Source: Dehalococcoidia bacterium (GTDB lineage: Bacteria; Chloroflexota; Dehalococcoidia; Lucifugimonadales; UBA3495). Taken from it: a stretch of DNA of 64,000 bases. The translations under genes and the position numbers were made by a program. The notes beneath the pieces are model-generated. The model did no database searches and was not told the DNA's origin. It saw only the letters and a program-made list of their open reading frames with translations. This document shows positions 1 to 64,000 of the stretch, piece by piece. The DNA lies in NCBI GenBank assembly GCA_965243255.1, contig CBDEUH010000004.1, positions 2,034,132-2,098,131 of the forward strand. Reading direction: 5' to 3'. Position 1 is the stretch's first letter. Each line of letters starts with the position of its first letter.

Positions 1-1
1 G

Positions 2-691
2 CTCCTGGCCCGCTCCGACGGCACCGACGCGGACCTCAGCGCCATTGTCGGAGGGGACGAACCGGTTACCATTCAGACCGCTTTGCCGGCCCTGCTGGAT
101 GACAACACCATGATTGTGTATGTCGTGGACGATTCGGGCAGCATGGCGGACAAGCTGCTGCCGCTGCATCAGGCTCTGCATGAAGTCGCCGCCAAACCCA
201 CCGACAACAGCCAAATCGCCCTGCTGATGTTCGGCAATACCAACCAGGTGCTGTTCGATTTCACCGAACCCGATGACGCTCCCTGGGACGACGCAATTCC
301 GGCGTTCACTGCCAACAGCGGCGGAACGGCCATGTTTGCGGCCCTGGTGGAAGCCCTGGCCATGCTGCCCGACCAGGACGTGTGCCGTGATGAATCCCGG
401 TTCTTCTTCTTCAATAGGACCGTTTGCCGGGAGAATCGCATCGTGCTCATGTCTGACGGTATCGCCAATGACGCCTTTGTGGCCAACAATGTAACGCAGG
501 CGTATTTGACGCCCGCGCAGGAGGCCAAGCTATCGCAGGAACAATTTGACATCGCCGAATCGGTCATCGAACAACTGACGCAATCCAAAGTTCCGGTGGA
601 TACCATCGCTTTGGGCATCGACGCCGACGTGCAGGGATTGAGGCTGATTTCCAACCTGACCGGCGGCACGTTCATAGAGGCCTATCACTGA
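2..691 (+). CDS. von Willebrand factor type A (vWA) domain protein, 5' end cut by window edge
   Basis: The frame is open from nt 2, with no stop upstream of the listed start at 83. MIDAS-like DxSxS motif 'VVDDSGSM', later 'SGGTAM' and 'LMSDG', typical of the vWA fold. Confidence 0.75.
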   Translation, partial: LLARSDGTDADLSAIVGGDEPVTIQTALPALLDDNTMIVYVVDDSGSMADKLLPLHQALHEVAAKPTDNSQIALLMFGNTNQVLFDFTEPDDAPWDDAIPAFTANSGGTAMFAALVEALAMLPDQDVCRDESRFFFFNRTVCRENRIVLMSDGIANDAFVANNVTQAYLTPAQEAKLSQEQFDIAESVIEQLTQSKVPVDTIALGIDADVQGLRLISNLTGGTFIEAYH

Positions 692-711
692 CCGGCGCCG
701 GTTCTGCCGGC

Positions 712-1140
712 TCATTCCCACACCCCCAGCTCCACCGGCCCGTCCTGGCGGAAGGTCGCCTCGAAGCGCACGGGCTCGCCGGCCCGGCTGCCGATGCGAT
801 AGGACAGGCACACAAACCCGCCGGATACGCGACGCTGCCCCCTGGCCTTGCCCGCCGGTCCGTACTGCACCGTTACGGAGCGGCCCACAATGCCCGACAA
901 CACGGCGTCCGGCCCAACGTTCAGCGCGTCGTCCCACAGGCCGTACAGGGTGAACTCCTGGGCCGCCTCCGGTCCGGCCGCGGTGCGCGCGGTGGTGTCG
1001 TTCACGCCGGTGATGTCCCGCGGGCTCAAGGCGCGCCCCAGGGGGCCGATGCGCTCCACCCAGGGCGACAGGTCGCGCAGGAGGCCGTCCCCGTCCGCTA
1101 CGGCCACGTAGCTGTGGCCAGCGCTGGCGTATCCGGTCAT
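712..1140 (-). CDS. small phage structural protein, tail-tube-like (function uncertain)
   Basis: 142 aa from ATG at 1140, 2 nt after the stop of the upstream gene. The listed extension to 1308 overlaps that gene and is rejected. The beta-rich C-terminus 'VTVQYGPAG..RVSGGFVCLSY..VRFEATF' and the position after the connector gene resemble siphovirus major tail/tube-like proteins. No diagnostic motif. Confidence 0.45.
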   Translation of the reverse strand: MTGYASAGHSYVAVADGDGLLRDLSPWVERIGPLGRALSPRDITGVNDTTARTAAGPEAAQEFTLYGLWDDALNVGPDAVLSGIVGRSVTVQYGPAGKARGQRRVSGGFVCLSYRIGSRAGEPVRFEATFRQDGPVELGVWE

Positions 1141-1142
1141 GG

Positions 1143-2006
1143 CTACACCCCCAGAACCGAGCTGCGACGGCGGTACGGAGCCAGCAGGGCCCGGGCCGTG
1201 GAGGAGACGCCGCCAACGTCTCCCCCACCCGCCGCCGGCGAACCCTCGGGCAGCGGGAAAGGACCGCCCGACCTCTCCCGCCACCAGACGGCAGCCTGCA
1301 GCAGGCACGCCTCCGCCACCGCCTTGGGGTAGCGGTACACCGACAACCCCGCGTCAACCGCGTGGGCTGCAGCGTCGGTTCCGTTGACCCCGCGCTGCAC
1401 GGTCAGGGTGGTCGTGCCGTCGCCGTCTGCTGCCCCGATGACGTACAGCTGCTCGTCGCCAATCCGCACGGTATGGCCGGGGGACAGGGCAACTGCGGCG
1501 TCGGCGCTGACCGGAGAGACGGTTACCGTGGTATCTCCGGCGGCTACGGCGGAGTCGGCGGCGACCAGCAACCCGGCGTCTTCGCGGACGTCGCCATAAC
1601 CCCAAACCCCGCTGACGGCGACGCCGGCCCGGTTGAGCGGAAACCGGCGCCGTTGGCTGGATGCCAGCAGGATGCGGGTGTAGGGCCGTCCGCCCGGTTC
1701 CGTTGGCGTCGCGTTCAGCGGATACAGCAGCCAGTCCGCCGCCGGCCAGTTCTGCCACCGTCCGGCGGCGCCCCGCACCCGCAGCGCGCTGACGGCGACC
1801 AGGTCGGGCACCAACAGGGTGGCGCGGCCCCGGCCGTCGAATCGACGTTCGCCGTGAATCGCCGCAAAGTGGCGTCCGCAGTGGCCGTCAATCCAGCGGG
1901 ACGACGCCTCCAGCAACCCCAGCAGCCGGCCGTCGTGGGCGTTGTCGGTAACGTTCAGAACCGAGGGGGATTTCAGGGCGCCCAGGTCAGCATAAGCGTT
2001 AGGCAT
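1143..2006 (-). CDS. phage gp6-like head-tail connector/adaptor-like protein with extra C-terminal region
   Basis: 287 aa with an AGGGAGGG RBS before ATG 2006. The N-terminal ~100 aa ('LLGLLEASSRWIDGHCGRHF..LLVPDLVAVSALRV') resemble the gp6-like connector family. Connectors are usually ~100-120 aa, so ~150 aa are extra. Confidence 0.55.
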   Translation of the reverse strand: MPNAYADLGALKSPSVLNVTDNAHDGRLLGLLEASSRWIDGHCGRHFAAIHGERRFDGRGRATLLVPDLVAVSALRVRGAAGRWQNWPAADWLLYPLNATPTEPGGRPYTRILLASSQRRRFPLNRAGVAVSGVWGYGDVREDAGLLVAADSAVAAGDTTVTVSPVSADAAVALSPGHTVRIGDEQLYVIGAADGDGTTTLTVQRGVNGTDAAAHAVDAGLSVYRYPKAVAEACLLQAAVWWRERSGGPFPLPEGSPAAGGGDVGGVSSTARALLAPYRRRSSVLGV

Positions 2007-2015
2007 AATCCCTCC

Positions 2016-3359
2016 CTACACCGTGATGTTGTATTGCAGGGCGGTGTGCGTCGCCGACGCCCGGGCGCCGGTGCGTTCCATGAAGGCCAGTCGCATACTG
2101 ACCACCATGACGTTCTGCCGCTTCTGGATGTCTCGGGTGGTTTCGATCATGAGCTCCCGGCGGAACCCCAGCCGCCACTGGGTGCGGTTCACCGCCAGCA
2201 GCCGGCCCTTGGTATTGCTGCTGCCGCCGTCGGTTACCATGCCGTCGGCGTCGGTCAACGCCATCTGCTCGGACACGATGACGGGGATGCCGTCCACCTG
2301 GGCCAGCTGCCCGTTGAGCAGGGTCGCCTGGGGCCCCAGCTTGTCCAGGGTGCGGAACTCGTCGATGCCCAGGGACTTGATGTAGGCCCCCACATCGGCG
2401 ACGTAGGCCAGCTCGGACGGGCGCACGCCGTACTTGCCCAGCATCCCGCGGGCCTCGTTGAACATATCGGCGGTGGGCGCGGCGCCGTGGTCGTTGGCCT
2501 GGGCGGTGTTGTCCACCAGGGGCAGGTGCAGCAGCCCGTCGAAACCGACCAGCCAGTGGGCCTTGCCCACCGTGGACGCGGCAATAGTCGCGCCGTCGGC
2601 GTTGATGTTGTTGGTTAGGGTGGTGTCCGCGTTCAGCAGGACGTCGTCAATGACCTCGACGGCGTTGCGCACCAGGGTGCTCCGCACCTCAGCCGCCATG
2701 GCGATGACGGCGTCCTCGTCCAGGGTCAGCGACCAGGGCACTTCTGCCACCAGTTCGTGAGCCGTCAGGGTCTGCCGGGCGGTGGTCAGGGCCGTCTCGG
2801 TAACCGCGGTGTTCTCAACGCCCGGATACCAGGACACGTTGCCCAGCTGGAGGGGTATCTCAAAGGGGTTGGTGGGCATGTCCACGCGGGCGAACAGGGA
2901 CGCTACGTGGGTGGCCACGTTGACGTCGGCCCACAGGGCGGCGGCCTCGGCGGTGGGCACCAGCTCGTCGCCGCTGCCCGCCGTGGTGCTATCCATGGCG
3001 GCCTTCAGGTTGGCTTGCCAGTCGGCCAGAAGGCGGGGGTTCACGTCGCCAGGTGTGCCTGGTAAAGGGTCGTGTTGCTGCGCCGCCAGCACGCTGCGCA
3101 CGCAGGCCAGGTCGAGGGCGTCCATCCCCCGGTACTTCCCGAAGGGGACGCGGGGGCGGTCACCGTCGCCGTATTGGGCCAGCATGGCCTGGCGTTCGCC
3201 GGCCCGCTGCTTCTCGGTAAGTTCGTTCACTGCCCGGCCCAGCCGGTCCAGTTCCTCCTGCAGGGGCGGGATGTCGGCGTCCAGCCGCTGGCGGTAGAAA
3301 TCCCGCACCTCGGCCACTTCGTTCTTGATGGTTTCCAGTTCCCAGCTCGAAAGCGTCAT
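2016..3359 (-). CDS. HK97-family phage major capsid protein with N-terminal delta (scaffold-like) domain
   Basis: 447 aa. An N-terminal coiled-coil segment ('ELETIKNEVAEVRDFYRQRLD..LDRLGRAVNELTEKQ') is followed by a capsid-like body. The gene sits immediately downstream of the prohead protease, with a GGAGA RBS. Confidence 0.8.
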   Translation of the reverse strand: MTLSSWELETIKNEVAEVRDFYRQRLDADIPPLQEELDRLGRAVNELTEKQRAGERQAMLAQYGDGDRPRVPFGKYRGMDALDLACVRSVLAAQQHDPLPGTPGDVNPRLLADWQANLKAAMDSTTAGSGDELVPTAEAAALWADVNVATHVASLFARVDMPTNPFEIPLQLGNVSWYPGVENTAVTETALTTARQTLTAHELVAEVPWSLTLDEDAVIAMAAEVRSTLVRNAVEVIDDVLLNADTTLTNNINADGATIAASTVGKAHWLVGFDGLLHLPLVDNTAQANDHGAAPTADMFNEARGMLGKYGVRPSELAYVADVGAYIKSLGIDEFRTLDKLGPQATLLNGQLAQVDGIPVIVSEQMALTDADGMVTDGGSSNTKGRLLAVNRTQWRLGFRRELMIETTRDIQKRQNVMVVSMRLAFMERTGARASATHTALQYNITV

Positions 3360-3410
3360 AATCTTTGCGTTCTCCTTTTTTGGATTAACTGTCTTGATAA
3401 AGGCCTATGC

Positions 3411-3941
3411 TTACTGCCGCAGTTCCCGCAGCAACCCCACCACCTCACTCACCGCTGGCCCCGTCTGGCTGAGGGAAAGGACATTCTCGCGGAGCAGCGC
3501 GCCCTGGTTGGCCGGCACGGGAACGGCGCTGATTTCCAGCAGTTCCTGCTCCAGGAAACGGATGCCGAGGAAGGCTCCGGTGCGGGGGTCCCGTCGTTCC
3601 TCGAACCGCAGGGGGCGGAAGCCTACGGAGACGCCCTGCTGGTAGCCGCTGCGGTACAGCGCCTCAACCTCCTGGGCGAACTCGGTGGGGGCGAACTCCA
3701 AGTGGGCCAGCAGGGCCCGGCCGTCGCTCCATACCGATTGGGCGCGCCCGATGGCCGGGCGGCGATAGTCGTGGGCCCACAGCACCACGGGGTTCGCCCG
3801 GTAGGCGTCCAGACGCCAGCCGTCGGGCGATACTACGTCGCCGTGACGGTCCACGGCGCCCGAGGACACTACGAAAGTCAGCGGGGCATCGCCGGCGGCG
3901 GTGGTGTCCTTAAGCGCCCACTTACGGGTCAGATTCGTCAT
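3411..3941 (-). CDS. HK97-family prohead (capsid maturation) protease
   Basis: 177 aa from ATG 3941, preceded by AGGAGG at 3946-3951. 'FVVSSGAVDRHGDVVSPDGW..ANPVVLWAHD' is the characteristic N-terminal region of this protease family. The listed start at 4001 lacks an RBS. Confidence 0.8.
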   Translation of the reverse strand: MTNLTRKWALKDTTAAGDAPLTFVVSSGAVDRHGDVVSPDGWRLDAYRANPVVLWAHDYRRPAIGRAQSVWSDGRALLAHLEFAPTEFAQEVEALYRSGYQQGVSVGFRPLRFEERRDPRTGAFLGIRFLEQELLEISAVPVPANQGALLRENVLSLSQTGPAVSEVVGLLRELRQ

Positions 3942-3999
3942 CGCAACCTCCTGAGTTGCTGGCCGGAGCGATGACGGAATCGGTTGATAGATGGCCGAC

Positions 4000-4050
4000 A
4001 AAAAGCCGGCGGAACCGACCCGGCATCAGGTCGGTCCTACCGGCTGTTTT
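4000..4050 (-). terminator. strong intrinsic terminator (bidirectional geometry) just upstream of the prohead protease gene
   Basis: GCCGG(4005-09)/CCGGC(4040-44) plus GGAACCGACC(4011-20)/GGTCGGTCC(4029-37) gives ~14 bp with one bulge and an 8-nt loop. It is flanked by AAAAA (4000-04, TTTTT on the minus strand) and TGTTTT (4045-50). Confidence 0.7.
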
Positions 4051-4128
4051 CAATTAGATTTATTCCAGCCTAACCTGGCGTGAGGCTGGCCGTTGACGGC
4101 CAGCTGTCATCCGCCGGAGTCGGCGGGC

Positions 4129-4180
4129 TGGGATTTGGGGATTTTCAGAATCAGGATTTTTGGGATTTGGGGATTTTCAG
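4129..4180. repeat. direct repeat, 2 x 20 nt 'tgggatttggggattttcag'
   Basis: Identical copies at 4129-4148 and 4161-4180 inside a G/T-rich tract (C/A-rich on the minus strand). GGGG runs at 4137, 4169, 4185 and 4197. Confidence 0.9.
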
Positions 4181-4300
4181 GATTGGGGTGTTGGTTGGGG
4201 TTGCCTCCGGTGGTTGGTGTTGGGTAGCCTGCGTGAGGTCGGTTTCCGGAATTCACTTTGGTCGTTGTCAGTCCCACGGCCGGGGGGTTCTTACGCACTT

Positions 4301-4488
4301 CCACTTCCAGTGTCTATGACGGTAGTCGGTTCTCCGCCAATGGCAGCTGTGGTCGCACCGTGCCACTTCCAGTGTCTATGACGGTAGTCGGTTCTCCGCC
4401 AATGGCAGCTGTGGCCGCACCGTTGCCACTTCCAGTGTCTATGACGGTAGTCGGTTCTCCGTCAATGGCAGCTGTGGCCGCACCGTTC
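4301..4488. repeat. tandem repeat, 3 units of 62-63 nt
   Basis: Units start at 4301, 4363 and 4426 with 'ccacttccagtgtctatgacggtagtcggttctccgccaatggcagctgtgg(t/c)cgcaccgt'. The copies differ by only about 3 substitutions/indels. Confidence 0.95.
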
Positions 4489-4594
4489 GTGCGATTTAGG
4501 ATTAGCTGACTGTTTTTGGCCGTTGACGACCGCAGTGATGTTGACCTCGTTGGCAGGCTGGGTTGGGTTACCGATTTGCGCTAGCGATGAGGCT

Positions 4595-4624
4595 ATTATG
4601 AACGGACGTTCTTATATTTGTCAA
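4595..4624 (-). promoter_or_regulatory. sigma70-type promoter pointing toward the repeats and capsid operon
   Basis: On the minus strand: TTGACA (4624-4619), 18-nt spacer, CATAAT (4600-4595). Confidence 0.55.
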
Positions 4625-4681
4625 GGGGGTTTTTGGCCCTTTTTCGTGGATTTTCGGGGTGAAGGACGCGCCTGGGGGCAT

Positions 4682-4709
4682 GAAAAGGGGGCGAATGGTG
4701 ATTCGCCCC
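4682..4709 (-). terminator. intrinsic terminator of the VOC-family gene
   Basis: On the minus strand: GGGGCGAAT-CACC-ATTCGCCCC (9-bp stem) followed by CTTTTC, about 30 nt after the stop at 4741. Confidence 0.7.
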
Positions 4710-4740
4710 GGTGCTGGTCGGTGAGTCGGTGCGGCGTTGG

Positions 4741-5232
4741 CTAGTCGTCGCCGGCGGCGGCTGGCTCCGGCTCCTCGATGGGGTCGAGCTGCCAGGGGAA
4801 GTTGCCTTCGAAAAGGAACCCGTCCTTGTTGCCCCATTCCGATTCCGGCGACTCGTAGTAAATCTCGATCTCGTTATCGTCGGGGTCGTAGATGTACACG
4901 CCCATGGAGATGCCGTGGTCGCCCAGCCTCTTGAACTTGACGCCGTGCTCCTTGCAGCGCTGGTACAGTTCCTTGAGGTCGCGGAAGGAATTCATCTGCC
5001 AGGCCATGTGGGCCATGCCCACCCGCCGGTCTTCCGGCCCGGGCGCGTCCATGCCCAGGGGAATCAACGCCAGCTCGTGGGACATGGTGGTGTCGGCGGA
5101 CAGGAACGTCATACCGCCGGGCCGGCCCGTCATCACGGTCAGGCCCAGGATGTTGGTGTAAAAGTCCACGCTGCGCTCAATGTCGCGGACCTTGATGACC
5201 AGATGGCCCAACTGTTTCGGTGTGTAGGACAT
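4741..5232 (-). CDS. VOC family protein (glyoxalase / extradiol dioxygenase fold)
   Basis: 163 aa from ATG 5232 with a CAGGGAGG RBS. 'LGHLVIKVRDIERSVDFYTNILGL' and 'GVYIYDPDDNEIEIY' are typical VOC beta-alpha-beta modules. Confidence 0.8.
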   Translation of the reverse strand: MSYTPKQLGHLVIKVRDIERSVDFYTNILGLTVMTGRPGGMTFLSADTTMSHELALIPLGMDAPGPEDRRVGMAHMAWQMNSFRDLKELYQRCKEHGVKFKRLGDHGISMGVYIYDPDDNEIEIYYESPESEWGNKDGFLFEGNFPWQLDPIEEPEPAAAGDD

Positions 5233-5282
5233 TCGATTACCTCCCTGATACGGTGCTGCGACTGCGGGCATCGGATATGTTG

Positions 5283-5340
5283 CATTATAACGCACCGGGC
5301 CAATTATGTGCATGTTGGCAAATTATGGTAAAACGCACCC
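5283..5340. promoter_or_regulatory. divergent control region with repeated AT-rich boxes
   Basis: 'aattatg' occurs at 5302-5308 and 5321-5327. 'aacgcacc' occurs at 5289-5296 and 5332-5339. A minus-strand TATAAT lies at about 5285-5290 and a plus-strand TATAAT at 5374-5379. Confidence 0.35.
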
Positions 5341-5425
5341 TAAGCGTCAGTATTGCCGGCCCGGTTCGGTTAGTATAATCTAGCACCGCCGGCCGTTGGA
5401 GTTTTCGGGCCACTCTCAGCTGACG

Positions 5426-7198
5426 ATGGACGTCCAGTTGCTGATGACGGAAACCACGCAAAATATCACGCCCCCCGGCAGCGCGCCGCACCGGGCGGCT
5501 TCCGGCAGTTTGCAGCCTCAGGCAGACTGGCCGGTCAACGGCGCCGTCAACGGCTCCGGCCTGGTGTTCAAGCCCGCTACCGAGGCCTGGGAATTCGAAG
5601 AGATTTCCCAGCTCAACTATGCCTCCTTCGTCGAAGAGGTGCCCCAGCATCCCGCCAACGACGACCATACCCTGGTGGACCGTTTCCACACCGAGAATAC
5701 CTATTTCATCTGCCGGCGGGAGCAGGAACTACTGGGGATGATTTGCGTCCGCGACCGCCGGCCCTTCTCCCTGGACCAGAAGCTTGGCCGGCTGGAAGAC
5801 CACCTGCCCCAGGCCGAAGGAGCCCGCCTCTGCGAGGTGCGCCTGCTGACGGTGCGGCCTGATTTGCGCGGCGCGCGCATCCTCCCCGGCCTGCTCACCA
5901 TGATGGCCCGGTACTGCCACGAAGGAGGCTACGACTACGTGGTGATGTCCGGTCGCGTCTCCCAGCAGCGGCTCTACCGCCGCATCGGGTTCATACCCTT
6001 CGGCCCGGTGGTGGGCGACGACGACGCGCCCTATCAGCCGATGTATCGGCCCGTGGGCAACGTCGCGGTGGAGTTTGCAGGCCAGTTCCACGAAGCGGTT
6101 GACGCACCCGCCGGCGATCCGGTCATACTCACGCCCGGCCCGGTGGCCATGCCCGAAACCGTTGCCCAGGCCTTCCGCCGCCCGCCGCTGTCCCACCGCC
6201 TGCCCGAGTTCCGGAGGTTGATGCGCAGCGCCCGGCAGGGTTTGTGCCGGCTCACCGGCGCCAAGCACTGCGCCATTATGGTCGGGTCCGGCACCATGGC
6301 CAACGACGTGGTGGCGGCCCAGCTGTCCCGGCTCAACGCTCCGGGTGTCATCGTAACCGCCGGCGAGTTCGGCGAGCGCCTGCTGGACCATGCCAACCGC
6401 ATGGGCCTGCGCTACACTCCCGTGTCGCACCAATGGGGCGCGCCGCTGGACTATGACCGCATCCAGCAGGCGGTGGCCGAGACCAGTTCAGCCACCGATG
6501 CCGGCGGCTGGCTGTGGACGGTGCACTGCGAGACATCCTCCGGCGCGCTGGCCGACCTGCCCCGGCTCAAAGCCATCTGCCAAAAGCACAACGCCCACCT
6601 GGCCCTGGACTGCATCAGCAGCATCGCCACTACCCACGTTGACCTGTCCGGCGTCCGGCTGGCCAGCGGCGCCAGCGGGAAGGGGCTAGCGGCTTATCCC
6701 GGCCTGGGGCTGGTATTCTGCCAGGAGCGTCCCGAACCCGACCCCGCGCTGCCCCGTTACCTGGACCTGGGTCTGCACTGCGCCGGTGAAGACGACGGCG
6801 CCGTGCCCTTCACACTGTCCTCCAACCTGTTGGCGGCGTTGGAGGCCGGCGTGGCGCGTCAAACGCCGGAACTGCTGACACAGGTGGAGGAAGATGGACG
6901 GTGGCTGCGTCAACAGCTGCGCGCGCTGGGTCTGACGCTGGTGGCATCGGAGGCGGAGAGCATCGGCGCGGTAACCACCATCGCGTTGGCGGAAAACGGC
7001 ATCGACTCGGAGCAGATGGGGCGCGCCCTGGATTCCCTGGGCTTCTGCACGTCCTACGCCAGCGGCTATCTGCGCGAGCGCAACTGGCTGCAAATCTGCC
7101 TGCTGGGGGAAGTGAGCCGCCCGCAACTGGAACGGCTGCTGCCCGTGCTGGCGGCGCAGCTGGACGCCCTGACGCGCGTTCGAATCGCCACGGGCTAG
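5426..7198 (+). CDS. GNAT N-acetyltransferase domain fused to class V aminotransferase domain
   Basis: The N-terminal ~200 aa are GNAT-like ('LCEVRLLTVRPDLRGARI..YRRIGF'). The remainder is class-V aminotransferase-like ('ILTPGPVAMPETV..SHRLPEF..VGSGT'). Start is uncertain: ATG 5426 or 5444; the listed 5396 is TTG. Confidence 0.7.
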   Translation: MDVQLLMTETTQNITPPGSAPHRAASGSLQPQADWPVNGAVNGSGLVFKPATEAWEFEEISQLNYASFVEEVPQHPANDDHTLVDRFHTENTYFICRREQELLGMICVRDRRPFSLDQKLGRLEDHLPQAEGARLCEVRLLTVRPDLRGARILPGLLTMMARYCHEGGYDYVVMSGRVSQQRLYRRIGFIPFGPVVGDDDAPYQPMYRPVGNVAVEFAGQFHEAVDAPAGDPVILTPGPVAMPETVAQAFRRPPLSHRLPEFRRLMRSARQGLCRLTGAKHCAIMVGSGTMANDVVAAQLSRLNAPGVIVTAGEFGERLLDHANRMGLRYTPVSHQWGAPLDYDRIQQAVAETSSATDAGGWLWTVHCETSSGALADLPRLKAICQKHNAHLALDCISSIATTHVDLSGVRLASGASGKGLAAYPGLGLVFCQERPEPDPALPRYLDLGLHCAGEDDGAVPFTLSSNLLAALEAGVARQTPELLTQVEEDGRWLRQQLRALGLTLVASEAESIGAVTTIALAENGIDSEQMGRALDSLGFCTSYASGYLRERNWLQICLLGEVSRPQLERLLPVLAAQLDALTRVRIATG

Positions 7199-7557
7199 TC
7201 CAGCAACGCCAGTACGCGGTGCACAAACCTATGCACATACTGTGGATCCCGCTGTAACTGCAGCTCATCCATAAACAGATGGTAGAAGTTGGCGTGGAAC
7301 TTTTCCGCGACAGCGAAATCGGAACCCAGAGCACTATCGCCCTGTTCCGTCGCCAGCCTCTCTGCCGCAATTTTCAAGTCCCGGTGGCTGCCGTATTTCC
7401 AACCTCGCCGCTGAGCCACCGCGATGACGGCCTGGGACGCTGCCCCCCATAACTTCTCCGACCCTTGGGCCTCGTCGCCGGCGGCAAACTCCCGCTCGGA
7501 CGCGGCCAGGAACTCCAGGGCTGTCGCTGCGCGGCGCTGCTCAGTCATAGTAGTCAT
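7195..7557 (-). CDS. PaREP1-like small helical protein (HEPN-related fold)
   Basis: 120 aa. 'GSEKLWGAASQAVIAVAQRRGW' and 'AEKFHANFYH' match my recollection of the PaREP1/PaREP8 family pattern. Its 3' end overlaps the convergent aminotransferase gene by 4 nt. Confidence 0.5.
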   Translation of the reverse strand: MTTMTEQRRAATALEFLAASEREFAAGDEAQGSEKLWGAASQAVIAVAQRRGWKYGSHRDLKIAAERLATEQGDSALGSDFAVAEKFHANFYHLFMDELQLQRDPQYVHRFVHRVLALLD

Positions 7558-7650
7558 AATTTACTTTACCATGCCCTGGCTTGATTGACGGCAGGGGCAA
7601 GCTTCAAACCTGCCCCCGCTCGTCTCTGAACCTGTTGTGGCGTGCTGTTG

Positions 7651-9927
7651 CTACGCGCCTTCCAGGTTCTTCATGTGGTTCATCGCGCTGCCGGCGCGGA
7701 ACCAGGCGATCTGGGTGTCGTTGAGCGTGTGGCGCAGGTTTAGCGTCTCCTCGCTGCCGTCGGCGTGCTTCAGGATGGCTTGCACCGGGCGGCCCGGGGC
7801 CAGATCGTTCAGCCCGACCAGGCTCATCCGGTCGTCGTCCAGCACGCGTTCCCAGTCCGCCGGGTCCTCGAAGGTCAGCGGCAGCAGGCCCTGCTTCTTG
7901 AGGTTGGACTCGTGGATGCGGGCAAAGCTGCGGGTAATGATGGCCGCCGCGCCCAGCATCCGGGGCGACAGAGCGGCGTGCTCGCGGCTGGAACCCTCGC
8001 CGTAGTTCTCGTCGCCGATGGCCACCCAGCGGATGCCCTGGGCGCTGTAAGCGCGGGCGATCTCCGGGATGGGCATAATCTCCTCGCCGGAGAGTTGGTT
8101 CTTGCCGGTGCCCGTTTCGTCGGTGTAGGCGTTGTTGGCGGCCAGGAACATATTGTCGCTGAGGTTGTTCAGGTGGCCGCGGAACCGGAGCCAGGGGCCG
8201 GCCGGCGAAATGGAGTCCGTGGTGGTCTTGCCCTCGGTTTTAACCAGGATGGGAACGTCCTCGAAGTCGTTGCCGTCCCAGGGTTCCCAGGGCTGCAGCA
8301 CCTGGAGGCGGTTGCTCTCCGGGTCAACGCGCACTTCCACGTCGCTGCCGTCTTCCGGCGGATCCACATACAGATCGGCGCCGGGGTCAAAGCCGGTGGG
8401 GGGCACTTCCGGCGCTTCCGTCGGCGGCTGCAGCATGAACTCGTTGCCGTCGGCGTCCACCAGCGGGTCGGTGAGCGGGTTGAAGGACAGGCTGCCGCCC
8501 AGGCCCATGGCCACGGCCAGTTCGGGGCTGGCGATGAAGTTCATGGTGCCGGCGTTGCCGTCGTTGCGGCTGGGGAAGTTGCGGTTGTAGGAGGTTACGA
8601 TGCTGTTGTCGGTGCCGCGGGCTTCGGGGCGGTTCCACTGGCCGATGCAGGGGCCGCAGGCGTTGGCCAGCACCGTCGCGCCGATTTCCTCCAGCGCGGC
8701 CTGCTGTCCGTCCCGCTCGATGGTGGCGCGCACCTGCTCGGAGCCGGGCGTTACGAGCAGTCCTGACGCCGCCTTGACGCCACGGGCCGCCGCCTGCCGC
8801 GCCACGTCGGCGCAGCGTTCCATGTCTTCGTAGGAGGAGTTGGTGCAGCTGCCCACCAGGGCGACCGACACCCTTTCGGGGAACCCTTCGCGTTCGGTCT
8901 CGGCCTTCAGCGCGGAGATGGGGCGCGCCCGGTCCGGCGAGTGGGGGCCGGTAACGTGGGGTTCCAGCGTGGAAAGGTCAATCTCCACGATGCGGTCGTA
9001 GTACTGCTCCGGCTGCTGCTCAACCTCGGGGTCGGACTGCAGCAGGTGGAGGTATTCCTCGGCGATGGCAACCAGGTCGCCCCGGCCCGTGGCCCGCAGG
9101 TAGGTGGCCATTCGCTCGTCGTAGGGGAACACGTCGCCGGTTGCGCCCAGCTCGGCGCCCATGTTGCAGATGGTGCCCTTGCCGGTGGCGGAGATGGACG
9201 CCGCGCCCGGCCCGAAGTACTCGATGATGGAGTTGGTGCCGCCGGACACCGTAAGCTCAAGGGCCAGCTTGATGATGACGTCCTTGGGCGCCGTCCAGCC
9301 GCTCATGGCGCCGGTGAGTTTGACGCCGATGATTTGGGGATAGCGCACTTCCCAGGGCAGTCCGGCCATCACGTCCGCCGCGTCCGCGCCGCCCACGCCG
9401 ATGGCCAGCGAACCCAGGCCGCCGCCGTTGACCGTGTGCGAGTCAGTACCGATAATCAACGCGCCGGGGTAGGCGTACTTTTCCAGCACAACCTGATGGA
9501 CGATGCCGGAGCCGGGCTTCCAGAACCCCATGCCGTAGCGTCGGCTGGCCGATTCCAGGAACTGATAGACCTCGTTGCTCTCGTTGAGGGCGTCCTGGAG
9601 GTCGGAGGACGCGCCCACTCGCGCCTGGATCAGGTGGTCGCAGTGCACGGTGGTGGGCACGGCGACGCGGTCGCGCCCGGACTGCATGAACTGCAGGATG
9701 GCCATCTGGCCGGTAACGTCCTGGTGGGCCACGCGGTCGGGCCGCAGGTTGATGTAGCTGTCGCCGGGGCGCAGGTCGGCGTCGGCGACGTCGTCCAGGT
9801 GGGAGAGCAGCAGCTTTTCGGACATCGTCAGCGGGCGATTCAGCCGGGCCCGCACCTGGGTCAGCTTTTCATCCATCTTGCGATAGGTTTCGCGCACGAA
9901 TGCCGGCGTGGAGTCAATGTTACTCAT
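7651..9927 (-). CDS. acn: aconitate hydratase (mitochondrial-type, ~750 aa)
   Basis: 'IGTDSHT', 'VGSCTNSSYED', 'NACGPCIGQW' and 'SYNRNFPSRNDG' are Fe-S ligand and active-site motifs. GAGGAGG RBS. Confidence 0.92.
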   Translation of the reverse strand: MSNIDSTPAFVRETYRKMDEKLTQVRARLNRPLTMSEKLLLSHLDDVADADLRPGDSYINLRPDRVAHQDVTGQMAILQFMQSGRDRVAVPTTVHCDHLIQARVGASSDLQDALNESNEVYQFLESASRRYGMGFWKPGSGIVHQVVLEKYAYPGALIIGTDSHTVNGGGLGSLAIGVGGADAADVMAGLPWEVRYPQIIGVKLTGAMSGWTAPKDVIIKLALELTVSGGTNSIIEYFGPGAASISATGKGTICNMGAELGATGDVFPYDERMATYLRATGRGDLVAIAEEYLHLLQSDPEVEQQPEQYYDRIVEIDLSTLEPHVTGPHSPDRARPISALKAETEREGFPERVSVALVGSCTNSSYEDMERCADVARQAAARGVKAASGLLVTPGSEQVRATIERDGQQAALEEIGATVLANACGPCIGQWNRPEARGTDNSIVTSYNRNFPSRNDGNAGTMNFIASPELAVAMGLGGSLSFNPLTDPLVDADGNEFMLQPPTEAPEVPPTGFDPGADLYVDPPEDGSDVEVRVDPESNRLQVLQPWEPWDGNDFEDVPILVKTEGKTTTDSISPAGPWLRFRGHLNNLSDNMFLAANNAYTDETGTGKNQLSGEEIMPIPEIARAYSAQGIRWVAIGDENYGEGSSREHAALSPRMLGAAAIITRSFARIHESNLKKQGLLPLTFEDPADWERVLDDDRMSLVGLNDLAPGRPVQAILKHADGSEETLNLRHTLNDTQIAWFRAGSAMNHMKNLEGA

Positions 9928-9942
9928 GTGATTCGCTCCTCC

Positions 9943-10770
9943 TCAGAAGGTAACTGTGCTTCCGTACTTGTCCATCAGCGCCAGGAACAGTTGGTGGCGC
10001 AACGGATTGGCCGCGGCGTTTTCAGAGCGGCGCAGGTAGATTCGATAGACCGTTTCCAGTTGATCGTCCCCCATCCAGATACCGTAGCTGGGCATACCGT
10101 TGCCCAGGGTCCGATGGGTGAACTCCAACCGGCGAACGCGGCTCAGCTGCAGGGCGATTCGGCCATCCCCGTCGGTGGTGAGGACGGCGATACCGCCCTC
10201 AGCGTCGGGTTTTCCGCTGCCGTCCACAAACTCCAGGTCGTCCAGGGTCGCCGGAATGGACACGGTCGCGGCGGCGTTATGCACCATAACCACGGCCTCG
10301 CCCAGCCCGATAGCTGCCTTTCCCATGCCGGACCGACAATCGGACAACAGGTTCCGCAGCAGGTCGATATCCGGCGGCAGCCCGGGGGTATGCAGCGCGG
10401 CCAGCGGGGCAGCGCTGGCCGGCAGGTTGTCTTCGATGACCTGGGCCACGTTGTCGGGAATGGGCGCGAAGTTCACCCGTCCGCGGCGGGTTACGGTGGC
10501 TTCTCCGCAGATGGAGCCGTAAAGCAATTTCTCGCCGGACCAACGGCGCGCCACGTCGAATCTTGGCCCATAGGTGCAGCCCAGGATGCAACCCGCGGTG
10601 GTAATCTGCACCTGGCCCAGGTCATCAGCGCTGACCGCATCCTTGAATTGATGCAGGATCGCGTCGGCGTTGCGTCCCCGGTGATACCAGCGCCCGCAAC
10701 CGTACTCGTCGGTGCAAACGACGATGTTCAGGTCAGGGCGTGGGGCGGGCGGGCTATCTGTGGAAGTCAT
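9943..10770 (-). CDS. hypothetical protein: thioredoxin-like [2Fe-2S]-type Cys pattern plus unknown C-terminal domain
   Basis: 275 aa from ATG 10770. The Arg/Pro/Ser-rich listed extension is rejected. N-terminal 'VVCTDEYGCG' and 'AGCILGC' give a Cx5C..Cx3C pattern. The stop lies inside the aconitase RBS region. Confidence 0.45.
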   Translation of the reverse strand: MTSTDSPPAPRPDLNIVVCTDEYGCGRWYHRGRNADAILHQFKDAVSADDLGQVQITTAGCILGCTYGPRFDVARRWSGEKLLYGSICGEATVTRRGRVNFAPIPDNVAQVIEDNLPASAAPLAALHTPGLPPDIDLLRNLLSDCRSGMGKAAIGLGEAVVMVHNAAATVSIPATLDDLEFVDGSGKPDAEGGIAVLTTDGDGRIALQLSRVRRLEFTHRTLGNGMPSYGIWMGDDQLETVYRIYLRRSENAAANPLRHQLFLALMDKYGSTVTF

Positions 10771-10912
10771 TGGGCTGTATGGTGGGCCGACGGGCGGGAT
10801 GGGATAAAACGTCCGCCCGGCTGCTGAGCGCCGGGCGGAAGGATGTTGACACTGTCGCTGCGCTGCCGGCCGCTCGAACTGCCGAGGCGGACGGCGCGCG
10901 TCCGGCGCGGGA

Positions 10913-11155
10913 CTACTTGTCGAAGTAGTCGTAGTTGATCTTGATGTACTCCTCATACATCGCCGGCACCGCTTCCTCGGCGAAGATAGCCGTCACCGGG
11001 CACACCGGCTCGCAGGCGGCGCAGTCGATGCATTCATCCGGGCTGATGAAGTACATGTCGTCATCGTCGGTGGTGTAAATGCAATCTACCGGGCAGACGT
11101 CAACGCACGCGGCATCTTTGACGCCGACGCACGGCTCGGTGATGATGTAGGTCAT
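10913..11155 (-). CDS. ferredoxin (4Fe-4S/3Fe-4S, FdxA-like)
   Basis: 80 aa. 'CVDVCPVDC' and 'CIDCAACEPVCP' are cluster-binding motifs. Confidence 0.9.
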   Translation of the reverse strand: MTYIITEPCVGVKDAACVDVCPVDCIYTTDDDDMYFISPDECIDCAACEPVCPVTAIFAEEAVPAMYEEYIKINYDYFDK

Positions 11156-11255
11156 GGCGGCTTTCCCCTCGGTTGGATGTGGTCTTTTGCGTTCGTTGCT
11201 GAACTTGTTTCAGGGCGGCAAAAGCGAACTGCGCGCCACCCCAAGCGGCGCACAG

Positions 11256-11264
11256 ATTATAGCA
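11256..11264 (-). promoter_or_regulatory. extended -10 promoter for the ferredoxin gene
   Basis: The minus strand reads TGcTATAAT, about 95 nt upstream of ATG 11155. Confidence 0.4.
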
Positions 11265-11298
11265 CGGCCCACCGTCAATGCAACCGGATTGCCGGGCA

Positions 11299-11733
11299 TT
11301 ACACCCTGGTGAACCGCTTCTTGGTGGAAAGGGTGACGAAGGTCTGGGTCTTCTGCACCCCGTCGATGACGCCGATGCGCGTGCGCAGGAAATCCCCCAG
11401 GCTTTCGGCAGACTCCAGCGCCGTCCACACGAATACGTCGTAGGGCCCGGTGGCTACTACGACGTAGTGGGCTTCGTCCAGGTCGGCGATGGACTCGGCC
11501 ACGGAGTCGGACTTGCCGGGGCCGGTTTCCAGGCCGATCAGGGCCGTGGTTCCGTAGCCCATCTTCTCCAGGTTGGGCACGGCCACCACGTGGACGATGT
11601 CGTCCTTGATGAGGCGGCGCAGCCGGCGCCGCACGGTGCCCTCGCTGACGCCCACGGCCCGGGCGATTTTAGCGTTGGACGCCCGCCCGTCGGCCTGGAG
11701 GATGCCAATTATCTTGAGGTCAAGTTCGTCCAT
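11299..11733 (-). CDS. Lrp/AsnC family transcriptional regulator
   Basis: 144 aa from ATG 11733. 'LDLKIIGILQADGRASNAKIARAVGVSEGTVRRRLRRL' is the HTH, followed by an AsnC-type ligand domain. Confidence 0.88.
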   Translation of the reverse strand: MDELDLKIIGILQADGRASNAKIARAVGVSEGTVRRRLRRLIKDDIVHVVAVPNLEKMGYGTTALIGLETGPGKSDSVAESIADLDEAHYVVVATGPYDVFVWTALESAESLGDFLRTRIGVIDGVQKTQTFVTLSTKKRFTRV

Positions 11734-11851
11734 TGCTTTGGTTGACTCCGTGGGTAAATCCGCCCGACTTTTCTTATTGTCATACCAGCGCCGGCAGGAA
11801 TCCAATCCAGCGTGATTCCCGGGCTAGTCAGGCGCAAATTGCTGACGGTTG

Positions 11852-11880
11852 ATGATATTCGCTGCACTGCCGATTGTCAA
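11852..11880 (-). promoter_or_regulatory. sigma70-type promoter of the Lrp/AsnC gene
   Basis: On the minus strand: TTGACA (11880-11875), 17 nt, TATCAT (11857-11852), in an AT-rich spacer. Confidence 0.55.
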
Positions 11881-11980
11881 TTATCAATGCCCTTGAATTG
11901 CCATAATTCGTTTAATCTGCGACGGATTCCCCGTCAATAACCGCATCTATACGCATCATATACGTAAAAAGCTGCCGCGG

Positions 11981-12955
11981 TCAGCCCAGGCTCAGCGCGC
12001 TGACTCCGCCCACTATCATCACAATGGAAATACCCTTCACCGCCAGCGCCCGGGGCGTGAGCGATTCGTCCAGCAGCTGCCACCGCACCCTGGATAGTAT
12101 CGTTGACGCGACGAACACGAACAGGGGCCGCGTCGCCAGCACCGCCGCCACCAGCGACGCCGGCCCCAGGCTGTAGGCGTACACCGACAGCAGGATGGAC
12201 AACGCCGGCATCAGCGACTCGCCGAAGATCAGCATGCCCAGCACCGCCGGTTCCTTCACCGCCCCGACCAGCCGCGCCACGCACTCTCGGCCGCCGGACA
12301 AGCCCACCGCGACGAAAACCACTCCCACCGTGGCCTGCTGCACTCCGAAAACCGTCAGCACGGACAGATCCGCGTTGAGCGCGGCCTTGGCCACCACGAA
12401 GCTGCCGGCGGCGCACAGCGCGCTCAACAGCAGTATCGCCGGCCCATAGATGGCCGAGCGGTCGCCCAGGGTCAGCGCCGCCGTGCTGGGTACGCTGACT
12501 CCCGTGCCTGAGCCGATGCGTCCGTAGGGACGTTCCTGATACAGCCGCACCGAAATCAGCACCGCGCCGGCCACCACCAGCCCGATGCCACCCCACTGCT
12601 CCAGCGAGATGCGCTCGCCCAGAAACAGTAGGGCCAGGATGGCCACGTAGATGGGATTGGTCTGGGCGATGGCCACGGCGCGGGATGCTTCCATCAGGCG
12701 CAGTCCGCGGAACAGCAGGACCACCGACGCGCCCATCAGCAGGCCAGCCCACACCGGCGACGTTGCCACCGGCCAGGATACGCCGACGGGGAGACCCACC
12801 GCCAGGGTAACCACAATGCCGTACAGCACACCGCAGATGCCGCACCACAGGCATAGCGGCGCCACGCCGCCCAGATGAAAGGAGAGCAGCCGCTTGTCGC
12901 AAACGCTGACAAAGCAAAACGCCAGCGAACTCCCCAGCGCAAATAACGCCCACAT
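11981..12955 (-). CDS. EamA/DMT superfamily transporter
   Basis: 324 aa, about 10 hydrophobic segments, and the duplicated-half architecture typical of EamA. Confidence 0.7.
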   Translation of the reverse strand: MWALFALGSSLAFCFVSVCDKRLLSFHLGGVAPLCLWCGICGVLYGIVVTLAVGLPVGVSWPVATSPVWAGLLMGASVVLLFRGLRLMEASRAVAIAQTNPIYVAILALLFLGERISLEQWGGIGLVVAGAVLISVRLYQERPYGRIGSGTGVSVPSTAALTLGDRSAIYGPAILLLSALCAAGSFVVAKAALNADLSVLTVFGVQQATVGVVFVAVGLSGGRECVARLVGAVKEPAVLGMLIFGESLMPALSILLSVYAYSLGPASLVAAVLATRPLFVFVASTILSRVRWQLLDESLTPRALAVKGISIVMIVGGVSALSLG

Positions 12956-12998
12956 ACCAATCAGACTATCAGCCTAGGCGCTATTCGCAAAGTACGTC

Positions 12999-13018
12999 AT
13001 TCCCGCGCCGGCGGGAAT
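12999..13018 (-). terminator. GC hairpin downstream of the HicB-like gene (putative terminator, REP-like)
   Basis: ATTCCCGC-gccg-GCGGGAAT, 8-bp stem. No clear U-tract. Confidence 0.3.
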
Positions 13019-13046
13019 CCAGGGGCCGGTGCGATGGAGTCCTTTA

Positions 13047-13223
13047 CTACGACAGCCGGAATAGAATCTCGGCATCCGAAGCGACCTCGAAGAACAGTTC
13101 CACCGCCTCTTTCAGATTGGCCCGAGCCTCCGCCACAGTATCCCCCTGGCTGGCGATGTCGAGCTCCGGACAGAGAGCGACATAGCCATCGCCCTCGCGC
13201 TCAATGACTGCGGTGAGTTGCAT
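13047..13223 (-). CDS. HicB-like antitoxin family protein (UPF0150), no adjacent HicA
   Basis: 58 aa from ATG 13223. 'AVIEREGDGYVALCPELDIASQGDTVAEARANLKEAVELF' matches the HicB N-terminal fold pattern. Confidence 0.55.
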   Translation of the reverse strand: MQLTAVIEREGDGYVALCPELDIASQGDTVAEARANLKEAVELFFEVASDAEILFRLS

Positions 13224-13282
13224 CGTTTCATCCTCCAGAGAATGGCTCCCGCTGGCCAACCCTTTCCCGTTTGGGAACAGAG

Positions 13283-14893
13283 CTACCCCTCAAAGGGGGT
13301 TGGCATCATGCCTACCGGGACCTCGATGAGCGCGGGGGCGTCGGCGGCGATGGCTATGCGCAGGGCTTCGGCCAGAGCTTCGGGGCCTTCGGCACGCATG
13401 CCGCGTACGCCGTAGGCTTCGGCCAGCTTCACGAAGTCGGGGTTGTGCAGCTCGGCGCCCGTAACCCGACCGTCGAAGCGGTTCACCTGGTCGCGCAGCA
13501 CGTTGCCGTAGGCGTTGTCGTTGAATACCACCGCGATGGCGTTGATGCCATGCTGCACCGCCGTGGCCAGCTCCTGGGAGTTGAACAGGAACCCGCCGTC
13601 GCCGCACAGCGCCACCACCGGACGGTCCGGCTGCGCCACCTTGGCTCCCAGCGCCGTGGGGTAGGCGTAGCCCAGGTTGCCCGAATAGCTGGACGTGATG
13701 AACGTCCGCGGCTCGTAGGTCGGCCAGAAGGCCCGCGCGTAGTACCCAAGCTGCGTCATGCCCGACACCAGAATGCCGTCCTCCGGCACCGCCGAGCGCA
13801 CCGCCGCCAGCAGCGACTCCTGGGGCTCGGGGCGCAATGCAGTCTCCTTGCGACGCTGCCGCAGCGCCACCACCTCGTCGGCCATGGACGGACGCGAACC
13901 CATTTGGATGCTATCGGCGAGTTTGGCGTCAACCTGCTCCATCACCGTGCGCGCGTCGCCGGCCACGCCGTAGGTGTTATCCCAGTTGCGGCCCAGCTCG
14001 TCCGGGTCGATGTCAATCTGCACCACCCGTTGCCCGTCCAGCCAGGCGGGAAAGGCCATCCGGCTGCCCACGCCCAGGATGACGTCGAAGTTCGGCTCGG
14101 ACTTGGCCACCGGGTCGTTGCGCAGGCGGAGGGCGCCCAAGGCCAGCGGATGCCGGTCGTCGATGGCGCCCTTGCCCTCGGCGGTGGTGATGACCGGCGC
14201 CTGCAGACGCTCGGCGAGCCGCACCAGGGCCGCCGAACCTTCGGATGCAATCACGCCGCCGCCGGCCCAGATGAGGGGACGCTGGGCTCCGGCCAGGATG
14301 CGCGCCGCCTCCGCCACCTGCTCGTCCGACGCCGCCGGGCGGGGGTAGCCCTCGGCCTCCAGCAGCGTAACCGTGCCCTGGTCGGCCATGGTCTCCGGCG
14401 GCATCTCGATTTCCACCGGCCGGGGGCGGCCCGTGGTCAGCTGCCGGAACGCTTCGTGCACCGCCGCCGGCGCTTCTTCGGTGGTCATAATCCGCCGCAC
14501 GTGCTTGGTGATGGGGCGGATGGTGTCCTGCTGGTCGTTCACCTCGTGCAGCATCCCCCGGTCCACGCCGATGAGGTCGCGCTCAATCTGGCCGCACACC
14601 ACCAGCACCGGCGACGATGCCGAGTACGCCGTGCTCAATCCTGCCGACGCGTTGAGCAGGCCCGGCCCCGGCACCATCAGCGCCGTGCCCACGCCGCCGC
14701 TGGCCCGGGCGTAGCCGTCGGCCATGTAGGTCGTCGCCTGCTCGTGGCGGGTGGTGATGAACCGGATGCCCGGCACGTCGTTCAGCGCGTCCAGCGCGTG
14801 ATACAGCTGCACGCCCGGCAGGCCGAAAATCACCCGCACGCCCTCCCGGTACAACGAACGCATCAAGGCCTGGCCGCCGGTCATCGTGGGCAT
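13283..14893 (-). CDS. thiamine diphosphate-dependent enzyme (acetolactate synthase-like)
   Basis: 536 aa from ATG 14893 with an AGGAGA RBS. 'GGQALMRSLYREGVRVIFGLPG' is the N-terminal PYR domain. 'CGDGGFLFNSQELATAV..NDNAYG' is the ThDP-binding motif. Confidence 0.82.
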   Translation of the reverse strand: MPTMTGGQALMRSLYREGVRVIFGLPGVQLYHALDALNDVPGIRFITTRHEQATTYMADGYARASGGVGTALMVPGPGLLNASAGLSTAYSASSPVLVVCGQIERDLIGVDRGMLHEVNDQQDTIRPITKHVRRIMTTEEAPAAVHEAFRQLTTGRPRPVEIEMPPETMADQGTVTLLEAEGYPRPAASDEQVAEAARILAGAQRPLIWAGGGVIASEGSAALVRLAERLQAPVITTAEGKGAIDDRHPLALGALRLRNDPVAKSEPNFDVILGVGSRMAFPAWLDGQRVVQIDIDPDELGRNWDNTYGVAGDARTVMEQVDAKLADSIQMGSRPSMADEVVALRQRRKETALRPEPQESLLAAVRSAVPEDGILVSGMTQLGYYARAFWPTYEPRTFITSSYSGNLGYAYPTALGAKVAQPDRPVVALCGDGGFLFNSQELATAVQHGINAIAVVFNDNAYGNVLRDQVNRFDGRVTGAELHNPDFVKLAEAYGVRGMRAEGPEALAEALRIAIAADAPALIEVPVGMMPTPFEG

Positions 14894-15117
14894 AACACAC
14901 TCTCCTGAAAGGTAGTTCAGTGATTCCGCCCGCCGAGCGGCGGGCCAAACTACCATAGCACACCGCTCCGGGACTGTCATTGCGGGGTTGTAGTCGTCGC
15001 TGGTGAGGACTTCCCGCTGACCAACGACGCCACGCCAGGAATCCCCCTGGATAAACTACGAACCCCTATCTCCTGCCAACTCAAACTCTGAGCGGGCTGA
15101 CCTGCCTCGGCGCATGG

Positions 15118-16158
15118 TCACCGCAATGGCGGCGCGTAAATCAGGCCGCCGCTGCTCCACAGGTTATTGATGCCTCTCGGGAGCGTGAAAACGTCGCCCT
15201 GGGGGCCAAGATAGCGGTCATAAATCTCTCCGTAGTTGCCCACGGCCTGGATAACCGCAACGGCAAAGTCCTGCTCCAATCCCAACTCAGCCTGGCCGAA
15301 GCTCCCTTCCACGCCCAGCATCCGACGGACGGCGATATCGTCGCTGCCCGTCATTGCGGCGACGTTGGCCTGCGTCACTCCCAGCTCTTCGGCGTTGATC
15401 AGCACGTACATTACGGTTCTGACCAACGTTGCCCAGCGTTCATCGCCCCAGGGTGTCATGGGCGCCAGCGGCTCCTTGGAGATGGTGTCCGGCAAGATAA
15501 CGTGCGCCGACGGGTCATCGAAACCGCTGCGCACCGCCGCCAGCTGCGACTTGTCTATGGTTGCCGCGTCGCACTCACCCCGTTCGTAGGCGCTGTAGGT
15601 CACGGTGGCGTCCTGATGGCGGAAAGTTTCCAACTCCATGCTGTTCTGCCTGAAGTAATCCTCCAGGTTTCCCTCGGTGCCCGTGCCGGCAATGACGCAC
15701 ACGGTCTTGCCATCCAGGTCATCGACGCTGTCAAACCCCAGGCCCCGGTGCACCATGAATCCTTGTCCGTCGTAGAACATAGTCACAGTAAAGTTGCCCC
15801 ATTGCGCCTCGCGGCCGGACGTCCAGGTGGTGGTGCGCGAGACCATGTCCACCTCTCCCGACCGGAGCAGATCTTCACGCTCCGCGTAGGCGATATGGCG
15901 GATGTTCAGCGCCTCGGAGTTCCCGAATATGGCCGCGGCCACTGCGCGACACAGGTCAACGTCAAACCCCACGATGCGACCATCCTCGTCCAGATAGCCG
16001 AATCCGGGAATATCAGTCTGGGTGGCACATTCGACTTTGCCCCGGGACCTCACGTCGGCCAGGCGGTCGGCCCCTTTATCGCCGTTGCACGCGACGGCGG
16101 CCAGGAACAGGACGGCAACGACGCCCAGCAGCATGGCCAGGCGCGTTACTTGGTACAT
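15118..16158 (-). CDS. amino-acid ABC transporter substrate-binding lipoprotein (family 3, AapJ-like)
   Basis: Lipobox 'LAAVAC'. 'GKVECATQTDIPGFGYLDEDGRIVGFDVDLCRAVA' is typical of polar amino-acid binding proteins. Confidence 0.75.
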   Translation of the reverse strand: MYQVTRLAMLLGVVAVLFLAAVACNGDKGADRLADVRSRGKVECATQTDIPGFGYLDEDGRIVGFDVDLCRAVAAAIFGNSEALNIRHIAYAEREDLLRSGEVDMVSRTTTWTSGREAQWGNFTVTMFYDGQGFMVHRGLGFDSVDDLDGKTVCVIAGTGTEGNLEDYFRQNSMELETFRHQDATVTYSAYERGECDAATIDKSQLAAVRSGFDDPSAHVILPDTISKEPLAPMTPWGDERWATLVRTVMYVLINAEELGVTQANVAAMTGSDDIAVRRMLGVEGSFGQAELGLEQDFAVAVIQAVGNYGEIYDRYLGPQGDVFTLPRGINNLWSSGGLIYAPPLR

Positions 16159-16172
16159 GGCCCGTAGCCGCC

Positions 16173-16493
16173 CTACGCTCCGGGCGGGCGGTAGTTGACG
16201 GTTTTGTTGACCGCGGCGTCGATTTCTTCCGGCGTAATCAGCTGCACCGTGCTGATGCTCAGCGCGCCGCCGGCGGTGATGACCAGGGAGACTGCGGCGG
16301 CGGTGGTAGCGTCGGGCAAGTCGAACACCATGTACAGGTCTGCGCCGCCGAAGGCATAGTAAAACGACTCCAACGCCCCGCCCTGCTCTTTGGCCAGGTT
16401 CTCGAAAACCTGCCGCCGCGAGCTGCCGCCTTCTTTCAGCAGGCCCTGCATTCCCGATGAGGTGTAGTTCGCCTGGTATAGATACTTGGGCAT
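16173..16493 (-). CDS. GYD domain protein
   Basis: 106 aa. 'MPKYLYQANYTSSGMQGLLKEGGSSR..ESFYYAFGGADLYMVFDLPD' follows the GYD family pattern. Confidence 0.7.
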   Translation of the reverse strand: MPKYLYQANYTSSGMQGLLKEGGSSRRQVFENLAKEQGGALESFYYAFGGADLYMVFDLPDATTAAAVSLVITAGGALSISTVQLITPEEIDAAVNKTVNYRPPGA

Positions 16494-16535
16494 GATGCGG
16501 GCTCCTGGAATGTATGAAAGTGCAGCCGGGGTTGA

Positions 16536-17537
16536 TTAGAGGACGTGGTACATCAGGCGGTGGTCGCGCAGCACGTCCGCGGCGAAGTCGTTTTCAACGT
16601 CGCGCCACACCGAATGGATGTGGTTGGCCTCGTTCTGGATGTTGTCGAACTCCACGATGAAGTGCCCGCCGTGGATGCGATAGTAATGGTCCCGACCACG
16701 GTCGAGGCCGCCGGCCCAGACCAGGCGGAAGTCGTCGATGCCGGACTCCCGGATGGCCGCCATGCGCTGCTCGGCGATGGGCGCCGGCACGCCGTTGACG
16801 TACTCGGAGATGAGCGTCATCAGGATTTCCTGCTGCGTGCCGTTCATGTCCCGCGCGGCCAGGCCCTCGTCGTTATGGACCGGCTGCTTGCTGGTGTTGT
16901 AGCCCAGGATGTCCCAGGGCGCCTTGTCGTGGATGACCGCCTTGCTGCGCTGCCCGGCGTCCAGAGAGCCAATCAGCTCGATGGCCAGGTCCTCGCGCTG
17001 ACCCAGGATGCGCAGCCCTTCCTTGGGGCCCTTGCGAACCTCGGCCGGGTTGGCGCCCAGGAAGAAAGGCGTTACGGCGATGACCTGGTCGCCCCAGACG
17101 CTGTAATGGACGGACAGGTGGTGTCCTTCCACGCGCCAGCCCCAGGGGTCGGCCCGGCCGGGATCGCCGAACACCGTCCAGTAGTAAAGCTCTGGATCGC
17201 GGGAGAAGGTAACCTGTCCCCATTCGGCTTCGAGGGGGCCGAGGACGAGTTCGTGCTGGATGATGAGGTTGGCCTGCCGGTTGGTGTCGTCGGTCAGGCC
17301 GGTGGCCAGCAGCTCCAGGGCCAGCGTCCGCTGCGGCTCGGTCATATCGCGCAGGGGCAGGCCGTGGCGATTCAGCGGGGGGTAGTACCAGAAGATGCGC
17401 TCGCCGTCCAGGTAGTGATACGTCGCCTTGTCGCGCTGGGCGCTGTCCAGGCTGGCGACCCAGCGGCGGGCCGAGTCCACCATGGCCGCGGCCACCTTGG
17501 CGTGGGGATGGGTGTAACGTCCGGCTTCGGTAGTCAT
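16536..17537 (-). CDS. DUF3500 domain protein (paralogue 1)
   Basis: 333 aa. 'FWYYPPLNRHGLPLRDM', 'WRVEGHHLSVHYSVWGD' and 'ANHIHSVWRD' are present. It aligns end-to-end with the protein at 39667-40674. Confidence 0.72.
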   Translation of the reverse strand: MTTEAGRYTHPHAKVAAAMVDSARRWVASLDSAQRDKATYHYLDGERIFWYYPPLNRHGLPLRDMTEPQRTLALELLATGLTDDTNRQANLIIQHELVLGPLEAEWGQVTFSRDPELYYWTVFGDPGRADPWGWRVEGHHLSVHYSVWGDQVIAVTPFFLGANPAEVRKGPKEGLRILGQREDLAIELIGSLDAGQRSKAVIHDKAPWDILGYNTSKQPVHNDEGLAARDMNGTQQEILMTLISEYVNGVPAPIAEQRMAAIRESGIDDFRLVWAGGLDRGRDHYYRIHGGHFIVEFDNIQNEANHIHSVWRDVENDFAADVLRDHRLMYHVL

Positions 17538-17581
17538 CGCAGATCTGCTCCTGAAAATCGCTGTAGGTTACGAATGTCGGC

Positions 17582-17611
17582 AGTGTATTGGCGTGCGGCG
17601 CACGGTGTCAA
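17582..17611 (-). promoter_or_regulatory. sigma70-type promoter of DUF3500 paralogue 1
   Basis: On the minus strand: TTGACA (17611-17606), 18 nt, TACACT (17587-17582). Confidence 0.5.
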
Positions 17612-17623
17612 GAAACGCTGCGC

Positions 17624-18457
17624 CTACGCCCGCCGCTCCAGGTTGCGTATCGCTTCCTCGATCCGCCGCACCTGCTCGGCGTCGCCGGACGACAGGCGAT
17701 AGCAACGGTCCAGGTACAGCTGCGCCAGCTGCACCGAGGCCGCGCTGGTCTCGCTGGCCGCCGCCACCAGCGCGCTGATGCTGTACTCGTCGGGCAGATG
17801 CCGCCCCAGCGCGGTCATCTCGGCGGTGATATCCGTAATGGCCGTGGCGTCGTTTCCTTCCTGGGCAAAGCGTAAGCGTCCCAACAGCCGGCCCATCTCG
17901 GCCAGGCGGTCGCCCTCGCTCATAAAACTCCACAGCACTTCGTTGACGCCCAGTCCGGCGGTGTCCTCATCGGCCAACGTGCCAGCGACGGACGCGTCGT
18001 CCGGGCCGGGCAGCGGCCTGGCGGCCTCCTCCGTCGGGACAGCGGAGACGCCGGCCCCCGCCGCCTTGGCCGCCTCGTTCCAGGCATCTGCGTATTCCTG
18101 CACGGCGCCGGCTACCGACTCCATCATCCGGGCCAGATCGTAGGAGAACATATTGCCGCCGTACACGAGGTCGTCGTTGCGGAGGTTCGCCAGCCTGACC
18201 AGCCGGTCGTAGCCACCCTCCACCAGTTCGGACATAGGAGGCATGGCAAAAGCGGCGAAATTGGCCAGCGGGCCCGAGTCGCTGCTGCCCAGGTGGGCTG
18301 CCAGGAACGGCGGTACGTATTTGGTCAGGTCGGCAGTGATGGGCAGCGTAACGATGTAGGTGCCGTACACGTGGTCCGGTTCAGTATCCACCCGAAAGTA
18401 GAGCAGGGCGTGGCCCCGGGGCCGCATTGGATCGCCAATTTCAAACTGAATCGTCAT
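17624..18457 (-). CDS. hypothetical protein (277 aa)
   Basis: Long ORF with host-like composition and an ATG at 18457. No family recognised. The promoter position implies a leaderless mRNA. Confidence 0.6.
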   Translation of the reverse strand: MTIQFEIGDPMRPRGHALLYFRVDTEPDHVYGTYIVTLPITADLTKYVPPFLAAHLGSSDSGPLANFAAFAMPPMSELVEGGYDRLVRLANLRNDDLVYGGNMFSYDLARMMESVAGAVQEYADAWNEAAKAAGAGVSAVPTEEAARPLPGPDDASVAGTLADEDTAGLGVNEVLWSFMSEGDRLAEMGRLLGRLRFAQEGNDATAITDITAEMTALGRHLPDEYSISALVAAASETSAASVQLAQLYLDRCYRLSSGDAEQVRRIEEAIRNLERRA

Positions 18458-18463
18458 GTGTTG

Positions 18464-18492
18464 AGTATAGATTAGGTTGGCGGCAATGGCAA
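18464..18492 (-). promoter_or_regulatory. sigma70-type promoter giving a leaderless transcript
   Basis: On the minus strand: TTGCCA (18492-18487), 17 nt, TATACT (18469-18464), then only 6 nt before ATG (18457). No Shine-Dalgarno sequence. Confidence 0.5.
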
Positions 18493-18621
18493 AAGGCTGC
18501 CCTCTGGTTGTTTTCTAAAAATTGGTGACATTTGCCTGTTGTGCACAAACGTTCTAGACTGATACGGTGCAAGTACGTCGCTATGCGGCGGCGAAATTTA
18601 CACCACCGAGGTAGTAACACC

Positions 18622-20154
18622 ATGCTGGCAACCGCCCAAACTTGCGCCGTCACCGGTCTGGACGGACAGATTATTCAGGCCGAAACCGACATCTCCCCCG
18701 GCCTGCCGGCTTTTCACATCGTCGGCCTGCCCGACACCGCCGTGCAGGAAGCCAAGGAGCGCGTCCGCGCCGCCGTGCGCAATAGCGGGTGTGAGTTCCC
18801 CATGCGCCGCATCACCGTGAACCTGGCGCCTGCCGACCTGAAGAAGGCCGGGCCGGCCTACGACCTCCCCATCGCCGTCGGCATCCTGTTCAGCACGGGC
18901 CAGGCCCTTCCGCCCCTGGAGCCGACCATCTTCCTGGGGGAGCTGTCCCTGGACGGCGGCTTGCGCCACACCGCCGGCATCCTGCCCATGGTCTGGGTGG
19001 CCCGCGAGCAGGGCATTCGCTCCGTATTCGTGCCGGCGGTGGACGCCGCCGAGGCCGCCCTGGTGGAGGGTTTGCAGGTCTATCCGGTGGCGACGCTGGC
19101 CCAGCTGCTGGCCCATCTGCACGGCGACGCGCTCATCGAACCCTTCCCGCACAGCGGCGTTTATCTCAACGGCAACCGAAATCCACCCGAAAATACCGAC
19201 CTGGCCCACATCCGAGGGCAGGACCATGCCAAACGCGCCCTGGAAGTGGCCGCCGCCGGCTTTCACAACATCCTGTTCAGCGGGCCGCCCGGGTCCGGCA
19301 AGACCCTGCTGGCCCGCACCTTGCCCGGCATCCTGCCCTACATGACGCCGGACGAAGCCCTGGACGTAACCAAGATTTACAGCGTCAGCGGCAACCTCCC
19401 TCCCGACAGTCCGCTGATCGCCCAGCGGCCCTTCCGCGCGCCCCATTACACCATCTCCAACGCCGGACTGGTCGGTGGCGGACGGCTGGCCCGGCCCGGC
19501 GAAATCACCCTGAGCCATCGGGGAGTGCTGTTCCTGGACGAACTGCCCGAGTTCGGCCACGCCGCGCTGGAATCCCTGCGCCAGCCCCTGGAAGACAAGA
19601 CCGTCACCATCACCCGGGTCAGCGGCACGGTAACCTATCCCTCCAGTTTCATGCTGGTCGCGGCCATGAACCCCTGCCCCTGCGGATACGCTTCCCATCC
19701 GCGCAAGCAGTGCGTCTGCAGTCCGTCGTCGGTGGCCCGCTACCGCCGGCGCATCAGCGGGCCCATGCTGGAACGCATCGACATCTTCGTGGAAGTACCT
19801 CCGGTGGAGTACGACAGCCTGCTGGAACGGAGCGGAGCCGAACCGTCGGCGGCCGTGCGGGACCGGGTCGCCGCCGCCCGCGCCGTGCAGGAATCACGCT
19901 TCGCCCAGGGCGGCCAGACGCCCTCGCTGACCAACGCCGAGATGTCCGGTTCCAAGATCTGGGACTACTGCAACCTGCAGGATGACGCCGAGACCTTGCT
20001 GCAGCGCGCCTCGCAGCAGCTGGACCTGTCCGCCCGCGCCCTGCATCGGGTGGTCAAGGTGGCTCGCACGGTGGCCGACCTGGCCGGCGCCGACCAGATC
20101 GGTCCGGCGCACCTGGCGGAAGCGCTGCAATACCGCGCCCGGGGCCTCGGCTGA
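18622..20154 (+). CDS. comM: YifB/ComM family Mg-chelatase-like AAA+ ATPase
   Basis: 510 aa from ATG 18622. Lon-like N-terminal domain 'HIVGLPDTAVQEAKERVRAAV', Walker A 'GPPGSGKT', and 'LFLDELPEF'. Confidence 0.92.
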   Translation: MLATAQTCAVTGLDGQIIQAETDISPGLPAFHIVGLPDTAVQEAKERVRAAVRNSGCEFPMRRITVNLAPADLKKAGPAYDLPIAVGILFSTGQALPPLEPTIFLGELSLDGGLRHTAGILPMVWVAREQGIRSVFVPAVDAAEAALVEGLQVYPVATLAQLLAHLHGDALIEPFPHSGVYLNGNRNPPENTDLAHIRGQDHAKRALEVAAAGFHNILFSGPPGSGKTLLARTLPGILPYMTPDEALDVTKIYSVSGNLPPDSPLIAQRPFRAPHYTISNAGLVGGGRLARPGEITLSHRGVLFLDELPEFGHAALESLRQPLEDKTVTITRVSGTVTYPSSFMLVAAMNPCPCGYASHPRKQCVCSPSSVARYRRRISGPMLERIDIFVEVPPVEYDSLLERSGAEPSAAVRDRVAAARAVQESRFAQGGQTPSLTNAEMSGSKIWDYCNLQDDAETLLQRASQQLDLSARALHRVVKVARTVADLAGADQIGPAHLAEALQYRARGLG

Positions 20155-20207
20155 CGGCGCTTGGCCGCCGCTCCTCCCTTGCCCAATCTTATGCAAACGG
20201 ATAGCAT

Positions 20208-20705
20208 ATGACCAACCGAAGCCGGAATGACGACGATGCCGCCTGGGTGTCCCTCTTCAGCGTCCCGCTGCACCGCATCAGGCCGCACTTCTGGACCTTC
20301 AGCGCGTGCTTTGTCGCCACGCTGATTTTCTACATCGTTGTCCACACGATAACTATTGAAAACGCCACCTGGCGTCAGACACCGTCGCTGGTGATGACCG
20401 ATACGGCGCGCGCCGGCGCGTTCTGGCTCTTCGCCAGCCCCATCCTACTGGAGGTAGCCGTTATGGTATTCGCCGCATTGTACCGTTACGAAAAACGGCA
20501 GGAAGATCTAGCCAAGGGCCGCGAAGAGGGCATCGCTAAGGGCCGTGAGGAGGGCATCGCCGAAGCCGACGCCGCCTGGCGCGCCTGGAACGACCGCCGC
20601 CTGGCCGCCGAGGCCAAAGGCGAACCCTTCAGCGAGCCGACGCCCGACGTTATCGATGAACCCGCCGGCGGCGCGTCGGACTCGGCAGCGCAAACGCCCA
20701 CCTGA
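20208..20705 (+). CDS. hypothetical membrane protein with charged repeat tail
   Basis: 165 aa, two hydrophobic segments, then 'AKGREEGIAKGREEGIAEA'. Confidence 0.5.
   Translation: MTNRSRNDDDAAWVSLFSVPLHRIRPHFWTFSACFVATLIFYIVVHTITIENATWRQTPSLVMTDTARAGAFWLFASPILLEVAVMVFAALYRYEKRQEDLAKGREEGIAKGREEGIAEADAAWRAWNDRRLAAEAKGEPFSEPTPDVIDEPAGGASDSAAQTPT
20511..20558 (+). repeat. in-frame tandem repeat, 2 x 24 nt
   Basis: 'gccaagggccgcgaagagggcatc' and 'gctaagggccgtgaggagggcatc' encode AKGREEGI twice. Confidence 0.85.
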
Positions 20706-20730
20706 CGGATTGGGCGAAACCGTCTATAAT
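20702..20730 (+). promoter_or_regulatory. sigma70-type promoter of the amidohydrolase-VOC operon
   Basis: CTGACG (20702-07), 17 nt, TATAAT (20725-30). Confidence 0.45.
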
Positions 20731-20800
20731 CCAGGCCAATTTGCGGCTATGCCACTTCCGTAAGCAACCGGCAGCCGCGCCGACGAGGAGACGGCATCTA

Positions 20801-21772
20801 ATGGCAGTACGAGTCCTGGACGTTCATGCTCATATCACACCGGCCAGCGCCCTGCGGGCCATGCAGAGCGGAGACAACTGGTTCGGAATCAGCGCTCCCG
20901 CCCTCTACAACCAGCACCGCTACAACCCGCGCACCTTCTGGACGCCGGAGCAGCGGATCGCCGATATGCAGTCCCTCGGCGTGGACTTGCACGTCCTGTC
21001 CAGCAACGCCAGCCTCTACTTTTACGACCTGGACACCGACCAGACCATGGCCATGCACCGGGAGTGCAACGACTACGTCGCCCAACTCAGCCAGGAGTAC
21101 CCCGACCGGTTCGCCGGCCTGGCCCACCTGCCCATGCAGGACGTTGGCGGCGCCATTGAGGAACTCACCCGCGCCGTGGAGCAGCTGGGACTGAAAGGCG
21201 CCATGATCGGCGACCAGGTCAACGGGCGCACGTTTGACGATCCTTACTTCAACCCGCTGTGGGCCACTGCGGAGCGTCTCGGCGCCATGTTCCTCATCCA
21301 CCAGGGCGGCGACACGGTGATTTCTTCCCGGCTGGACCGCTACCATCTGCCCAACACCATCGGCAATCTGGCCGACCGGGCCGTAACGTTCGCCGCTTTC
21401 GTATTCGGCGGCGTGATGGACCGCTACCCCGACCTCAAAATCTGCCTCTGCCACGGCGGCGGCTACGCCTGCTACGGCATCGGACGCATGGACCGGGGCT
21501 GGCAGGTTCGCCCCGAGGCCCGCGTGAACATCGACCAGCCGCCCAGCGCGTACCTCAATCGCTTTTACTACGACTGCCTCACCCACAGCGAGGAGGGTCT
21601 GCGCATGCTCATCGACATGGTCGGCATTGACCAGGTCGTCTTCGGCACCGACTGGCCCTTCGATATGTGCGCCGACTGGCCGGTGTCCTGGCTGCTCGGC
21701 CTGGAAAGCCTTTCCCGGGACGAAAAAGACGCCATCCTCTTCGCCAACCTCGAACGCCTCCTCAACATCTAA
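20801..21772 (+). CDS. amidohydrolase-2 family protein (ACMSD-like metal-dependent hydrolase/decarboxylase)
   Basis: 323 aa from ATG 20801 with a GAGGAG RBS. 'VLDVHAHI', 'LCHGGG' and 'VVFGTDWPF' are metal-ligand motifs. Confidence 0.78.
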   Translation: MAVRVLDVHAHITPASALRAMQSGDNWFGISAPALYNQHRYNPRTFWTPEQRIADMQSLGVDLHVLSSNASLYFYDLDTDQTMAMHRECNDYVAQLSQEYPDRFAGLAHLPMQDVGGAIEELTRAVEQLGLKGAMIGDQVNGRTFDDPYFNPLWATAERLGAMFLIHQGGDTVISSRLDRYHLPNTIGNLADRAVTFAAFVFGGVMDRYPDLKICLCHGGGYACYGIGRMDRGWQVRPEARVNIDQPPSAYLNRFYYDCLTHSEEGLRMLIDMVGIDQVVFGTDWPFDMCADWPVSWLLGLESLSRDEKDAILFANLERLLNI

Positions 21773-21799
21773 CCCACCCCAAACCGGAGGGAAAACCCC

Positions 21800-22195
21800 A
21801 TGGGACTCATCGCCGACAACATCCGCCTCAAGGCCATCAACCACATCACGTACAACGTCCGGGACAAGGACATCGCCCTCAAGTGGTATCAGGAAGTGCT
21901 GGGCGTGATGCAGATTCCCAAGATGGTGGACAACGACAACCTCTATTGGCTGCAGCTGCCCAGTGGCGCTATGGTGCACATCATCGAAAACCCCGACGCC
22001 CCCTCGGCCCCGTCCCATCACACCGCCTTTGAGGTGGACGACATCTCGGCCGCCCGGGACGAACTGCAGAACATTGGCGTGGAATGCACCGACATCCAGA
22101 CCCGGCACGACGGGCAGCAGGCCTTCTACTTCCACGACCCCGACCACAACCGCCTGGAAATCTGCACCAAGTCCGGCTTCGGGGTGCTGGTCTAA
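21800..22195 (+). CDS. VOC family protein (glyoxalase fold)
   Basis: 131 aa. 'INHITYNVRDKDIALKWYQEVLG' and 'FYFHDPDHNRLEI'. Confidence 0.78.
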   Translation: MGLIADNIRLKAINHITYNVRDKDIALKWYQEVLGVMQIPKMVDNDNLYWLQLPSGAMVHIIENPDAPSAPSHHTAFEVDDISAARDELQNIGVECTDIQTRHDGQQAFYFHDPDHNRLEICTKSGFGVLV

Positions 22196-22199
22196 CCCC

Positions 22200-22514
22200 C
22201 TACGGCCGGCCCATGGAATACCGGTTCAGTATCCCCAGGTAGGCCCGCTGGCCCTCAACCGCAATCGCCGTCCGGTCGGCCAGGTACTCCGCCCAAACCG
22301 ATTGCGACAACGCCGTGGCCTTGCCCGAGGGCGAATAGGGGTTGGCCGGGTCCAGCCCGGCAAACCCCTGCATTCGCGCGCCGATGGACTTCGCGCTGCG
22401 CTCCAGGGCGGACGCCAACGCCAGCACTTCGCGGCTGTCGTGCGCCACCTTGCCCCGGTAGAGGTGCAGCACCGCCAGGTCTTCCAGGCGGGTCCATTTG
22501 CGCCCTGCCGGCAT
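22200..22514 (-). CDS. hypothetical protein (104 aa)
   Basis: The ATG is 7 nt after the stop of the GMC gene. 'KWTRLEDLAVLHLY' is a SANT/Myb-like start that I have seen at N-termini of some nuclease-associated proteins. No firm family. Confidence 0.45.
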   Translation of the reverse strand: MPAGRKWTRLEDLAVLHLYRGKVAHDSREVLALASALERSAKSIGARMQGFAGLDPANPYSPSGKATALSQSVWAEYLADRTAIAVEGQRAYLGILNRYSMGRP

Positions 22515-22521
22515 CGCGCCG

Positions 22522-24072
22522 TTACCGGCCTTCCTTGATGAACTCGGCGACCCGCTCGCCGATGGTCATGGACGTTACGTTGGTGTTGGCGCGGATGCAG
22601 TCGGGCATCACGCTGGCGTCGGCGACGCGCAGGTTGCTAACGCCCTTGACGTGTCCGTACTGGTCCACCACCGCCATGGGGTCGCTGTCCGGCCCCATCT
22701 TGCAGGTGCCAGATATGTGCTGCGACGTGGTAACTTCCCGGGCGACCCAGGCGTCCAGGGCCTCGTCGCTGACCAACGCGTCCGCTGGTGGCTCAATGCA
22801 CTCCTGGATAAGCGCCTCGAACTGAGGGTGCTCCGCCAGCTGCATGCACAGGCGCACCGAATCCCGCAGCCGCACCCGGTCCGACTCCTCCTTCAGGTAG
22901 TTGTAGTCCAGGAAGGGCTGCTGGTAGGGGTCGGTGGACTGCAAGCGCATCTGTCCCGCTCCGGCCGCCAGCTGGATGCCGGTGCTCATGCGGATGCCCA
23001 ACGGCACCATGCGGTCTCCGCCCCGGTTGATGCGCTCGGTGGCAAAGGACTGCATGCTGATCTTCATGTCGTTGCGCAGGTCGGAGCCGTCGGCGGTGTA
23101 GCGCAGGCACAGCTGCGAGCGCGGCGCCAGGCCGTCCAGCTCAACCTCGGGCTTGGTGCGCCAGGTGCACCAGACGGTGGGATGGTCGCGCAGGTTCTGG
23201 CCGACGCCCGGCGAGTCGTGCACCACCGGAATCCCCATCTCCCGCAGGTGTTCCGCCGGCCCGATGCCTGACAGCATCAGGATGTGGGGCGAGCCAATGG
23301 CACCGCTGCTCAGGACAATCTCGTCACCCTCGGCCACGAAGGTCTCGCCGCCCGATTCCAGCTGCACGCCGGTGGCCCGGTCGCCGTCGAACAGGATGCG
23401 ATGCACGTGGCAGTTGGCCTTGATGGTCAGGTTCAGCCGGTGCCGCGACTCGGACAGGTAGCCCAGGTTGGTGCTCATGCGGATGCCGTTGGGGTTGTTG
23501 AATGGCGTCGGCCCCACGCCGTAGGAATCGGGATGGTTGTGGTCCCAGGTTTCCGGGTAGCCAGCGGCCACACACGCCGCGTTGAAGGCGTTCTGCGCTG
23601 GCAGCCACGACTCCCGGGCGAAACGGTGCATCACGATGGGGCCCTCGCCGCCGTGGAAGTCGTCGTTGCCGTAGTCGGTATCGGTCTCGATGCGTCGGAA
23701 AATGGGCAGCAGCTTGGTGTACGACCACTCATCGTTGCCCTCGGCGGCCCAGCCGTCGTAGTCTTCCGGCACGCCACGCAGGAACACCTGCCCGTTGATG
23801 GCGCTGGAGCCGCCGGTTACCTTGCCCCGGGGCACCATGATCTCCGGCGAAGTGTCCGTGCCCTTGCCCACAAACTGCCAGTTGTGGTCGCTGACCATGA
23901 TGTCAATCTCGGTGTTGTAACCGAACTTGACCTCTTCCGGCAGATGTTCAAACTCAGGATAGTCCGGCCCGGCCTCAATCAGCAGCACGTGCTTGCTGTG
24001 GTCTTCGGTCAGCCGGCTGGCGATAATGGAGCCGGCCGAACCGGCCCCGATGACGATATAATCGTACTTCAT
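22522..24072 (-). CDS. GMC family oxidoreductase (choline dehydrogenase-like)
   Basis: 'YDYIVIGAGSAGS' is the FAD motif. 'GGSSAINGQVFLRG' is present, as is the C-terminal 'HISGTCKMG..NLRVADASVMP'. Confidence 0.92.
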   Translation of the reverse strand: MKYDYIVIGAGSAGSIIASRLTEDHSKHVLLIEAGPDYPEFEHLPEEVKFGYNTEIDIMVSDHNWQFVGKGTDTSPEIMVPRGKVTGGSSAINGQVFLRGVPEDYDGWAAEGNDEWSYTKLLPIFRRIETDTDYGNDDFHGGEGPIVMHRFARESWLPAQNAFNAACVAAGYPETWDHNHPDSYGVGPTPFNNPNGIRMSTNLGYLSESRHRLNLTIKANCHVHRILFDGDRATGVQLESGGETFVAEGDEIVLSSGAIGSPHILMLSGIGPAEHLREMGIPVVHDSPGVGQNLRDHPTVWCTWRTKPEVELDGLAPRSQLCLRYTADGSDLRNDMKISMQSFATERINRGGDRMVPLGIRMSTGIQLAAGAGQMRLQSTDPYQQPFLDYNYLKEESDRVRLRDSVRLCMQLAEHPQFEALIQECIEPPADALVSDEALDAWVAREVTTSQHISGTCKMGPDSDPMAVVDQYGHVKGVSNLRVADASVMPDCIRANTNVTSMTIGERVAEFIKEGR

Positions 24073-24233
24073 TAGGATGCGCTCCTCGCCCCGCCGGGTC
24101 GGGCGCGCTGGGCTAACCTTCCGGCGGCGTTGATTCAGCCGTCATAATATACGGGGCGCAGTAACGGCGCAAGCGCACCGTTGACCAGGCGCCGATATAC
24201 TCATGCACTGCGTGGACGAGCCAAGGAGGCCCA

Positions 24234-24488
24234 ATGCGGAAAGTTGGCAAAGCCGTCGGCGTCTTGCTCGTTTACGCAATATGCTGGGTGGCGTCATTGG
24301 CGGTGATGCTGGTCGGCGGGTATATCGTCGCCGTTGGCACGCCATGCCTCTGCGCCGATGTGAACGGTTTCCTGCTGGGCGGCGGCCTGGTCATCATCGT
24401 GTGCGGCGCCGCGATGCTGCTCTGGTCGCGAGATATAGCCCGCCTACTCATCAATAGGGTGGGCCACCTGGCGGGCCGGGGAACCTAG
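24234..24488 (+). CDS. small hypothetical membrane protein
   Basis: 84 aa, two hydrophobic helices, AAGGAGG RBS before the ATG. Confidence 0.4.
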   Translation: MRKVGKAVGVLLVYAICWVASLAVMLVGGYIVAVGTPCLCADVNGFLLGGGLVIIVCGAAMLLWSRDIARLLINRVGHLAGRGT

Positions 24489-24530
24489 GGGCCCGGGCGC
24501 GGTTGGGACCCTGCTTGCCTTCCGGTTGAA

Positions 24531-25433
24531 CTAAAGCTGTCGCAGCCTGGGGTCCAAACGGTCCCGGAGCCAGTCTCCAAACAGGTTGAAGGCGGTAACG
24601 ACCATAGTTATCGCGATACCGGGGATGATGGAGATCCACCAGGCGGTAGCGACTTTGGCCCGTCCATCGGCGACCATCTGCCCCCAGGAGGGCGTTGGCG
24701 GCGGGATGCCCGCACCCAGGAAGCTGAGGGAGGCTTCGGTCAGAATCACCAGCCCGACGTGCAGGGTCAACATCACCATGAAGGAGTTGAACACATTGGG
24801 CATGATGTGAATGAACATGATGCGAAGGTCGGAACAGCCGTGAACGCGGGCCAGTTCCACATAGTCGCTGGTTTTGAGTCCCAGCACCTCGCCCCTGGTT
24901 ACTCGGGCAAACCTGGCCCATAGAATGAGGGTTACGGCCAGGACCACCGTTTGCAAGCCCTGGCCCATGGTGACGGCCAGCAATAAGGCAAAGAGGATAG
25001 TGGGGAAGGCAAGGGTGGCATCGACGGCCCGCATGATAAGGGTGTCCGTTTTGCCGCCGGCATAACCGGAAAGCAGCCCCAGGACGCCGCCGATGGCGCC
25101 GCCGGCCAGGAGGGCAGCGAAGGCAACGATGAGGCTGACCCGGGCGCCATAAATCAGCCGGCTGAGAATATCCCGGCCCAGAATATCGGTGCCCAGCAGG
25201 TGCTCAGGCGTGCCACGTTCCTGCCAGGCCGGAGGGCGGAGTTTGTCGCGCAGCGACTGCTTGGTGGGCGAGTGAGGGGCAATCAACGGGGCGAAGAGCG
25301 CCGCGAACACGATGAGCAAGATGATGATCAGCGGAATCCAGGGCAGCTGCTTGAGCTCATGCCTCAACTGCCCCTGTCGCTCGGTGGACAGGCGCGGCAT
25401 CGGCAGGCTGATATTCATACGGCCGCCAACCAT
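24531..25433 (-). CDS. peptide/nickel-type ABC transporter permease (DppC/OppC-like)
   Basis: 300 aa. 'HLLGTDILGRDILSRLIYGARVSL' is the hallmark. Confidence 0.88.
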   Translation of the reverse strand: MVGGRMNISLPMPRLSTERQGQLRHELKQLPWIPLIIILLIVFAALFAPLIAPHSPTKQSLRDKLRPPAWQERGTPEHLLGTDILGRDILSRLIYGARVSLIVAFAALLAGGAIGGVLGLLSGYAGGKTDTLIMRAVDATLAFPTILFALLLAVTMGQGLQTVVLAVTLILWARFARVTRGEVLGLKTSDYVELARVHGCSDLRIMFIHIMPNVFNSFMVMLTLHVGLVILTEASLSFLGAGIPPPTPSWGQMVADGRAKVATAWWISIIPGIAITMVVTAFNLFGDWLRDRLDPRLRQL

Positions 25434-25440
25434 TTCTCTC

Positions 25441-26358
25441 CTAGTCGTACCGTATCCTGGGATTCAGGTAGGCATAGAGTATATCAACCACGAGATTCAC
25501 GCCCAGGATGATCACCGCATCCAGCAGTATCACGGCCTGGAGCAGGGGGAAATCCCGCTGCGCCACTGCGTCGATGGTAAGGCGGCCAATGCCAGGCCAG
25601 GCAAATACCGTCTCGGTTACGATGGCGCCGGTGACGAATCCGCCCACAAAAACGCCAAACAGCGTAAGCACCGGGATCAGCGCGTTGCGCAGGCAGTGCT
25701 TCCAGAATATCTTCCACTCCTGCAACCCCTTGATGCGGGCCAGCTTGACGTACTCGGTATCCAGCACTTCCAGCATACTGGAGCGGATCAGCCGCATCAT
25801 ACCCGCGATGGAAAAAGTGCCCAACGTGAATGCGGGCAGGATGTAATGGGTAGGCCCGCCCATGCGGCCGGGGGGCAAAATATCCAGCCAGACGCTGAAG
25901 ATATAGATGCAAACGATAGCAATCCAAAAGTTGGGAGTGGCCACTCCGAACACGCCAATGGCGCCGGCCACCTGGTCGATCCATCGGCCCCGGTTGACAG
26001 CTGCCACTACTCCCAAGGGAATGGCGACGCCAACCGCAATGGCCATAGACAAGGGCAGCAACTTGAGGGTATTGGGCAGCCGTTCAAAGAAAAGCTCGGC
26101 TGCCGGCTTCTTATAGACGAGTGAATCGCCGAAGTCGCCGCGGACGATTCCAGTGAGAAACACGAAGAGCTGGACGTGGTACGGCCGATCGAGCCCCAGG
26201 TTCCTCTCGATGAATTGGCGCTCTTCCTCGGTGGCGTCTTCGGGCACCATGAGGTCCGCCGGATTTCCGGTTGCCCGGGCCAGGGCGAACACGATCAGTG
26301 CGACGATGAAAAGCAGGACGATGCCCTGCAAAAGCCGGTTGAGGATGTATTTCTGCAA
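25441..26358 (-). CDS. peptide/nickel-type ABC transporter permease (DppB/OppB-like)
   Basis: 305 aa with a TTG start. 'QKYILNRLLQGIVLLF' at the N-terminus and 'YVKLARIKGL' as the EAA-loop region. Confidence 0.88.
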   Translation of the reverse strand: MQKYILNRLLQGIVLLFIVALIVFALARATGNPADLMVPEDATEEERQFIERNLGLDRPYHVQLFVFLTGIVRGDFGDSLVYKKPAAELFFERLPNTLKLLPLSMAIAVGVAIPLGVVAAVNRGRWIDQVAGAIGVFGVATPNFWIAIVCIYIFSVWLDILPPGRMGGPTHYILPAFTLGTFSIAGMMRLIRSSMLEVLDTEYVKLARIKGLQEWKIFWKHCLRNALIPVLTLFGVFVGGFVTGAIVTETVFAWPGIGRLTIDAVAQRDFPLLQAVILLDAVIILGVNLVVDILYAYLNPRIRYD

Positions 26359-26438
26359 ATCCCCGACCTCAAGGACTGGTTCGCGTCAGGTGGTTCACTC
26401 GGTTCCCGACGCGACCGAGAAGATTGGGTGAAGTTGAT

Positions 26439-26468
26439 TTCGGTGTTCGGGGCGCCCCGAACACCGAA
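26439..26468 (-). other. 30-nt perfect palindrome (intercistronic hairpin between the SBP and permease genes)
   Basis: ttcggtgttcggggc|gccccgaacaccgaa. No U-tract. Confidence 0.6.
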
Positions 26469-26499
26469 TTAATCCCGCGGCGAATGGGATCCCAGCCGA

Positions 26500-28359
26500 C
26501 TACTGCCAGGGATTGCCCTCGGCATGGGGTATGCGATGGAACACATCGCCCAGTTCCCCGCGTCCGTAGATGCCCTGCCAGCGGCCCACGGTTTCCGGAT
26601 TGGAGGCGTAGAGGCTGACGCCCTGGACGATGGGGACGCCGATCCACTGGTCGGCGATCAGCTGGATGATGGCGTTGGTGGCGTCGGCGCGCTTGTCGTC
26701 ATCCCGCTCGGAAATGGCGATCTCGTGGAGCGCGAGATATTCCTCCGCCAGGGCCGTCATGTGATTGCGATCACCAAAGGCATAGTGGCCCTGGTCCGGA
26801 TGGAAGGTGGTCGCATAGCGAGGCACGGGTAGGGGCCGTCCGGCGTTGCGGAAGATGCTGACGGCGCCGTTGAAGCCCTCGCCCCATTCATCATGGCCCG
26901 GCGCTCGTGTCATCGGACTGAACACGCCGCCCTCGATGATCTTCAGGTCGGTCTTGATGCCGATCTCTTCCCAGAAACCGGTGACGGCCTGGCTGAGGTC
27001 GTTCATGTAGGGAGTGCCGGAGAAGTTAGTACTCCAGAAGGTGACTTCGAAGCCATCCGCGTATCCGGCCTCGGCCAGTAGCGCCCGGGCGCGGTCCGGA
27101 TCATAGGCCAACGCTTCTTCGCTCCACCTCTGCCAGCGAGGAACGTCCACGTCCACGCTGGTGGGGAAAGTGGCGAAGGGCATGGAAGGTCGCCCATAGC
27201 CGTTCAGGGTGAACTCGATGATGTCATCGCGGTTGATGGCCAGCGACATAGCCTCGCGAACGCGAATATCGCCAATGGGCAGGGCCTGAGCTTCGTCGAA
27301 GTAGAGACCCCAGAACTGGTAGATGAACATCCCCACGCCCTCGATCACCGTTAGCTGCGCGCCGGCGGCTTCCACCTCAGGAGCGGACTCCGGCACCAGG
27401 TCGATGAGGTCGGCCTGGCCGGTGCGGACCATGGCCAGCTTGGTGCTCTCTTCGGGCACCAGCAGCAAGCTCAGGTTGGCGAAGTGAGGGACGCCGCGGT
27501 GAGACTTGTCGAAAGACTCATACCGGAAATAGTCGCCCACGGAATGCTCGGCGTACATCCAGGGGCCGCTGCCTACCGGGTTGGCCCGGAAACCCTCGTC
27601 GCCCACGGTTTCGATGTATTCCTGGGGCATGATCTGGCCGCCTTGGAACACCGCCCGGGTCAGCAGGCTCCAGAAGTGCGGCTTGGATCCGTCGGTGTGC
27701 ATCCGCACGGTAAGATCATCAACGACCTCAATGGCATCCTCGGACGGCTGCCTGAGTTGCCGGTTCAGGCGGTTGCCGTCACCCACCACGCTTTCCTCGT
27801 GGTACATGGTGCGCTCGATGCTGAACTTCACATCGTGCGCGTCCAGCGTTTCACCGTTGTGGAACACCAGGCCGGGAGCGATATTGAAAGTCCAGCTGCT
27901 GCCGTCGGGGTCGATTCCCCATTCCTCTGCCACTCCGGGGCCGACGCCGCCGTACTGGGACTCGTAGTTGAACCCCAGCAGAGCGTCGTAAATCGGCGCC
28001 TGGTACTGGGCATGGCCGGCCCGTGTCTGCAAGATGGGGTCGGTGGTCTGCGCGCCCAGATTTTCGAGGCTAACGGTCAGCGTGCCGGCAGGTTCGGCTT
28101 GCGCCCGCACCACGGACTCTACGGGGGGCACGGCAGTGGCAACCAGGAGGACCTCTTTGATGACCTCCTTCTCGACCACCACCTCCTTGGGCACCTCTTT
28201 CTCGACCACTACTTCCTTGGGTACCTCTTTCTCCACCACCACCTCTTTGACCACTTCCCTCTCGATGACTTGCGGCTCAGCGGGAGAAGCGCCACCGCAG
28301 GCCACGACCAGCGCCAACGATAACAACAAAGCTCCGGTCCAGAGAATCTTTACTGACAT
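26500..28359 (-). CDS. ABC transporter substrate-binding lipoprotein, family 5 (peptide/nickel type)
   Basis: 619 aa from ATG 28359. Lipobox 'LVVACGG', a repetitive (EKEVPKEVVV)n linker, then a family-5 SBP body. Confidence 0.85.
   Translation of the reverse strand: MSVKILWTGALLLSLALVVACGGASPAEPQVIEREVVKEVVVEKEVPKEVVVEKEVPKEVVVEKEVIKEVLLVATAVPPVESVVRAQAEPAGTLTVSLENLGAQTTDPILQTRAGHAQYQAPIYDALLGFNYESQYGGVGPGVAEEWGIDPDGSSWTFNIAPGLVFHNGETLDAHDVKFSIERTMYHEESVVGDGNRLNRQLRQPSEDAIEVVDDLTVRMHTDGSKPHFWSLLTRAVFQGGQIMPQEYIETVGDEGFRANPVGSGPWMYAEHSVGDYFRYESFDKSHRGVPHFANLSLLLVPEESTKLAMVRTGQADLIDLVPESAPEVEAAGAQLTVIEGVGMFIYQFWGLYFDEAQALPIGDIRVREAMSLAINRDDIIEFTLNGYGRPSMPFATFPTSVDVDVPRWQRWSEEALAYDPDRARALLAEAGYADGFEVTFWSTNFSGTPYMNDLSQAVTGFWEEIGIKTDLKIIEGGVFSPMTRAPGHDEWGEGFNGAVSIFRNAGRPLPVPRYATTFHPDQGHYAFGDRNHMTALAEEYLALHEIAISERDDDKRADATNAIIQLIADQWIGVPIVQGVSLYASNPETVGRWQGIYGRGELGDVFHRIPHAEGNPWQ
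28171..28260 (-). repeat. in-frame tandem repeat, 3 x 30 nt, inside the SBP linker
   Basis: Units at 28171-28200, 28201-28230 and 28231-28260 encode VEKEVPKEVV-like decapeptides. Confidence 0.85.
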
Positions 28360-28486
28360 TCGCCACCTACCTTGTAGCCTCAAATGCCCTACTATGGGCG
28401 CATTGGCGGCTCATATTACCTTTGAGGATGGAGCCAGTCAACCGTATTCGTAATCATCGTCAATGTTAACGCACTTTTAACTTCAG

Positions 28487-28522
28487 CACCCGTCGCTCCG
28501 CCTGGTTACGGAGCGACGGGTG
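28487..28522 (-). terminator. 14-bp perfect GC hairpin downstream of glnII (putative terminator without U-tract)
   Basis: CACCCGTCGCTCCG, 8-nt loop, CGGAGCGACGGGTG, about 30 nt after the stop at 28551. Confidence 0.5.
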
Positions 28523-28550
28523 TGGAAAGCGAGCAACTGCGGCGGGGGCT

Positions 28551-29573
28551 TCAGGCCGAAGCCGCGCCTCCCACGGTTTCGATGATCAGCCGGGTTACCG
28601 TGTAGGGGTCGCAGTTGGCATTGGGACGCCGGTCTTCGATGTAGCCCATGCCGTCCCGGGCCACCTGCCACGGAATGCGCACCGACGCGCCCCGGTCCGA
28701 AACGCCGTAGCGGAACTCACGGTAGGAGCAGGTCTCGTGGAGCCCGGTCAGCCGCTCTTCGATGCGGTCGCCGTAGTTGGCGATGTGCAGGTCGTGGCGG
28801 GTCTGGAGCGCCTCGGCCGCGGCGACGCAGGCTTCGTAGTTCTCTCGCATCTGGTTGGTGGAGAAGTTGGTGTGCGCCCCGGCGCCGTTCCAGTCGCCCT
28901 TGACCGGCTTGGGATCCAGCGTCGCGCTGATGCCCCGACGCCCGTCAACCGTCTCTACCTCCTCACCAATCCGGTACAGGAGCCAGCGCGCCAGCCACAG
29001 GTGGTCGCCCACCGCGGGAGCGCCAATCGGCCCGATCTGGAACTCCCACTGGGCCGGCATAACCTCGCCGTTGATGCCGGCAAATTGCAGCCCGGCATAC
29101 AAACAGGCGTCCATGTGCTGCTCCACCACGGGCCGCCCGAAAACCTCGTCGGAACCCACGCCGCAATAGTATCCGCCCTGGGGCGCCGGAAAGCCGTTGT
29201 CCGGCCAACCCAGCGGCTTGATGCCGTCAAAGAAGGTGTATTCCTGCTCAATGCCGAACCAGAAATCCAAGCCGGCGTACTGCTCGGCGGCGGCGGCGCA
29301 GGAGGCCCGGGTGTTGGAGGGGTGCGGCGTCATGTCGGTGAGCAGCACTTCACACATCACCAGCTTGTTGTTCCCCCCGCGTATCGGGTCGGGAACCACC
29401 AGCGCGGGGCTGAGCACGCAGTCCGAATTTTCTCCCGGCGCCTGATTGGTGCTGGAGCCGTCGAACCCCCAGATGGGCGGATCCTCCCCGTCGGGAACGA
29501 TCTTCGCCTTCGAACGGAGCTTCGCAGTCGGCTGCTGTCCGTCAATCCAAATGTACTCTGCCTTGTAACTCAT
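28551..29573 (-). CDS. glnII: glutamine synthetase type II (eukaryote-like GSII)
   Basis: 340 aa. 'AEYIWIDG', 'WGFDGSSTNQAPG', 'FGIEQEYTFF' and 'NGAGAHTNFST' are classical GSII motifs. Confidence 0.88.
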   Translation of the reverse strand: MSYKAEYIWIDGQQPTAKLRSKAKIVPDGEDPPIWGFDGSSTNQAPGENSDCVLSPALVVPDPIRGGNNKLVMCEVLLTDMTPHPSNTRASCAAAAEQYAGLDFWFGIEQEYTFFDGIKPLGWPDNGFPAPQGGYYCGVGSDEVFGRPVVEQHMDACLYAGLQFAGINGEVMPAQWEFQIGPIGAPAVGDHLWLARWLLYRIGEEVETVDGRRGISATLDPKPVKGDWNGAGAHTNFSTNQMRENYEACVAAAEALQTRHDLHIANYGDRIEERLTGLHETCSYREFRYGVSDRGASVRIPWQVARDGMGYIEDRRPNANCDPYTVTRLIIETVGGAASA

Positions 29574-29671
29574 TTAACAAACCTCAAATGCCAGATTGTT
29601 CTACGATTATACCCGAACTTTATCGGCCCCGGCGTCTTGAAACAAAGATTTTACAATCCCGCCCGTCGCCA

Positions 29672-30454
29672 CTAGTGCATAACCAGTCCGCCGTCCACGT
29701 TGATGGTCTGTCCCGTGATGTTCCGCGCCCCGGGGCTGGCCAGGAACGCCGCCATCGCCGCGATGTCCTCGGGCTCGTTGGCCCGCCCGATGGGTATGTT
29801 GGACGCCCGCTGCGCCTGCAGCTCCGCCACCGATACGCCGGCCTCCGCCGCCCGCTGCTCCATGGTCGTGGTGGACATCGCCGTAACCGTCGAACCGGGG
29901 CAGATGGCGTTCACGTTGATGTCATGGCGGGCCAGCTGGTGGGCGGCAATCAGCGTCATCGAAATGACCGCCCCCTTGCTGGCGGCGTAGGCCGCGTTGG
30001 ACGTGCCCCGGTAGCCCTTGCCGGCGATGGAGGCGATGTTGACGATGCGCCCGCCCTGGCCCTGGTCAATCATCTGCCGGGCCGTCCGCTGCATCACGAA
30101 GAACGCGCCCCGGGCGTTGACCCGGTGGATGCGGTCCCAGTCCGCCTCGGTGATGTCCATGATGTCGAGGTAGCGGGTTACGCCGGCGTTATTCACTAGC
30201 ACGTCCACCCGACCCAGGGAGCGCACTGTCTCGGCAATCACGCGGTCAATGTCGGCGCCGTCGCCGATGTCGGCGGCGATGGCCACACTGTCGCGCCCGG
30301 CGGCGCGCACGTCGGTGGCAGTTTCCTCGACGTTGTCGGCGATGATGTCGGTGACGGCGACGTTGGCTCCGTCAGCAGCCAGCGCCAGCGCCGTCGCCCG
30401 GCCCATCCCCCGCCCGGCGCCGGTAACCAGGGCAACCTTACCTTCCAAAGACAT
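29672..30454 (-). CDS. SDR family oxidoreductase (FabG-like)
   Basis: 'VTGAGRGMG' is the cofactor motif, with 'NNAG' and 'YAASK' as the catalytic motif. Confidence 0.9.
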   Translation of the reverse strand: MSLEGKVALVTGAGRGMGRATALALAADGANVAVTDIIADNVEETATDVRAAGRDSVAIAADIGDGADIDRVIAETVRSLGRVDVLVNNAGVTRYLDIMDITEADWDRIHRVNARGAFFVMQRTARQMIDQGQGGRIVNIASIAGKGYRGTSNAAYAASKGAVISMTLIAAHQLARHDINVNAICPGSTVTAMSTTTMEQRAAEAGVSVAELQAQRASNIPIGRANEPEDIAAMAAFLASPGARNITGQTINVDGGLVMH

Positions 30455-30467
30455 GTCAGTCTCCTCT

Positions 30468-31601
30468 CTACAGCGTCCGCAGCAAATCCTGGTAGTTCTC
30501 CCGGCCGGTGCGACGCAGGCGGTGGTCGTCGGTTACTTCCATGTCGCCGGCGTCCTCCAGCAGCTCGATGTGGGCCACCACCTCCGTCAGGGCGGCGAAG
30601 AAGTTGCCGCCCTCCAGCTTGCGCCGCTCGAAGGTCTGCCGCGTAACGTCCTCCAACGGCTGCGGTTCCGGCCCGGCCGTAACCAGGATGCGACCCAGCC
30701 GCCGGGCGTGGAACCGGATCAGGTCGCCGGCCCGTTGCGTGGTCTGGAAGTTGAACTTGTGATTGTTGTACAGCCGGTGGGCCGGCAGCACCGCCACATC
30801 CGGCCCCAGGTCAGCCACCCGCTGCAGGGAGCGCAGGTAGGCCAACAATCCAAAGGACTCGTCCGGGTTCTGGTAGTGGGCCGGCAGGCTGTTCAGCACC
30901 GCTCCGTTGAACGCGGTTTTCATCGTCGGGTGCGGGCTGATTTCCGGCAGCACGTGGTCGCCGGTGAAAACCATGCCGTCGCCCGGCCCGTTTTCAATCA
31001 CGGCGCAGATTTCGTCCGGCGAATGGCCGGGCGCGTGCATATAGGTCAGCGCTCCCTGCTGCTCGCCGTGGGCGATGTGATGGCCCACCTGGTGCGTGCG
31101 CCGCGAGGCCATGTAGCGCTCCCGTTCTTCCGAGTTCGAATGGCTGAATCCGTTGGCCTTGGCCGTTTCCCACATAGCTTGATGGATGGGGGACGAGGCC
31201 ATGAATTGCAGGTCGCGGGGATCAAAGGGCAGCAGCGGCTGATAGATGTCGTGGGCCCACAGCTCGGCGTCAGACTGTTCGATGACCCGCGCCACGCCGC
31301 CGTCGTGGTCGGCGTGCCCGTGGGTGATGATGACCCGCTCAATGTCGCCGACTTCCAGTCCTCCCAACGCCATGCCCGACTTCAACAGGTCAAAGGAGAC
31401 CTCCGCCCCCGGGTCAATCAGGGTCAAGCCTTCGTTCTCAAAAATGTAAGCCCAGGTCGGCCCGGTGTGCGAGTGTCCCTCCTGCGGCACGGCGACGGTG
31501 TGAATCCAGCGGCCCTGCCCGTCGGTCAGGCGCAGGGTCATGCCGTTGCCGGCCGAATCGCCGTTGCGGAGAACATCCACTTCCGTAAAGTAATCGGGCA
31601 T
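30468..31601 (-). CDS. MBL-fold metallo-hydrolase
   Basis: 377 aa from ATG 31601 with a GAAGGAGG RBS. 'ITHGHADHDGG' is the metal-binding motif. The listed start at 32000 is a shadow extension. Confidence 0.85.
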   Translation of the reverse strand: MPDYFTEVDVLRNGDSAGNGMTLRLTDGQGRWIHTVAVPQEGHSHTGPTWAYIFENEGLTLIDPGAEVSFDLLKSGMALGGLEVGDIERVIITHGHADHDGGVARVIEQSDAELWAHDIYQPLLPFDPRDLQFMASSPIHQAMWETAKANGFSHSNSEERERYMASRRTHQVGHHIAHGEQQGALTYMHAPGHSPDEICAVIENGPGDGMVFTGDHVLPEISPHPTMKTAFNGAVLNSLPAHYQNPDESFGLLAYLRSLQRVADLGPDVAVLPAHRLYNNHKFNFQTTQRAGDLIRFHARRLGRILVTAGPEPQPLEDVTRQTFERRKLEGGNFFAALTEVVAHIELLEDAGDMEVTDDHRLRRTGRENYQDLLRTL

Positions 31602-31731
31602 CTGGGCAATCCTCCTTCGACGCAGCGTTCTGTCCAACGAAACCGCCGCGTTCCGGGCAAGCATTATACCCGGTAATCGCAGCGGCGGCGACGTGATAGA
31701 ATTGCCCCCATAAACACCGGGAGGTTCGACT

Positions 31732-32523
31732 ATGTCGGAGATGCGCCAGGGCGCGCGGATGGAAGGCAAGGTTGCCCTGATTAGCGGCGCGGCCAGCGGC
31801 GTGGAGGGTGAGTTGATGGGGTTCGGCGGCGCGGCGGCCCGCATCTTCTGCCGCGAAGGCGCCAAAGTCGTCCTCAGCGACATCAACACCGAGGCTGGCG
31901 AGCGCACCGCCGCCGAGATTCGGGCCAACGGCGGGGATGCCACCTTCGTCAAGCTGGACGTTACGAGCGAGCAGGACTGGATGGACGCGGTCGCCGCCAC
32001 TGTGTCCGCCTACGGCCAGCTCAACGTCCTGGTCAACAACGCCGGCACCGGCGCCCGCTACACCGTGGAAGAAACCACCGAGGCCGCCTGGGACGGCCAG
32101 ATGGACGTTCACGCCAAGGGCGCCTTCCTGGGCATCAAATACGCCGTGCCGGAAATGCTCAGGGCCGGCGGCGGTTCCATCGTCAACATTTCCTCAATCT
32201 ACGGACTGGTGGGCAGCCCCACCTCGACCGCTTATCACGCCGCCAAGGGCGCAATTCGCCTGCTCACGAAGTCGGCGGCCATCCAGTACGCCGGCGACCA
32301 CATCCGCGTCAACTCCATCCATCCCGGCTACTGCCGCACGCCGCTGACGGACCGCAGCTACGAGAACGAACAGCATTTCTCCTGGATTAACTCGCGGATA
32401 CCCATCGGGCGCGTGGGCAATGCCGACGACATCGCCTACGGCATCGTCTTCCTGGCCTCCGACGAGTCTTCCTTTATGACCGGCTCGGAACTGGTCATCG
32501 ACGGCGGCACCACGGCCCAGTAA
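31732..32523 (+). CDS. SDR family oxidoreductase
   Basis: 'ISGAASGVEG', 'NNAG' and 'YHAAK'. GGGAGG RBS. Confidence 0.9.
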   Translation: MSEMRQGARMEGKVALISGAASGVEGELMGFGGAAARIFCREGAKVVLSDINTEAGERTAAEIRANGGDATFVKLDVTSEQDWMDAVAATVSAYGQLNVLVNNAGTGARYTVEETTEAAWDGQMDVHAKGAFLGIKYAVPEMLRAGGGSIVNISSIYGLVGSPTSTAYHAAKGAIRLLTKSAAIQYAGDHIRVNSIHPGYCRTPLTDRSYENEQHFSWINSRIPIGRVGNADDIAYGIVFLASDESSFMTGSELVIDGGTTAQ

Positions 32524-32548
32524 CCTCACCGCCGGCTGCGCCCCGTCC

Positions 32549-33526
32549 TTACCCCTCCGATACGTCGATCACCACCTTGCCCACCGTGGCCGCCCGCACC
32601 GCTTCGTGGGCTCCGGCGGTGTCTTCCAGCGGGAAGTGCGGCCCGCCCATGCCAACCAGTTCGCCCGAGGCCAGCCAGCGGTTGGTGTCCTCCACCCCGG
32701 CCGTCTTAGCCTCCTCCGGCATGTCGTACACCAGGACGTGCCGCACGTTGACGTTGCTCACCGGAAACTGGAAGGGCGGCGCCGGCCCGTCGCCGGCCGC
32801 GTAGATGGCGATGCTGCCGCCGCGCTTGATGATTCGCTGGCTGACCGCGAAGTTGCCCGAGTAGTCCACCTCCACGATGAGGTCAACACCCGCTCCGTCG
32901 GTCAGTTCCAGGATGCGGGCCGCAGTATCCTCGGTGCGGTAGTTCACGGTGTGGTGCGCTCCCGCGCGCCGGGCGATTTCGGCCTTGGCATTCCCGCTCA
33001 CCGTGCTGATGATGTTGGCGGCGCCGCCGTTGCGAGCCATCTGCAGCGCCATGTTGCCCACCGCGCCGGCTCCGCCGGGCACCAGCACAGTCTTGCCCCT
33101 CACCGGCCCGTCGGCGAACACGCAGCGATGCGCCGTCAAAGCCGGCACGCCCAGGCCGGCCGCCAGCGCGAAGTCCGCGTTGTCGGGCAGCGCCACGGCG
33201 CGGATGGACGGCTGCGCCGTGTATTCGGCGGCGGTGCCGAAGGGGCGGCCGAACTGCGATTGATACAGCCAGACCCGCTCGCCGATGCGGCTTTCCGGTA
33301 CGCCCTCGCCCACCCGGTCAACGACGCCGGCGCCGTCCTGGTTCGGAATCACACGGGGAAAATCCGTACCGGGGCCGGCAACCTGTCGCCGTTTCCAGTC
33401 CGACGGATTCACGCCGGAGGTAACCACGCGGACGCGCACCTCACCTGGCCCCGGCTCAGGGTCGGGCATATCGCCCACCTGCAAGACCGAAGCGTCACCG
33501 TTTTCCTCATACCAGACTGCTCGCAT
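32549..33526 (-). CDS. NADPH:quinone reductase-like zinc-independent MDR family oxidoreductase
   Basis: 325 aa from ATG 33526 with an AGGGAGG RBS. 'MRAVWYEENGDASVLQVGDMPDPEPGPGEVRVRV' and 'GGAGAVG'. Confidence 0.8.
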   Translation of the reverse strand: MRAVWYEENGDASVLQVGDMPDPEPGPGEVRVRVVTSGVNPSDWKRRQVAGPGTDFPRVIPNQDGAGVVDRVGEGVPESRIGERVWLYQSQFGRPFGTAAEYTAQPSIRAVALPDNADFALAAGLGVPALTAHRCVFADGPVRGKTVLVPGGAGAVGNMALQMARNGGAANIISTVSGNAKAEIARRAGAHHTVNYRTEDTAARILELTDGAGVDLIVEVDYSGNFAVSQRIIKRGGSIAIYAAGDGPAPPFQFPVSNVNVRHVLVYDMPEEAKTAGVEDTNRWLASGELVGMGGPHFPLEDTAGAHEAVRAATVGKVVIDVSEG

Positions 33527-33552
33527 ACTGATGCCTCCCTGACATTGCCGGG

Positions 33553-35043
33553 TTATTTCCTCCGCCGTACCGCCGCCAGCGTAATCAATCCCGCCGGACC
33601 GGTCAGCAGCGCCAATGACGCCAGGTCCGCAGCAACTGGTCCGGACGACGCCGGCATGGCTCCACAGCCGCCGCCCGATGCCGATGGGGCCGGGGCAGAT
33701 GCCGTTGAAGTCGGCGTGGGCGCTGGCGTGTAGGTGGGCGCCGGCTCTGGGGTTGCCGTGGGCCCCGGCATCGCTGCCGGCGCCGTCGGAGTCCCCCCGG
33801 TTGACTGTACCACCGCCGGCCCTGGCGGCTCCGATGCTGAAGTCGGGGTCGGCCGGCGGGTGGGCAGAACCTGCAGCGGCGGCAACTCCGGGGTGGCCTG
33901 CTCCCGAATCGCCAGCCCTACGCTCTCGCGCCATTCATTGTCCAGCTCGTCTATGGTCAGGCCGTAGGCTGCCGACAGGGATTTCTCAAAGCTGTGGGTC
34001 TCGCGCATCTTGACGAACAGGTCGGCCATCGGCTCATGGCCGTAGGTTTCCAGCATGTAGGTTACTACGGCATGGCCCTGGCCATAGTTGCGCAGGGTTT
34101 CCTGCGGCGTTCCGGCAAAGGTGCGCAGGCCGGCCAGCGGAGGAACCTGGTCGTTGTGTATCGCGTTCCGGATGAAGCGTCCGTACTCGTTGTTGTGTTC
34201 CCGCTCCGAGTGCACCGCCAGCCCTTCGTTCAGCCACTTGTGCACCTGCAGGTGGGCGCTGCCGGCGGCGTCAGCCACCAGCAGGTGAGTGAACTCGTGG
34301 GCCGTGGTGGTCAGCACGCTGTTCAGCGAACCGTCCACCAGCAGAGTCCGCTCGTTGCTGAAGGCCACGCCCAGCGTGCGCAGCTGACTGGCCGCCACCC
34401 GCGACGTTGGCCTCAGCGCCTGCCGCATATGCCGGTAGTCCGAGTACACCACGATGCTCATGGGCTCGGTCAGTTCGACTCCCAGCACCGGAGCCATGTA
34501 TTCGTAGGTATCCACCGCTGTTGCCAGCACCGCCTCCGCGCGCGTCTCGGCCAGGTCGTCGTAGCTGTAGTAGTAAACGTCAATCAGGCCCGCTGATTTC
34601 AAATGCCATTCCAACCCGGTGTTGAGATAGACGAAAGTCTTCGGCTCAGTTTCCAGGCTGGCCCCGTCGGCGGTGCGGATGTCGTAATAGTATTCCAGCC
34701 GTGCGCCGGTGGGGATGTACTCGTTGGCGGTCTTGCTGCGGAAGTACGCCGTTCCCGAAATGTGGCCTCCCGGCTCGAACTCCACCGTGCGGTAGGTCGT
34801 GCGGGTGGACTGCCCCAGCTTCCTCACGTACACCCGGATTTCCTCCACCGTGCTGGCGCTGGCCACGTCAATATGGAACGACAGCCCCTCGGGAAACAGA
34901 TTCTCAACCTCTTCCCGGACTACCGTGATGCTGTCCTGCGCCGCCACGTCCGGCGGGAGCGCCAGCGGCAGCGCGCCGCCAATGATGGCAACAAGAGCGA
35001 TAACGGCGGCAATGATGCGGCGCGGTTTTTTCACTTTATACAT
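33553..35043 (-). CDS. secreted MA-clan zinc metallopeptidase-like protein with C-terminal Gly/Cys-TM-RRRK anchor
   Basis: 496 aa from ATG 35043. Signal/TM segment 'IIAAVIALVAIIGG', 'HEFTHLL..NEGLAVHSE' (HExxH plus distal E), a Pro/Thr/Ala linker, and the tail 'SGGGCGAM..LALLTGPAGLITLAAVRRRK'. Confidence 0.6.
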   Translation of the reverse strand: MYKVKKPRRIIAAVIALVAIIGGALPLALPPDVAAQDSITVVREEVENLFPEGLSFHIDVASASTVEEIRVYVRKLGQSTRTTYRTVEFEPGGHISGTAYFRSKTANEYIPTGARLEYYYDIRTADGASLETEPKTFVYLNTGLEWHLKSAGLIDVYYYSYDDLAETRAEAVLATAVDTYEYMAPVLGVELTEPMSIVVYSDYRHMRQALRPTSRVAASQLRTLGVAFSNERTLLVDGSLNSVLTTTAHEFTHLLVADAAGSAHLQVHKWLNEGLAVHSEREHNNEYGRFIRNAIHNDQVPPLAGLRTFAGTPQETLRNYGQGHAVVTYMLETYGHEPMADLFVKMRETHSFEKSLSAAYGLTIDELDNEWRESVGLAIREQATPELPPLQVLPTRRPTPTSASEPPGPAVVQSTGGTPTAPAAMPGPTATPEPAPTYTPAPTPTSTASAPAPSASGGGCGAMPASSGPVAADLASLALLTGPAGLITLAAVRRRK

Positions 35044-35236
35044 TCCTGACCCGGTTGCTTGTATTCCGATACGCTCAGCAGTCGGCAAAGGATTCTACCA
35101 TCCGCCGCCGGACGGTCGCCCATCCTTGACCACCAATGCGGCCCGCCCTACAATCTTACCGTCGCAGCGCTTGCCCATGCACTACCGCACCGCGCGCATC
35201 TCTGCTCATTATCCCAAAAACTCCGGTGGCGAAACT

Positions 35237-36007
35237 ATGCCCATCAACGTCGGCCGCGTGCCGTACCTGGAAGCCGAACCCTTCTACTTCGACATGGAAC
35301 GCCGCGGCTTCCAGCTGCACAATACCTCTCCCCGGCAGCTGGGCGACGCTCTGGCCAGCGGCGAACTGGACGCCGGCCCGGCCCATCTCTCGGACGTCTT
35401 TCGGCTGGAAGACCAATTCGACGCCATCAGCGGCTTCTGCTTCTCCACCCAGAACCGAGCCATGAGCGTTTGCCTCTATTCCCAGCTCCCCATGGCGGAA
35501 CTGGGCGGCGTTACCATCGGCGTGTCCGACGAGGACGTAACCGCGGTCAAGCTGCTGGAAGTGCTGCTGCGCCGCAAGTACGGGCTGGAACCGGGCGAGT
35601 TTGCCGTCCGCCCCGGCGACGTGATACGGCCCGATGAAACCTTCGACGCCTTTCTGCTCATCGGCAACCGCGCCCTGCGTCGCCGCCGGGGCGTCCGCGG
35701 GTTCGCCCACCGCTTCGACCTGGGCGAGGAATGGACCCAGTGGACCAGCCTGCCCTTCGTCTTCAGCCGCTGGGTCGTCCGCAAGGACCTGGACGACCGC
35801 ACCAAGGCCATCCTGGAGGACGCCCTCTACGTCGGCCTGGAGGAGGGCGTGGACGGCCTTTATCACCTGAACGAGCCCCGGGACGAATTGCTGATGCTCC
35901 CCCGGGACGTGGTGGAATACGTGCAGGGCATCCGCTATTACGTGGGCCGCTCGGAGCAGCAGGCCATCACCCTCTTCCGTCAATACCTGGAAGAACTGGG
36001 CGGCTGA
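35237..36007 (+). CDS. MqnA/MqnD/SBP-family protein (chorismate dehydratase-like)
   Basis: 256 aa from ATG 35237. 'VGRVPYLEAEPFYFDM', 'LASGELDAGP' and 'PFVFSRWVVRKD' fit the periplasmic-binding-fold menaquinone (futalosine) family. Confidence 0.6.
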   Translation: MPINVGRVPYLEAEPFYFDMERRGFQLHNTSPRQLGDALASGELDAGPAHLSDVFRLEDQFDAISGFCFSTQNRAMSVCLYSQLPMAELGGVTIGVSDEDVTAVKLLEVLLRRKYGLEPGEFAVRPGDVIRPDETFDAFLLIGNRALRRRRGVRGFAHRFDLGEEWTQWTSLPFVFSRWVVRKDLDDRTKAILEDALYVGLEEGVDGLYHLNEPRDELLMLPRDVVEYVQGIRYYVGRSEQQAITLFRQYLEELGG

Positions 36008-36852
36008 TGCCCAAAGTAACCGACCGCAGCAGTTCCGCCACCGGCCGGCCCGCCTTCATCTGCGACTACTCGCCGCCCCGGTCGGGCCGTCTGGAGCACA
36101 CTCCCGAACCCCCCGCACAGGCCGACTTCATATCCGCCGCCTACAATCCGGGCCGCGCCGTGCGAGTCAACTCGGTAGCGATGGCCGCCGCCCTGCGCGA
36201 CCACTACGGCGCCAATCCCATTTTCACCCTGGCCACCCGGGATATGAACCGGCTGGCCCTGGAATCCCTGCTGCTGGGCGCCCAGGCGCTGCAACTGGAT
36301 AACGTCATCGTGGTGGCCGGCGACCCCTTCGGCCCGCAGGATGCCGCCGCCACCGTCAACGACTACCGGGCTACGGAACTCATCGCCGCCATCGGCCGGC
36401 TAAACGACGGCATCGACTACCGGGGACGCAACCTGCGCGCATCAACCGACTTCTGCATCGGCGCAACGGTGGATTTGGCCCGGGGCATCGAGCAGGAAGC
36501 TCGCCTGGCGGTGCGCAAAGTGCAGGCCGGCGCGCACTTTCTCATCACCCAGCCCGTGTACGACCCGGAGGATGTACATCGATTCAACGATGCCGGCGGC
36601 GGTCTCACCGTCCCGGTCTTCTACGGCGTCGGACTGATGGAACCTGACGGCGTGTCCTTCGCTGCCGTTCCGGAATGGGCTAACGACTACCTCGCCGCCG
36701 GACGCTCCGGCGTGGACATCGCGCTGGAAGTGTGGGCGGGCCTGCAGGCCGCCGGCGCTACCGACTGTTACCTGGTGCCCCCCATCCGCCGCAGCGGGGC
36801 CAGAAATTACGAGGCCGCCCGCGAATTTCTACAACGGGCGGCCAACGGATAA
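36007..36852 (+). CDS. methylenetetrahydrofolate reductase-family protein
   Basis: 281 aa. The ATG overlaps the upstream stop (TGATG). 'NVIVVAGDP' and 'KVQAGAHFLITQPVYD' are present. Confidence 0.65.
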   Translation: MPKVTDRSSSATGRPAFICDYSPPRSGRLEHTPEPPAQADFISAAYNPGRAVRVNSVAMAAALRDHYGANPIFTLATRDMNRLALESLLLGAQALQLDNVIVVAGDPFGPQDAAATVNDYRATELIAAIGRLNDGIDYRGRNLRASTDFCIGATVDLARGIEQEARLAVRKVQAGAHFLITQPVYDPEDVHRFNDAGGGLTVPVFYGVGLMEPDGVSFAAVPEWANDYLAAGRSGVDIALEVWAGLQAAGATDCYLVPPIRRSGARNYEAAREFLQRAANG

Positions 36853-36871
36853 TCGGTTTAGGGCAACGTCC

Positions 36872-38545
36872 CTATGGCCCCCACGGCGGCGCGGCGGCCA
36901 CGTCCCCGTCGCTGACGATGTCCACCACCGCCGGACGGTTGGCACTCACCGCCTGGTCGAGCGCCGAGTTGATCTGGTTGGGGTCGGTAACGCGGATGCC
37001 CAGCGCGCCCATGGACTCGGCAATCTGCGCGAAGTTGGTGTCGTTGAAACGCCACAGTTCGCCGGAGTTGCCCCCCTCGCGGCCCTCGTAAGCTGCCTCG
37101 TCTCCCCGCCGGTCCTGGTTCAGCCCGCCGTTGTTGTGCACCACGGTAACCGCGTTGATGCCGTAGCGCACCGCCGTCTCCAGCTCGCCGATGTGGTACC
37201 ACATCCCGCCGTCGCCGGTCCAGCACACCACGGGACGGTCGGGCGCGCCGCACTTGGCTCCCAGCGCCGCTGGCAGTCCCCAGCCCAGCGAACCGGCGGC
37301 CCGCAGGTACGACTGCCCCAGATGGTTCAGATCAACCATGCTGCCCGTCCAGATGCCGGCGTGTCCCGTATCGGCCACCAGCACGGCGTCGGACGGCAGG
37401 AAGTCGGTCAACTCCTGGCACAGCCGCTCCGGGCGAATCGGCACGGCGTTGGAGTTCAGCACGTCGTGATGCTCGTCCCGCCAGTTCTGCACGTGTTCCT
37501 GCGCCCGCGACACCCAGCCGGCGTTGCCCCCGGTGGGTTCGAGCACGTCAATCAGCCGCTCCAGCGTCCGCTTGGCGTCGCCCAGCAGCCCATACGCGCC
37601 CGGATACGACCGCCCCAGTTCGCTGGCGTCAATGTCAATCTGGACGGTGGGCGTACCAACGGCCGGCAGCCGCCAGTCCAACGTAACCTGGCTCCCGGTG
37701 TGGCTGCCGATGAACAGCACCAGGTCCGCCTCGGACACCACCCGGTTGGCCGACCAGCGCGAGTAGCTGCCCACCACGCCCACGGACAGCGGGTGATTCT
37801 CGGGGATGCAGCCCTTGGCGTTCAGCGCCGTAGCCACCGGAATGTTCAGCATCTCCGCCAGCCGTACCACCTCGGCCTGCGCTCCCGACGCGGTTACGCC
37901 GCCGCCGGCCACGATGACCGGACGCTCGGCCTGGGACAGTATCCGCGCTGCCTCGCGCACCCGTTCCGGTTCCGGCTCGGGACGGAAGGCCGGGCGCTCC
38001 GTGAACGGGTCCTCGACGATGACGTCGATGTCCAGCTCGCCGTCGGTGATTACGTCGCCGGAGATGCCCGAAAAGTCCAGGTGCGCCGGCAGCGTCTGCC
38101 CGGTGGTAACCTCACGGAACGCCTGCCGCAGCAGGTGCGGCAACTGCTCCACCGTTTCCACCTCCGCGCTGTACTTGGTAACCGACGCGAAGGGCTTGGA
38201 GTGCTCAATCTCCTGGTACGAGTTGCGGTGCCGGTGCATCGGCGGACGATGCCCGGTGATGGCGATGACCGGCGAAACGCCCAGGTAGGCATCCTGCAAT
38301 CCGGCCGCCAGGTTGGCCGCGCCCACCGATTGGGCGAAGCACAGCCCCGGCTTGCCGGTAACCCGCGCGTAGGCGTCGGCCATGTACGCCGCCGACTTCT
38401 CGCCGTGCGATATGACCCGCTTGATGCCCACGTCCTCCATCTCAACGAGGGCGCGGCGGATGATGGCGGGAACAAAGAAAACGTGGGTTACCCCGTACTC
38501 CCGCAGTGTTTCCGCGAGAAACCGGGCGCCGGTCATTCTGGGCAT
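36872..38545 (-). CDS. thiamine diphosphate-dependent enzyme (acetolactate synthase-like, paralogue 2)
   Basis: 557 aa from ATG 38545 with a CAGGAGG RBS. 'GARFLAETLREYGVTHVFFVP' and 'TGDGGMWYHIGELETAV..NNGGLN'. Confidence 0.82.
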   Translation of the reverse strand: MPRMTGARFLAETLREYGVTHVFFVPAIIRRALVEMEDVGIKRVISHGEKSAAYMADAYARVTGKPGLCFAQSVGAANLAAGLQDAYLGVSPVIAITGHRPPMHRHRNSYQEIEHSKPFASVTKYSAEVETVEQLPHLLRQAFREVTTGQTLPAHLDFSGISGDVITDGELDIDVIVEDPFTERPAFRPEPEPERVREAARILSQAERPVIVAGGGVTASGAQAEVVRLAEMLNIPVATALNAKGCIPENHPLSVGVVGSYSRWSANRVVSEADLVLFIGSHTGSQVTLDWRLPAVGTPTVQIDIDASELGRSYPGAYGLLGDAKRTLERLIDVLEPTGGNAGWVSRAQEHVQNWRDEHHDVLNSNAVPIRPERLCQELTDFLPSDAVLVADTGHAGIWTGSMVDLNHLGQSYLRAAGSLGWGLPAALGAKCGAPDRPVVCWTGDGGMWYHIGELETAVRYGINAVTVVHNNGGLNQDRRGDEAAYEGREGGNSGELWRFNDTNFAQIAESMGALGIRVTDPNQINSALDQAVSANRPAVVDIVSDGDVAAAPPWGP

Positions 38546-38567
38546 AAGTAGCCTCCTGTTCAATACT

Positions 38568-38607
38568 CCCTCTCCCTCGACGGGAGAGGGCTGGGGTGAG
38601 GGTGAAG
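38568..38607. repeat. REP-like GC-rich hairpin element, copy 1
   Basis: CCCTCTCCC-tcgac-GGGAGAGGG followed by ctggggtgagggtg. Lies between the CMD stop and the ThDP gene start, so it may also act as a terminator. Confidence 0.6.
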
Positions 38608-38617
38608 TCGTCTCCGT

Positions 38618-38938
38618 CTAAACCCCCCGCTCCTCAAACACTTCCTTGGCCACCCGCACCGCGTTGGCCGCCACCGGCCAGCCGGCGTAAAAAGCCATGT
38701 GCGTAATGACCTCCGAGATTTCAGCGCGGGTAACACCGTTGTCCAGCGCCCGCCCGATGTGTCCCCGCAATTGGTCGGTGCGGTAAAGGGCGGTGAGCGT
38801 CGCCACAGTGATGAGGCTTCGGTCGCGCTTGGACAGTTCGGGTCGCTCCCAGACGTCGCCGAACAGAACGTCGGCCGACAACTGGGCCAGTTTCGGGGAT
38901 ACTTCCTGCATTACGGTGCGGGCTGCGGGCTGCGTCAT
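38618..38938 (-). CDS. carboxymuconolactone decarboxylase family protein
   Basis: 106 aa from ATG 38938 with a CAGGAGG RBS. 'LSKRDRSLITVATLTALYRTDQLRGHI..GVTRAEISEVITHMAFYAGWP'. Confidence 0.78.
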   Translation of the reverse strand: MTQPAARTVMQEVSPKLAQLSADVLFGDVWERPELSKRDRSLITVATLTALYRTDQLRGHIGRALDNGVTRAEISEVITHMAFYAGWPVAANAVRVAKEVFEERGV

Positions 38939-39056
38939 AACGCCTCCTGGGGTGTGCTGTGTCTGGGTACCAACGATGCGGCGAAGAACATAACCATTCG
39001 CCGCCGCCGGGCAGTATAGTACGGAACCCCTGCTATGGGTAGTGGCATCGGATAGT

Positions 39057-39094
39057 CCTTCTCCGCTGGAGGGAGAGGGTTGGGTGTGGGGAGC
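39057..39094. repeat. REP-like GC-rich hairpin element, copy 2
   Basis: CCTTCTCC-gctggag-GGAGAGGG followed by ttgggtgtgggg. Same orientation and layout as copy 1. Confidence 0.55.
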
Positions 39095-39128
39095 ACAGTC
39101 CCGCTTGAGACCCCCCTGCGACTGGCAA

Positions 39129-39137
39129 TGGTACAAT
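39129..39137 (+). promoter_or_regulatory. extended -10 promoter of the aspartyl protease gene
   Basis: TGgTACAAT, about 30 nt upstream of ATG 39167. The GGGAG RBS lies between them. Confidence 0.4.
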
Positions 39138-39166
39138 ACCCTGACCGCGAGTGATGGGAGTATGTA

Positions 39167-39538
39167 ATGTCAATCTTCAAAGTGGACGTAGGAGTTGGCC
39201 ACCCCGAGGGCGGCGACCTGTCCCCCATACGCCCGGTAGTGGACACTGGTGCGGCTCATTCCATGATACCGGAATCCTTGTTGACTCAACTCAGCATTGA
39301 GCCCCGTCGGCAACTCCCTTATATTCTCGCCGACGGTCGCCGGGTCGAGTATGGCTACGGATTGGCGCGTTTCAATATCGGCGGCGAGGAATGGCCTTGC
39401 CCGGTGATCTTCGGTCCGGATGACAACTACCTGCTCGGCGCGTCCACCCTGGAGATTTTCAACCTGGTCGTTGACCCGAGCGGCGAACGGCTGGCCCCGG
39501 TCGAATTGCTCCCCCTCGGCTGGGGCGGCGAGCTGTAG
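39167..39538 (+). CDS. retropepsin-like (clan AA) aspartyl protease, stand-alone
   Basis: 123 aa. 'VVDTGAAHSMIP' is the catalytic D-T-G-A, and 'LLGASTLEIFNLVVD' follows. Confidence 0.6.
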   Translation: MSIFKVDVGVGHPEGGDLSPIRPVVDTGAAHSMIPESLLTQLSIEPRRQLPYILADGRRVEYGYGLARFNIGGEEWPCPVIFGPDDNYLLGASTLEIFNLVVDPSGERLAPVELLPLGWGGEL

Positions 39539-39551
39539 CTGCTGCCCCCGT

Positions 39552-39581
39552 TTGACACCCCCAAACGCCCACGCATAAACT
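39552..39581 (+). promoter_or_regulatory. sigma70-type promoter of DUF3500 paralogue 2
   Basis: TTGACA (39552-57), 18 nt, TAAACT (39576-81). Same TTGACAcc/18-nt/TAnACT layout as paralogue 1. Confidence 0.5.
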
Positions 39582-39601
39582 GTCGCCATTACCACCCCGT
39601 T

Positions 39602-39643
39602 ATTCCTGCGCAAGTTGGAGATACGCCTTTGGCGTGCAGGAAT
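39602..39643 (+). promoter_or_regulatory. structured 5' UTR hairpin ahead of DUF3500 paralogue 2
   Basis: Outer stem ATTCCTGC/GCAGGAAT (8 bp), inner stem ACGCC-ttt-GGCGT, ending 10 nt before the GGAGGAG RBS. Confidence 0.4.
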
Positions 39644-39666
39644 CTAGACTCACGGAGGAGCACCCC

Positions 39667-40674
39667 ATGACCACGGCCCATACGCACGACCATCCTCACA
39701 CCCACCCCCAGGCCGCCGGGGAAATGCGCGGCGCAGCCCTCGCCCTGCTGGGCAGCCTGGACGCCAGCCAGAAAGCTGCCATCAGCTTCAGCTACTACGA
39801 CGGTGAGCGCATCTTCTGGTACTACCCGCCCCTGAACCGCCACGGGCTCGCCCTGCGCGACATGAACGAAGACCAGCGCAAGCTGGCCTACGCCCTCATG
39901 GCCACCGGACTCACCGAGGACTCCAACCGCAAGGCCCAGCTCATCATCGAGCACGAAGCCGTCCTCGGCCCCCTGGAGCAGGAACAGGGCCGCATCACCT
40001 GGGACCGCAACCCCCTGCTCTATTCCTGGACCATTTTCGGCGACCCCGGCGACGACTCCGCACCCTGGGGCTGGCGGGTTGAGGGACACCACGTCTCGCT
40101 GCACTACAGCGTCTGGGGCGACCGCGTGCTGTCCATGACCCCCTTCTTCTTCGGCGCCAACCCGGCGGAAGTCCGCAAGGGGCCCAAGGAGGGCCTTCGC
40201 ATCCTGGGCGACAGCCAGGACATCGCGCTGGAACTGATGGAAAGCCTGGACGCCGGCCAGAAGGGCCGCGCCATGATTTACGACGAAGCGCCGGCCGACA
40301 TCGTCACCTTCAACGCCTCCCGCGCCTCGCTGCCCAAGGAAGAGGGCCTGCCGGCCTCGGCCATGTCCGGCGTGCAGCGTGAGATGCTCATGGCCCTGGC
40401 CAGCGAGTACGTAACCCGCATCCGCTCCGACCTGGCCGAGGAGAAGCTCACCGCCCTGCGCGAGGGCGGACTGGAGAGGATCCATCTGGCCTGGGGCGGC
40501 CCCATCGACCGCACTCAGCCCCACTACTACCGGCTCCACGGCGGGGACTTCGTCGTCGAGTACGACAACCGCCAGAACGGCGCCAACCACATCCACTCCG
40601 TGCTCCGCGACGTCAGCAACGACTTTGCCAGCGACGTCATGCGCGACCACCTGCTCATGTACCACATCCTCTAA
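39667..40674 (+). CDS. DUF3500 domain protein (paralogue 2) with His-rich N-terminus
   Basis: 335 aa from ATG 39667 with a GGAGGAG RBS. 'MTTAHTHDHPHTHP', 'FWYYPPLNRHGLALRDM', 'WRVEGHHVSLHYSVWGD' and 'ANHIHSVLRD'. Confidence 0.72.
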   Translation: MTTAHTHDHPHTHPQAAGEMRGAALALLGSLDASQKAAISFSYYDGERIFWYYPPLNRHGLALRDMNEDQRKLAYALMATGLTEDSNRKAQLIIEHEAVLGPLEQEQGRITWDRNPLLYSWTIFGDPGDDSAPWGWRVEGHHVSLHYSVWGDRVLSMTPFFFGANPAEVRKGPKEGLRILGDSQDIALELMESLDAGQKGRAMIYDEAPADIVTFNASRASLPKEEGLPASAMSGVQREMLMALASEYVTRIRSDLAEEKLTALREGGLERIHLAWGGPIDRTQPHYYRLHGGDFVVEYDNRQNGANHIHSVLRDVSNDFASDVMRDHLLMYHIL

Positions 40675-40701
40675 GCCAGGCGAGATCGGCGGTCGCTATT
40701 C

Positions 40702-40728
40702 GGGAGCAGCGTCAAACTGCTCCCTTTT
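40702..40728 (+). terminator. intrinsic terminator after DUF3500 paralogue 2
   Basis: GGGAGCAG-cgtcaaa-CTGCTCCC followed by TTTTCATTT. Confidence 0.7.
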
Positions 40729-40795
40729 CATTTGCTATCATATAGACTCGCCCGCTTGCACAATCACGGGCCGCCCACCACAGGAGCCACCCAAG

Positions 40796-42046
40796 ATGAC
40801 CACCGTCCTCGACCGCATCGACCCCGCCGTCGCCGCCGCCATCGAAAGCGAAAACCGCCGCCAGCGCGATTCCATCGTGCTCATCGCCTCGGAAAACTAC
40901 GCCAGCAAGGCCGTGCTGGAAGCCCAGGCCCAGCTGATGAACAACAAGTACGCCGAGGGCTACCCAGGCCGGCGCTACTACGGCGGCTGCGAGTTCGTGG
41001 ACGTGGTGGAGACCCTGGCCATCGACCGCGCCAAAGCCCTCTTCGGCGCCGAACACGCCAACGTCCAGGCCCACAGCGGCGCACAGGCCAACATGGCCGC
41101 CTACTTCGCCGTCCTGGAACCCGGCGACACCGTCCTGGGTATGCAGCTAGACATGGGCGGACACCTCACCCACGGCGCCGGCGTCAACTTCTCCGGCAAC
41201 CTCTACCAATTCGTTCCCTACGGCGTGGACCGGGAAACGGAAACCATCGACTACGATCAGGTTCAGCAACTGGCCAGGGAGCACAACCCCAAGCTCATCG
41301 TCGCCGGCTGCAGCAGCTACTCCCGCACGCTGGACTTCCCTCGCTTCCGCGCCATCGCCGACTCCGTGGGCGCGCTGCTGATGGTGGACATGGCCCACAT
41401 CTCCGGACTCATCGCCGGCGGAGCCCACCCGTCGCCCTTCCCCCATGCGCAGGTCGTAACCTCAACCACGCAGAAGACCCTGCGCGGCCCCCGGGGCGGC
41501 ATGGTTCTCACCGAGGCGGAGCTGGGCCGCAAGGTTGACTTCGCCGTGTTTCCCTATATGCAGGGCGGCCCGTTTATGCACGTCATCGCCGCCAAGGCCG
41601 TCTGCTTCGAGGAGGCGTTGCAGCCCGACTTTTCCAGGTACGCCCACCAGGTGGTCGCCAATGCTCAGGTGCTGGCCCAGGAGCTTTCCGAGGCCGGCGT
41701 CCGCCTGGTCGCCGGCGGCACCGACAATCACCTGATGCTGGTTGACCTGACCCCTTTGGGCGTTACCGGACGGCAGGCCGAGCGCGCCCTGGAATCAGTG
41801 GACATCGTCGCCAACAAGAACGCCATCCCCTACGACCAGCTGCCGCCGCGCACCGCCTCCGGACTGCGCCTGGGCACTCCGGCCATCACCAGCCGGGGCA
41901 TGGGCGAGGAGGACACCCGCCAGGTCGCCAAACTAATCGTCCGCACTCTGGGGAACATCGGCGACGACGGAGCCCTGTCCACCATCCGAGACGAAGTCCG
42001 CCACCTCAGCAACCAGTTCCCCGTCCCCGGCCTGGACGAAGAATAA
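40796..42046 (+). CDS. glyA: serine hydroxymethyltransferase
   Basis: 416 aa from ATG 40796. 'LIASENYAS', 'YAEGYPGRRYYGGCE' and 'VTSTTQKTLRGPRGG' (PLP lysine region). Confidence 0.95.
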   Translation: MTTVLDRIDPAVAAAIESENRRQRDSIVLIASENYASKAVLEAQAQLMNNKYAEGYPGRRYYGGCEFVDVVETLAIDRAKALFGAEHANVQAHSGAQANMAAYFAVLEPGDTVLGMQLDMGGHLTHGAGVNFSGNLYQFVPYGVDRETETIDYDQVQQLAREHNPKLIVAGCSSYSRTLDFPRFRAIADSVGALLMVDMAHISGLIAGGAHPSPFPHAQVVTSTTQKTLRGPRGGMVLTEAELGRKVDFAVFPYMQGGPFMHVIAAKAVCFEEALQPDFSRYAHQVVANAQVLAQELSEAGVRLVAGGTDNHLMLVDLTPLGVTGRQAERALESVDIVANKNAIPYDQLPPRTASGLRLGTPAITSRGMGEEDTRQVAKLIVRTLGNIGDDGALSTIRDEVRHLSNQFPVPGLDEE

Positions 42047-42060
42047 GGACCCCTCTCCCG

Positions 42061-42807
42061 TCATCTCCGCCCGACAAACAGGTTCCCCCCGAACCCTCCT
42101 TCATAGTCGTGGGTCTGGATGTATTCAGCCTCCAGGCCAGCCTCGGACAGCAGGCTCAGCCACGTCGCCATCGGGAACAGGCCGCCGGTGTGCCGGTCCA
42201 GCTCAACCTTGATCCGGCCACCCTCGTCGATGATGAAGACGAACACCGACTCCACGGCGGTGCTGCCTTCCCGGGGAGCGGCCACGTACTCTATGAAGGT
42301 GACGCCCCCGTCGCCGCCTGACTTGGTCCAGTCGATTACCCGGGGGCCGGAGAGGCTTTCCCGCAGCCAGTCGGGAGCCAGCAGCACGATACCACCCGGA
42401 TTCAGGTGCTCAACGGCCGTGGCGATGGCCGCCCGCAGGTCCGCCTCCGTTGTCATGTAGTTCACCGCGTCGTGGATGGCCACCACGTCAAAGGTGTGAC
42501 CCAAACGGACGGTGCGCATATCTCCCAGGTGATGCAACGTCTGCGGGTTCAGCTCCCGCGATATCTCCAGCATTTGCGGCGAGATATCCACCGCCTCGGT
42601 GATGAAGTGCGCCGTCAGGTGCGACAGCAGATGCCCGCCGCCGCAGCCCAGCTCCAGCAGCGTTGGCAGACTCCGGCCGGCTCTTGGCCCAAGGTCCAGG
42701 CGGCTGCGGATAACGTCCAGCCACTCCTGCGCCTCCAGCAGGTACTCCTCCGGCGGGCTGATGATGGGCCACAGATGGGCTAGGTCGTCGTAGAGCCGCA
42801 GCGTCAT
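42061..42807 (-). CDS. class I SAM-dependent methyltransferase
   Basis: 248 aa. Motif I 'LLELGCGGGHL' and 'FDVVAIHDAVNYM'. Confidence 0.8.
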   Translation of the reverse strand: MTLRLYDDLAHLWPIISPPEEYLLEAQEWLDVIRSRLDLGPRAGRSLPTLLELGCGGGHLLSHLTAHFITEAVDISPQMLEISRELNPQTLHHLGDMRTVRLGHTFDVVAIHDAVNYMTTEADLRAAIATAVEHLNPGGIVLLAPDWLRESLSGPRVIDWTKSGGDGGVTFIEYVAAPREGSTAVESVFVFIIDEGGRIKVELDRHTGGLFPMATWLSLLSEAGLEAEYIQTHDYEGGFGGNLFVGRR

Positions 42808-42814
42808 CCGCCAA

Positions 42815-43084
42815 TCACGCCGCCATGCCGCCCACGCCGTGCGTCTCGACGTACAGGTACTCCCGCACCCGTGCCAGGCAGACGCCCCGGGCCGGCGGGT
42901 TGTTGTTCAGCCAGCGTTCCAGGTTGCTGATGATGACCCCAGGCTCCAGTTCGATGTAAGGCCGGCCCAATTCCAGCCAGCGTTCGATCATGCGCCGGGC
43001 GTCCGCCGGCAGCTGCCTGTCGGCCTCGTTGTCGATATCGCTATACGCAGCCGGATACCATTGCGTCGGATTCTCAACCGTCAT
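42815..43084 (-). CDS. hypothetical protein (89 aa)
   Basis: ATG 43084 with a GAAGGAG RBS. It ends 7 nt before the methyltransferase start. No family recognised. Confidence 0.4.
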   Translation of the reverse strand: MTVENPTQWYPAAYSDIDNEADRQLPADARRMIERWLELGRPYIELEPGVIISNLERWLNNNPPARGVCLARVREYLYVETHGVGGMAA

Positions 43085-43101
43085 GGTGCAACTCCTTCTT
43101 C

Positions 43102-43121
43102 TTTCGTACAATTGTACGAAA
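43102..43121. promoter_or_regulatory. perfect 20-bp palindrome, candidate operator
   Basis: TTTCGTACAA|TTGTACGAAA, 18 nt upstream of ATG 43084, in the divergent spacer toward the MFS gene. A partial extra half-site 'acaaattgt' follows. Confidence 0.5.
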
Positions 43122-43219
43122 CAAATTGTCGCAACGCAACCCCCTGCCAATCCCCAAAGCTCCGATGATAATCCTAATCATACAATATCCCCTGTACCCA
43201 TATTCGCAAAAAGCGTAGA

Positions 43220-44602
43220 ATGTCCGGCATTGTGCAGTTCCGCAGGCCCCAAATCTTCTACGGCTGGTACATCGTCTTCGCTACCGGCTTCGTGATGACC
43301 ATCGCCACGGTGCCGTTGTTCCACGCCATGACGCTGTGGGCCGTGGCCCTGGAAAACCACTTTGGCTGGCCCCGCGGCCAATTGTCCCTCGCCCTCACCC
43401 TGACCCGAATCGAGGGCGGACTCATGGGCCCCGTGGAAGGTTACCTCACCGACAAGCTGGGTGGCCGCAAGATGGTCCTCATCGGGTTCCTCATCCTGGG
43501 CCTGGGCTTCCTCATCTTCTGGCAGATTGACGCCCGGTACTGGCCCGTCGCCCCTCTCTACATGTTCTACGCGGCCTACATGGTCATGGCCCTGGGGCAG
43601 GGCATGGGCAGCTGGGTGCCCATGATGACCACCATCAACAACTGGTTCTCCCGCCGCATGGCCTCGGCCATGGGCTGGGCCAACTTCATGAGCCGCGGCG
43701 GGGCGCTGCTCGTCATCCCCCTCATTGACCTGGGGATCAACGGCAGCGTCGGCGTACCCTTCACCGACATCACGCTGGGCATCAATCACGTCGTGGGCTG
43801 GGAGGGCGTGGCCCTCATCCTCGCCATCGTGATTTTCGCCGTCGCTCTTCCCCTGTCCTTCATCATCCGCAACCGTCCCGAGGACATTGGCTTGCGACCA
43901 GACGGCGAGAACGTACCGGCCACCCGGGCCGGCCGCCGCGGCACTCCCGTTCAGCCCCAGGGCCTGACGGCGCAGCAGGCTGTCCGCACCCCTGCCTTCT
44001 GGCTCATCGCCATCGGCCACGGCATGACCAGCATGATAATCCTGGCCATCTTCACCCACCTGGGCCTGCTGCTCAAGGACGCCGGCTTCGAGCAGTACGC
44101 CGGCACCGTGGTCATCCTCTACACCCTGGTGTCCATGTTCTCCCAGCCCCTGGGCGGCTACGTCGGCGATCGCTTCCCCAAGCGCATCGGGCTCTTCGTT
44201 TTCACCACGATCCAGGCCAGCGCGGTGGTCATGCTCACCTTCAGCACCGAGCTGTGGATGTTCTACACCTTCGCCGTCATCTTCGGCATCGGCTTCGGCG
44301 GCCGCAATCCCCTTACCACATCCATCCGCGGCGAATACTTCGGTCGGGGCAACTTCGGCAAGATCCTGGGCATCAGCACCATACCCATGAACGGCCTGCT
44401 GCTCATTTCCAGCCCCTTCGCCGGCTATATGTACGACTGGCAGAACTCCTACACCATCGCCTTCCTGGTGCTGGCCGCCTTCAACTACATCGGCGGCGTC
44501 TGTTTCCTGTTCGCCAAACGGCCCCGCATTCCCACTTCACCCCAGGCCACGCCCACCGTACCGGCGTCTGCCCCTGCTACCGCTGCCGGGGACGACTCCT
44601 GA
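43220..44602 (+). CDS. MFS transporter
   Basis: 460 aa, about 12 hydrophobic segments. 'FYGWYIVFATGFVM' N-terminus and 'GYLTDKLGGRKM' as the loop 2-3 motif. Confidence 0.8.
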   Translation: MSGIVQFRRPQIFYGWYIVFATGFVMTIATVPLFHAMTLWAVALENHFGWPRGQLSLALTLTRIEGGLMGPVEGYLTDKLGGRKMVLIGFLILGLGFLIFWQIDARYWPVAPLYMFYAAYMVMALGQGMGSWVPMMTTINNWFSRRMASAMGWANFMSRGGALLVIPLIDLGINGSVGVPFTDITLGINHVVGWEGVALILAIVIFAVALPLSFIIRNRPEDIGLRPDGENVPATRAGRRGTPVQPQGLTAQQAVRTPAFWLIAIGHGMTSMIILAIFTHLGLLLKDAGFEQYAGTVVILYTLVSMFSQPLGGYVGDRFPKRIGLFVFTTIQASAVVMLTFSTELWMFYTFAVIFGIGFGGRNPLTTSIRGEYFGRGNFGKILGISTIPMNGLLLISSPFAGYMYDWQNSYTIAFLVLAAFNYIGGVCFLFAKRPRIPTSPQATPTVPASAPATAAGDDS

Positions 44603-45815
44603 CCCCCACCGCCAGCAATCCCGCCGCCACCAGCACCACTGCGGCCAGAGCCAGGAAGACTCCCCGGTACGTGCCGGCGCTGTCGTAAGCTATCCCCGAC
44701 ACCAGCGGCCCCACGGCGAACCCCAGCACCTGGGACGCTCGACCCACTCCGTGGATTGCTCCCAGCGACCCGCGCCCGTAGTTGGCCGCCCACATCAGCG
44801 GCGTGAGCGTGTTCACCCCCGTGCCAATCAACCCCATCAGGACCACCACCGCGTATGTTTCGGCCAGCGTGTCGGTGTGCACCAATAGAAGCAGCGCCGC
44901 CGCGCCCGTTGCGTACAACGCCACCATCAGCCATCGGGGCGACATCCGGTCGGCGGCCACGCCCGAGAGAATCGCGCCGGCCGCCCCCGCCGTGGCCATC
45001 ACGCTGATTGCCGACACCGCCGCCGTGGCGTTCAGGCCCCGCTCGGTTAGATACGGCACCAGGTGCAGCCCCGGCCCGGCCACGGCGCTGCTGCCCAGGA
45101 ACAGCGCGGTCAGAGCAACCCAGAACCCCGGCGTCCGCGTGACCTCTCGCAGCGCCAACGACTGGGCTTCATCCGCGCTGGCCGGCGACGTTGACTCTCC
45201 AGTGTCCTCGTCCGCCGCCGCCTCGGCCCCGTCAATCACCAGCCCCATGTCCTCCGGCTGGCGTCGCACCCACAGCGCGCAGGGGATCACTCCCATCACG
45301 AGCATCAGCGTCCCCAGGCCCAACCACGCCCCGCGCCATCCCCAATGCCCGATCGCCAGGTGGGTGAGCGGCGCCAGCGCGATGACGCCGGCCGTTTCGA
45401 TGAAGAACACCAGCCCGGTTACGCGCCCCCGGTAGCGCTGAAACCACTTGCCCACGCTGACGGACGCCGCTATCTTGACTCCCCCCTGGTCGGCGATGCG
45501 CGCCGCCGTGAACGCCAGGTAGAACCCCAGCAGGGTCTGCATCAACGCCAGGCTCACGCAGGCCAGGCCGATGACGGCGCCGCCAGCCGTCAGGACTGCA
45601 CGGGCCCCGAAGCGGTCCACCAGACGCCCGATAAAGGGCGCCAGCGCCGCCCCCAAAATCGCCCCCGCCGTGGTCGCTCCCGCAACTTCCGTGCGCCCCC
45701 AGCCGAACTCCTCGGACATCGGCGCGACGAAAAGCGTCAGTATGGAAATTGCGGTGGCGGCGTTGGCAAACTGAATGCTCCCCGCCGCCCCGGCAACCAC
45801 CCAGCCGTAGTACAA
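44577..45815 (-). CDS. MFS transporter (paralogous type), start uncertain
   Basis: 'YYGWVVAGAAG' and 'GRLVDRFGAR' are present. The listed ATG at 45992 would overlap the whole 3' end of the cyclophilin gene. A TTG at 45815, 4 nt after the cyclophilin stop, is the likeliest start. Confidence 0.7.
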   Translation of the reverse strand: MYYGWVVAGAAGSIQFANAATAISILTLFVAPMSEEFGWGRTEVAGATTAGAILGAALAPFIGRLVDRFGARAVLTAGGAVIGLACVSLALMQTLLGFYLAFTAARIADQGGVKIAASVSVGKWFQRYRGRVTGLVFFIETAGVIALAPLTHLAIGHWGWRGAWLGLGTLMLVMGVIPCALWVRRQPEDMGLVIDGAEAAADEDTGESTSPASADEAQSLALREVTRTPGFWVALTALFLGSSAVAGPGLHLVPYLTERGLNATAAVSAISVMATAGAAGAILSGVAADRMSPRWLMVALYATGAAALLLLVHTDTLAETYAVVVLMGLIGTGVNTLTPLMWAANYGRGSLGAIHGVGRASQVLGFAVGPLVSGIAYDSAGTYRGVFLALAAVVLVAAGLLAVGVRSRPRQR

Positions 45816-45819
45816 ATAC

Positions 45820-46356
45820 TTACCCCAGCTCCGTCTCCGTAATCTCGATGTTGCTAATCGCCAGCCGCTCCGTGGGCTGCGAGTTCTCTCCGCTGCGACT
45901 CTGCCGCACCGGCGATGTGGCCAATGCCTCCAGCACTTCGTCGCCGCCGGTGAGCATACCGAAGATGGTGTAGTTCGGCGGCAGCCCCACATCGGCCCCG
46001 TGTACGATGAACCACTGGCTGCCGTTGGTGTTCGGCCCGGCGTTGGCCATGGCCAGCGTGCCCCGGGTGTACGACCGCGTAACCTCTTCGTCCGGGAAGC
46101 GGTAGCCCGGTCCTCCGGTGCCGTCGCCCCGCGGGCAGCCGCCCTGGATCATAAAGCCGTTGATGACCCGGTGGAACTGGTTGTCTTCGTAGAACCCGTC
46201 CCGCGCCAGGAAGACAAAGTTGTTGACCGCCCGGGGCGCTACTTCCGACAGCAACTCGATGGTCATGTCGCCCTTGTCGGTCTTGATGACGGCGTGGTAG
46301 CGCTTGGTGGCTTCGATGACGAGGCCCGGCGAGTTTTCATACTGCTTGGGAGGCAT
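45820..46356 (-). CDS. ppiB: peptidyl-prolyl cis-trans isomerase, cyclophilin type
   Basis: 'FHRVINGFMIQGGCPRGDGTGGPGY' and 'GTLAMANAGPNTNGSQWFI'. Confidence 0.92.
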   Translation of the reverse strand: MPPKQYENSPGLVIEATKRYHAVIKTDKGDMTIELLSEVAPRAVNNFVFLARDGFYEDNQFHRVINGFMIQGGCPRGDGTGGPGYRFPDEEVTRSYTRGTLAMANAGPNTNGSQWFIVHGADVGLPPNYTIFGMLTGGDEVLEALATSPVRQSRSGENSQPTERLAISNIEITETELG

Positions 46357-46533
46357 TGAGCGTTCTCCTGTTTCTGACGTACTGCTGTTTCCGCAGCCAA
46401 ACCGCCGCCGATTATACCTTATCGCCAGAGCATACCCACCCTTGTGCTTTTGTGCCCTTTGTGGCCTTCCGAAAATCCCCTGTCAAAACCGTAGCGTATA
46501 ATAGAAACATAGACTTGCGCAGGAGGTACCGAT

Positions 46534-47601
46534 ATGAACGTACTGAATAAGATGGCCCAATACGGACACGAACAGATCGCCATGTACAGCGACCCCGACA
46601 CCGGCCTGCGCGGCATCATCGCCATTCACGACACCACCCTGGGCCCCTCCTGCGGCGGCACCCGCATGTGGCCCTACCAGTCCGAAGACGAAGCACTGGC
46701 CGACGCCCTTCGCCTCTCCCAGGCCATGACCTACAAGTCGGCGGCGGCCGGCCTCAACCTCGGCGGCGGCAAGGGCGTCATCATCGGCGACCCCCGCACG
46801 GACAAGACCGAAGCCCTCCTCCGCGCCTGGGGCCGCTTCGTGGACACCCTGGGCGGACGGTACCTCACCACAACCGACGTCGGCACCACCGGCCGCGACC
46901 TGGAATCCGTTCATCAGGAAACTGACCACGTCGTCGGCCTGGACGTTACCCTCGGCGGCAGCGGCGATACCTCCATCATGACCGGCCTGGGCATCTACAT
47001 GGGAATGAAAGCCTGCGCCAACGACGCCTGGGGATCCGATTCCCTACGGGGCAAAACCGTGGCTCTGCAGGGCTTTGGCAAGGTGGCCTCCCACACGGCG
47101 GAGCACCTCCTGCAGGAAGACGCCCGGGTCATCGCCGCCGACATCAGCGAGGCCGCACTGGACAAGGCCCACAGCATGGGCGTCAAGGTGGTGGGCCCGG
47201 ATGACATCTACGACGTGGAGTCAGACATCTTCGCACCATGCGCCCTGGGCGGCGTCATCAACGCCGAGACCATCGACCGCTTGCGCTGCCGCATCGTGGC
47301 CGGCGGCGCCAACAACCAGCTGGCCACGCTGGAGGACGGCGAAACCCTGCACCGGCGGGGGATCATCTACGCGCCCGACTTCCTCATCAACGCCGGCGGC
47401 ATCATCAACGCCGCCGCCGAAATCGGCCAGCCCTACAACCCCGAGCGTTCCCGCCAGCAGACGGAGCGCATCTACGAGCAGATGGCCGCCGTGCTGACCA
47501 CCTCCCACAAAAAGGAAATCTCCACCGCGCGGGCTGCCGACCTCGTGGCCGAATCGCGCCTGGCCTCCGTGCGGCAGGTCCGCCACATCTGGCGGGGCTA
47601 G
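46534..47601 (+). CDS. ldh: leucine dehydrogenase (Glu/Leu/Phe/Val dehydrogenase family)
   Basis: 355 aa with an AGGAGG RBS. 'IAIHDTTLGPSCGGTRMWPY', 'GLNLGGGKGVI' (catalytic Lys) and 'GFGKVA' (NAD fold). Confidence 0.88.
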   Translation: MNVLNKMAQYGHEQIAMYSDPDTGLRGIIAIHDTTLGPSCGGTRMWPYQSEDEALADALRLSQAMTYKSAAAGLNLGGGKGVIIGDPRTDKTEALLRAWGRFVDTLGGRYLTTTDVGTTGRDLESVHQETDHVVGLDVTLGGSGDTSIMTGLGIYMGMKACANDAWGSDSLRGKTVALQGFGKVASHTAEHLLQEDARVIAADISEAALDKAHSMGVKVVGPDDIYDVESDIFAPCALGGVINAETIDRLRCRIVAGGANNQLATLEDGETLHRRGIIYAPDFLINAGGIINAAAEIGQPYNPERSRQQTERIYEQMAAVLTTSHKKEISTARAADLVAESRLASVRQVRHIWRG

Positions 47602-48890
47602 CCCTGCGCCTCGTACACCACCGTATCGGGACGGTACACCGCCCAGGAGAACCAGAACTGCCCGATGCGACCGGGCACTGGCGTCAGCTGCGTTCCGGCC
47701 AGCGGCCCGCTCTCGGCCCGGCCAAAGATGTTCCACACGCTGCCCGTTTGGGTATCGGTGATGTTGCCCGCAGCATCGGCAGCGAAACTCAGCGTTTCGC
47801 CATCCGGGCCGACGGGTGAGAAGATGCCGGCGGCGCCCACGTCCCGTCCCCGGGACACGGTGCCGGCGTCCAAGGCCGAAGCCGTCCCCGGGGTCCAGAA
47901 CACCACCACATCCTCGCCGCCCACCGACGCCGACACCACCCGCTCGGCAGCCAACGTGGTGAACGACACCGCCCAGGCCGCGTTGCCGCGCTCAATCGCC
48001 ACCACCCGCTCCACCGCCGGCAGGCGCGGGTCCTCCTCGCCGTCGAACAGGAACGGCGAACTGCCCGGCCGGTCGTAGCCGGCGTAGGGGTTGCTGCCGT
48101 AGGGCCGGCCGGAATCGGGCCGCGACAGCACCTGTCCGTCCGGGAACGTCGCTTTGAAATCCGCCCAGGACACAATCGACAGGTAAAGCTGCTCCAGCCG
48201 ACGGCCGGCATAGCGGCCGATGACGCCCTCACCGCCCACTTCCTGCCACCAGGTTTCCGTCTGCCGGTCATACATCAGCAGGTTGCTGTCTCGCAGCGCG
48301 CCGGTGGTGCCGAAGTCCAGCAGTTCGCCGTCAACCGTCCGCCTGTACACGAAGGCGGTGTTGCACAGCGGTCAAAAGGTGATCACCACGGGCTCGCCGC
48401 CCACCGTATCGTTCACCAGCTCGTGCCACACCATCACCTGCACCGGGTAGGCTCGCACATCCCCGTTGAGGTCAACCACCTGCACCGCTTCAGGGTCGCT
48501 CAGCCACGCATCGGCCTGGGCGACGGATTCAAAGGCCGGCTCGTCAATGGACGGGATGCCGTCCTTGGGCGGCCCTCCGGTCATTATCTCGTCGAAGGCA
48601 ATTGTCGTTCGGGAGAAGTCGGTTTTCCAGGTCGCCCGCAGCAGCCGCTCGTACTTCTCGCGGGCCTGTTCCGCCTGCTCCGCGTCAACGGTTGCCACCA
48701 TCGCCTCCGCCGAGACGGGTATCGAAGTGGCGGCGGGCAGGGCGGTTGCTGCCGGAACCGTGGTGGCAGCAGGCAGGGACGTAACCGGTGCTGGAGTTAG
48801 CGCCGCTTCCTGCGCCGGCGCGCAGGCCAGCAGTACCGACGCCGCCAGCGCCAGCCCGGCCAGCGCCGCAGCCACGGCGTGTTTGCGCAA
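47598..48890 (-). CDS. DUF3179-family lipoprotein interrupted by one in-frame TGA (candidate selenocysteine codon, otherwise a pseudogene)
   Basis: The two listed ORFs (48372-48890 and 47598-48350) share one frame and are separated only by TGA at 48372-48374. The reading is '..GGEPVVITF-[TGA]-PLCNTAFVYRRTVDGE..SNLLMYDRQTETWWQ'. The downstream piece has no RBS. Lipobox 'VLLAC'. TTG start 6 nt after the permease stop. Confidence 0.6.
48332..48363 (-). promoter_or_regulatory. SECIS-like hairpin 9 nt downstream of the in-frame UGA
   Basis: The mRNA reads CAAC-A-CCGCC-UUCGUGUACA-GGCGG-ACG-GUUG: 4-bp plus 5-bp stems and a 10-nt loop containing GU. Confidence 0.35.
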
Positions 48891-48896
48891 GAAATC

Positions 48897-49805
48897 CTAC
48901 CGGCCGCGGAGACGGGGGTCGAATACGTCGCGGAGGGCGTCGCCCAGGAGGTTGAATCCCATCACCACCAGGAAGATGGCCAGGCCGGGACAGATGGCCA
49001 GCCAGGGCCCGCTCTTGACGTGGGCCGAAGCGGCCCGCACCAGCATCCCGCCCCAACTGGGCTGGTCCGGCGGCGTGCCGACGCCCAGGAAAGACAGCGA
49101 AGACTCAATGATGATGGCAAAGCCCAGGTAGTACGTGGCCAGCACCAGGTAGGTGGCGAAGCAGTTGGGCACGATGTGCCGGAAGATGATGCGCCAGGGC
49201 GGCGCGCCAATGGCCGTAGCGGCCGTTACGTAGTCCAGCTCTTTCAGCGATAAGACCTGGGAGCGCACCGTTCTGATGACGGGCGCGATCATGCCGATCA
49301 CGATGGCGAGAATCACGGTGTTAAGGGATGGCGTAACGACGGCCATGATGGCCAGCGCGATGAGCAGGCCAGGCAGGGACATCAGGGCGTCAACGATGCG
49401 CTGGGCAACCATGTCAACGATGCCGCCGATGTAGGTGAGGGCAACGCCGATGATGAAGCTGGCGGTGATGCCAACCAGCACGCTCCCCAATCCCACGTAC
49501 AGCGAAATCCGCGCGCCGTAAATCAGCCGGCTCAGCACGTCCCGTCCCACGTAGTCGGCGCCCAGCACGAAGTCGGCGTTGGGGGACTGCCAGGGCAACG
49601 CAGGGGTGGATCGCGGGTCATAGGGCGACAGCACCGGAGCCAGAGCGGCTACCAGAACCAGCAGGACCACTATGAGGCCGCCCACTGCGCCCAGCGGCTT
49701 GGTACGGATGAACCGGAGTAGTGACGTCCACGACCGCGCAACCAGCCCGGGAGCCGGCAGAGCCTCGCGGGCTATCGCAGCCTGTTCCGAGGTTTGGTCA
49801 ATCAT
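48897..49805 (-). CDS. peptide/nickel-type ABC transporter permease (DppC/OppC-like)
   Basis: 'VLGADYVGRDVLSRLIYGARISL'. 302 aa. Confidence 0.88.
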   Translation of the reverse strand: MIDQTSEQAAIAREALPAPGLVARSWTSLLRFIRTKPLGAVGGLIVVLLVLVAALAPVLSPYDPRSTPALPWQSPNADFVLGADYVGRDVLSRLIYGARISLYVGLGSVLVGITASFIIGVALTYIGGIVDMVAQRIVDALMSLPGLLIALAIMAVVTPSLNTVILAIVIGMIAPVIRTVRSQVLSLKELDYVTAATAIGAPPWRIIFRHIVPNCFATYLVLATYYLGFAIIIESSLSFLGVGTPPDQPSWGGMLVRAASAHVKSGPWLAICPGLAIFLVVMGFNLLGDALRDVFDPRLRGR

Positions 49806-49856
49806 GGCAACACCTGTCGATGCGAGCTTGCGGACGTACGTCTTCGAACCGATTTC

Positions 49857-50816
49857 CTATGAATAGCGGATGCGGGGGTCGAGAACGCCGTAAAGCATGT
49901 CAATGATGAGATTGAGCAGCAGCACCACCGCCGCGGTCATCAGGATAACACCCTGGATGACTGGGAAATCCCGATGGATGATGCCGTCGATCAGGAACTT
50001 GCCCACGCCGGGAACGACGAAAATCTGCTCGACGATGATGACGCCGCCCAGGAGTCGCCCGAACTGGTAGCCGGAAACGGTGATAACCGGCAGCATGGCG
50101 TTCTTCAGTGCGTGGCGTCCCACCACCACCCACTCGCGTAAGCCCTTGGAGCGGGCCGTGCGCATATAGTCTTCTCGCATTACCTCCAACATGGCGGAGC
50201 GGGTGACCCGAGCCGTGAAAGCCATGTCGTGGAAACCGATCACCGCGGCGGGCAGCACCATCAGTTTCAGATTCTGGATCGGGTCTTCCCATAAATGCGC
50301 GTATTCCAGCGGCGGCAGCCAACCGGTGCCATAGGCCAGAGCGTAAATGACCAGGACACCAATCCAGAAGGTCGGCATGGCAATGCCCACCAGCGCGATG
50401 ACCCGGCTGGCGTAGTCCACGCCTGAGTCCTGTTTCATCGCCGAGATGATGCCCAAGGGCACGGCGGCGACGAAGGCCATCACGATGGCCAGCACCGCCA
50501 ACTCGAAGGTTCTGGCGAAGCGCTCGATCAGCTCAAAGCCGAAGGGCTCACCGTAGTAGTAGGACTCGCCCAGGTCGCCGCGCAGGACTCCCCACAGCCA
50601 ATCTCCGTACTGCACGTAGATGGGGCGGTTGAGGCCCAGGTCTTCACGCAGACGTTCAAAGTCCGCGTCGGTTACTTGCCCGCCGGCGTCCTCGCCGGTG
50701 AGCAGGAAAACGGCAGCATCCCCCGGAACTATGGAAAAGAGCGCGAACACCAGGATGGTGGCCAGCAGCATGGTGGGGATGAAGAGAAGCAGTCTTCTAA
50801 CCAGGTATTGAGTCAT
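49857..50816 (-). CDS. peptide/nickel-type ABC transporter permease (DppB/OppB-like)
   Basis: 'MTQYLVRRLLLFIPTML' and 'YMRTARSKGL'. 319 aa. Confidence 0.88.
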   Translation of the reverse strand: MTQYLVRRLLLFIPTMLLATILVFALFSIVPGDAAVFLLTGEDAGGQVTDADFERLREDLGLNRPIYVQYGDWLWGVLRGDLGESYYYGEPFGFELIERFARTFELAVLAIVMAFVAAVPLGIISAMKQDSGVDYASRVIALVGIAMPTFWIGVLVIYALAYGTGWLPPLEYAHLWEDPIQNLKLMVLPAAVIGFHDMAFTARVTRSAMLEVMREDYMRTARSKGLREWVVVGRHALKNAMLPVITVSGYQFGRLLGGVIIVEQIFVVPGVGKFLIDGIIHRDFPVIQGVILMTAAVVLLLNLIIDMLYGVLDPRIRYS

Positions 50817-50871
50817 TCCTCAACTCCTGCCAGCCGGTCAGCGTGGTGTGGTCGTTTCATTAGGCACGGTA

Positions 50872-50901
50872 GGCCGGCCCTGTCAAAGGTCAGAGCCGGC
50901 C
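50872..50901 (-). other. intercistronic GC hairpin between the SBP and permease genes
   Basis: GGCCGGC..GCCGGCC, 7-bp stem with an extendable interior. Confidence 0.4.
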
Positions 50902-50937
50902 AGGTTTGCGTGTTGGATGTGCGGGTTGCTCAGTCGG

Positions 50938-52890
50938 TTATGGGCGGTATCCGCGGTTGGAGTCTGCGCTGTGGTCGCAGGCCGTCGCTTCGCCGCCTTC
51001 CCACCAAACATGGTCCCACTTCTTGACCAATTGAACCGTGGGCGGGAAGTGGAAGTTGCGGAGGCGGCAGTCAAAGGCCCCGCCGCTGGAGTACCACAAC
51101 ACCGGCAGCCAGTGGCTTTCGCCCTGGTGCAGGATTTCGGCCAAGGCTTCCAGGTGCCCCTGCCGAACGCTCGGGTCAACCTCTCGGTTCTGCAGGTTGA
51201 TCAGCTCGTCAACCTCATCATTCTGCCAGTTGTGCGGGTTGCGCAGCACATCCTGCAGGTAGAACTGGTTGATGATGTCGCCGGGGTCGCGCAGGATGAT
51301 GCCCGTTCCAACACCGTCAAAGTTCGCCACGCCGTCCCGCAGCCCGACGTACATCGTGGCGAGGTCGGTGGGTTGAATAACGATGTCGATGTTCAGGTCT
51401 TCCCGCAGCTGCGGCGCCACCGTCTCGGCAGTGGACAGCGAGGGGTTGGAGTTCACCACGTTGTGGGTAATCTCGAAACCGTCGGGATAGCCAGCCTCGG
51501 TGAGCAGTTGCCTGGCTTCGGCCAGCGCAGCCTCCCGGTCGCCGTAGGCAACGTTGTTGGCTTGCAGGTCGGCCAGGTCTTCAACGACGCCGGGGGCAAA
51601 GAAGGTGCCCGGCTTGCCGAAGCCCAGGATGGCCTTTTCCACGGCGTTTTCCCGGTCAATGCCCAGGTACATCGCCCGTCGCACGCGCGGGTCGTCAAAG
51701 GGCGGCCGGGTGTGGTTCAGGAAGAAGGCTTGCACGCCGGAAGCTTCCAGGATGACGGCGCGGACGCGGCCGTTGGTGTCCTCTTCCAGTCGTGCCATGT
51801 CTTCGGGGCGGTTGCTGCCGGTAACCGGCTGGTAGGAGCCATAGACCTGTCCGGCTTGCAGCGCCGACAGGCGGCGGGCAACGTCCCGAATCAGGAATAT
51901 CTTGAGCCCGTCAAAGAAGGGCCGTCCCGTCTTGAAGTAGTTGGGGTTTGCGTCGTAGGAATAACCGGAGTCCTTTTCCCACTCTCGCAGCATCCAGGGG
52001 CCGGAGCCGATGAGGCTGTCGGGGGCGCCGGCGCTAATGGCGGCCAGGGCCTCGGCCTGGGTCTTGCCCGTGTTGGCCTGTTCCTGGCTCAGGTTTTCGG
52101 CTACGTGCTTGGGATAGACCTTCATGTAGTCGGAGGCCAGGTTGGGCAGGAAGCCGGCAGCCGGGAATCGCAGCGGAATTTTCGCCGTCTTTTCGTCAAT
52201 CGCCGAGGCGGTGCCGTGGACAACGAAGTTGTTCAGGAAGCCCGTGCGAGCGCGGAGGACACCCTCTTCAACCTGTCCCAGCGTGATGCGGTTGATGGAG
52301 AAGACGATGTCGTCAGCCGTGACCGGCATGCCGTCCGTGAAGGTAGCGTCGGGGTGCAGGTTGAAGATGTAACCCACCTCGCTGCCATCTTCGTAGAACT
52401 CCCAGCTCACGGCCAGGTCGCCGATAATCTCGCTGGTGTCCACCGGGTTGTATTCCAGGATCTGGTTGAAGCGCGGCCCCGAAGGGATGAGCACGGTGTT
52501 CATGGAACCACCGTAGTGAACGTCCCAGAAACCGGGGTTGCTGGTAGCCACCAGCGGGAAGTCTCCCCGATAGTGCTTGCTCTCGCCTTCCTGCCACCAG
52601 TCGGGCCGGGCGTCAATGGCAATGGCCGTTGGCACCGGCACGGGCGTGGCGGTGGCGTCCAACCGCGCCGTGGGAGTCGCCTCCTGAACGCCGGCAAAGG
52701 GGTCAAGGGTCGGAGTGGCAGATTGCTCCTGCTGGGGCGCTGCGCTGCCGCCGCCGGTCGCGGCTCCGCTGCCGCTGTCTCCCGTGGTGTCCTGGGTAGT
52801 GGTGCCGCCACAGGCTACGATTGCCGCAGCCATGGCCAGCGCTCCCAGGGCCAGCAGGATTCGCGGATGCCAGAATCTTCGCAAGTCCAT
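50938..52890 (-). CDS. ABC transporter substrate-binding lipoprotein, family 5
   Basis: 650 aa from ATG 52890 with a CAGGGAGG RBS. Lipobox 'AIVACGG', a Gly/Ser/Thr linker, then a family-5 SBP body. Confidence 0.85.
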   Translation of the reverse strand: MDLRRFWHPRILLALGALAMAAAIVACGGTTTQDTTGDSGSGAATGGGSAAPQQEQSATPTLDPFAGVQEATPTARLDATATPVPVPTAIAIDARPDWWQEGESKHYRGDFPLVATSNPGFWDVHYGGSMNTVLIPSGPRFNQILEYNPVDTSEIIGDLAVSWEFYEDGSEVGYIFNLHPDATFTDGMPVTADDIVFSINRITLGQVEEGVLRARTGFLNNFVVHGTASAIDEKTAKIPLRFPAAGFLPNLASDYMKVYPKHVAENLSQEQANTGKTQAEALAAISAGAPDSLIGSGPWMLREWEKDSGYSYDANPNYFKTGRPFFDGLKIFLIRDVARRLSALQAGQVYGSYQPVTGSNRPEDMARLEEDTNGRVRAVILEASGVQAFFLNHTRPPFDDPRVRRAMYLGIDRENAVEKAILGFGKPGTFFAPGVVEDLADLQANNVAYGDREAALAEARQLLTEAGYPDGFEITHNVVNSNPSLSTAETVAPQLREDLNIDIVIQPTDLATMYVGLRDGVANFDGVGTGIILRDPGDIINQFYLQDVLRNPHNWQNDEVDELINLQNREVDPSVRQGHLEALAEILHQGESHWLPVLWYSSGGAFDCRLRNFHFPPTVQLVKKWDHVWWEGGEATACDHSADSNRGYRP

Positions 52891-53082
52891 GTAAACAAGA
52901 CCTCCCTGATTTGGTTGTCGCTCTCTAACCAGAACGACATACGGGCCGGGATTGGTGGCAACGCGTCGCAACGGCGTCGCCAGCGTTGCACGATGCTACT
53001 TAAGGATAGTTTCGTTGTCAAATAGCATTTGGTGATACTGAGCAGCCTGCAACATTGTCGCAACCGATTCAGCATGCAGCAG

Positions 53083-54561
53083 CTACCGGCTCAAACTCAC
53101 CGCCGCCAGCGTTCCCCCGTCCGCCGCCAGGGGTACCAGCAGCAGCTCTCCGGATGCGATGGGCGGCGCCGTGATCGGGCCATCCAGCGCCGCCGTCCAG
53201 CGCGGCAAACCGTCGTGCAGCGACAGCGCCGTAATCACGCCCTTCTCGTCGCCAACCAGGGTCACGTCTCCGGCGATGCTGGCGCCGGCGCTCAGGTCGG
53301 CCCCCAGCTCCGTTTCCCAGAGAATTTCGCCATTCTCCGCGTCCAGCCCGCTGACCAGACCGCTGGCGTCGGCGACGATCACGTATGGTCCCGACACCGC
53401 CGGCTGATGGGGCTGTTTCCCTCCCGTTCTGGTGGACCAGACGGTGCCCTGCTGCACCGGCGGACGCTGGGCGAACCCCCAGACGGCCAGCTGGGTGCGA
53501 ACGTAATAGATGGGACGCTCCAGCGGGTAGCGATGTCCCCGGTAGTCAATGCCCCAAACCCGTCCTCGAAAGCCGTCCCGCTTGGCCCCGTTGCTGCTGA
53601 CGTGCAGCAGGTCGTCGCCAAGCACCGGCCCGTCCCGGCTCCAGCGACCCCCGCCGGCGTCGTAGATCATCCGCAGCTGGCCGGTGTTCACGTCCAGCAC
53701 GTGGATCTTTTCGTCGTTGGCGGTAACCACCAGCAGGCCGTCGTTGATGGCCGGCGGCGCGATTATCCAGTCGCCCACCTGGTAGTCCCACAGCGTGGCC
53801 CCGGTGGCGGCGTCCAGCGCCAGCAGCCGGCGCTGGTCGGTTTCGGCCACAAAGAGGCGGCCGTCGGCCACCGTCGGCGACGCCAGCGACGCCGTCGACA
53901 GTCGCTTTGACCACGCCACCTCGCCCGTCTGGGCGTCCAGCGCAGTTACCACGCCTGGCCTGAAGACCACGAACACCAGGCCATCGGAAACGGCCGGCGT
54001 AACGGCGGCCAGGAGGCCGGAGTCGTAGCGCCAGATTACGGCCCCGGTGTCCCGCTGCAGGGCCACAACGCTGCCGTCCTCCGCAGTGAGGTACACCCGG
54101 CTGCCGACCACCGCCGGGGGAGTGACGATAGGCTCGCCGGCAACGTACTTCCATCTCGTTTGTGGGGTGGCGCGGTCGGATAACTCCGGCGCTACTACCA
54201 CGGATGCGTTGGTTGGGCCGCCGCCGGCCTGGGGCCAGTCGCCGGCCGGCACGGCAACGGAAGTGTCGCCGATCACGGTTGAAGGCTGGGGCGGGTCCGG
54301 AGGCAGCCCGGTGTACTCCCACAGTATCCAGAAGGCGATGATTAGCAGGGGCGCGATTACCAGGGCGACGCGCACCAGCCGGTTGCGCAGAAAGTCCAGG
54401 CGAATCCGTCGGGAACGCTGGCGGGCGGCGTCGGCCCCGATGGTCTCCAGGCCGGAGAACGCGCCGCACTGGGCACAACGGACGCCCTGTCCCGCGCCGT
54501 CTGCCGGCAGGGGGTTGAGGTAGCCGCAGAAACGGCAGAGCAGGACGTTTTCGGCGCTCAA
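53083..54561 (-). CDS. PQQ-like beta-propeller repeat protein with N-terminal zinc-ribbon and TM segment
   Basis: 492 aa with a TTG start 6 nt after the upstream stop. 'CRFCGY..CAQCG', TM segment 'VALVIAPLLIIAFWIL', and repeated 'G..W.Y..G' propeller blades. Confidence 0.65.
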   Translation of the reverse strand: MSAENVLLCRFCGYLNPLPADGAGQGVRCAQCGAFSGLETIGADAARQRSRRIRLDFLRNRLVRVALVIAPLLIIAFWILWEYTGLPPDPPQPSTVIGDTSVAVPAGDWPQAGGGPTNASVVVAPELSDRATPQTRWKYVAGEPIVTPPAVVGSRVYLTAEDGSVVALQRDTGAVIWRYDSGLLAAVTPAVSDGLVFVVFRPGVVTALDAQTGEVAWSKRLSTASLASPTVADGRLFVAETDQRRLLALDAATGATLWDYQVGDWIIAPPAINDGLLVVTANDEKIHVLDVNTGQLRMIYDAGGGRWSRDGPVLGDDLLHVSSNGAKRDGFRGRVWGIDYRGHRYPLERPIYYVRTQLAVWGFAQRPPVQQGTVWSTRTGGKQPHQPAVSGPYVIVADASGLVSGLDAENGEILWETELGADLSAGASIAGDVTLVGDEKGVITALSLHDGLPRWTAALDGPITAPPIASGELLLVPLAADGGTLAAVSLSR

Positions 54562-54567
54562 GACAGG

Positions 54568-56019
54568 TTAGAACGCCGGCCGCTGCAGCACGGCCGGGTC
54601 GATGTGACGCCTTACCAACTGCCCGTCGGTGGGTTCGCCCAGCAGTTGGCCGTCGTCCACCATAATTTTGCCGCGCAGGATGACGGTGGTGGGCCAGCCG
54701 AAGATTTCCCAGCCCTCCCAGGGGCTGTAGTCCCGCAGGTGCAGGTCATCCATGGTGAGCCGCTTGTGGATGGTAGGGTCGATGATGGCGAAGTCGGCGT
54801 CGCTACCAGGCGCGATGACGCCCTTGCGAGGGTACATGCCCAGCAATCGGGCCGCGTTGGTGGCGGTGATATTGGCGAACTGGGTCAGCGACATGCCGCG
54901 ACGCACCACGGCCTCGGTGTAGTTGACGCCCATGCGAATTTCGATGCCGATGTTGCCGCCCCGCATGTCCTGAACGTTCAGGCCGGCGGTCTTGTCGATG
55001 TAGGTAGTGAAGCTGCTGTCGGTGGCGGTGAAGGTCAGGTCGTTGCCCAGCAGACCGCTCCAGAGTTCGGTGCCGTCTTCAGGATATTTGAGCGACGGAT
55101 AAGTGTGGTACTTCATGCCGTCGGGTTCCCGATACTGCCAGGCGTTGAAGGACAGCGCCAGCGTCAGTACTTCGCCATACACGGGCAGGCCCCGACTGCG
55201 GGCCGCGGCCACCGCGTTGACGCCGTCGCTGCCGGTTACGTGAACGAAGTACATCCCGGCGCCGTTCTGCTCCGCGATGCGTATCACGTCGCGGAAGGCC
55301 ACGTCCTCCACCTCCTTGGAGTGGATCAGATGGGCATTCCACCAGTCCCACATGCCCCGCTGGTGGGCCAGCAGGTAGTTGTACATCACGATTTCGTCGT
55401 CCTCGGCGTGAACGGCCAGGACGCCGTCGTGGCGAGCCAGCTGCGCGGTGAGGTCGGAGAGGCGCCCGTTGTCGATGCGGCCGATGGGGGTCAGCGACAG
55501 CGGCGGGTCCTGGGGCGGGCGGATGTTGGTGGTGAATATCTTGACGCTGGGAAAGTCGTTGTTGATGAGTTCGCTGACCCGGGCGATACTGTCCGCGGTG
55601 TTGCTGCTCCGGTAGATGACGTGGGCGGAATAGTCGGTGTAGGTATTGCCCGGCCAGACCGACATGAAATCCAGCACGCCGCCCACCAGCTCGCCTTCGT
55701 TGGGCGCGGGGGCAAAGTCAACTACAGTGGTGGTGCCGCCCCAGATTGCGCCCAGGGAGTGTTCCAGCGGGCCGGCGTTGGGCACGCCGTGAACCTGCTG
55801 GTGCGCGCCGGGTTGCACGTTGGCGGCGGCGTGGACGTGGGGTTCGATGCCGCCGGGGGTTACGATGCGCCCGGTGGCGTCCACGGTCTGCACGGCCTCG
55901 TCGACCAGCGTGCCGGCCGCGCCGATGGCGACGATGCGCCCGTCCTGCACTCCGATGTCCACCTCAGCCGCCTCGCTGGGCATGACGACAGTGCCGCCGG
56001 TAATCAGCAAGTCAAACAT
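54568..56019 (-). CDS. dihydropyrimidinase / D-hydantoinase-like cyclic amidohydrolase
   Basis: 483 aa from ATG 56019. 'MFDLLITGGTVV', 'GGIEPHVHAA' and 'FPSVKIFT' (carbamylated-Lys region). Confidence 0.8.
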   Translation of the reverse strand: MFDLLITGGTVVMPSEAAEVDIGVQDGRIVAIGAAGTLVDEAVQTVDATGRIVTPGGIEPHVHAAANVQPGAHQQVHGVPNAGPLEHSLGAIWGGTTTVVDFAPAPNEGELVGGVLDFMSVWPGNTYTDYSAHVIYRSSNTADSIARVSELINNDFPSVKIFTTNIRPPQDPPLSLTPIGRIDNGRLSDLTAQLARHDGVLAVHAEDDEIVMYNYLLAHQRGMWDWWNAHLIHSKEVEDVAFRDVIRIAEQNGAGMYFVHVTGSDGVNAVAAARSRGLPVYGEVLTLALSFNAWQYREPDGMKYHTYPSLKYPEDGTELWSGLLGNDLTFTATDSSFTTYIDKTAGLNVQDMRGGNIGIEIRMGVNYTEAVVRRGMSLTQFANITATNAARLLGMYPRKGVIAPGSDADFAIIDPTIHKRLTMDDLHLRDYSPWEGWEIFGWPTTVILRGKIMVDDGQLLGEPTDGQLVRRHIDPAVLQRPAF

Positions 56020-56097
56020 AGTCGCCCCTCCGGATAGCGCAACGGGTGCGCGGGTCGATTCATGGTAGCACAAACGCCGGAGGTTGCGGTTGGCGGG

Positions 56098-57231
56098 TCA
56101 GCCCAGCGCCTGCCCCAGGTCGGCGATGAGGTCTTCGGCGTTTTCCAGCCCCACGGAAACGCGCAGCAGGTCATCGGGGGTGCTGCTGTCCGGCCCCTCG
56201 ATGGACGCCCGGTGCTCGATGAGGCTCTGGGTTCCGCCCAGGCTGGTGGCCCGCACGAAGAGGCGAACATTGGCCGCCACCTCCATGGCAGCATCCCGGC
56301 CGCCGGTCACCTGGAAGGACAGCATCCCGCCGTAGTCTGACATCTGGCGACCGGCAACAACGTGGCCCGGATGCTCCGGCAGCCCGGGGTAGTGCACGGC
56401 GGCAACCCGCGGATGGTCCTGCAAGAACCGGGCGATGCGGCCGGCGTTGGCGCAGTGGGCGGGCATCCGCACGTGCAGGGTACGCGCTCCCCGCAGCGTC
56501 AGCCAGCAGTCAAACGGCGACGGCACCGCCCCGTACACGTTCTGGATCAGCCGGATGCGCTGGAAATTCTCGGTGTCCCTGACGCTCACCACCGCGCCGC
56601 CGGTTACGTCCTCGTGCCCGCCCAGGTACTTGGTGGTGGAGTGAACGACCATATCGGCGCCCAGGGACAGCGGACGCTGCAGCAGCGGGCTGGCCCAGGT
56701 GTTGTCACAGACGCATAGCGCGCCGGCGGATTGGGCGATGGCCGCCATCTCCGAGATGTCGGTGATTTTCAGCAGCGGGTTGGACGGGGTTTCCACCCAG
56801 ATGAGGCGGGTGTTGGGCTGCACCGCCTGGCGGACGGTTTCGACGTCGGTCATATCGACGAACGTTGATTCCAGGCCCCAGGGCGCGAACACCTCACGCA
56901 GCAGCCGCGCCGTGCCGTGATAACAGTCGTCCGGTGCGATGACGTGGTCGCCGGGGGCCAGCGCCTGGAACACCGTGGCCGTCGCTGCCGAACCCGAGGA
57001 GAAGGCGGCGGCAACCGCGTCGCCGTCCTCTCCGCCCTCCAGCAGCGCCAGCAGATGCTCCAGCGAACTGCGGTTGGGGTTGTCGCTGCGGGAATACACA
57101 AAGCCGCGGGGATACTCCCCGTCGGCGTCCCGCTCGAAGGTGGTGGACAGGTAAATCGGCGGCGCGACGGCGCCGGTGGCCGGGTCGGGCCGGTGAGCCG
57201 CCTGCGCCGCAATGGTTTCGGGCCGCATCAT
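56098..57231 (-). CDS. Cys/Met-metabolism PLP-dependent enzyme (cystathionine gamma-synthase/lyase family)
   Basis: 377 aa from ATG 57231, 5 nt after the GMC stop. 'VVHSTTKYLGGHEDVTGG' contains the PLP lysine. Confidence 0.85.
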   Translation of the reverse strand: MMRPETIAAQAAHRPDPATGAVAPPIYLSTTFERDADGEYPRGFVYSRSDNPNRSSLEHLLALLEGGEDGDAVAAAFSSGSAATATVFQALAPGDHVIAPDDCYHGTARLLREVFAPWGLESTFVDMTDVETVRQAVQPNTRLIWVETPSNPLLKITDISEMAAIAQSAGALCVCDNTWASPLLQRPLSLGADMVVHSTTKYLGGHEDVTGGAVVSVRDTENFQRIRLIQNVYGAVPSPFDCWLTLRGARTLHVRMPAHCANAGRIARFLQDHPRVAAVHYPGLPEHPGHVVAGRQMSDYGGMLSFQVTGGRDAAMEVAANVRLFVRATSLGGTQSLIEHRASIEGPDSSTPDDLLRVSVGLENAEDLIADLGQALG

Positions 57232-57236
57232 CCCGC

Positions 57237-58790
57237 TCAGACGCCGGCCTTGATGAACTCGGCGACGCGCTCGCTGATCATGATAGTCGTCGCGTTGGTA
57301 TTGGCCCGGATCACGTCCGGCATGACGGAGGCGTCGGCGACCCGCAGCCCCTGAACGCCGTGCACCTGGCCGTGCTGGTTCACTACGGCCATGGGGTCGC
57401 TGTCCGGCCCCATCTTGCAGGTGCCGGCGATGTGATGCTGGGTATAGGCGTTGCGCAGGATCCAATTATCCAGCGCGTCGTCGCTGGCCAGGTCGGCGTC
57501 CACCGGGTTGAGCCGTTCCACGATGAACTCCTTGAATGGCGAATTGTCGGCGATTTCCAGGGCCTTGCGAACGGCCTGGCGCATCCGCTGCCGGTCGTAG
57601 GGGTCGCTGAACAGCTGGTAGTCCAAATCCGGCTGGACGGTCGGGTCGGTGGATTGCAGCGAAAGGCGGCCGAAGCCCACGGCGTTCTGCAGGCCCACGC
57701 TCAACCCGAAGTGAAAACCCTCGCCGTCGTAGGACACGCTGGCCGGACGGTGCTCGCTGGTCATCAGCGTCGGCGTAATCTGGAAGTCGGCCCTGGTCGG
57801 CGAGTCGTCAGCGCTCCAGCGCAGGCCCACCTGGATGTTGGGCGCGAAGGTGTCCGGTTCCTCACCCTCGCCGCGGAACAGGATGTAAGCGGCGGGATGG
57901 TCGCGGAAGTTCATGCCGACGCCGGGCAGCTCGTGGTTGACCGGAATGCCCATCTTCCTGAGGTGGTCAGCCGGCCCGATGCCCGACAACAGCAGAATCT
58001 GGGCGGAGCCGATGGTGCCGCTGCACAGGATGACTTCGTTGCCCTCCACCGTGAACACTTCGCCGCCGCTCTGCACCTGGACGCCGACGGCCCGGTTGCC
58101 GTCCATCACCACCCGGTGGGCATGGATGTTACCCCGCACGGTCAGGTTGAGGCGATGGCGCGCCGTGCTCAGGAAGGTCAGCGACGTGCTCATCCGCACG
58201 CCGTCGATGTTGTTCATCGGGCGCGGCGAGATGGCGGTGTAGCAGTCCGGCGCGTTCTGGTCCGGATGCTCGGGGATGCCCAGGCCCACGCAGGCGTCGT
58301 AGAAGGCGGCGTTGAAAGGCAACCAGTCCTCCCGCTTGGGCCGGCGCACCGGCAGCGGCCCCTGGGAGCCGTGGAAGTCGTCGCCGCCGAAGTCCCAGTC
58401 GTTCTCCAGCTTGCGGAAGAAGGGCAGGCAGTCGGTGAACTTCCATTCGTCATTGCCCCACTCGGCCCACAGGTCGTAGTCCTCGGGGACGCCGCGGAAG
58501 ACCACCTGGCCGTTGATGGACGACGACCCGCCCATGGCCCAGCCCCTGGGGATGACCATCGGCTCGCTCTGCGAGGAATTGGCCCGTCCGCGCAGGTCCC
58601 AGCTGTGGGGCCCGTAGGCGGACAGCCAGGTGTTGTTGCCCTGCTTCAGGTCCTGGGGCAGATGCTCGAAGTCGGGGTAGTCGGGGCCGGCCTCCAGCAG
58701 GATGACGGACTTGTCGGTCTGTTCGGAGAGGCGGGTGGCCATGACACAGCCGGCGGAACCGCCGCCGACCACGATGTAGTCATACTTCAT
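57237..58790 (-). CDS. GMC family oxidoreductase (paralogue 2)
   Basis: 517 aa from ATG 58790. 'YDYIVVGGGSAGC', 'GGSSSINGQVVFRG' and 'HIAGTCKMG..GLRVADASVMP'. Confidence 0.92.
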   Translation of the reverse strand: MKYDYIVVGGGSAGCVMATRLSEQTDKSVILLEAGPDYPDFEHLPQDLKQGNNTWLSAYGPHSWDLRGRANSSQSEPMVIPRGWAMGGSSSINGQVVFRGVPEDYDLWAEWGNDEWKFTDCLPFFRKLENDWDFGGDDFHGSQGPLPVRRPKREDWLPFNAAFYDACVGLGIPEHPDQNAPDCYTAISPRPMNNIDGVRMSTSLTFLSTARHRLNLTVRGNIHAHRVVMDGNRAVGVQVQSGGEVFTVEGNEVILCSGTIGSAQILLLSGIGPADHLRKMGIPVNHELPGVGMNFRDHPAAYILFRGEGEEPDTFAPNIQVGLRWSADDSPTRADFQITPTLMTSEHRPASVSYDGEGFHFGLSVGLQNAVGFGRLSLQSTDPTVQPDLDYQLFSDPYDRQRMRQAVRKALEIADNSPFKEFIVERLNPVDADLASDDALDNWILRNAYTQHHIAGTCKMGPDSDPMAVVNQHGQVHGVQGLRVADASVMPDVIRANTNATTIMISERVAEFIKAGV

Positions 58791-58872
58791 AACGGGAGCC
58801 GGTCTCCTTGTCGGGTTTGATGACGCTGCCGGCGATTTTAGCACAGCGGTAACGCAGCCACCCTGCCGTCCT

Positions 58873-60492
58873 CTACTGCGCTCGCGGCCCCTTGGTCGCC
58901 GCAACCCGCTCAATCGACCCGTCCGCGTTGATGCGGAATCCCGAGTACGGCCCCACTTTCTCGTTGAAAATGCTCACGACTTCCTGCCCACTTTCGGGAT
59001 AGTCCAGCCGGCCCAGCCAGCCGGACAGCACGTGTTCCGGCACCACCACTTCGTCAATGTGCCGCAGCGTGTCCTCAGTAAACGGTTGAACCTTCAGGCC
59101 GGCCTGCTTGTTGGCCTCCAGGGCGATGAAATTCTGGTATGGAGCCAACCGCAGCGCCTCCAGCTCTACCTTCGCGCCCTCCTCGATCATTATCTGCTGT
59201 AGGTCGGCCGGCATCTCGTCCCAAACGTCCTTGTTGATAATGTTGTTTGTGTACGTGAAGCGAACCAGTGGCCCGGCCATGTAGTCGGCAACCTCAGACA
59301 GACGTAGGGTCAGTCCCCACATAGCCGGAGTTGCGGCGGTGTCCACGGTTTCACTCTGGAGAGCAGCGTACATCTCGGCGGCGCTCAGCCGCACGGGTTC
59401 GGCTCCCATGCCCCTGATGAAATCTGACATTGACTCAGATGAAGAGCGGATCTTGCGGCCCTGGAAATCCTCCGCCGTTGGCAATGGCTCTCTGCTGAAG
59501 AACCAATTGTCGTAGCCGGCGGACCAGTTACGATTCAGCACGTAAGCTCCACCGCTGATGTCCCGCATCATCCGGTCAATGTCCGGGGCTAGTTCGGTCA
59601 CTATGAGGTAGGAAGACTCCCAGTCGCTGGCCAATCCGTACAGCGATAGCAACTCCAGGTTGGGGTAGTCCTTCGACACGTAGCCGGTGAAAATGCCCGC
59701 CATGTCCAGCGTGCCGTCAGCGACCTGGTCCAGCATTTCCGGCCCGGCCAGGCCCAATTCAGAGAGGGACGTCACAGACAACTGCACTTGCCCGTTGGTG
59801 CGCTCCACCAGGTTGGGCGCCCAATAACTCTCAATCAGTACGCAGTGGGGCAGATTGCGGTTAGAGCACACGTGCTGGATTTCAAAGCTCTCCCCGGAAG
59901 ACGTCAGCTCGGTAGGATTGGCCAGATTGGCCTTGTTAAGCAAGCCCCGGTAATAGTCGCTCTCGTAGATGAACCCTTGCCCCGGTGATCCCGGCAGGCC
60001 GAACAGCGCCGCCGCCGTCACCTGGGTGTACACGGTTTCGGGGAATTCAAACATCAGCGACTCGTGCGGCGGCGGGCCCATCAGCTGCGAAACGTCTCCG
60101 ACGAAAATAGCTCCCGGCCCGCCAGCGTGCTCCGCCGCGTAGGCCACCAGCGCGGCCTGGCGCTCGGCGGCGGACATGGCCGGCGTGGGTTCCGGCGTTG
60201 GCGGGGAGGGTCGCGCAGTTGCCGTTGGTTCCGCGGGCGCGACGGTCGGGGCCGGCGCTACTGAGGTTGGCGGTGCTACAGTCGCCGTCGGTTCCGGGGC
60301 CGCCGCAGTCTCCGCCGGCGCCGCCGTAGGCGCCGGAGCAGACCCGACGGTAGGCGCCGCCATCGCCGTCGGTGCTGCCGTCGGCTGCGGTTCTGGTTCG
60401 CCGCCGCAGGCAGCCAGGCCAAACGCCAATGCCAGGGCCAATGCTGCGGCGAAGACGGTAGCAATATAGCGCTTTTTCACCTTGGTTATCAT
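58873..60492 (-). CDS. TRAP-type (DctP-like) substrate-binding lipoprotein with long Ala/Pro linker and extra N-terminal region; no DctQM nearby
   Basis: Lipobox 'GLAACGG'. 'GRKIRSSSESMSDFIRGMGAEPVRLSAAEMYAALQSETVD' resembles the DctP core. Confidence 0.55.
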   Translation of the reverse strand: MITKVKKRYIATVFAAALALALAFGLAACGGEPEPQPTAAPTAMAAPTVGSAPAPTAAPAETAAAPEPTATVAPPTSVAPAPTVAPAEPTATARPSPPTPEPTPAMSAAERQAALVAYAAEHAGGPGAIFVGDVSQLMGPPPHESLMFEFPETVYTQVTAAALFGLPGSPGQGFIYESDYYRGLLNKANLANPTELTSSGESFEIQHVCSNRNLPHCVLIESYWAPNLVERTNGQVQLSVTSLSELGLAGPEMLDQVADGTLDMAGIFTGYVSKDYPNLELLSLYGLASDWESSYLIVTELAPDIDRMMRDISGGAYVLNRNWSAGYDNWFFSREPLPTAEDFQGRKIRSSSESMSDFIRGMGAEPVRLSAAEMYAALQSETVDTAATPAMWGLTLRLSEVADYMAGPLVRFTYTNNIINKDVWDEMPADLQQIMIEEGAKVELEALRLAPYQNFIALEANKQAGLKVQPFTEDTLRHIDEVVVPEHVLSGWLGRLDYPESGQEVVSIFNEKVGPYSGFRINADGSIERVAATKGPRAQ

Positions 60493-60539
60493 GGGTTTGT
60501 CTTTCCTCTTTATGTGTTCTAACTCTGTTGGCGATGTAT

Positions 60540-61256
60540 TTATGATACCGCCTCCCTCGCCTTGGCAAAGACCGCGTCCAGCATTTCCAGCGTCAGCCTT
60601 CCGGTCTGGGTGTTTTGCTGGCTGGGGTGATAGCTGGCTATCAGCAGCGGGCCGTCGTCAGGCAGCTGGGTGGCAACGTTGTGTCCGAAAGCCGGTTTCC
60701 GCGCCGGCGGGGTGCGTCCGGCGGCCTCCCAGGCGCGCAGGAAGGCGTCAAAAGCGATGCGCCCCAGCGCTACCACAGCGCGCAATTCCGTGAGCAGCTG
60801 TATCTCCCGGGTGATGTAGGGACGGCAGGCCGTCAGCTCAGCCGGCGTCAGCTTGTTCTGCGGGGGAGCGCAGCGGGCGGCGGCGGTAATCAACGCGCAG
60901 GTCAGCTCCAGACCGTCGCCGATGCGCACCGATTCCGGCTGGTTGGCGAATCCCGCCCGGTGCAGGGCGCCAAAGAGCCAGTCACCGCTGCGGTCGCCGG
61001 TGAACATCCGCCCGGTTCGGTTGCCCCCGTGGGCCGCCGGCGCCAATCCGACCACCAACAGGCGAGCGTTCGGGTCGCCGAAAGCCGCCAGCGGACGGCC
61101 CCAGTACTCTTCATCCCGGTACATCCGGCGCTTGACGCGGGCCGTTTCCTCCCGCCAGGCGACCAGCCGGGGACAAGTGCGGCAGGCGACAACCTGCTCC
61201 TGGATTTCAGCGATGGAGCCGGCGGTTGTGGGATCAGTGGCTATGACTGTGCCCAT
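60540..61256 (-). CDS. uracil-DNA glycosylase, family 4/5 type
   Basis: 'CRTCPRL', 'LLVVGLAPAAHGGNRTGRMFTGD' and 'SYHPSQQN'. Confidence 0.82.
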   Translation of the reverse strand: MGTVIATDPTTAGSIAEIQEQVVACRTCPRLVAWREETARVKRRMYRDEEYWGRPLAAFGDPNARLLVVGLAPAAHGGNRTGRMFTGDRSGDWLFGALHRAGFANQPESVRIGDGLELTCALITAAARCAPPQNKLTPAELTACRPYITREIQLLTELRAVVALGRIAFDAFLRAWEAAGRTPPARKPAFGHNVATQLPDDGPLLIASYHPSQQNTQTGRLTLEMLDAVFAKAREAVS

Positions 61257-62844
61257 CGTGGCCTGCCGGAGCGCCCCAACCGCCGCCGCCCGGAGTGCGG
61301 ATGCTCAACACGTCGCCGGCTTCCACGTCCAGGGTTTCCTTGCCGGCCAAGTGGACTTCTTCGTAGCCGCCTTTCAGCAGCACGTTCTCCCCGTGCTCGC
61401 CGTGATGCCCGCCGTGATAACCGGGCGGAGCGTATCGCCGCCGCTCGGACAGCACGGTGACTCGGGCCGGACTGAGGAACTCAACGTCGCGGATCAGCCC
61501 GTCGCCGCCTTTGTGCAACCCGTCGCCGCCGGAACCACGGCGCAGCGCGTACCGCCGCAGCCGCAGCGGGAAGGCGAACTCCAAAGCCTCCACCGGCGTG
61601 TTCATGGTGTTGGTCATGTGGGTGTGGATGCCGGACACGCCGTCTTTGTCGGGCCGGGCACCCATGCCGCCGCCGATGGTCTCGTAATAGACGTAGGGCT
61701 TGTCCCGGGAGATGTCGTGGCCGCCGACGATCATGTTGTTCATGGTTCCCTGGGACGATGCCGGTATCTTGTCCGGCATGGCCTGGCTCATGGCGGCCAG
61801 CAGAACGTCGGTGATGCGCTGGGACGTTTCCACGTTGCCGCCAGCCACGCCGCGCTGGGGCAGGGGGTCAACCAGGCTGCCGCGCGGGGTGATTACCTCC
61901 ACCGGACGCAGGCAGCCCTGGTTAGCCGGCGCTTCGTCGCCCACCACGCAGCGGACCACGTAGAGGCTGGCGGACACGGTTACAGCGCGGGGCGCGTTGA
62001 TGCAGCCGGGCCGGTGGTCGGCAGTGCCGGTGAAGTCGATGGTCAAGCGGTCGCCGGCCACGGTTACGGCCACGGTGATGGCCACCGGCTCGTCGGTCTG
62101 GCCGTCGTCGTCCATGTAGTCGGTAACCGAATACATGCCGTCGGGTATTTCGGTGATGCGCCGGCGGGTGAGGCGTTCCGAGTAGTCCAGCAAAGCCGCC
62201 ATGTGCTCGTGGGTCTCCGCCAGCCCGTAGCGCTGGGCGATTTCGGTGAGGCGAGTGTCGCCCACCCGGATGGACGCAATCTGCGCCGCCAGGTCCCCCT
62301 GCCGGTCCTCCGGCGTGCGCGAGTTACGGCAGATGAGCGCGATCAGTTCCTGGTTGATGCGCCCGGCATCGGACAGCTTCAAGGGCGGAATAATCATCCC
62401 TTCCTGGTATAGCTCGGTGGACAGGGGCATGGAACCGGGAGCCATACCGCCCACGTCCGAATGGTGCCCCCGGTTGCTCACGTAGCCGATGAGCTCCTGC
62501 CCGCCGTCAACGCCGATATACGCCGGCGCCACCAGCGTAATGTCGGGCAGGTGGGACCCTCCCATGTAGGGGTCGTTGAGGATGATGATGTCGCCGGGCT
62601 GCAATCCGTCGGGAAAGGTCTGCAAGGCGGCCTGCACCGAGGCCGGCATCGCCCCCAGGTGCACCGGCTGGTGCGCCGCCTGCGCCACCATCTCGGCGGC
62701 GGGATTGAAGAGCGCGCAGGAAAAGTCCTGGCGTTCCTTCATGTTGGTGGAGTAGCTGGTGCGCTGGAGCGCGACGCCCATCTCCTCCGAAACGGAGATG
62801 AACATGTTCTTGAACACTTCCAGGCTGATGGCGTCAACGGGCAT
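61234..62844 (-). CDS. hydantoinase B / oxoprolinase family protein
   Basis: 536 aa. 'DAISLEVFKNMFISVSEEMG', 'ERQDFSCALF' and 'NDPYMGGSHLPD'. Confidence 0.88.
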   Translation of the reverse strand: MPVDAISLEVFKNMFISVSEEMGVALQRTSYSTNMKERQDFSCALFNPAAEMVAQAAHQPVHLGAMPASVQAALQTFPDGLQPGDIIILNDPYMGGSHLPDITLVAPAYIGVDGGQELIGYVSNRGHHSDVGGMAPGSMPLSTELYQEGMIIPPLKLSDAGRINQELIALICRNSRTPEDRQGDLAAQIASIRVGDTRLTEIAQRYGLAETHEHMAALLDYSERLTRRRITEIPDGMYSVTDYMDDDGQTDEPVAITVAVTVAGDRLTIDFTGTADHRPGCINAPRAVTVSASLYVVRCVVGDEAPANQGCLRPVEVITPRGSLVDPLPQRGVAGGNVETSQRITDVLLAAMSQAMPDKIPASSQGTMNNMIVGGHDISRDKPYVYYETIGGGMGARPDKDGVSGIHTHMTNTMNTPVEALEFAFPLRLRRYALRRGSGGDGLHKGGDGLIRDVEFLSPARVTVLSERRRYAPPGYHGGHHGEHGENVLLKGGYEEVHLAGKETLDVEAGDVLSIRTPGGGGWGAPAGHDGHSHSH

Positions 62845-62892
62845 GATTGTGCAGTCCTTTGTCCCTGTGAAAGTGCGGTATGAGCAACCTGG

Positions 62893-63702
62893 CTAGAGCG
62901 TCGCCAGCAGGTCCGTCGCGCCCGGCGGGGTAACCAGTTGGTAGAACTCCGTGCCCATCAGCGTATGCACCACGTCCTGGGGCAGCTGCTGGAACGGGCC
63001 TTCGTCGCTGATTTGCGTCCGGTGGCACGCCAGCGACGCCAGCTTGGTGCCCACCCAGGGCGACACGTCCAGCGTGGTCGTTACGTCGTCGTCGGGCGTG
63101 CCCAGCGAGTCCACGGCGTCCACTGCGAAAGGCGGCGTGATGCCCCGGTCGGTCATCTCCTGCCACCAACGGCGGAACACGTTGCGGGGAAAGCATACGT
63201 AGTAGAGCAGCGGCGTGAACCCGTCCGGGTCGGCGGCGCGCGCAACGGCGGCGGTGGCGTGGGCGCACATGGTCTTGTGATCGGGATGGCCGTAGCCGCC
63301 ACTGGGGTCGTGGGTCAGCACCATGTGCGGGTTGATTTCGGCGATGACTCCGGCGAGATTGCCGACCACGGCATCGGCGTCGGCGTTGCAGTAGGCGTTG
63401 GGGTGGTTGTTGTCATCCCAACCGTCCATGCCGCTGTCCCGATAGTTGAGAAAACGGAGGTCAGCGACGCCGGTGATGGCCATGGCGTTGTGGAGTTCCT
63501 GCTGGCGCACCTGCCACAGGTTTTCGGGGGTCGCCAGGGATGGGTCGCTGATTTCGCCCACGTCGCCGTTGGTGGCGCAGACCAGGGTGATGCGAGCGCC
63601 ACCGGCGGCCAGCATCGCCAGCAGCCCGCCCGAGGCAAATCCCTCATCATCCGGATGCGCGAAGCAGGCGAGGACGGAGAGGCGGGAAAGGTCAGCGCTC
63701 AT
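62893..63702 (-). CDS. PIG-L/LmbE family deacetylase
   Basis: 'VLACFAHPDDE' plus downstream His/Asp zinc-ligand motifs. The ATG overlaps the upstream stop (ATGA). Confidence 0.8.
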   Translation of the reverse strand: MSADLSRLSVLACFAHPDDEGFASGGLLAMLAAGGARITLVCATNGDVGEISDPSLATPENLWQVRQQELHNAMAITGVADLRFLNYRDSGMDGWDDNNHPNAYCNADADAVVGNLAGVIAEINPHMVLTHDPSGGYGHPDHKTMCAHATAAVARAADPDGFTPLLYYVCFPRNVFRRWWQEMTDRGITPPFAVDAVDSLGTPDDDVTTTLDVSPWVGTKLASLACHRTQISDEGPFQQLPQDVVHTLMGTEFYQLVTPPGATDLLATL

Positions 63703-64000
63703 ACGCTCTCCGGCTCCAGGATCAGATTGCCGTAGGGATCGACTTCGCCGTTCCAGCCGGGAGGGACTACGATGGTGGTGTCCAACTGCAGCAGCAGCGC
63801 GGGGCCGGCAATGCGGTTGCCCGTTCGAAGCTGGTCGCGGTCATACAGGGTGGTATTGACCGGGCCGCCGGCGAACACCACCTCGGCGGAACCGATGACG
63901 GCGGCGGATGAATCCGGACCCTGTGATGCACCCGGTTCCAGCTCTGGTTTGGCTACGGCCAACTCCAGCTTGAGACGCAGGTTCACCACTTCAATGGGCA
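63699..64000 (-). CDS. hydantoinase A / oxoprolinase family protein, C-terminal part (5' end beyond the window)
   Basis: The frame is open to the window edge. The C-terminal 'GPALLLQLDTTIVVPPGW' is typical of HyuA-type subunits, and the gene pairs with the HyuB gene downstream. Confidence 0.6.
   Translation of the reverse strand, partial: PIEVVNLRLKLELAVAKPELEPGASQGPDSSAAVIGSAEVVFAGGPVNTTLYDRDQLRTGNRIAGPALLLQLDTTIVVPPGWNGEVDPYGNLILEPESV

Follow-up and report, generated by a model that had tools for sequence, protein, structure and literature searches.

Four phage-type genes, all intact and on the minus strand, lie at the left end of the window (the whole stretch of 64,000 nucleotides that was analysed). 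The host belongs to SAR202-type Dehalococcoidia, many of which come from sponges. Numbered from the first letter of the window, the features are:

3411–3941, minus strand: prohead (head maturation) serine protease (Pfam PF04586, Peptidase_S78, 1.9e-9; phrog_80, 2.2e-20)
2016–3359, minus strand: HK97-type major capsid protein, 447 aa (PF05065, 6e-8; phrog_10, 2.9e-13)
1143–2006, minus strand: head–tail adaptor, 287 aa (phrog_442, 4.5e-15 over residues 3–157)
712–1140, minus strand: tail tube protein, 142 aa (phrog_10528, 2.3e-9; AlphaFold model and Foldseek)
1–691, beginning left of the window, plus strand: membrane-anchored vWA-domain gene (Pfam VWA_2, 1.2e-9)
4000–4045, minus strand: terminator-like element, a GC-rich hairpin with a T-run after it, some 60 nt ahead of the protease start codon
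4595–4624, minus strand: strong sigma-70-like promoter, TTGACA-18-CATAAT (11 of 12 matches in a promoter scan)

The four gene products named in a preliminary description of this DNA were all recovered by family matches (Pfam, phrog), the tube also by its fold. That description was accurate as well on the spacing of the genes (given as 2–51 nt and measured as 51, 9 and 2 nt) and on a host-like composition, with GC3 of the block at 0.82–0.89, resembling the adjacent host genes. Its statement that every gene has a good Shine–Dalgarno sequence stands for the protease, capsid and adaptor genes but not for the tube gene, which has a weaker one (GGGGGTG). Housekeeping genes flank the block. Genes for portal, terminase, tape measure, lysis or integrase were found neither in the first 11 kb of the window nor in the adjoining 20 kb on the left.

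The protease comprises 176 aa when counted from the ATG at 3941, which has an AGGAGG 6 nt ahead of it and is where the conserved part of the protein begins; the frame is open up to a TTG at 4001, and N termini vary among related loci, 76 of 80 of which carry an orthologue. The capsid protein, which gave the only PF05065 match in the genome, matches the PDB capsid proteins 8ho3, 5tjt and 8zvi in a sequence search. Because about 130 helix-prone residues precede its Pfam capsid domain and no separate scaffold gene lies beside it, it is plausible that this N-terminal extension is a delta (scaffold) domain.

The N-terminal half of the adaptor is gp6-like and is joined to an additional C-terminal domain, with residues 151–235 matching gpJ-like 8rk3_o and the minor tail protein 8vjh_A. 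For the tube, a PDB sequence-profile search returned no useful match, and only fold comparison identified it among known structures: its AF2 model (pLDDT of 84) matches lambda gpV and the tubes of monocin, phage R4C and RcGTA with TM-scores of approximately 0.65–0.75 in Foldseek (TMq 0.69 and TMt 0.75 against RcGTA 6tba_50). Its 55 orthologues are 130–169 aa long, nearly all of them 141–147 aa. Internal stops seemed to interrupt many tube orthologues, but only because an over-long 198-aa ORF had served as the query.

The convergent vWA gene had been taken as the edge of the module, but it is not, because a gene for a tail-tip hub follows it outside the window:

Contig C4, 2031845–2033881, minus strand: tail-tip hub, 678 aa, immediately left of the vWA gene (AF2 and fold comparison)
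Contig C4, 2031845–2038072: Locus B, from window position 3941 to a point 2.3 kb beyond the left edge of the window, with protease, capsid, adaptor, tube, inserted vWA and hub genes

The hub model (pLDDT of 90.4) adopts a fold like that of gp27, VgrG, Mu gp44 and Tal, with a ConA-like (lectin-like) insert; here too a PDB sequence-profile search returned nothing, and the identification comes from fold comparison alone. The vWA gene does not belong to the particle set; it has been inserted between the genes for tube and hub. In three relatives (L050, L078 and L081) tube and hub are adjacent or overlapping, and other relatives carry a variable opposite-strand cassette between them. A full prophage continuing past the left edge of the window, which the preliminary description had raised, is not what lies there: the hub is the one further module gene, and housekeeping genes follow.

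Besides the hub, a packaging locus was located in the same genome:

Contig C4, 1956436–1959798: Locus A, 76 kb from Locus B and between housekeeping genes, with genes for a small membrane coiled-coil protein, a Zn-ribbon protein, the large terminase (TerL) and the portal

The head module is therefore portal-less and terminase-less, as first described, at its own locus but not in its genome. Its composition is that of an HK97-like head module, an S78 protease adjoining a PF05065 capsid protein, with portal and TerL at a separate locus. The portal is assigned by PF04860 (2.9e-72). TerL is of the Terminase_6 or phrog_2 type (phrog_2, 1.6e-43) and by sequence reading keeps the Walker A lysine, Walker B (VVVDE) and three acidic motifs of nuclease type; a scan of 22 genomes with Pfam TerL_ATPase (PF03354) gave no terminase, and TerL was located by inspecting genes beside the portal. 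The genome has a second intact TerL paralogue and TerL-like genes are multi-copy in some genomes, which complicates a picture of one system with one copy per part. Contig C1 of the same assembly, considered as a source of missing tail genes, was rejected: it is an independent phage of myovirus-like type that brings capsid, protease, sheath and tape measure genes of its own.

The companions of the capsid gene bear directly on whether protease and delta-domain capsid protein make up a nanocompartment of the encapsulin kind, with enzymes and not DNA inside. A protease and a self-scaffolding capsid protein can in principle close shells, and metabolic genes adjoin the block. However, an encapsulin shell would be expected without portal or terminase and beside a cargo gene, whereas here adaptor, tube and hub genes follow the capsid gene, portal and terminase are inherited together with it, and the terminase motifs are intact. 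The capsid protein itself belongs to the phage family PF05065, and a Pfam scan returned no encapsulin family for it. Which metabolic genes adjoin the block varies from lineage to lineage, so none of them is a conserved cargo gene. We consider this reading, one of the three that had been offered for the locus, very improbable.

In about 40 related species the block occupies the same chromosomal site, with GNAT-aminotransferase/glyoxalase genes, then protease, capsid, adaptor, tube, insert and hub, then an FAD oxidoreductase gene. Pairwise distances of capsid, adaptor and hub follow those of a flanking housekeeping gene (Mantel r of 0.84–0.94, p = 0.0005), and IMG/VR yielded just 7 short fragments with a close capsid and no complete phage. 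As saturated dS inflates NG86 values for distant pairs, dN/dS is reported for close pairs and for the genome's own 41-species clade. In that clade, values were 0.12 for the capsid protein, 0.25 for the protease, 0.27 for the adaptor and 0.27 for the tube, with tube and hub together at approximately 0.27 in the same 41 species. Values for the block as a whole were 0.12–0.28 compared with 0.054 for the flank, 2 to 5 times those of the housekeeping flank; the portal gave 0.16–0.23 and TerL 0.13–0.33. Reading frames are intact in 79 of 80 capsid, 61 of 62 adaptor and 51 of 53 hub orthologues.

These data bear out the earlier impression of a head module that is intact rather than decayed, the orthologous loci showing neither frequent frameshifts nor relaxed selection. 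They also weigh on the possibility that the genes are an old, decaying and functionless prophage remnant whose conservation reflects recent common ancestry only. Several tail and lysis functions are indeed missing from the genome, some relatives have a portal that is split or bears stop codons, and whole genera have lost every gene of the system. Nevertheless, nearly all reading frames remain intact across 41 to 80 species at a synonymous divergence of approximately 0.6–1.1, dN/dS is low throughout, unlinked loci are kept and lost together, and composition is fully host-like. A cryptic prophage would show stops, relaxed selection and patchiness; here some genes have been lost, but those retained are constrained. 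Of the prophage-remnant option we thus keep the phage origin and not the decay, and we disfavour the decay reading as quite improbable. As in a gene transfer agent (GTA), the genes are fixed in the chromosome and vertically inherited, judging from synteny, the Mantel correlations and an order-wide occurrence mostly as single copies, and they are under purifying selection, with split portals in a few relatives as the exceptions.

The unlinked parts also occur together. Across 151 genomes of the order, capsid is present in 52, TerL in 50 and both in 43, with the hub in 34; the portal is present in all 22 of 22 capsid-positive genomes. At the family level, capsid and portal are both present in 40 genomes, both absent from 15 and discordant in 6. 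Capsid, portal, TerL and hub are mostly single copies that lie kilobases to megabases apart in the order. In four relatives (L102, L103, L120 and G001) the genes for Zn-ribbon protein, TerL, portal, protease, capsid and adaptor are contiguous in that order, an arrangement that, on comparison of gene orders, we take to be ancestral. One complete genome of the same genus keeps the capsid gene with no detectable portal. From the split, stop-bearing or absent portals of relatives it follows that the system is dispensable and is being lost in places.

Of the particle parts, the genome encodes head, adaptor, tube and hub. Homology searches with relatives' genes detected neither a tape measure nor a chaperone, distal tail protein, tail terminator or lysis gene there. 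A tail terminator (phrog_17840, 2.7e-22) follows the adaptor in sister genera and is absent from this genome and from the entire 41-species clade, in which it has been lost. Other families carry genes for a chaperone-like protein, a protein of approximately 80–94 aa and a small membrane protein beside the hub, none of which has a homologue in this genome. The reduced state of the clade's set, with terminator, chaperone, tape measure and lysis genes not found, is a point absent from the preliminary description.

The two operons share features that could coordinate them. The hairpin in the protease leader folds at −33.9 kcal/mol (z = −5.1 relative to shuffles), and a hairpin with a T-run also precedes the Zn-ribbon, TerL and portal genes of this genome. 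Comparable elements precede the protease and TerL operons of the distant relatives L102, L103 and L120, and in L102 and L103 the two operon hairpins are alike in sequence too. For the capsid operon, the 85-nt leader core occurs only once in the genome, so that the two operons here share the architecture of hairpin and T-run and not the sequence. The promoter at 4595–4624 faces the capsid operon and carries GAACGTCCGTTC in its spacer at 4600–4611; with about 28 genome copies of the same TTGACA/GAAC-N4-GTTC/ATAAT context, it is one instance of a portable promoter element. At the TerL locus, the −10 element of the promoter directly adjoins a perfect GAACATACGTTC palindrome. The system may be under SOS (LexA-type) control, a lineage-specific lead and not an established feature, because the operons of distant relatives showed no GAAC-N4-GTTC box in their upstream regions, and the box is only approximate at the genome's lexA and has one mismatch at recA.

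Collectively, these results suggest that the four genes probably encode the head and the proximal tail of a particle system that is phage-derived, dispersed, vertically inherited and maintained by selection. Among the options first listed, that of a GTA-like or capsid-forming system with scattered loci agrees best with the finding of TerL, portal and hub, with synteny in about 40 species and with the co-occurrence of the parts, and we propose the set as a candidate GTA-like system. Its assembly, packaged content, release and delivery we infer from the genes. Transcription would read through the terminator hairpin that precedes each operon; protease and capsid protein would assemble a prohead on the portal, which the terminase would load with DNA and the adaptor would close. 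A very short tail, made of one or more tube rings and a trimeric hub, would then attach to the head, and tail or hub may bind carbohydrate at the surface of recipient cells. Genes for an integrase, for replication or for excision were found neither at the two loci nor in their flanks, so that, with the parts 76 kb apart and without replication, excision or transfer of its own as in a GTA, the set could not move as a phage. For that reason, host DNA would be the most likely content of any packaged particle, as it is for a GTA.

More tentatively, we regard it as possible that SAR202 and other Dehalococcoidia carry an independently domesticated GTA that moves host DNA between cells, with scattered genes coordinated by hairpins, in this lineage a LexA-type promoter ahead of the packaging genes, an HK97 head and a tape-measure-free tail of adaptor, tube and lectin-bearing hub. 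The genes could instead have been domesticated without yielding a transducing particle with a working tail, giving tail-less or stub-tailed capsids, satellite-like capsids with borrowed tails, or a device for anti-phage interference. The loss of the terminator and small tail genes in a clade that still selects for head genes, tube and hub would fit such a role, as would the hub not being detected in families f5, f14 and f42 and the presence in the assembly of contig C1 with its tail genes. Borrowed tails are nonetheless hard to reconcile with a tube and a lectin-bearing hub that are kept intact under constraint in the same 41 species; the C1 tail is of a different type, contractile and sheath-bearing, and C1 has its own head genes. 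A satellite-like role also sits poorly with a fixed chromosomal position and loci that lack mobility genes. We therefore judge a system without its own working tail to be unlikely, and take up the GTA-like reading in what follows.

SAR202 bacteria, an uncultured lineage, are dominant in the dark ocean and in sponge microbiomes. To our knowledge, few independent GTA domestications are known (RcGTA and that of Bartonella in the Alphaproteobacteria, and those of Desulfovibrio, Brachyspira and Methanococcus), and we know of none in Chloroflexota; a literature search returned no described GTA in that phylum and no paper on a SAR202 particle gene set. If correct, our reading would make this the first GTA in Chloroflexota and a route of gene exchange not counted in studies of marine viromes or horizontal transfer, one that could account for some of the chromosomal DNA in viral-size fractions. 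The scattering and minimal tail would then bear on the fewest parts needed for a delivery-competent particle and on how unlinked loci are co-regulated, and the clade of the window offers a reduced variant, with the terminator lost, a vWA cassette in the tail operon, a second TerL paralogue and a putative damage-type promoter.

The closest parallel is RcGTA of Rhodobacter capsulatus (6TBA), which likewise has phage-derived genes for an HK97-type head and a siphovirus-type tail fixed in the chromosome. Both are vertically inherited under purifying selection at more than one locus without integrase or replication genes, and share the order of terminase, portal, protease, capsid and adaptor, then tube, then hub; the tube model superposes on the RcGTA tube with the scores given above. 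However, the SAR202 set resides in Chloroflexota and its sequences are unrelated, which points to an independent capture. Its parts lie much farther apart (76 kb here, as much as megabases in relatives), this genome yielded no gene for a tape measure, distal tail protein, stopper, terminator, head spike or lysis, and the hub of the set has a ConA-like lectin insert. RcGTA is controlled by CtrA and GafA, whereas the SAR202 set appears to use a terminator hairpin per operon and maybe a LexA-type box.

Like capsid-forming phage-inducible chromosomal islands (cf-PICIs), the set has its own terminase, portal, protease, HK97 capsid and connector genes with a reduced or absent tail set. However, cf-PICIs are mobile islands with integrase, replication and regulatory modules and attachment sites, and excise as one unit; the SAR202 loci, 76 kb apart and at the same site in about 40 species, carry no such mobility modules and encode a tube and a hub. 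PBSX of Bacillus subtilis, a defective prophage, is also chromosomal and phage-derived; its non-infectious particles package host DNA, and it is induced by the SOS response, which recalls the LexA-type palindrome abutting the TerL-locus promoter. For the SAR202 set, a non-infectious particle and packaging of host DNA are predicted from genes. In contrast to PBSX, a single contiguous prophage-like region that is confined to close relatives and equipped with lysis genes and a complete contractile tail, the SAR202 set consists of a minimal number of dispersed genes that are conserved order-wide. Finally, prophage-like regions in three genomes of the same order (G028, G038 and G041) have portal, protease and capsid genes in the same order, with capsid proteins 52–55% identical to that of the window. 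Unlike the SAR202 set, they are contiguous, present in multiple copies per genome and continue into long tail genes, including those for proteins of 845–1269 aa; they are likely to be its wild relatives.

The block at the left end of the window consists of four ORFs in the same orientation, all on the minus strand (712-4001), and a fifth gene of the same particle module, for a tail hub, lies beyond the window's left edge on C4, the contig that holds the window:

3411-3941, minus strand, prohead protease (Pfam Peptidase_S78), with AGGAGG preceding its ATG at 3941 and the ORF open up to a TTG at 4001
2016-3359, minus strand, major capsid protein (Pfam PF05065)
1143-2006, minus strand, head-tail adaptor, 287 aa (phrog_442 match over residues 3-157)
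712-1140, minus strand, tail tube protein, 142 aa (PHROG match)
C4:2031845-2033881, on the block's strand, hub, 678-aa ORF (assigned by its position in relatives and its AlphaFold fold)

The preliminary description had proposed a tightly coupled protease-capsid-adaptor-tube module with gaps of 2-51 nt, and the matches above confirm it, as do sequence matches of the capsid protein to solved phage capsid proteins and the AlphaFold model of the tube (pLDDT 84), which superposes on lambda gpV and on the tubes of a monocin, phage R4C and the Rhodobacter capsulatus gene transfer agent (RcGTA). The successive intergenic gaps are 51, 9 and 2 nt, and the third-position GC of the block genes (0.82-0.89) is the same as that of the adjoining host genes, in agreement with the host-like composition noted earlier. 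Good ribosome-binding sites, previously ascribed to every gene, hold for three of the four, the site of the tube gene being weaker. The adaptor has an extra C-terminal domain that is similar to a stretch of gpJ-like and minor tail proteins.

The block sits among host genes of a 3.17-Mb genome (63.7% GC), in which the window spans C4:2034132-2098131. To its right are genes for a glyoxalase, a GNAT-aminotransferase fusion, a PaREP1 protein and aconitase; to its left are a vWA gene and the hub ORF. The full prophage that the preliminary description had considered beyond the left window edge was not found there, and the hub is instead followed by genes for an FAD oxidoreductase, an MFS transporter, a Lon-like protein, CysRS and IspD/IspF. 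In relatives the hub gene directly follows or overlaps the tube gene, and the 678-aa ORF is a member of the particle module. Its confident AlphaFold model (pLDDT 90.4, pTM 0.88) predicts a tail hub of the gp27/VgrG/Mu gp44/Tal type with an inserted ConA-like carbohydrate-binding domain, and matches a viral protein over its full length (TMq 0.78) as well as many siphovirus minor tail proteins.

Because the hub belongs to the module, the vWA gene is an insertion among the operon's tail genes. About 20 related species have at this point a cassette on the opposite strand, made up of a vWA gene, a 241-aa protein ending in a PaREP1/HEPN-like C terminus and one to three coiled-coil membrane proteins of about 110 aa, distantly like the coiled-coil protein beside the large terminase (TerL) gene. 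The cassette lies between the tube and hub genes, equivalent to window positions 1-711, in the extracted loci L054, L056, L059-L066, L068, L070, L072, L073, L079, L083 and L110, and the vWA gene is its sole remainder in the source genome. Possibly the cassette is a defence or toxin-like unit for which this site is a hot spot of insertion. Separately, the PaREP1-family (HEPN-related) gene on the right (120 aa, 7195-7557, minus strand) belongs to a family whose members recur near several relatives' particle loci.

PF05065 (capsid) and PF04860 (portal) each match a single gene of the source genome, and the genome-wide search for portal and terminase genes proposed in the preliminary description placed both at a single locus 76 kb to the left of the block. 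The portal (C4:1958518-1959798) lies directly downstream of a 450-aa TerL (phrog_2, 1.6e-43) with a Walker A lysine, a Walker B motif VVVDE and three nuclease-type acidic motifs. Before TerL are a Zn-ribbon gene, probably of 84 aa counted from the ATG at position 8950 of this extracted locus (L044:8950), and a gene for a 111-aa membrane coiled-coil protein; a CoA-transferase and a Na/Pi transporter flank the locus. A duplicate at C4:2807410-2809544, about 773 kb to the right of the window, comprises the coiled-coil gene, part of the Zn-ribbon region and TerL, at 80-89% DNA identity and without a portal; its TerL paralogue is intact (499 aa, with a 42-aa insertion). Some genomes hold four to seven TerL-like copies (G004, G134). 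In eight relatives (G137, G004, G063, G100, G129, G133, G142, G145) the TerL matches come in two or three fragments, separated by 50 bp to about 430 bp in most of them but by 2.9 kb in G137 and overlapping in G145, and could represent inteins, introns, homing-endonuclease insertions or frameshifts.

Contig C1 of the source genome (43,414 bp; loci L129/L130) was rejected as part of the block's particle system: it is myovirus-like, with its own head protease, capsid (phrog_264), sheath (phrog_205), tape measure, Neck1 and methyltransferase-like genes. Its tail genes resemble prophage tail genes of G028, G038 and G041, and the contig probably represents either a prophage of the myovirus type or a phage that was co-binned.

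The most similar capsid proteins are encoded in metagenome-assembled genomes of Dehalococcoidia, SAR202 and Chloroflexota, many from sponges and often on multi-megabase contigs, and IMG/VR yielded no complete phage with a related capsid but only seven short fragments. We carried out the synteny and dN/dS comparison suggested earlier and found that about 40 species, with capsids 79-90% identical, carry the block at one common chromosomal position, in the shared layout of GNAT-aminotransferase and glyoxalase, then protease, capsid, adaptor, tube, variable insert and hub, then FAD oxidoreductase. ORFs are intact for 79 of 80 capsid, 61 of 62 adaptor and 51 of 53 hub orthologues, and all 55 tube orthologues found with the corrected 142-aa query are full length (nearly all 141-147 aa). 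Pairwise protein distances track those of the flanking FAD oxidoreductase (Mantel r of 0.84 for capsid, 0.92 for adaptor and 0.94 for hub) and one another (r 0.86-0.96). Within the source genome's own 41-species clade, Nei-Gojobori dN/dS is 0.12 for capsid, 0.25 for protease, 0.27 for both adaptor and tube and 0.28 for hub, with 0.054 for the flanking gene; family-wide values for portal and TerL are 0.13-0.33. A prophage remnant undergoing plain decay, one option raised in the preliminary description, is poorly supported, and so is a second, an encapsulin-like compartment.

Across 151 genomes of the order, capsid occurs in 52, TerL in 50 (43 genomes share both) and hub in 34, and a portal was found in all 22 capsid-positive genomes tested. 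Among the 61 genomes of the family, 40 have both capsid and portal, 15 neither, one only a capsid and five only a portal, these five being mostly incomplete assemblies or broken portals. TerL is directly 5′ of the portal in 28 of 30 family loci. The particle genes are mostly single-copy and intact across the order, with spacings from a few kilobases to more than 1 megabase. In L102, L103, L120 and G001, all distant relatives, the Zn-ribbon, TerL and portal genes are found a few kilobases upstream of the protease, capsid and adaptor genes and share their strand; this order indicates that the genes once stood together in a contiguous phage-like cluster and became scattered later. G048 shows clearly how core host genes can split the cluster: its adaptor/terminator genes are separated from its tube/hub genes by an ATP synthase operon (L128:10547-18092).

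Both operons of the source genome carry leader hairpins. A GC-rich hairpin followed by a T-run (4000-4045; -33.9 kcal/mol, z = -5.1) lies about 60 nt before the protease start, and a comparable one follows the coiled-coil gene, ahead of the Zn-ribbon, TerL and portal genes; in L102 and L103 the hairpins of the two operons have the core GGGAC(A/G)GACCC in common. Farther upstream, and directed towards the capsid operon, is a consensus promoter (4595-4624) with GAACGTCCGTTC in its spacer. It is a portable promoter element (TTGACA, GAAC-N4-GTTC, (C/T)ATAAT, usually then CATCGCTAGCGAAACC) with about 28 copies spread over the chromosome, to which about two thirds of all GAAC-N4-GTTC sites belong (42 sites observed versus 34 expected by composition). 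Between this promoter and the hairpin, a ~60-nt unit (GGTGCGGCCACAGCTGCCATTG[AG]CGGAGAACCGACTACCGTCATAGACACTGGAAGTGG; ~4290-4520, minus strand) occurs three times in tandem. The TerL-locus promoter (TTGACG-17-CATTAT) has the perfect palindrome GAACATACGTTC immediately 3′, as do both promoter copies at the duplicated locus. The Gram-positive-type LexA box has the form GAAC-N4-GTTC; in the source genome the recA promoter has one-mismatch boxes and lexA a degenerate box only, and the box is absent upstream of the operons in distant relatives. These motifs offer a lead that particle genes might be induced by DNA damage in the source lineage.

Several parts are missing. One is a 137-aa tail terminator (phrog_17840, 2.7e-22), which sister genera encode between adaptor and tube but which is absent from the source genome and its whole clade. 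Beside the hub, other families encode a chaperone-like protein (~160-210 aa), an ~80-94-aa protein and a 71-83-aa membrane protein, for which the source genome has no homologues, and no tape measure, distal tail protein or lysis gene of the particle system was found. The portal is split or stop-bearing in a few relatives, and G174, a complete genome of the same genus (a single 3.3-Mb contig), has an intact capsid (89% identical) and no portal at E <= 1e-10, so that it could be a natural knockout for the role of the head genes without a portal. The missing tail and lysis genes and the broken or absent portals indicate that the set here is reduced and that the system is dispensable in some lineages.

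Together, our results support a dispersed phage-derived particle system that is inherited vertically and maintained by selection, with the block as its head and tail-tip locus; the preliminary description's option of a scattered GTA-like or capsid-forming locus is borne out by capsid, adaptor and hub distances that track the flank, dN/dS of 0.12-0.28 and the distant portal and TerL. Since replication, integration and excision genes are lacking at the two loci and in their flanks and the parts are unlinked, the system cannot multiply in the manner of a phage. Selection on the terminase and portal points to the packaging of DNA, which would make a gene transfer agent the most economical function. 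The main rival is that the clade's reduced gene set would make a particle lacking a delivery-competent tail, or would have another purpose such as tail borrowing or phage interference.

Full-text literature searches turned up no account of a system of this kind in SAR202, Dehalococcoidia, Chloroflexi or Chloroflexota. Prophage-like relatives in the order are contiguous and multi-copy, with long tail genes and capsids 52-55% identical, whereas the source-genome set is dispersed.

Follow-up and report, generated by a model that had tools for sequence, protein, structure and literature searches.

Introduction

The logic by which a terminator in the leader of an operon is overcome by antitermination is already known from lambdoid phages, from P. 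aeruginosa alp and, recently, from alphaproteobacterial GTAs. In lambdoid phages, late genes are controlled by an array composed of the promoter PR', a QBE/pause site and the terminator tR' (6S RNA), together with the antiterminator Q. Another element of phage operons is HK022 put, a cis-acting leader RNA with two stem-loops, whose modules are ~65-70 nt long. Similar logic operates on bacterial chromosomes. In Pseudomonas aeruginosa alpBCDE, an intrinsic terminator located downstream of the promoter on which AlpA acts is bypassed (PMC7969949, PMC9371919). Terminator bypass in the Caulobacter GTA cluster is mediated by GafZ, and the corresponding terGTA consists of three tandem GC-rich direct repeats, each with inverted repeats (PMC11150451). 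Finally, BrrG acts on an 864-bp terminator-bearing leader found 5' of the Bartonella GTA capsid operon (bioRxiv 10.1101/2024.11.20.624540). These are the closest described systems to the locus that we have analysed here, which is found in the phylum Chloroflexota.

A capsid-tail module in a bacterial chromosome

The window (the whole 64-kb stretch of DNA that was analysed) is part of a GC-rich (~65%) bacterial chromosome, a phage genome being excluded, and its host is a SAR202-type Dehalococcoidia. On the minus strand, as is every feature described below, an AGGAGG (3952-3947) and an ATG (3941) open a gene for a prohead serine protease of the S78 family (3411-3941; Pfam PF04586 Peptidase_S78, E 1.4e-9; PHROG head maturation protease), which is followed by genes for an HK97-type major capsid protein (2016-3359; Pfam PF05065 Phage_capsid), a head-tail adaptor-like protein of ~285 aa (1146-2006) and a major-tail-like protein of ~141 aa (718-1140). 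The last two were placed in the window by tblastn, their annotation being that of the orthologues in a closely related contig, L081 (phrog_442, E 4e-16, and phrog_10528, E 4e-10, respectively). This gene set, usually with a ~670-aa protein in addition, is conserved across loci. There are more than 1400 capsid homologues, with identities of 65-95%, and a genome scan found capsid relatives in 219 species representatives, all of which are Dehalococcoidia/Chloroflexota MAGs, SAR202 and sponge symbionts included.

Several observations bear on the nature of this module. At orthologous loci, neither portal nor terminase is found within 10 kb of the module and the flanking genes are metabolic. The genes upstream of the leader in the window encode a VOC protein, a GNAT-aminotransferase fusion and aconitase, and neither integrase nor transposase is adjacent to the module there. 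Remoter relatives in IMG/VR (capsid 59% and 41%) are found on phage-like contigs with a portal and a large terminase upstream, and these lack the leader terminator described below. Among isolated phages, the nearest capsid is only 24% identical and no genome shows similarity to the leader. No antiterminator gene (Q-, AlpA-, BrrG- or GafZ-like) was found within 10 kb on either side of the module at any locus, and no description of the module in the literature searched. The module is probably phage-derived and apparently domesticated in a bacterial chromosome.

A leader in two parts

The leader of this module had been singled out in an earlier, model-made reading of the sequence (hereafter, the original prediction), in which it was described as an insulated, non-coding unit of ~590 nt running towards the capsid genes. 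As a description of the window, this proved largely accurate, since the near-consensus promoter, the three tandem repeats, the C/A-rich tract with its internal duplication, the strong intrinsic terminator and the ribosome-binding motif and start codon of the protease gene are all present. So is the terminator proper to the upstream VOC/glyoxalase gene (4682-4709; the terminator scan shows a stem at 4709-4688 and then a T-rich tail), with a comparable hairpin 3' of the VOC gene in locus L092. The lower GC content relative to the flanks was equally borne out (0.58 at 4001-5000 vs 0.62-0.72), as was the absence of a credible ORF, because the 62/63-nt spacing of the repeats is not frame-preserving and every ORF that crosses the C/A-rich tract is disrupted by a 32-nt indel when compared with L081 and its sister contig L082. 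A coding region or small ORF was considered separately and rejected, as conservation was not frame-preserving.

As an account of what is conserved, the original prediction fared less well. Our comparison set consisted of ~90 orthologous Dehalococcoidia (SAR202-type) loci, ~75 of which were used for promoter and terminator tallies and 89 for exact-pattern scans. When the leader was compared by BLAST with 80 loci, matches were restricted to its last ~130 nt (~4074-3942 in the window), and subsequent comparison of the 200 nt upstream of each protease start showed that the unit splits into a conserved part (4109-4000) and a lineage-specific one (4110-4686). In L083, L084, L091 and L092, whose capsids are 90-94% identical to that of the window, homology begins only at ~4111 and continues downstream, with unrelated sequence or genes such as YbjQ upstream of the conserved part. 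The far promoter, the repeats, the C/A-rich tract and a GC hairpin at 4111-4126 are missing beside orthologous capsid loci, with the exception of L081/L082, two sponge-metagenome contigs (capsid 95%) that are the only place beyond the window where the long leader is found. This absence, which the original prediction had itself named as telling against it, means that the 590-nt unit does not count as a conserved element.

Judging from these comparisons, the unit is the 5' leader, in an enlarged form, of a head-tail operon that derives from a phage, and the last ~110 nt of this leader are an old cassette (promoter plus terminator) that travels with the operon. This cassette always precedes the protease-capsid-adaptor-tail module devoid of portal and terminase. 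Since the genes upstream of it differ between genomes (VOC, HicAB-like, YbjQ or oxidoreductase), its hairpin is part of the operon and not the terminator of a neighbouring gene.

The conserved promoter-terminator cassette

The first component of the cassette is a tripartite promoter (4067-4109), which consists in the window of TGACA (4109-4105), a '-35' TCAACG (4096-4091), an 18-nt spacer and a '-10' TAGGCT (4072-4067), with a predicted start near 4060. Its consensus across loci is TGACA-N8-TTGACN-N18-TAnnCT, which would correspond to a sigma-70-type promoter whose -10 (TAnnCT) is weak and whose -35 is preceded, at a distance of 8 nt, by an additional TGACA. TTGACN-N18-TAnnCT, in which the 18-nt spacing is fixed, is found in 71 of 75 loci, and a hairpin lies downstream of it in these 71. 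Scanned for in its exact tripartite form, the promoter is found in 60 of 89 loci, each time as a single copy, on the sense strand and 5' of the protease gene; the window has a single match to the promoter. The window is the sole locus with TCAACG at the -35, where its relatives read TTGACN. The distance between promoter and hairpin varies, with a leader of ~20 nt in the window's clade and of 50-150 nt in remoter clades, and in the window itself the conserved promoter lies only ~15 nt ahead of the hairpin.

These findings modify three claims of the original prediction. First, of the two GC hairpins it had proposed (4111-4126 and 4085-4104), both do fold (z -5.4 for 4080-4135), but the second is a palindrome that overlaps the -35 region of the conserved promoter. 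Second, no separate promoter had been seen in the 50-nt gap after the terminator, which holds (the promoter scan found no promoter-like site in the 3942-3999 spacer, which contains the AGGAGG and is conserved across near-clade alignments), but the operon does have a separate, conserved promoter upstream of the terminator, at 4109-4067. Third, the layout was likened to PR'-tR', and a conserved promoter followed by a terminator and structural genes is indeed found in ~75 loci, but the promoter that had been noticed is not the conserved one. As for the -10-like pause element NANNNT, it is found within 20 nt of the promoter in 34 of 53 distinct sequences, 39 being expected from shuffles; it is neither enriched nor positionally conserved. 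Since, in addition, the module has no linked regulator gene, membership of the Q-type family is not established.

The second component is the intrinsic terminator (4000-4045), with a stem at 4045-4005 closed by a 4-nt loop and a U-run at 4004-4000 (dG -35.1 kcal/mol, z -6.1). A homologous hairpin is found in all ~75 loci, 24-197 nt upstream of the protease start, with identities of 85-97% for 40 near-clade loci. In 73 of 75 loci, the stem runs directly into an intact U-run (TTTTTG(T/C)TG), the exceptions being L040 and L044. The base of the stem, GGGAC/GUCCC, is invariant, which could instead mark a DNA-binding site and not an RNA contact. Pairing extends to 97.6% of cells in the near clade, where the nine variable pairs have each changed on one side only, via G.U, a pairing that is possible only in the sense-strand RNA. 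In the far clade (31 sequences, 500 shuffles), 93.5% of cells pair, one stem position displays six pair types, and there are 26 double-change cells vs 8.1 in shuffles, a value reached in 0 of 500. The covariation check suggested in the original prediction is thus positive for the terminator hairpin, which combines a GC-rich stem and a U-run with a structure maintained in evolution. A covariance model trained on far-clade hairpins finds one sense-strand match per far-clade locus (36-58 bits, vs 16-30 bits for the antisense) and also recovers far-clade loci left out of training.

The consensus fold of far-clade leaders recovers the terminator alone. An extra GC hairpin seen in folds of single far-clade sequences was rejected, since it fails to align between leaders. 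A second cassette (promoter, GGGAC hairpin and U-run) is found directly 5' of a tail-like gene in L133, an IMG/VR contig. Apart from this one and a duplicate in L014, there are no further cassettes in the window or within 8 kb on either side of the module at orthologous loci. In L133 and L051, there is almost no distance between the predicted start site and the beginning of the hairpin; a regulated terminator would not usually lie so near.

The lineage-specific extension

By the alignments described below, the upstream stretch (4110-4686) is a recent, lineage-specific elaboration that is built of degenerate cassette duplicates. It holds the far promoter (4595-4624, TTGACA-18-CATAAT), which matches the consensus at 11/12 positions and has a predicted start near 4588. 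The whole 64 kb contains two sites with at least 11/12 matches, the far promoter included, and 30 Markov simulations produced none; a chance origin of this promoter seems unlikely. It has been seen in the window only: the L081/L082 contigs stop inside the repeat array before reaching that position, and the region has no homology in L083, L084, L091 and L092. Between 4595 and 4050, the terminator scan found no terminator-like site on the minus strand.

The far promoter is followed by what we call copy A (4486-4562), a degenerate duplicate of the cassette with deletions (ATCACTGC-GGTCGTCAACGGCCA ... CTAAATCGCACGAA), which was detected as direct repeats with a spacing of 430 and resembles the conserved promoter and the start of its leader. 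When local alignments were compared with shuffles, its similarity was significant both to the core cassette of the window (copy B, p ~0.001) and to the L004 leader (p ~0.005). Next come the three tandem repeats (4299-4487), for which TRF gives a period of 63, 3.0 copies and 97% matches, and whose spacing is 62 or 63 nt. They are shared with L081/L082, both contigs ending within the array. Neither the rest of the window nor any orthologous locus outside L081/L082 contains the repeat unit, and the search for related sequences that the original prediction had suggested brought nothing beyond these contigs, with three unrelated chance matches only in a metagenome scan. Repeat 1 carries TTGACG-N18-TAGACA, which a MAFFT alignment places in register with the promoter. 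The possibility that the repeats are copies of the core promoter is, despite this register, a suggestion only, because local alignments are not significant against shuffles (p 0.26-0.43). A tandem-repeat terminator of the terGTA type was also sought, but strong inverted repeats and U-runs are both lacking from the 63-nt units, and 4299-4487 contains no terminator-like site.

The segment after the repeats (4231-4298) contains remnants of the 5' arm of the terminator, GCCGTGGGACTGAC (4280-4267) and ACCGACCT (4243-4236), with no 3' arm, and the similarity of GCCGTGGGACTGAC to the 5' arm of the L004 hairpin is significant (p ~0.002, local alignment vs shuffles). In this segment, the window and L081 are identical at 67 of 68 positions, while identity at third codon positions of adjacent genes is 73-79%. 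The C/A-rich, G-poor tract that follows (4129-4230) is composed of 42 C, 39 A, 12 T and 9 G out of 102, and holds a duplication of 32 nt (4129-4160 and 4161-4192) that is missing in L081/L082. A rut site being a stretch of ~80 nt or more of C-rich, G-poor RNA that is neither translated nor structured, the composition of this lineage-specific tract (C 41%, G 9%) is rut-like and its lack of structure (fold z +1.9) would be in keeping with such a site. The last element is the GC hairpin CCGCCGACTCCGGCGG (4111-4126), a fold that is again lineage-specific. The protease and VOC proteins of the window had no exact match on record in an exact-protein look-up, which thus brought no second full-length long leader.

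Proposed gating of the operon

Our preferred reading of the sequence, in which we have moderate confidence, is that the leader terminator would gate the domesticated phage-like operon and would probably be relieved by a trans-acting antitermination factor. Polymerase coming from either promoter would normally stop at 4004-4000, giving RNAs of two lengths, a short one of ~60 nt if transcription began at the core promoter and a non-coding one of ~590 nt if it began at the far promoter, and the operon would be on only if polymerase were made terminator-resistant, or if the hairpin were blocked. The likely agent would be a trans-acting factor that behaves as lambda Q, AlpA, GafZ or BrrG do, either by loading at the promoter (TGACA/spacer) or by binding to the GGGAC stem. 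In the window, the far promoter may have taken over initiation, because the -35 of the old promoter is damaged (TCAACG), with the terminator still acting as the gate, and the C/A-rich tract may add Rho-dependent attenuation. The invariance of TGACA, of the spacer length, of position 5 of the -10 and of the stem base argues for a dedicated factor over a passive attenuator.

A passive attenuator is what the first alternative amounts to, namely a partly leaky terminator that would keep the module constantly low with no dedicated factor, the upstream 480 nt being neutral duplication/slippage debris. We consider it unlikely. A stem base that is invariant over ~75 species, with a mid-stem that covaries, exceeds the needs of a simple terminator, and TGACA and the spacer length are constant; moreover, efficient termination is to be expected from a -35 kcal/mol stem with U5 behind it, and the near-identity of 4231-4298 in the window and L081 is far from what is seen at neutral sites. 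These points have to be set against the lack of a regulator gene linked to the module and of a pause-element signature, and against repeats that have no significant fold and that, like the duplications, differ from one close lineage to the next (the 32-nt indel, the contig breaks in the array), all of which would suit a leaky attenuator.

The VOC-to-cassette space, which holds a cargo differing by genome (0.15-6 kb), lends itself to an alternative at the DNA level, which we regard as improbable. This space would be a recombination/integration hotspot, in which pieces of the cassette are att-like scars and the repeats are extra or decoy sites for a protein binding TGACA/TTGAC. Partial cassette duplications that arose independently in the window and in L014 fit this picture, and so does the promoter-register alignment of repeat 1, but the repeat-promoter similarity falls short of significance and the window has no integrase or transposase next to the module. 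Above all, this scenario accounts for the origin of the region and not for the conserved terminator, and it is compatible with a gated operon.

RNA folding bears on a further alternative. The fold of the full 594-nt leader is slightly more stable than those of its shuffles (z -2.25), and its terminator hairpin is intact in both minimum-free-energy and centroid folds, so that there is no sign of self-antitermination by the leader RNA. The repeat RNA has no significant structure by the same comparison, with z -0.4 for a single unit and z -1.6 for a pair of units, and both the C/A-rich tract (z +1.9) and 4222-4305 (z +1.5) are less structured than shuffles. Rfam gave no match at gathering score in the window, with chance-level hits only in 3850-4750 (E ~1 or more), and no tRNA or tmRNA was found. 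We consider it very improbable that the transcript of 590 nt (4588 to 4000) would be a free regulatory or structural RNA with a role in trans or in the assembly of particles, or that the repeats are put-like antiterminators, as the original prediction had envisaged. Nor does anything point to a packaging RNA. The promoter-to-terminator layout with no ORF speaks for such an RNA, as do the slight excess of folding and a leader (chiefly 4231-4298) whose conservation in the window and L081 exceeds that of synonymous sites. However, the region is missing from orthologous loci outside one shallow lineage, Rfam has no match for such an RNA even at an E of 10, the repeats are lineage-specific and poorly folded, and the terminator still forms. 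As for the hairpin being a 5' stem-loop that protects the operon mRNA and no terminator at all, its position near the predicted start in the near clade (~+14, and almost +1 in L133 and L051) would allow it, but a U-run that follows at once on the stem in 73 of 75 loci, and for which a stabiliser has no use, and a distance of 50-150 nt from the promoter in the far clade make it extremely improbable.

To return to the operon gated by its leader terminator, a bolder version can be put forward, which is speculative and which we would not favour at present. The module could be a class-wide, vertically inherited GTA-like or other domesticated particle module under the control of a novel antitermination system reading TGACA and/or GGGAC/GUCCC, and the duplicates of the window together with 4231-4298 could be a functional extension of that system, in the role of a decoy or of a second input via a strong promoter. 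Whatever the case may be, the tripartite promoter and the GGGAC terminator are cis-elements that can be used to seek the missing regulator and further loci of its regulon. A word of caution is in order, since conservation is lowest in just those features that catch the eye first, namely the tandem repeats and the long leader as such.

Comparison with known systems

Of the systems outlined at the outset, HK022 put shares with this locus a cis element in the leader, and the ~63-nt unit is near the 65-70 nt of put modules. Unlike put, the repeats do not form a two-stem-loop that is either significant or conserved, are lineage-specific and leave the terminator fold unaffected in silico.

Lambdoid PR'-tR' also resembles the locus. 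In both cases, a promoter is followed at a short distance by a strong intrinsic terminator and then by head/tail genes, a short terminated RNA being predicted here, and there are conserved elements within and just upstream of the promoter. There are nevertheless clear differences: (i) no Q-family gene is found upstream, where the neighbours are metabolic, (ii) there is no conserved -10-like pause element, (iii) an extra element lies upstream of the -35 and not only between -35 and -10, and (iv) the operon is devoid of portal/terminase, chromosomal and vertically inherited.

AlpA-alpBCDE is likewise chromosomal and phage-derived, with a terminator between promoter and genes, and in it AlpA recognises a promoter element, as is predicted for the factor here. 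Where the two differ is that no AlpA-like gene has been identified at this locus, that the targets are capsid/tail genes and not the lysis genes controlled by AlpA, and that the evidence here comes from sequence.

The GTA antitermination systems (GafYZ/terGTA and BrrG) differ in their hosts, which are Alphaproteobacteria and not Chloroflexota, and the terminator of the present locus is a single canonical hairpin. Moreover, the 63-nt repeats are, unlike Caulobacter terGTA, not GC-rich inverted repeats and not terminator-like. If our reading holds, what is shared is a domesticated phage-like structural cluster under the control of a terminator; in addition, the Bartonella BrrG system has a long non-coding leader that precedes the capsid operon, and the Caulobacter one has three tandem direct repeats. 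A deeply conserved cis-logic in front of a portal-less capsid-tail module would extend a known mode of control to a new phylum, in abundant, uncultured Chloroflexota of the sea and of sponges.

A variable interval upstream of a conserved cassette

The interval that separates the VOC gene from the cassette (the conserved promoter and intrinsic terminator that precede the protease gene, 4109-4000 on the minus strand) is a variable hotspot that ranges from 0.15 to 6 kb across genomes, occupying 4110-4686 in the window, and 3300-6750, 2290-3160 and 5950-9120 in the related capsid loci L001, L083 and L088, respectively. Its cargo varies by genome, with HicAB-like toxin-antitoxin genes, YbjQ, or an FAD oxidoreductase together with a trypsin-like protease, and in some genomes it consists of non-coding DNA alone. 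Four PaREP1-family genes stand in tandem immediately upstream of the phage-derived module in a distant relative (L089, 7191-8687), and L088 has one such gene.

Within the lineage-specific, non-coding part of the window, the segment 4231-4298 is identical at 67/68 positions to L081 and L082 (two sponge-metagenome contigs), whereas the neighbouring genes show 73-79% identity at third codon positions. This segment has neither a stable RNA fold nor an ORF, and its near-identity could result from selective constraint or recent recombination.

In many distant relatives (far-clade loci, for example L043, 7098-7140, and L058, 6922-6965), an A-rich ACAACNGAATAG-like motif lies between promoter and terminator, and after it comes a GC-rich hairpin with a sequence that is fully replaced from species to species. 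This hairpin is missing from the near clade, to which the window belongs.

Additional cassettes and promoter-like sites

Further cassette copies occur elsewhere. In locus L014 (4900-5200), the leader, hairpin and first protease codons are present again as an upstream second copy, in which a ~130-nt insertion separates the leader start from the hairpin; this duplication is an event independent of that in the window. In L133, a more distant relative (capsid 51%), a second cassette at 7340-7425 (TTGACA-N17-TAGTAT, then immediately a GGGAC hairpin and U-run) sits directly upstream of a major-tail-like gene and scores 41 bits with the covariance model built from far-clade terminator hairpins.

Within the window, the sole near-consensus sigma-70-type promoter match besides the far promoter at 4624-4595 is TTGACA-17-TATCAT (11852-11880, minus strand), which agrees at 11/12 positions. 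Four overlapping promoter-like sites also cluster upstream of the VOC gene (5284-5350, minus strand), in the divergent intergenic region that it shares with the GNAT-aminotransferase gene.

A phage-derived gene module

The protease, capsid, adaptor-like and tail-like genes, usually with a ~670-aa protein, form a five-gene module (718-3941, minus strand, in the window; also loci L001-L092) that is found in 219 Dehalococcoidia species-representative genomes, and for which no description was found in the literature searched. Protease length varies: the protein has 176 aa in the window and 306 aa in L001 (6927-7847), where an in-frame tandem-repeat insertion lies at the N-terminal end (repeats about 7080-7270), and gene calls give 213-226 aa, likewise longer than in the window, in several other relatives (L088, L089 and L090). 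All loci inspected carry one module copy, neither portal nor terminase is present within 10 kb of it, and the divergence of the neighbouring aconitase gene parallels that of the capsid. The module appears to be a domesticated phage remnant passed on by vertical descent, and is a possible GTA-like candidate.
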